Origin: Candidatus Pacearchaeota archaeon
GTDB taxonomy: Archaea > Nanobdellota > Nanobdellia > Pacearchaeales > GW2011-AR1
Length of the DNA stretch: 12,141 bases
Direction: 5' to 3'
NCBI GenBank assembly: GCA_018303825.1
Contig: JAGVXK010000005.1
Location: 1-12,141 of the forward strand
How positions within the stretch are numbered: the first letter of the stretch is position 1; the number at the start of each line of letters is the position of its first letter. Both the position numbers and the translations under genes were made by a program. Below, piece by piece: positions 1-12,141 of this stretch. The notes under the pieces were generated by a model. It was given only the letters and a program-made list of their open reading frames with translations, made no database searches and had not been told where the DNA came from.

Positions 1-58
1 TTGCAACAAACTCTCCCTGAAAGTAATATTTTTTAGAATAAATAAGTACGCAATTCAT
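1..58 (-). CDS. Possible 5' end of a hypothetical gene running off the window (MNCVLIYSKKYYFQGEFVA...)
   Basis: Manual translation: ATG at 58-56 on the minus strand, open to position 1. It follows sfm1 on the same strand, but only 19 codons are visible. Confidence 0.25.
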   Translation of the reverse strand, partial: MNCVLIYSKKYYFQGEFVA

Positions 59-88
59 CCGTTAGCTAAAGCTTAACGGATTTCTTGC
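50..88. repeat. Palindromic REP-like / IS200-IS605-end-like hairpin
   Basis: GCAA-TTC-ATCCGTTAGC-TAAA-GCTTAACGGAT-TTC-TTGC: 10-bp stem with one bulge, TAAA loop, GCAA/TTGC ends. Family assignment is from recalled resemblance only. Confidence 0.5.
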
Positions 89-651
89 TAACATTTAATT
101 AATGCTAATAACTCTTTGGATATTCTTGGTTTTCCATTGACTATGGGATAATAATATGGGAGGATGACTGATTCAATATTATTTATTTTAATTATCAGCT
201 TGTTTTTGAACTCCATTTTATTTAATGCTTTTCCTCTTGTTATTTCATGAACGACAAAAACAGCGTTATCTGTTGAGAATTGCTTTTTTCCTAAATTCCT
301 TTCTTTTCCTTTAACGAATTTTGTCAATTCCTTCTTCGTTCTCTTTTTTGGAGGATAATCTCCAAGAATTCCCCCAAAGATAAAATATTTGAATTTCTTT
401 GCACTTTTTGGCACCAGGGTTTGCTTTGCTTCTGGATCAAGAACGCAAGAATTCTTTAAGTCTAAGTCTTTTACTGATTTTTCGATGACTTTGCCGTATT
501 TTTTTAATTCTCTTACTGCCTTGCTATTTTGTTTTATGTTCGTAAACCATAAATTGCTTTGCCCGACTATTTTGCTTATTGAGTTGTATTCCATCAAACA
601 CCAGGGATAAACCTCTTTTTCAAGATGTTCGATAACATAGATTTGCTTCAT
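88..651 (-). CDS. sfm1: Sfm1-like SPOUT-family SAM-dependent methyltransferase
   Basis: Motifs YVIEHLE, WCLMEY, VLDPEA, FIFGGILGDYPP.KRT, RNLGKKQFSTDNAV, LPYYYP match the Sfm1 / predicted SAM-dependent RNA methyltransferase family. TATA box 21 nt upstream of the ATG. Confidence 0.85.
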   Translation of the reverse strand: MKQIYVIEHLEKEVYPWCLMEYNSISKIVGQSNLWFTNIKQNSKAVRELKKYGKVIEKSVKDLDLKNSCVLDPEAKQTLVPKSAKKFKYFIFGGILGDYPPKKRTKKELTKFVKGKERNLGKKQFSTDNAVFVVHEITRGKALNKMEFKNKLIIKINNIESVILPYYYPIVNGKPRISKELLALIKC

Positions 652-672
652 TTATCAATGAGATAAACATGA

Positions 673-680
673 TTAATAAA
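673..680 (-). promoter_or_regulatory. TATA box (TTTATTAA) for sfm1
   Basis: Ends 21 nt before the ATG at 651, the same spacing as five other genes in the window. Confidence 0.6.
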
Positions 681-705
681 TATTAATGTTTGAATTTACG
701 CATTA

Positions 706-713
706 TTTATATA
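706..713 (+). promoter_or_regulatory. TATA box (TTTATATA) for the patatin gene
   Basis: Ends 21 nt before the ATG at 735, divergent from the sfm1 promoter. Confidence 0.65.
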
Positions 714-734
714 CTTGGAGTTTTATGGGCTTCT

Positions 735-1658
735 ATGTTTGAAAGAAAAAAAATTGGTGTAGCCCTGGGAAGCGGGGGTATGAAAGGACTCGCTCATATA
801 GGTGTTTTGAAGGTGCTGGAAGAGCATAAAATTCCGGTTGATTTTATATCTGGAACAAGCATTGGGGCAGTCATAGGGGCGTTATATGCTGCGGAGCCGA
901 ATGCCAAAAAATTAGAAAAGATTGCATTGGATCAAAAATTAAACTCGCTGTTTGATTATACTTTGTCCAGATATGGATTAATAAAAGGAGAAAAAATTGA
1001 AAAATATCTCAAGGAAAAACTTGACAATGTAAGCTTTAAAGAATTAAAAATCCCATTATTTGTAACTGCTTTTGACCTCGAAGAAAAGAGAGAAATCATA
1101 TTCAGCAAAGGTGATGTTGCAAAGGCTGTCAGGGCCAGCATCGCTATTCCGGGGATATTTTTCCCGGTCGCAAATAACAAAGAAATGCTCGTTGATGGGG
1201 GTGTTATAGATCCAATTCCTATAAAAATACTGAGAAAAATGGGGGCAGATATTGTCATTGCCGTAAATGTAAATAAAATGCAGGAGAGGCCCCCAGTGTT
1301 AAATGAAGTGGCAACCACTAAAGCCGGGAAAAAAAAGATTCCTTCTATTCTTGAGAATGCCCTTACTTCTATTGGAATGATGGGTTCTGAATCCTCAAGA
1401 GCAGACCTGGATGCAAATAAGGCAGATTTAGCAATAAATGTAAATTTGGAAAAAATTAATATGTTTGAATTTAAGAAAACGAAATTTATCATAGAAAAAG
1501 GGAGAATGGCTGCTGCCAAGTCATTGAACGATATAAAGAACATCGCAGAACCAAGCCCTTTTAAATTTTTCCTACAAGAATTGAATCCAAAGAAAAATGT
1601 TGAAAAAATAGTCAGGAGTGTAAAAAAGACTATTGCAAAAGCAAAAGAACTTGACTAG
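735..1658 (+). CDS. Patatin-like phospholipase (RssA/NTE-like)
   Basis: GSGGMKG oxyanion loop, GTSIG nucleophile elbow, DGG catalytic Asp, AVRASIAIPGIF. Start moved from 690 to ATG 735 because of TATA spacing and the domain start (MFERKKIGVALG). Confidence 0.92.
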   Translation: MFERKKIGVALGSGGMKGLAHIGVLKVLEEHKIPVDFISGTSIGAVIGALYAAEPNAKKLEKIALDQKLNSLFDYTLSRYGLIKGEKIEKYLKEKLDNVSFKELKIPLFVTAFDLEEKREIIFSKGDVAKAVRASIAIPGIFFPVANNKEMLVDGGVIDPIPIKILRKMGADIVIAVNVNKMQERPPVLNEVATTKAGKKKIPSILENALTSIGMMGSESSRADLDANKADLAINVNLEKINMFEFKKTKFIIEKGRMAAAKSLNDIKNIAEPSPFKFFLQELNPKKNVEKIVRSVKKTIAKAKELD

Positions 1659-1720
1659 TTCATTTCTGCCAGTCATTGTGATCTTTAACTGTTTGACATA
1701 ACTCTTTTAAACTCTTTGAT

Positions 1721-2593
1721 ATGGTGATTTTGAGGGGTATTTTGAAAAAACTGGCAATAACTGGAGTGCTTGGCTTGTCAGCCTTGTTATTTGAAGGATG
1801 TGCAACAACGAGAGATAAACAAGAAGTGATGCTTCCAGATTCATTTAGACCAATAAAATTTGCAGAAAAATTAGAAATAAACACAAATAATATATATAGA
1901 TTAATTGTAAAAAAAAGTGAAGTGGATGGTATAAAAGACCTTAGGAAGTTAATGGAGACATCTTATAATGAAGAGCAATATGCCTACTTTGGAACATTGG
2001 GGTTGTGGATTGAAATAGGAGAAAATGAGAGTCTCGTTTTTGATTTCCGTCTTTATAATAGAGGAGTGCCCTATTTTCAAAATCATGTTAGTGAAGACTC
2101 GGACTATTTAAAGTGCTTGGCAAGACTGGATAAGAAAATAACGTTATTTCATATCCATCCTTCAGGAGAAAGGGCTTTTCTGAAACATCTTGCTGAAACT
2201 GCTGTTAAAATAGGTAATAATGAAGAGCAAATTAGAAAAATGGTTGATTCTATGAAAATCTTGTCCAGATTATCATTTATGCAGTCTGATTCAGATGTAA
2301 GACATGACATAAAAGGTTTACAGAATCTTTATAGAATTCATCCTGATGGCGAGTTTAAGGCATGCATAATATCTTTTTCCGGGATAGGAGAATTTTATTT
2401 TTCAGATGAAGGAAAAAAGTATGTCGGTTCCTATAATGAGGCGAATCTAGATTCTAGAGTGTATCAGGCATTAAGAACGAAAAATACCTTAGTAGATAAT
2501 TTATATGGTACAAAACTGCCGCGAAAAATGCATTTTGGAAACAAATATACAAGATTTAATTACATAAGCTGGGATTATTTTGATAAGAATTGA
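1721..2593 (+). CDS. Hypothetical lipoprotein with a JAB/MPN-like HxHP...SxxD motif
   Basis: 290-aa ORF. Basic-hydrophobic N-terminus ending in LFEG-C (lipobox-like); EEQYAY...FHIHPSG...QSDSD. The start could instead be TTG 1742, which follows GAGGGG. Confidence 0.7.
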   Translation: MVILRGILKKLAITGVLGLSALLFEGCATTRDKQEVMLPDSFRPIKFAEKLEINTNNIYRLIVKKSEVDGIKDLRKLMETSYNEEQYAYFGTLGLWIEIGENESLVFDFRLYNRGVPYFQNHVSEDSDYLKCLARLDKKITLFHIHPSGERAFLKHLAETAVKIGNNEEQIRKMVDSMKILSRLSFMQSDSDVRHDIKGLQNLYRIHPDGEFKACIISFSGIGEFYFSDEGKKYVGSYNEANLDSRVYQALRTKNTLVDNLYGTKLPRKMHFGNKYTRFNYISWDYFDKN

Positions 2594-2632
2594 CTATCCC
2601 TTCACAACAGCTTATTACCCTTTCACAACAGC
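2594..2632 (-). repeat. Tandem imperfect duplication of the last six rtcB codons (AVVKG*)
   Basis: Minus strand reads GCT GTT GTG AAA GGG TAA (2632-2615), TAA, then GCT GTT GTG AAG GGA TAG (2611-2594). Confidence 0.9.
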
Positions 2633-3994
2633 CAAAGGCTTAAATCTAGCAACAAGACTGCCTATTCCAAGCTCGTCTGAAACACGCACAACTTCATTGA
2701 CATCTTTGTATGCTTCGGGAGCTTCTTCCAATGCTCCTTTGACGCTTCCTGCTTTTAACATAATATCCTTGCTTTCTAAGTCTTTTTTTAAATGAGATTC
2801 TGTTATTTCCTGTTTTGCCCTTGTTCTACTCATGACACGACCTGCTCCATGCGCAGTTGATGCAAAACTAAGAGATTCGGCTTCTTTTGTTCCAACAAGA
2901 AGATAGGAATAAGTCCCCATGCTTCCAGGAATAATAATCGGAATTCCTTCTCTGCTTCTAGTTGCTCCTTTTCTATGAACGCATAATGTTTGTTTCTTTC
3001 CATTAATCGTGAATTCTTCAAACTTAGCGATATTGTGAGCAACATCATAAATCAATTCAAGTTTTGCCTTTGGAAAGAATTTCAGGAAGGCCTTTCTTAT
3101 CATAGCAGTGATTACCTGCCTGTTTGCAAAGGCAAAATTGGCGGCAGCATTCATTGCTTCCTTATAATCTATTCCTAATTTTGAGTTGATTGGAGCACAA
3201 ATCAATTCCCTGTCAGGAAGATTCTTCCAGCCATATTCTTTTTCCATTTTCATTATGTAATCGCTTGCAGTCTGATGTCCTAATCCTCTGCTTCCGGTAT
3301 GAATCATTACTGTTATCTGTCCTTTTTCGTTTATTCCAAATAGTTTGGCAGTTTTTTCATCAAAAATGGATTCTACTTCCTGAACTTCAAGGAAATGGTT
3401 TCCCGCTCCAAGAGTGCCTAATTGGTCTCTTCCCCTTGATTTGGCTTTCTGAGATACTTTATCAGAGCTAGCTCCTTTGATACTTCCAGAATCCTCAATA
3501 TGATTCAAATCGTCATTAATTCCGTAACCATTTTCAACAGCCCATTTAGCTCCATTAGTCAATACTTCATCTAGCTCTTTATCAGATAGCTTTAATCTTC
3601 CGCCATGCCCAACTCCGCTAGGAACTGCTCTTGATATTTCATGTAAAACTTCTTTTCTCTTTTTCAGAAATTCAGATTTTGTCAGGTTTGTTTTCATAAG
3701 ACGAACGCCACAATTAATATCGTAGCCCACTCCTCCGGGGCTAATAATTCCCTTATTTAAATCAAATGCAGCAACACCACCAATACTAAATCCATAGCCT
3801 TGGTGGGCATCGGGCATTGAAATTGATTTTCCAACAATACCTGGTAGTTGGGCCACATTTTTTACCTGTTCGAGAGTTTTATCATTTTTTATATCTTTTA
3901 AAAGTTTCTCTGAGGCGAAGACTATTCCGGGGACAACCATTTTTCCTTCTTTCTTTATTTCATATACGTTTTCCTTGAGCTTTTTGATTTCCAT
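2615..3994 (-). CDS. rtcB: tRNA-splicing / RNA 3'-phosphate ligase RtcB
   Basis: Motifs PDAHQGYGFSIGG, GYDINCGV, GTLGAGNHFLE, HTGSRG, YDVAHN, HRKGATR, PGSMG, HGAGR, EEAPEAYKD. Start set to ATG 3994 (MEIKKLKENVYEI); the track start at 4072 overlaps the archease gene. Confidence 0.97.
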   Translation of the reverse strand: MEIKKLKENVYEIKKEGKMVVPGIVFASEKLLKDIKNDKTLEQVKNVAQLPGIVGKSISMPDAHQGYGFSIGGVAAFDLNKGIISPGGVGYDINCGVRLMKTNLTKSEFLKKRKEVLHEISRAVPSGVGHGGRLKLSDKELDEVLTNGAKWAVENGYGINDDLNHIEDSGSIKGASSDKVSQKAKSRGRDQLGTLGAGNHFLEVQEVESIFDEKTAKLFGINEKGQITVMIHTGSRGLGHQTASDYIMKMEKEYGWKNLPDRELICAPINSKLGIDYKEAMNAAANFAFANRQVITAMIRKAFLKFFPKAKLELIYDVAHNIAKFEEFTINGKKQTLCVHRKGATRSREGIPIIIPGSMGTYSYLLVGTKEAESLSFASTAHGAGRVMSRTRAKQEITESHLKKDLESKDIMLKAGSVKGALEEAPEAYKDVNEVVRVSDELGIGSLVARFKPLAVVKG

Positions 3995-4041
3995 GAAAGA
4001 TGAAGAAAATTGAGGTTTATTAAAGTTGGGTATTTTTATTC

Positions 4042-4476
4042 TCAAACATCCAAGACCATCTGGGCTTCCCAAATGTCTTTTCCCTTTAATTTTATCTTTT
4101 TGACATGCATTTCAGCATAGGTTGCAGCCTTAACCCCTTCTAGATTATATTTTTTAATATCATCCCCATATAGTTCTGCTTTAAGATTAAATCCTCTAAG
4201 CTCTATCTTTGCTTTTGAAACTACAAAACCCGTATCAAGCAGATAAATAAGCTCGTCTACAAAATTGTAAAGAAGAGATTCATAATCATTTCCATGCACG
4301 CTTATTACTTTGCCTTTCTTTGAATCTATCTTTTTACCTCTGGAGACAAAGCTAGAAAAGGCAAGAACACATGACTCAAACAAGTTATTTATTGTCTCTC
4401 CATATGCCCTAAATTTGATGTCTGCTGTATGCTCAAGAAATTCAAATTTCTTTTCCTGACCTTCTTTATTAACCAT
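4042..4476 (-). CDS. Archease (RtcB activator)
   Basis: FEFLEHTADIKFRAYG, ESLLYNFVDELIYL, VKAATY and C-terminal VLDV; directly upstream of rtcB, the known operon arrangement. Confidence 0.95.
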   Translation of the reverse strand: MVNKEGQEKKFEFLEHTADIKFRAYGETINNLFESCVLAFSSFVSRGKKIDSKKGKVISVHGNDYESLLYNFVDELIYLLDTGFVVSKAKIELRGFNLKAELYGDDIKKYNLEGVKAATYAEMHVKKIKLKGKDIWEAQMVLDV

Positions 4477-4497
4477 AAAATTTAGAATTAATTAGAG

Positions 4498-4505
4498 TAT
4501 TTAAA
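4498..4505 (-). promoter_or_regulatory. TATA box (TTTAAATA) for the archease-rtcB operon
   Basis: Ends 21 nt before the ATG at 4476. Confidence 0.65.
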
Positions 4506-4546
4506 CAATAACTTCATCCATGAAAAATGTTTGATGTTTAATTAAA

Positions 4547-4554
4547 TTTATATA
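4547..4554 (+). promoter_or_regulatory. TATA box (TTTATATA) for the matrixin gene
   Basis: Ends 21 nt before the ATG at 4576. Confidence 0.65.
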
Positions 4555-4575
4555 CGCGAATTTCTATTTCCTCTG

Positions 4576-5496
4576 ATGAAATTAGGTGATGTAATTCTGC
4601 TAATTGTATTGGTGGCAGGTCTGGGTGTAGGGCTTTACTTTTTCTTTTATTATCTGCCTATCGGAACTCCGATTGAATACAAAGAGTTCAGGGCAAATAT
4701 TAATAATTATGCCAATATTAGCTTGACAAGCCAGCAGTTCTATCCAAATATGAGATATAGAAATAAACAAATAAGCTATTCCATAGAAAGACGATGCGAC
4801 CAAGAGAGGGAGGCGGATATGGAAAAGGCTTTTTCTGTTTTATCAGCTGAAACATCTTTGGAGTTTTATCCTTCAAATACCAACCCTGAAATAATTATTT
4901 TATGTTCTGAAATAGCGCCGACTCCCGAAGAAAAAGATCACTTTGTGGCTGGAGAGGGCGGACCAAGTGAAATAATTAACACAAGCATACTTTCCGTTAT
5001 AATGCTCGGCAAGATTTCCTTGTATAGGGCAGATGATTGCAATGAGCCAAAGGTTGCACTGCATGAACTTTTGCACGCGCTTGGGTTTGACCATAATAAT
5101 AATCCTGGTAGTATAATGTATCCTGTAACAAATTGCAAACAGGAAATAGACCAAAGCATAATAGATGACCTAAATAGACTTTATGGCATTCTGTCTTTGC
5201 CAGATTTAGTAATAGATAAGATTGATGCAAACAAAACTTCCAAGTATATTAATTTTGAGATTTCTATTGCAAATTTAGGATTAAAAGATTCTTCAGGTTC
5301 AAAACTAGAATTATATTCCGGGGATGAAATAGTGAAAGAGTTTGATCTTGGTGGTATAGAGCTTGGAAGAAAAAAAATACTTACTGTAAGCAACCTTTTT
5401 CTTGGTGGAAATTCGAATAACCTTAAATTTGTTGTTGTAACGAGTGAAAGCGAGATATCTAAGGAAAACAATGTGGCTGATATAAGTGTAAACTAA
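4576..5496 (+). CDS. Membrane-anchored matrixin-like (M10 metzincin) metalloprotease with C-terminal CARDB-like domain
   Basis: N-terminal TM helix; HELLHALGFDH (HExxHxxGxxH) followed by a Met-turn (SIMYP); C-terminal LPDLVIDKI...IANLGLKDS is CARDB-like. Confidence 0.88.
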   Translation: MKLGDVILLIVLVAGLGVGLYFFFYYLPIGTPIEYKEFRANINNYANISLTSQQFYPNMRYRNKQISYSIERRCDQEREADMEKAFSVLSAETSLEFYPSNTNPEIIILCSEIAPTPEEKDHFVAGEGGPSEIINTSILSVIMLGKISLYRADDCNEPKVALHELLHALGFDHNNNPGSIMYPVTNCKQEIDQSIIDDLNRLYGILSLPDLVIDKIDANKTSKYINFEISIANLGLKDSSGSKLELYSGDEIVKEFDLGGIELGRKKILTVSNLFLGGNSNNLKFVVVTSESEISKENNVADISVN

Positions 5497-5613
5497 CGAT
5501 ACTAACAGCCCCTAAACATCAAAAATCATAGATCTTTGCAGCCTAAAAGTTAAGGCAGTAACTTTTAAATATAGCTTTCTTCTAATTCTATGGGGATGAG
5601 GATTGACAAATAA

Positions 5614-6114
5614 ATGGCTGATAAAGACATCATAATAAGCGAGAAACTGGACTACCGAGGTCTGGTGAAGTTTTCTGATTTGTATCAGTATGCCCATTCT
5701 TGGTTTATGGAAGAAAATTATGGGGTTATAGAGGAGAAATATTCTGAGAAGGTATCTGGAAACAACAAGGAAATAGACATTGAATGGAAGTGCACTAAAC
5801 CAATGGGAGACTATTTCAAGATAGAGCAGAAATTAGTATGGGAGATAAAGGGATTGGTGGATGTTGAAGTTGAGATAGATGGAAAGAAAACGAAAATGAA
5901 TCAAGGGCAAGTAAAGATAACTTTTAAGGGAGCAATAATAAAAGATTATAGCAGCAAATGGGACAGATCTCCGTTTAATAGATTTCTAAGAGACACTTAC
6001 AACAAGTTCATAATCCCCCAGAGAATAGATGCAATGGAAGACAAAATAAAGGCAGATATAAGATCATTAAAGGATGATTTGAAAGCTTATCTTGATTTGA
6101 GCGGAAAAAGATGA
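5614..6114 (+). CDS. Hypothetical protein (166 aa), of a type recalled as conserved in DPANN genomes
   Basis: Clean ORF with a soluble alpha/beta pattern; upstream TTTAAATA at 5564-5571 and a GAGG-containing leader. No function can be assigned. Confidence 0.8.
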   Translation: MADKDIIISEKLDYRGLVKFSDLYQYAHSWFMEENYGVIEEKYSEKVSGNNKEIDIEWKCTKPMGDYFKIEQKLVWEIKGLVDVEVEIDGKKTKMNQGQVKITFKGAIIKDYSSKWDRSPFNRFLRDTYNKFIIPQRIDAMEDKIKADIRSLKDDLKAYLDLSGKR

Positions 6115-6155
6115 TTATTCTTTCATTTTAAAGATGATTGCAAATTACCATAATA

Positions 6156-6163
6156 TTTATAAA
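6156..6163 (+). promoter_or_regulatory. TATA box (TTTATAAA) for the 6185 gene
   Basis: Ends 21 nt before the ATG at 6185. Confidence 0.65.
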
Positions 6164-6184
6164 ATAGGTCCTTTTCAAAGAAAT

Positions 6185-7555
6185 ATGAAAAAGGGCATCT
6201 TGTTGGTTGTTGTGATTGTGTGTTTGCTTGTTTTGCCTTCTGTTAGCGCATTGCAGGTTGAAAAAATTGATAAGGGCAGTGTTGTGATAGCTGAATTAAG
6301 CAATCCTGCTATTTTTGACTTTGCTATAACCAGCGCAGAAGCAGATACATTTGAGATTTATTCTTTCTTAGATGTCACGTTCAGCCCGAGAGGAACATTT
6401 GATTTGCCTGTTGGAAAGAGCACAACTGAAATAAAGGTTTATCCTGGAAAGGATTTGAGAAGGAATCTTGGAGTCTACAAATTTCAATATGAATTAAAGG
6501 GGCAAAAGTCCGGAATATTCAAAGATTTCTTAGCAATAAGAATTGTTGAACTTGGAAGTGTTATCACTATAAATGCCGAGCCACTAAAACCCTCAGATAA
6601 GCAATTGGCCTTTTCTTTGAAAAACAATGAAAATACAAATGTTGATAATATGGATGTTCATTTGGAATCCGCTTTCTTTAATTTTGATAAAAAAATATCA
6701 CTCAAGCCATATGAAAAAGTTGATTTTAATATAACTATGGATAGAAATAAAACTGCTTCGTTGCTTGCAGGGAAGTATATCATAACAGCAAATGTTCAAC
6801 TTGAAAAGGCAAAGGCTAAAGTAGAAGGAATATTAGATTATTTTGAGGAGAACAGCATTTCAGTTGATAAAACAAGTTCTGGAATAGTAGTCAGAAAAAA
6901 TGTAATAACAAAGACTAATACGGGAAATGTTCAGGCTAAGGCGGCCATAGATATTAAGAAGGATGTTTTATCAAGATTGTTTACAGTTTATTCCATAGAA
7001 CCGATGACAAGCGACAGAAAAGGCCTCACGGTTAATTATCTTTGGGAAAAAACCCTAAATCCCGGGGAAGCGTTTGCAGTTACAAGCTCTACTAATTATA
7101 CTTTGCCATTGATATTGATAATTCTTGTTGTTTTAGTTATAGTCTTCGCTAAAATATATTCATTGCAAGCCTTAAGCGTAAGCAAGAGAGTTTCATATGT
7201 AAAAACCAAGGGCGGGCAGTTTGCATTGAAAGTTACATTGCACGTTAAGGCAGGAAAGCATACAGATAATATACAAATCATTGACAAGCTTCCAGAAATG
7301 ACAAAAATATATGAGAAATATGGAAGACTTCCTGATAGGATAGACCATGCAACAAGAAGATTGTTCTGGAACATACCTAGATTGAATGCTGGAGAAGAGA
7401 GAGTATTTTCATATATCTTATATTCTAATCTCAACATTGTAGGAAGGTTTGAGCTTCCGGCGGCATCGGCCATTTTCGAAAGGGAAGGAAAGAGCGTTGA
7501 AGTCTTCTCCAACAGGGCGTTCTTTGCCATTGCCACCACCAAAAGAGAATATTAA
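6185..7555 (+). CDS. Single-pass cell-envelope protein: signal peptide, beta-sandwich domains, TM helix, C-terminal Ig-like (DUF11/COG1361-like, tentative) domain
   Basis: MKKGILLVVVIVCLLVLPSVSA signal peptide; TM YTLPLILIILVVLVIVFAKI; C-terminal IQIIDKLP...LFWNIPRLNAGEERVFSY. Start moved from 6134 to 6185 on TATA spacing. Confidence 0.8.
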   Translation: MKKGILLVVVIVCLLVLPSVSALQVEKIDKGSVVIAELSNPAIFDFAITSAEADTFEIYSFLDVTFSPRGTFDLPVGKSTTEIKVYPGKDLRRNLGVYKFQYELKGQKSGIFKDFLAIRIVELGSVITINAEPLKPSDKQLAFSLKNNENTNVDNMDVHLESAFFNFDKKISLKPYEKVDFNITMDRNKTASLLAGKYIITANVQLEKAKAKVEGILDYFEENSISVDKTSSGIVVRKNVITKTNTGNVQAKAAIDIKKDVLSRLFTVYSIEPMTSDRKGLTVNYLWEKTLNPGEAFAVTSSTNYTLPLILIILVVLVIVFAKIYSLQALSVSKRVSYVKTKGGQFALKVTLHVKAGKHTDNIQIIDKLPEMTKIYEKYGRLPDRIDHATRRLFWNIPRLNAGEERVFSYILYSNLNIVGRFELPAASAIFEREGKSVEVFSNRAFFAIATTKREY

Positions 7556-7763
7556 AAACCTCAGACAATATACAAGAATATTAAAATATAATTCGTAGCA
7601 TAGTGCTAAGTAAACCTTGTATCTTAACATTTTATTGAAGAGATTTAGGAGAGCAAATCACATAATTATGTATAAAAATAATGAATTTTTCCATTAAACC
7701 GAACTTACTGAAAAAGAATATAACTGTCAACCATGTTAAGTTTGATAGTTGACTTAACGCATA

Positions 7764-7778
7764 GAAAACATTTAAAAG
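7764..7778 (+). promoter_or_regulatory. BRE + TATA (GAAAACA-TTTAAAAG), probable tRNA promoter
   Basis: Purine-rich BRE followed by a TATA-like box at 7771-7778, about 40 nt upstream of tRNA position 1. Confidence 0.5.
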
Positions 7779-7819
7779 ATGACAATATATTCTCTCTATG
7801 TTGGATGAAACCAACGTGC

Positions 7820-7979
7820 CCCCCTATAGCTCAATGGTAGAGCACTCGGCTGTAGACATTTATTGTCTAACACAGACATTCCTGAAGGGGAAGTGGATGA
7901 AGTGTGATAAGATTCTCCTGGTAGCAGGAGAAAGTTCGACAGAACCCGGGTTACCCCAGTCCGATTCTGGGTGGGGGGA
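7820..7979 (+). tRNA. tRNA-Tyr(GTA) with an 89-nt intron at 37/38
   Basis: Acceptor CCCCCTA/TGGGGGG, D-arm GCTC-AATGGTA-GAGC, anticodon stem CTCGG/CCGGG, anticodon GTA at 7852-7854, T-arm CCCAG-TCCGATT-CTGGG. C1-G72 and A73 are archaeal Tyr identity elements. CCA is not encoded. Confidence 0.93.
7856..7944 (+). other. tRNA intron (bulge-helix-bulge type, relaxed outer helix)
   Basis: CTGT (tRNA 32-35) pairs with ACAG (7939-7942); 3-nt bulges AG|A and AA|C place the cuts after 7855 and 7944. Contains an 8-bp hairpin TTCTCCTG-GTAG-CAGGAGAA (7913-7932). Confidence 0.8.
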
Positions 7980-7981
7980 TT
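7966..7981 (+). repeat. att-like direct repeat, copy 1 (tRNA-Tyr 3' end)
   Basis: TCTGGGTGGGGGGATT, identical to 9646-9661. Confidence 0.9.
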
Positions 7982-8010
7982 AAGTTCATTTTGTCGTTGA
8001 TAAAATGCGA

Positions 8011-8032
8011 TTTTGGTCCAAAAATGGGACCA
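8011..8032. repeat. GG(T/A)CCA palindromic/repeated motif just inside the left att
   Basis: TTTTGG-T-CCAAAA palindrome (8011-8023) overlapping the inverted pair TGGTCC/GGACCA (8014-8019, 8027-8032). Confidence 0.5.
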
Positions 8033-8095
8033 GAGTCGGAGTATTATGTAATGAATTTAAGGAGCGAGTGACTTGGTTTTTTTATTTTAGAAAGG

Positions 8096-8103
8096 GTTAA
8101 AAA
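8096..8103 (+). promoter_or_regulatory. TATA-like box (GTTAAAAA) after a GAAAGG BRE, for the islet gene
   Basis: Ends 21 nt before the ATG at 8125. Confidence 0.55.
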
Positions 8104-8124
8104 GTAGATTCTACTTACGAGAAT

Positions 8125-9594
8125 ATGAAAATATTTGAGATGATTAAGGAACAAAATTCCTATGTAAAACTACCAATTTACTTCGCTTTTGTTTTTACAT
8201 TCATTTGGTCTTTATTCCAACTAGCGGGAATTTATATTTTTGGGATTAGAGGAGGATTTCTTCCATTTTATAGCCTATATTTAGTGTTTGGATATGGCTA
8301 TTTAATCAATGTTATTATTTTTGCTTTTATAGGATTTCTTCTCGGTCTTTTTAGCCATCTATTCAATAAGAAGTGGTGTGATAAAAATTACCTAAGACTT
8401 GCCTTGCTCATTTCACTGTTCTTTAGTTTAATCTTCCTTATTAGATTAGTAATAGTGACCAACGCCTCTGCTGGCGAAGGTTGGGGTGCATTATTTGCTC
8501 TAAAGTTTGTGATTATGGGGATTCCAATCGGTTTCGTCCTTTCTTTTTCTATTTTCAGCCCGATTATATTGTCGATAAAAGGAGCTTATGCTAATTTAGA
8601 AGAAAATTCAAGAAAAACTATTAACAAAATTGCTATTTGTACAATGTTTATAGTGATAGTCCTTTACTTGCTTTCTTCTTTGTTTAATTATTCCGCGATT
8701 GCGATTGCAGAATCTTCATGTCAAGGTTTACCGAAACCAAGAAGTATTGATTTAAGCATTAATGAAATAAAGGTTTTTGAAGATTACTTAATTTTAAGTG
8801 GCGCAGGATTACCAAACAAAAAAGAGGTTTATGACAATTATGCAATTGAGAATGGGATAAATATTGAGGAAAATGGATACGCTATCTTTCCAACTTATGA
8901 CGATTGGGGCAATTATCGTGGAACCACATATGATTATTATTATAACTATAATTTAACTGTCCCTTGGTTGTTGGCACTTAAAAAAACTATAAACAACGAG
9001 ACCTTAGAGTATGAACTAGTTACTAAAGCTATTGGGGAGAAGCGTGCGACTCAAGATCCGCTAACATTGGACGACTTAATAAATAATCTGGCTTACACAC
9101 AAGCAAATACAAAAGGATCTCCTGCACCAACAATCGGTGCGCAGGGCGAATTATCAGATTACATTGACAGGAAAGGCATTTCTGCAGAAAAGCTAACTGA
9201 GTTATTTTCAAACGTCTGTTTCCCAGAAGAATCTCGCGCTTATTTCATTGCGCTGGCCGATAATCGGGCCGGAAGGGATTATTATTCATTAGATGATGTT
9301 AGATTAATTGTTAAAAAGGCAAAAGAATCAGTCAAATACTTCAGAGATACAAAAAACATACAAAGAGCGGAATGGAACATAAATCACATGGATTATTATG
9401 TATACTTTGTTTCGGGTGGTTATGGGCGATACGGAAATAGGACGGAATTAATAAACGGATTGTGCTGTGCAAATACTGACTGTTGCTTAGAAGGAGGATA
9501 TGAGGATATAATGGACAACTCAACACATGTCCTCTGGAGTTGCAGGGGATTAAATGGCGGATTGAATGTGAATTGCTCTGGACTTATTCGTTAA
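8125..9594 (+). CDS. Hypothetical polytopic membrane protein (about 5-6 N-terminal TM helices) with a large soluble domain and Cys-rich C-terminus
   Basis: Hydrophobic segments over roughly aa 14-195, then a hydrophilic domain with NxS/T sequons ending in CCANTDCC...C...C. No family recognised. Confidence 0.8.
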   Translation: MKIFEMIKEQNSYVKLPIYFAFVFTFIWSLFQLAGIYIFGIRGGFLPFYSLYLVFGYGYLINVIIFAFIGFLLGLFSHLFNKKWCDKNYLRLALLISLFFSLIFLIRLVIVTNASAGEGWGALFALKFVIMGIPIGFVLSFSIFSPIILSIKGAYANLEENSRKTINKIAICTMFIVIVLYLLSSLFNYSAIAIAESSCQGLPKPRSIDLSINEIKVFEDYLILSGAGLPNKKEVYDNYAIENGINIEENGYAIFPTYDDWGNYRGTTYDYYYNYNLTVPWLLALKKTINNETLEYELVTKAIGEKRATQDPLTLDDLINNLAYTQANTKGSPAPTIGAQGELSDYIDRKGISAEKLTELFSNVCFPEESRAYFIALADNRAGRDYYSLDDVRLIVKKAKESVKYFRDTKNIQRAEWNINHMDYYVYFVSGGYGRYGNRTELINGLCCANTDCCLEGGYEDIMDNSTHVLWSCRGLNGGLNVNCSGLIR

Positions 9595-9645
9595 ATACCC
9601 CTCAATTTCTTTCTAAAAACCCTAACTGTTACAGAATTGCTCTGA

Positions 9646-9661
9646 TCTGGGTGGGGGGATT
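9646..9661 (+). repeat. att-like direct repeat, copy 2 (tRNA-Tyr 3' fragment)
   Basis: TCTGGGTGGGGGGATT, preceded by TCTGA, a degenerate echo of the T-loop TCCGAT. Confidence 0.9.
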
Positions 9662-9800
9662 CATGCTTCTAGAAATTCAATATATCTATAGTGAAAACGT
9701 AAGTAAATGAACCAAAATAGCACGTCTTTCCCTTGATAGTCAAGACATCTTTGGTAAGATATTAATGTCATTGACTATAATAGAACAGAGCTATAAAACC

Positions 9801-9838
9801 GAAAACCTTAAATACTAAGTGTTTATTATTTATATAAA
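9801..9838 (+). promoter_or_regulatory. Promoter region of the RHH operon
   Basis: GAAAAC-CTTAAATA (BRE+TATA, 9801-9814) and a palindromic TTTATATAAA (9829-9838). Confidence 0.5.
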
Positions 9839-9845
9839 GGAAGGT

Positions 9846-9890
9846 TAATTTATCATAATTAGAGATAATTAGAAGTAATTATTACTAAGT
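9846..9890. promoter_or_regulatory. Array of five TAA(T/G)T repeats at exact 10-bp spacing (putative RHH operator)
   Basis: TAATT at 9846, 9856, 9866, 9876 and TAAGT at 9886; includes palindrome AGTAAT-T-ATTACT (9874-9886); ends 3 nt before the RHH ATG. Confidence 0.6.
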
Positions 9891-9893
9891 AAA

Positions 9894-10052
9894 ATGGAAA
9901 AGGGAGTCAAAGTTAAAAAATTTTTATTGGAAATTCCGGAAGAAATTTGGAATAAATGGAAAAATACAGTTCCCCGTTCTATTTCTTTAAATAAAGCGTT
10001 GATTGAACTATTAAAAAAGAAGGGAGAAAAAGATGAAAGCCAAAAGGGATAA
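9894..10052 (+). CDS. Ribbon-helix-helix (CopG/Arc/MetJ-like) DNA-binding protein, 52 aa
   Basis: Manual translation MEKGVKVKKFLLEIPEEIWNKWKNTVPRSISLNKALIELLKKKGEKDESQKG shows the beta strand (KFLLEIP), helix A (EEIWNKWK) and helix B (SLNKALIELLKK). Below the ORF-track length cutoff. Confidence 0.8.
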   Translation: MEKGVKVKKFLLEIPEEIWNKWKNTVPRSISLNKALIELLKKKGEKDESQKG

Positions 10053-10059
10053 AAAATCT

Positions 10060-10701
10060 ATGAAAAAAAGAGTAATGATAACGCTTTTACTAGCTATTTT
10101 ATCTATTTTCATTATGGGCTCTTTTATTTTTTTCGTTACAAAATCGACTGATAATTTAAGTATATCCAACTTAGTAATATTAAGAGAATCTGTAAAAAAT
10201 CTTTCAGAATTGAAATGTGAAGAGTTTGAAGAAGATATTTGGTGGAGTAGCGATATTGTTCATAATAGTGCTGGCTCAACAGTCTATTACACATGGAAAC
10301 CAAAAAATTTATGCAATGAAACAAAAAGCGAAAATTGTTTTTTGCAAAAGGTAATTGTAAACAGTAGAACAATTTATCTAAGCACTAATGATAAAAAAAT
10401 TGATGTAAAAAACTATGTTCAAATTTCAAGCTTGGATAAAACAGAATATAAGAGTCCGGAGAAAGGGAATTATAATATTTATCTTGCTTATGGACAATCA
10501 GAAGGAATTGAAGGAATTGAAAATAAATGGTATTGTGGATATGAAAAAAGTGATTCATATGAACTAATTAAATCGAATTCAAAATGCATATTAACTAACA
10601 AGCTTACAAGTAGTTCCGGATATTTCGGGATAAAGGTGTATGCTTCTCAATCTTCAATAGTTGATATTTTCAAGATTAAATATATTTTATGCTGGAAATA
10701 A
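10060..10701 (+). CDS. N-terminally anchored extracellular protein (213 aa) with one six-cysteine domain
   Basis: MKKRVMITLLLAILSIFIMGSFIFFV anchor/signal. Start moved from 10033 to ATG 10060, just after the RHH stop. Paralogous to the N-terminal domain of the next gene. Confidence 0.8.
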   Translation: MKKRVMITLLLAILSIFIMGSFIFFVTKSTDNLSISNLVILRESVKNLSELKCEEFEEDIWWSSDIVHNSAGSTVYYTWKPKNLCNETKSENCFLQKVIVNSRTIYLSTNDKKIDVKNYVQISSLDKTEYKSPEKGNYNIYLAYGQSEGIEGIENKWYCGYEKSDSYELIKSNSKCILTNKLTSSSGYFGIKVYASQSSIVDIFKIKYILCWK

Positions 10702-10703
10702 AA

Positions 10704-12141
10704 ATGAATAAAAGAAATTTAATCAAAAAGAATAATATCTTGATTTTTATGATATTTAGTCTTGGAGCCTTTATATTTTTAATATGGACTTCAGAGCAAG
10801 TGTCTGCAGCAAAGGCAGATCAATTTTATTATGAAAATTATACTTGTGAGAATTTCACTGATATTGTTGGATTGACGGCTATGTCTGCAAAAACTGTGGC
10901 CACATCTTCGTATTATAATTGGAGCATGGGCACTTCTTGTCCAGGAACAAAAGGTTGTGATCTTCTTTCTATATACACTTATACGAGGTATGTTAACATT
11001 GTTGATAGCACAAATATGCCAGTTGGAGGAAGCTATACTCAAATTGGAAATAAAACAGAATCACCAGTATCCGCCTGGACAGGAATCAGATATGCTAGTT
11101 ATAATGACGCTCCGGTTAATGACACGGCGCTCGGTCCACGATGGGAATGCGCAGCCATTACATCTCCAAATAATACATGCAGTGTATTGGAGAAAGGATT
11201 TAACAATCGTTCAATAAACTATTCTGTTCGATTGTATGCAGGTTATGGCGGCGGAGCAAATAAATGGAGAGTTCTTATTGATGTCTTTAACATAAGATAT
11301 CCATGGTGCTGGACACCAATTATTTCTGATGCGAAGGTTTCTCCTGAAAGTGAAGATTATAACACTCAATTCACTTTTACAATTAATGTTACGAATCCCA
11401 TAGCAACAACAAATGTTTCTTTATGGACAAGGACTGTCGGAGGAAGTTGGACTTTTGTAAGCTCTCGGACGTGTACAAATTGTAGTAGACAAAATTTAAC
11501 ATTCACAAAAACATTCACTTCGGGCGATATTGGAGACCAGGAATTCAAGTTCAATGCAACAGATAATCAAGGATTTAGTACCCAAGCTGGAAATCCTTCA
11601 ACTCTTGGAACAAGAACAAATGAATGCATAGATTCTGGAAATGATTGCGTGTTTACGATAACAAATGTTGTTGTATCATCGGGAGCTCCCACTCTTGAAT
11701 ATGAAACAGTTAATGGAGTTACTTCTGAAGCTACAGAAGGGTGGGGAAAGCCAAACTGGGTATTTAGTGTAAACGTAAGCAATCCGGCAGGGGGAGCAGG
11801 AAATATATCTTTAAATCTCAGTATCAATACTGGATCTGGTTTTGTAAAAAAGGCAAATTCCACCTGTTTTGCTCCATGCTCAACTCCGGCAAATTTCACA
11901 TTTTATCTTAATCTTAGCTGTTCTGATATTTCAGGTACTGCTCAATATAGATTTACAGCCACAAATTTAAATGGCACTTCAACTACAACACAATCCTTCA
12001 TAATCGAGAAAGATGACATAACATTTGAGCATGTTCTTGGAAATGGAAGCATTGCAAACAGATCTGGAGAACAGCTTGATGGATTTGAGCTGAGAGTGTT
12101 TGACAATGATAATAACACTTATATTATGAATAATACAAATA
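10704..12141 (+). CDS. Large secreted surface glycoprotein (adhesin/S-layer-like), 3'-partial
   Basis: Open frame of 479 codons from ATG 10704 to the window end (absent from the track because no stop). Signal peptide ending VSA; Thr/Asn/Ser-rich; about 24 NxS/T sequons; repeated Ig-like units. Confidence 0.88.
   Translation, partial: MNKRNLIKKNNILIFMIFSLGAFIFLIWTSEQVSAAKADQFYYENYTCENFTDIVGLTAMSAKTVATSSYYNWSMGTSCPGTKGCDLLSIYTYTRYVNIVDSTNMPVGGSYTQIGNKTESPVSAWTGIRYASYNDAPVNDTALGPRWECAAITSPNNTCSVLEKGFNNRSINYSVRLYAGYGGGANKWRVLIDVFNIRYPWCWTPIISDAKVSPESEDYNTQFTFTINVTNPIATTNVSLWTRTVGGSWTFVSSRTCTNCSRQNLTFTKTFTSGDIGDQEFKFNATDNQGFSTQAGNPSTLGTRTNECIDSGNDCVFTITNVVVSSGAPTLEYETVNGVTSEATEGWGKPNWVFSVNVSNPAGGAGNISLNLSINTGSGFVKKANSTCFAPCSTPANFTFYLNLSCSDISGTAQYRFTATNLNGTSTTTQSFIIEKDDITFEHVLGNGSIANRSGEQLDGFELRVFDNDNNTYIMNNTN

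Follow-up and report, generated by a model that had tools for sequence, protein, structure and literature searches.

In phage tail fibers of the T-even gp37/gp38 and Tfa types, the tip domains can be exchanged and a small accessory gene lies next to the fiber gene. The fibers of Bdellovibrio are trimeric and carry variable C-terminal tips. In DPANN archaea, diversity-generating retroelements have been reported, and giant surface proteins known from DPANN and CPR episymbionts include the SPEARE proteins. To our knowledge, little has been established about how DPANN archaea with genomes of 0.5 to 1 Mb find and hold their hosts, and hardly any Nanoarchaeia (Pacearchaeota/Woesearchaeota type) have been cultured. 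Giant proteins have been discussed for nanohaloarchaea (PMC10266531).

Here, we analyzed a window that constitutes an entire contig of 12,141 nt, in which a short gene lies directly upstream of a gene for a giant surface protein. The locus resembles phage fibers in that it specifies a long protein with a conserved shaft and a distal domain that recombination swaps among close relatives, together with a small, tightly linked accessory gene. It differs in that the giant protein is a cellular archaeal one with its own membrane anchor, a PRC-barrel tail, and an N-terminal variable domain, and in that the upstream accessory gene encodes a membrane-anchored paralogue of the tip; no sequence relationship to phage fibers was found. 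As in the giant surface proteins of DPANN and CPR organisms, the protein is very large, sequon rich, and membrane anchored, belongs to a tiny-genome DPANN archaeon, and is presumed to act in host contact; in contrast to those proteins, its Pfam domains are limited to MG2, GEVED, and PRC.

Results

Architecture of the locus

The features of the locus, all on the forward strand, are as follows.

9894 to 10052, +: small conserved ORF of 52 aa, named RHH in the first-pass annotation (from the ORF list)
10033 to 10701, +: B-type short protein P0001, 222 aa plus stop (from the ORF list; alternative start at ATG 10060)
10195 to 10698, +: B-type six-cysteine domain of predicted jelly-roll fold, aa 55 to 222 (from alignment and cysteine pairing)
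10704 to 10808, +: signal peptide of the giant protein, predicted to be cleaved between MNKRN...EQVSA and AKADQ (from sequence)
10809 to 11318, +: A-type tip of predicted jelly-roll fold, the hypervariable, exchangeable domain with which the mature giant protein begins; 8 N-glycosylation sequons (from the fold model and cassette-like replacement in relatives)
11319 to 12141, +: first part of the giant protein's conserved stalk, truncated by the contig end (full protein from a longer contig)

The ORF calls agree with the positions first given for the short and giant proteins. The 2-nt gap reported between the two genes is correct if the giant protein starts at ATG 10704 (MNKRN...), a start conserved in homologues; the upstream ATG at 10689 would give a 13-nt overlap with the short gene. 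At other loci, the genes are coupled by overlaps of 4 nt (L009 and L027) or 16 nt (L024).

The short protein consists of an N-terminal signal-anchor helix, a linker of ~25 aa, and a C-terminal jelly-roll domain. In its AlphaFold model, the helix spans aa 8 to 36 and the beta sandwich aa 61 to 221, with pLDDT of >90 across most of the domain. We assign it to the B type on the basis of its N-terminal transmembrane anchor, the location of the domain at the extreme C terminus, and the position of the gene immediately before one for an A-type giant protein. Consistent with this assignment, it scores 176 bits on the B-type HMM versus 42 on the A-type HMM and falls within the B clade of the tree (support, 1.0). 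It lacks the fourth, B-specific cysteine pair (C7-C8) typical of most B-type members, both partners having gone together. Across the family, B-type stalks range from 20 to 500 aa, and B-type proteins have few sequons and are rich in Lys, Asp, and Glu.

The giant ORF runs past the contig end at position 12141; its full length of 2434 aa was read from an identical longer contig. The protein has 79 sequons, C-terminal transmembrane segments, and MG2, GEVED, and PRC-barrel tail domains; Pfam finds only these three and no protease or nuclease domain. Across the A-type subfamily, an AxA-like site is conserved together with a near-invariant K-x-D-Q just after it, and the signal peptide is probably cleaved at this site. 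The tip encoded in the window follows a signal peptide with K-x-D-Q, has six paired cysteines, ends in Y.WCW(T)P, and is succeeded by the conserved stalk. It scores 240 bits on the A-type HMM versus 60 on the B-type HMM and lies inside the A clade. The A-type tip is the mature N terminus and hence the end of the chain farthest from the membrane anchor. An extracellular setting for the domains is indicated by the signal peptide or signal anchor, the cysteine pairs, and the sequons.

Homology of the two domains

The first-pass annotation had proposed, from a manual alignment, that the short protein and the tip domain of the giant protein are paralogues. The two are indeed homologous (BLASTP E value, 3e-7; 22% identity over ~230 columns), and the six cysteines and every motif listed at that time align between both proteins. 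Comparison of the short-type and tip-type profiles with hhalign gave a probability of 99.8% and an E value of 2e-30, although the short-type profile included 6 tip-type sequences among its 67 rows, which makes the comparison less than fully independent. The compositional contrast between a Lys-rich, sequon-poor short protein and a sequon-rich tip also holds, both in the window (2 versus 8 sequons) and family-wide (B type versus A type, 1.5 versus 4.1 sequons per 100 aa and 7.4% versus 3.5% Lys).

A profile built from just the two domains recovered 106 proteins at an E value of ≤1e-3, and 65 at ≤1e-10, from 1.84 billion representatives. The domain, which had not been recognized initially, is uncatalogued in that no Pfam or NCBIfam family matches it. 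Pfam returned only CENP_C_N for the short protein (14.5 bits; cutoff, 27) and nothing for the tip, and NCBIfam gave no match for either. A PDB sequence profile search with the domain yielded nothing at an E value of ≤1, and matches in the ESM Atlas were all below threshold (best feature score, 0.79; TM, <0.5).

The family comprises ~100 clusters in Nanoarchaeia and divides into two clades, a B clade of 65 members (support, 1.0) and an A clade of 23 members (support, 0.95). Judged from the sequence tree, this split is an ancient duplication. Cysteines are kept or lost strictly as pairs (C1-C6, C2-C3, C4-C5, and the B-specific C7-C8), and these four conserved disulfides are accompanied by the family-specific motifs CE.F.D..W, Y..W, YvQI, and D.F.I.Y.WCW. 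No third copy of the domain was found in the organism's own genome, which is 85.7% complete. In the literature searched, of which coverage was incomplete, we found no description of the domain, the pairing of short and giant proteins, or the exchange of a tip cassette.

Predicted fold

The initial guess of a jelly roll is borne out by AlphaFold models of the short protein and the tip (pLDDT, 84.8 and 85.8), which share the order of eight to nine strands and match the same jelly-roll structures (Z up to 8.2 and 7.7; 100 to 139 residues aligned). The models thus place the domain in the eight-stranded jelly-roll beta-sandwich fold class. Among these structures are carbohydrate-binding modules, PNGase F, phage lambda gpJ (a further point in common with phage fibers), and a Bdellovibrio fiber tip (Z, 6.7 to 8.2). 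However, the top values of 7.7 to 8.2 stand within a flat list, at a level that unrelated models also attain, and the matches are generic; "lectin-like" therefore denotes resemblance of class only. A Foldseek search against the PDB, suggested earlier as a route to lectin or jelly-roll similarity, gave only weak, capsid-like jelly-roll matches (TM, 0.2 to 0.33, with the transmembrane helix included in the model).

CBM36, CBM6/35, the PNGase F N-domain, and the BcsB carbohydrate-binding domain are eight-stranded jelly-roll sandwiches of similar size (Z, 6.4 to 7.7; 100 to 128 residues aligned). Unlike these modules, the present family has no Pfam CBM match and has disulfides and motifs specific to itself; for CBM6/35/36, the structural Z of 6.4 to 7.5 is that seen for unrelated jelly rolls. 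Comparison with TNF/C1q-like proteins gave weak matches to 4-1BBL only (Z, 6.0 and 5.7 to 5.8). The Bdellovibrio fiber proteins (8okh, Bd1399; 8ond, Bd2133 fiber) are fiber associated and come from a bacterium that attacks bacteria, and Bd1399 ranks near the top of the structural matches for each model (Z, 7.7 and 7.3), at the background level for jelly rolls. The archaeal proteins differ from these bacterial fibers in that we found no sequence similarity to them and no paired paralogue.

Recurrence of the gene pair

Within a survey sample of 401 genomes from the phylum and 401 from the order, the family is present in 12 of the ~800 related genomes. In nine of these 12, spanning eight genera and three families, the short and giant genes lie on the same strand with the short gene upstream, and contigs from metagenomes or MAGs supply additional pairs (L009, L011, L027, L029, and L030). 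The paired arrangement thus recurs at many independent loci and is not a one-off duplication. None of the 12 family-carrying genomes (from ~800 sampled) has the short gene without the giant gene. The A-type giant gene and the B gene are inherited together. The remaining three genomes have the giant gene only, so B is dispensable in some lineages; in each of them, an MFS-half gene and a fused MFS/SpeE gene lie directly upstream.

Neighboring genes

At seven other loci (L010, L022, L023, L025, L031, L032, and L033), the intervening genes pass the cutoff of NCBIfam NF037959 (fused MFS/spermidine synthase) or match members that do. This family is a neighbor in other loci and has no member in the window, nor was one found in the organism's own 85.7%-complete genome with P0011 as the single query. 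Fused MFS/spermidine-synthase-like proteins are widespread, and we know of no role assigned to them.

The 52-aa ORF overlaps the short gene by 20 nt, reckoned from the first ATG of the latter, and a TATA-like TTATATAAA can be read directly off the sequence at positions 9830 to 9838; the ORF is probably cotranscribed with the module here. Its membership in the module, proposed under the label RHH, did not hold up: it is a highly conserved small gene widespread in DPANN archaea (at least 294 clusters at 70 to 98% identity in Nanoarchaeota/Woesearchaeota MAGs), and most other loci have a winged-helix gene in its place. It is single copy in its own genome and elsewhere precedes unrelated transmembrane proteins. 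Pfam gives it chance-level hits only at an E value of ≤1, its best PDB sequence match has an E value of 0.34, and a strand-helix-helix pattern is discernible by eye.

Among the selected neighboring ORFs scanned with Pfam and NCBIfam, there was no reverse-transcriptase family, and the two genes of the window contain no direct repeat resembling a template repeat.

Exchange of the tip

At loci L027 and L029, the DNA is 85 to 99% identical across 6.6 kb save for a sharply bounded stretch of ~500 nt at 50 to 62%, which coincides with the tip. The two tips share 46% amino acid identity, and the B proteins are 90% identical. For the tip, dN is 0.50 and dS 0.89, versus 0.03 to 0.07 and 0.19 to 0.45 for the stalk; the B domain has a dN of 0.048 and a dN/dS of 0.17. 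In the tree, the two B domains are sisters, whereas the tips belong to separate A subclades. Both loci derive from a single MAG and may be alleles of different strains that were binned together instead of two loci in the same cell; the exchange of the tip holds in either case. The comparison of the window with L009 likewise finds the highest dN in the tip (0.50, versus 0.15 for the stalk and 0.195 for B). We conclude that the tip alone is an exchangeable cassette, replaced by recombination with distant A-type alleles while the stalk and B remain nearly unchanged.

A general rule that the tip always evolves faster than the stalk was considered and rejected: it holds for close pairs only, and among more distant pairs the two regions have diverged to the same extent (~45 to 55% identity) and are saturated at ~50%. 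Gene conversion between B and A was likewise set aside, the sole shared tract being 12 nt at a homologous run of KTE codons.

Metagenome contigs cover the window in fragments. In three runs, the bins at 10890 to 11310 (tip) were without cover from related strains and the stalk bins were covered, and one 832-nt metagenome contig has 82% identity to positions 11280 to 11666 and 359 unaligned bases at the position of the tip. This cover is consistent with tip divergence, and we do not count it as evidence.

Two roles envisaged for the short copy fare poorly against these data. As a cognate partner, it might be expected to coevolve with the tip. The distance matrices correlate with r values of 0.67 (A-B), 0.64 (A-stalk), and 0.83 (B-stalk), and the partial r for A and B given the stalk is 0.33; shared ancestry explains the correlation, so there is no specific signal of coevolution. 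Nor does B behave as a coevolving lock, for it stays 90% identical where the neighboring tip falls to 46%. As a reservoir for tip variation, it is contradicted by the separate, old A and B clades, by a longest shared DNA tract of 12 nt, and by replaced tips that derive from other A-type lineages. The conservation of B beside swapped tips makes it a constant accessory, neither a coevolving lock nor a donor of tip variants.

Discussion

The first-pass annotation suggested that the operon could be a two-component adhesion or recognition system, which is still plausible. The reading that we favor, tentatively and with confidence that stops a little short of even, is that the locus is a conserved surface module of Nanoarchaeia (DPANN) in which the variable tip serves as recognition head and B as its invariant partner. 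The tip would be the head that binds a ligand and sets specificity, its target probably being a carbohydrate or surface structure on a host or partner cell. B, compatible with any tip, would be an invariant partner and not a second variable receptor, most likely binding the A-type jelly roll through the conserved face or core features of the latter. Such pairing would dock or anchor the N terminus of the giant protein, otherwise free, at the membrane of the same cell or form a head of two jelly rolls. In other lineages, the fused MFS/spermidine-synthase-like membrane proteins of the same operon may share or replace the accessory role. The geometry imposes a constraint: with a B linker of ~25 aa in this genome and a giant ectodomain of ~2100 aa, contact between A and B requires the giant protein to be folded back or to lie along the surface. 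A fixed docking geometry is also hard to reconcile with the range of B stalk lengths (20 to 500 aa).

That range would be expected if B were an independent receptor. In the first alternative, the two proteins are separate adhesins that make no contact, the giant one long range and variable and the short one short range with a constant ligand, so that capture would be followed by close docking of the host and symbiont membranes. Both proteins are predicted to be surface-exposed jelly rolls, a fold class that often binds carbohydrate, and conservation of B while A varies is what different ligands would produce. Yet B was never seen without an A-type giant in ~800 genomes, the fixed gene order and frequent stop/start overlap suggest a stoichiometric partnership, and the sequon-poor, highly charged surface of B is unlike the exposed, glycan-rich tip. 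We consider separate adhesins somewhat unlikely.

A role of B in export or folding is less probable again. Here, membrane-tethered B would act as a homologous template or holdase as the tip leaves the Sec channel, assisting with disulfides, glycosylation, or retention until export is complete. Phage tail-fiber assembly proteins, encoded beside the fiber gene, offer an analogy; translational coupling with B made first, the invariance of B across different tips, and its location at the membrane where the tip first emerges would all suit a helper, as would the polytopic MFS/SpeE-like membrane proteins that hold the same operon position in other lineages. Against this, we found no precedent for a chaperone paralogous to its client domain, in the long forms of B as many as 500 aa separate the domain from the membrane, and B has conserved disulfides of its own and resembles a stable surface domain.

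It is very unlikely that the short copy is a donor cassette that feeds gene conversion of the tip, or a decoy that mimics the tip to block self-binding or attackers. The paralogy and adjacency of the genes invite such a reading, and the tip is indeed replaced by recombination. However, B and A share only 22 to 26% identity and a single 12-nt DNA tract and form separate, well-supported clades; replaced tips cluster with other A-type tips and not with B, which largely refutes the donor role, and B does not follow changes in the tip, as a specific decoy would need to do. Mutagenic retrohoming by a diversity-generating retroelement is scarcely credible even though the hypervariability is confined to a surface domain, because the divergence spans the entire 500-nt domain, includes indels, changes 40 to 50% of the bases, and raises dS as well as dN, which points to old alleles exchanged by recombination and not to adenine-targeted changes in a variable repeat of 100 to 150 nt.

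Returning to the reading of a variable head with an invariant partner, we regard as possible, though doubtful, its fullest form: an undescribed archaeal means of host or partner recognition in which a giant fiber with a swappable head is combined with an invariant paralogous coreceptor or dock and, in some lineages, with membrane-bound spermidine-synthase-like enzymes. What is new here is the domain family of ~100 clusters, the conserved gene module, and the tip as an exchangeable cassette; the association with fused MFS/spermidine-synthase-like proteins is a second lead. The exchange of a single 170-residue piece between near-identical strains is the signature expected of a specificity determinant. 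The small, disulfide-stabilized domains are candidates for tests of ligand and host binding, and the tip allele is a marker whose distribution in metagenomes could be compared with that of co-occurring hosts. If the proposed role of the tip is true, tip alleles would determine the host cells to which a Pacearchaeota-like episymbiont is able to attach.

Homology and fold of the domain

The first-pass annotation had aligned a short protein by hand with the N-terminal domain of its large neighbor, and the homology is borne out: BLASTP matches the short protein to the giant N-terminus (E value of 3e-7), with the six cysteines and all of the motifs named in that alignment in register. The genes lie on a complete 12,141-bp contig, the entire window, from an AT-rich genome (806 kb, 85.7% complete); relatives with the same module are labeled Nanoarchaeota or Candidatus Nanoarchaeia.

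Features of the window
5614-6114: 166-aa protein
6134-7555: 473-aa secreted or anchored protein
8125-9594: 489-aa protein just 5' of the operon; its five N-terminal hydrophobic segments precede a region containing 10 cysteines and 7 sequons
9894-10052, + strand: 52-aa ORF
10033-10701, + strand: P0001, the 222-aa short protein (B)
10704 (or 10689) to past the contig end, + strand: giant-protein ORF

Other genes include those for RtcB, archease, an SFM1-like methyltransferase, a patatin-like protein, and an M10/CARDB protease. The 489-aa protein has no Pfam or NCBIfam family, and the 473-aa and 166-aa proteins are likewise unassigned. Intergenic sequence 5' of the operon (9630-9840, above all 9711-9747) has high summed depth from many differently flanked metagenome contigs, and short inverted repeats can be seen in it by eye.

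The two-domain profile search suggested by the first-pass annotation retrieved 106 proteins from 1.84 billion representatives, 65 of them at E<=1e-10. Profile-profile comparison of short-type and tip-type domains gave a probability of 99.8%, with six tip-type rows inside the short-type alignment. The domain, unrecognized at first pass, has no match in Pfam, NCBIfam, or PDB sequence searches. AlphaFold models of both proteins (pLDDT 84.8 and 85.8) predict an N-terminal helix followed by a beta sandwich, and their strands match one to one via the sequence alignment, so the predicted folds agree. Exhaustive structure comparison gave one flat jelly-roll list common to both models (top Z 8.2 and 7.7), comprising small virus capsids, CBM36/CBM6, the PNGase F N-domain, the furin P domain, lambda gpJ, and Bdellovibrio Bd1399. 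For the modeled structures, such matches establish the fold class, a jelly roll, and no specific relative.

Among about 114 proteins collected for their domain settings, 34 (A-type) are long proteins that begin with a signal peptide followed directly by the domain, and 70 (B-type) are N-anchored proteins that end with it; of the latter, 29 are short and 41 have an extra 150-500-aa domain ahead of it. A small basal group consists of signal peptide, domain, and C-terminal TM anchor, and there are two internal-domain forms. The lysine-rich, sequon-poor character of the short copy, set against the sequon-rich tip, holds family-wide (B-type versus A-type: K, 7.4% versus 3.5%; sequons per 100 aa, 1.5 versus 4.1; D+E, 15.2% versus 8.9%). 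Across 88 sequences, cysteines are kept or lost strictly pairwise (C1-C6, C2-C3, C4-C5, and the B-specific C7-C8). This pairing points to three or four disulfides and hence to an extracellular domain; the window B copy has neither C7 nor C8.

Recurrence of the gene pair

In a maximum-likelihood tree, B (n=65, support 1.0) and A (n=23, support 0.95) form separate clades, and the signal peptide-domain-TM group falls between them together with some basal giants; therefore, the duplication is old and no local accident. The domain family was present in 12 genomes from two samples (401 from the phylum and 401 from the order, the window genome and G249 being in both). Nine of the 12 have the short and giant genes on one contig and strand, short gene upstream, across eight genera and three families, so the pair is not the one-off duplication that the first-pass annotation had allowed for. 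The other three have the giant only, and none of the 12 has the short gene without it. Further pairs occur on independent metagenome or MAG contigs (L009, L011, L027, L029, and L030). The 2-nt gap noted between the window genes is correct for the giant start at 10704; elsewhere the junction overlaps by 4 nt (L009 and L027) or 16 nt (L024). One such pair, typical in form, is in a record labeled "uncultured Methanosarcinales archaeon" (L026, G195:C22, CAYMBN010000022.1); as G195 falls in the window genome's class, the record seems to be mislabeled or the contig mis-binned.

Seven loci have one to three further genes between or before the short and giant genes, encoding an MFS-like half-transporter and a fused or split MFS/spermidine-synthase-like (MFS/SpeE) protein (NF037959); in all three giant-only genomes, both lie directly upstream of the giant. 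This position ties the NF037959 enzyme family to the giant surface protein.

MFS-half and MFS/SpeE genes directly upstream of the giant gene
L022:4327-6689
L023:5358-8371
L025:2735-5051
L031:6130-8413
L032:2716-5063
L033:1102-3446
L010:690-2635

The consensus operon is winged-helix gene, B, MFS-half, MFS/SpeE, and giant, of which the window holds a minimal version, B and giant. The first-pass annotation had counted the 52-aa ORF, as an "RHH" gene, into the operon. It is not a component of the module: most other module loci have an 83-97-aa winged-helix gene in its place, and elsewhere the ORF overlaps by 11 nt the next gene, for unrelated membrane-anchored proteins. We therefore regard it as a conserved DPANN gene that different surface genes follow. 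It has no family match and is single-copy in the window genome; at least 294 clusters at 70-98% identity come from Nanoarchaeota- and Woesearchaeota-type MAGs. At each locus examined, the 49-52-aa ORF (also L034:4001-4150 and L037:4001-4150) runs into the 5' end of the next gene, whose TM-anchored product is in each case of a different family; in L037, a gene for a 1033-aa, 64-cysteine protein comes after that. The ORF product is among the most conserved small proteins seen in this analysis, and the ORF may head a variable "surface-gene slot."

The giant protein and its exchangeable tip

On an identical but longer metagenome contig (L003), the giant gene encodes 2434 aa, with 79 N-glycosylation sequons, 35 cysteines, and three Pfam domains: MG2 (residues 1377-1452), GEVED (1982-2047), and a PRC barrel (2352-2420). 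Two to three hydrophobic segments precede the PRC barrel, which is probably cytoplasmic (L003:17600-17961); adhesin-like proteins do not usually end in this way. At the other end, the sequence resembles a cleavable signal peptide (…EQVSA|AKADQ), and the first mature domain would therefore be, judging from sequence, the end farthest from the membrane anchor. A K-x-D-Q motif directly follows the predicted cut (window 10809-10823); nearly invariant in A-type proteins (K42, Q45) and absent from B-type ones, it could be where the protein is modified or cross-linked.

L027 and L029, two contigs of a single MAG that may represent strain alleles, share 85-99% DNA identity over a 6.6-kb stretch that takes in all of the B gene and 4 kb of stalk. 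Only a sharply bounded 500-nt block, matching the A-type domain in position, drops to 50-62%.

Divergence between L027 and L029 (Nei-Gojobori)
Tip: dN 0.50, dS 0.89, dN/dS 0.56
Stalk: dN 0.03-0.07, dS 0.19-0.45, dN/dS 0.08-0.21
B domain: dN 0.048, dS 0.28, dN/dS 0.17

The raised tip dS and the sharp borders indicate that an older, foreign allele recombined in; an in-place build-up of point mutations is unlike this pattern. The two loci have sister B domains in the tree, but their tips belong to different A subclades. The window and L009 give the same ranking (dN 0.50 for tip, 0.15 for stalk, and 0.195 for B domain); in distant pairs, all regions are saturated near 50%. We conclude that the tip is an exchangeable cassette, a new observation here. 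The stalk is mosaic too, since P0013, a strain variant of the window's giant, is 99-100% identical to the full-length protein (P0008, L003:10657-17961) over residues 1-470, save a 45-residue gap inside the tip, 81% identical over residues 471-640, and only 21-29% identical beyond.

Possible roles of the short protein

B is not a co-evolving specific lock for the tip, because it stays unchanged when the tip is replaced and because shared ancestry accounts for the correlation between A and B distances (partial r 0.33). It is still tied to the giant gene, never alone among the 12 family-bearing genomes, always upstream, and translationally coupled. We tentatively favor a reading in which the glycan-rich, swappable tip is a putative ligand-binding specificity head and B a constant partner recognizing conserved features of any A-type head. 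B would either dock the giant's free N-terminal end at its own cell's membrane or complete a two-jelly-roll head. That B and the giant are independent co-adhesins is possible but doubtful, and a role for B as an export or folding helper is unlikely. Because the A and B clades are separate and the two window genes share a sole tract of 12 nt, B is not the donor or reservoir of tip sequence once suggested. Donor, decoy, and diversity-generating retroelement readings are, even jointly, highly improbable.

A literature search found no description of the domain, the gene pair, or the tip exchange. Phage fibers and bacterial adhesins combine a long surface protein, a recombining distal binding domain, and a linked accessory gene, and the giant and B share this general logic of a swappable distal domain with a linked accessory gene. 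We therefore class the logic of the module as familiar and the domain family as new. The module is of interest as a concrete, testable way into the question of how uncultured DPANN archaea recognize their hosts.
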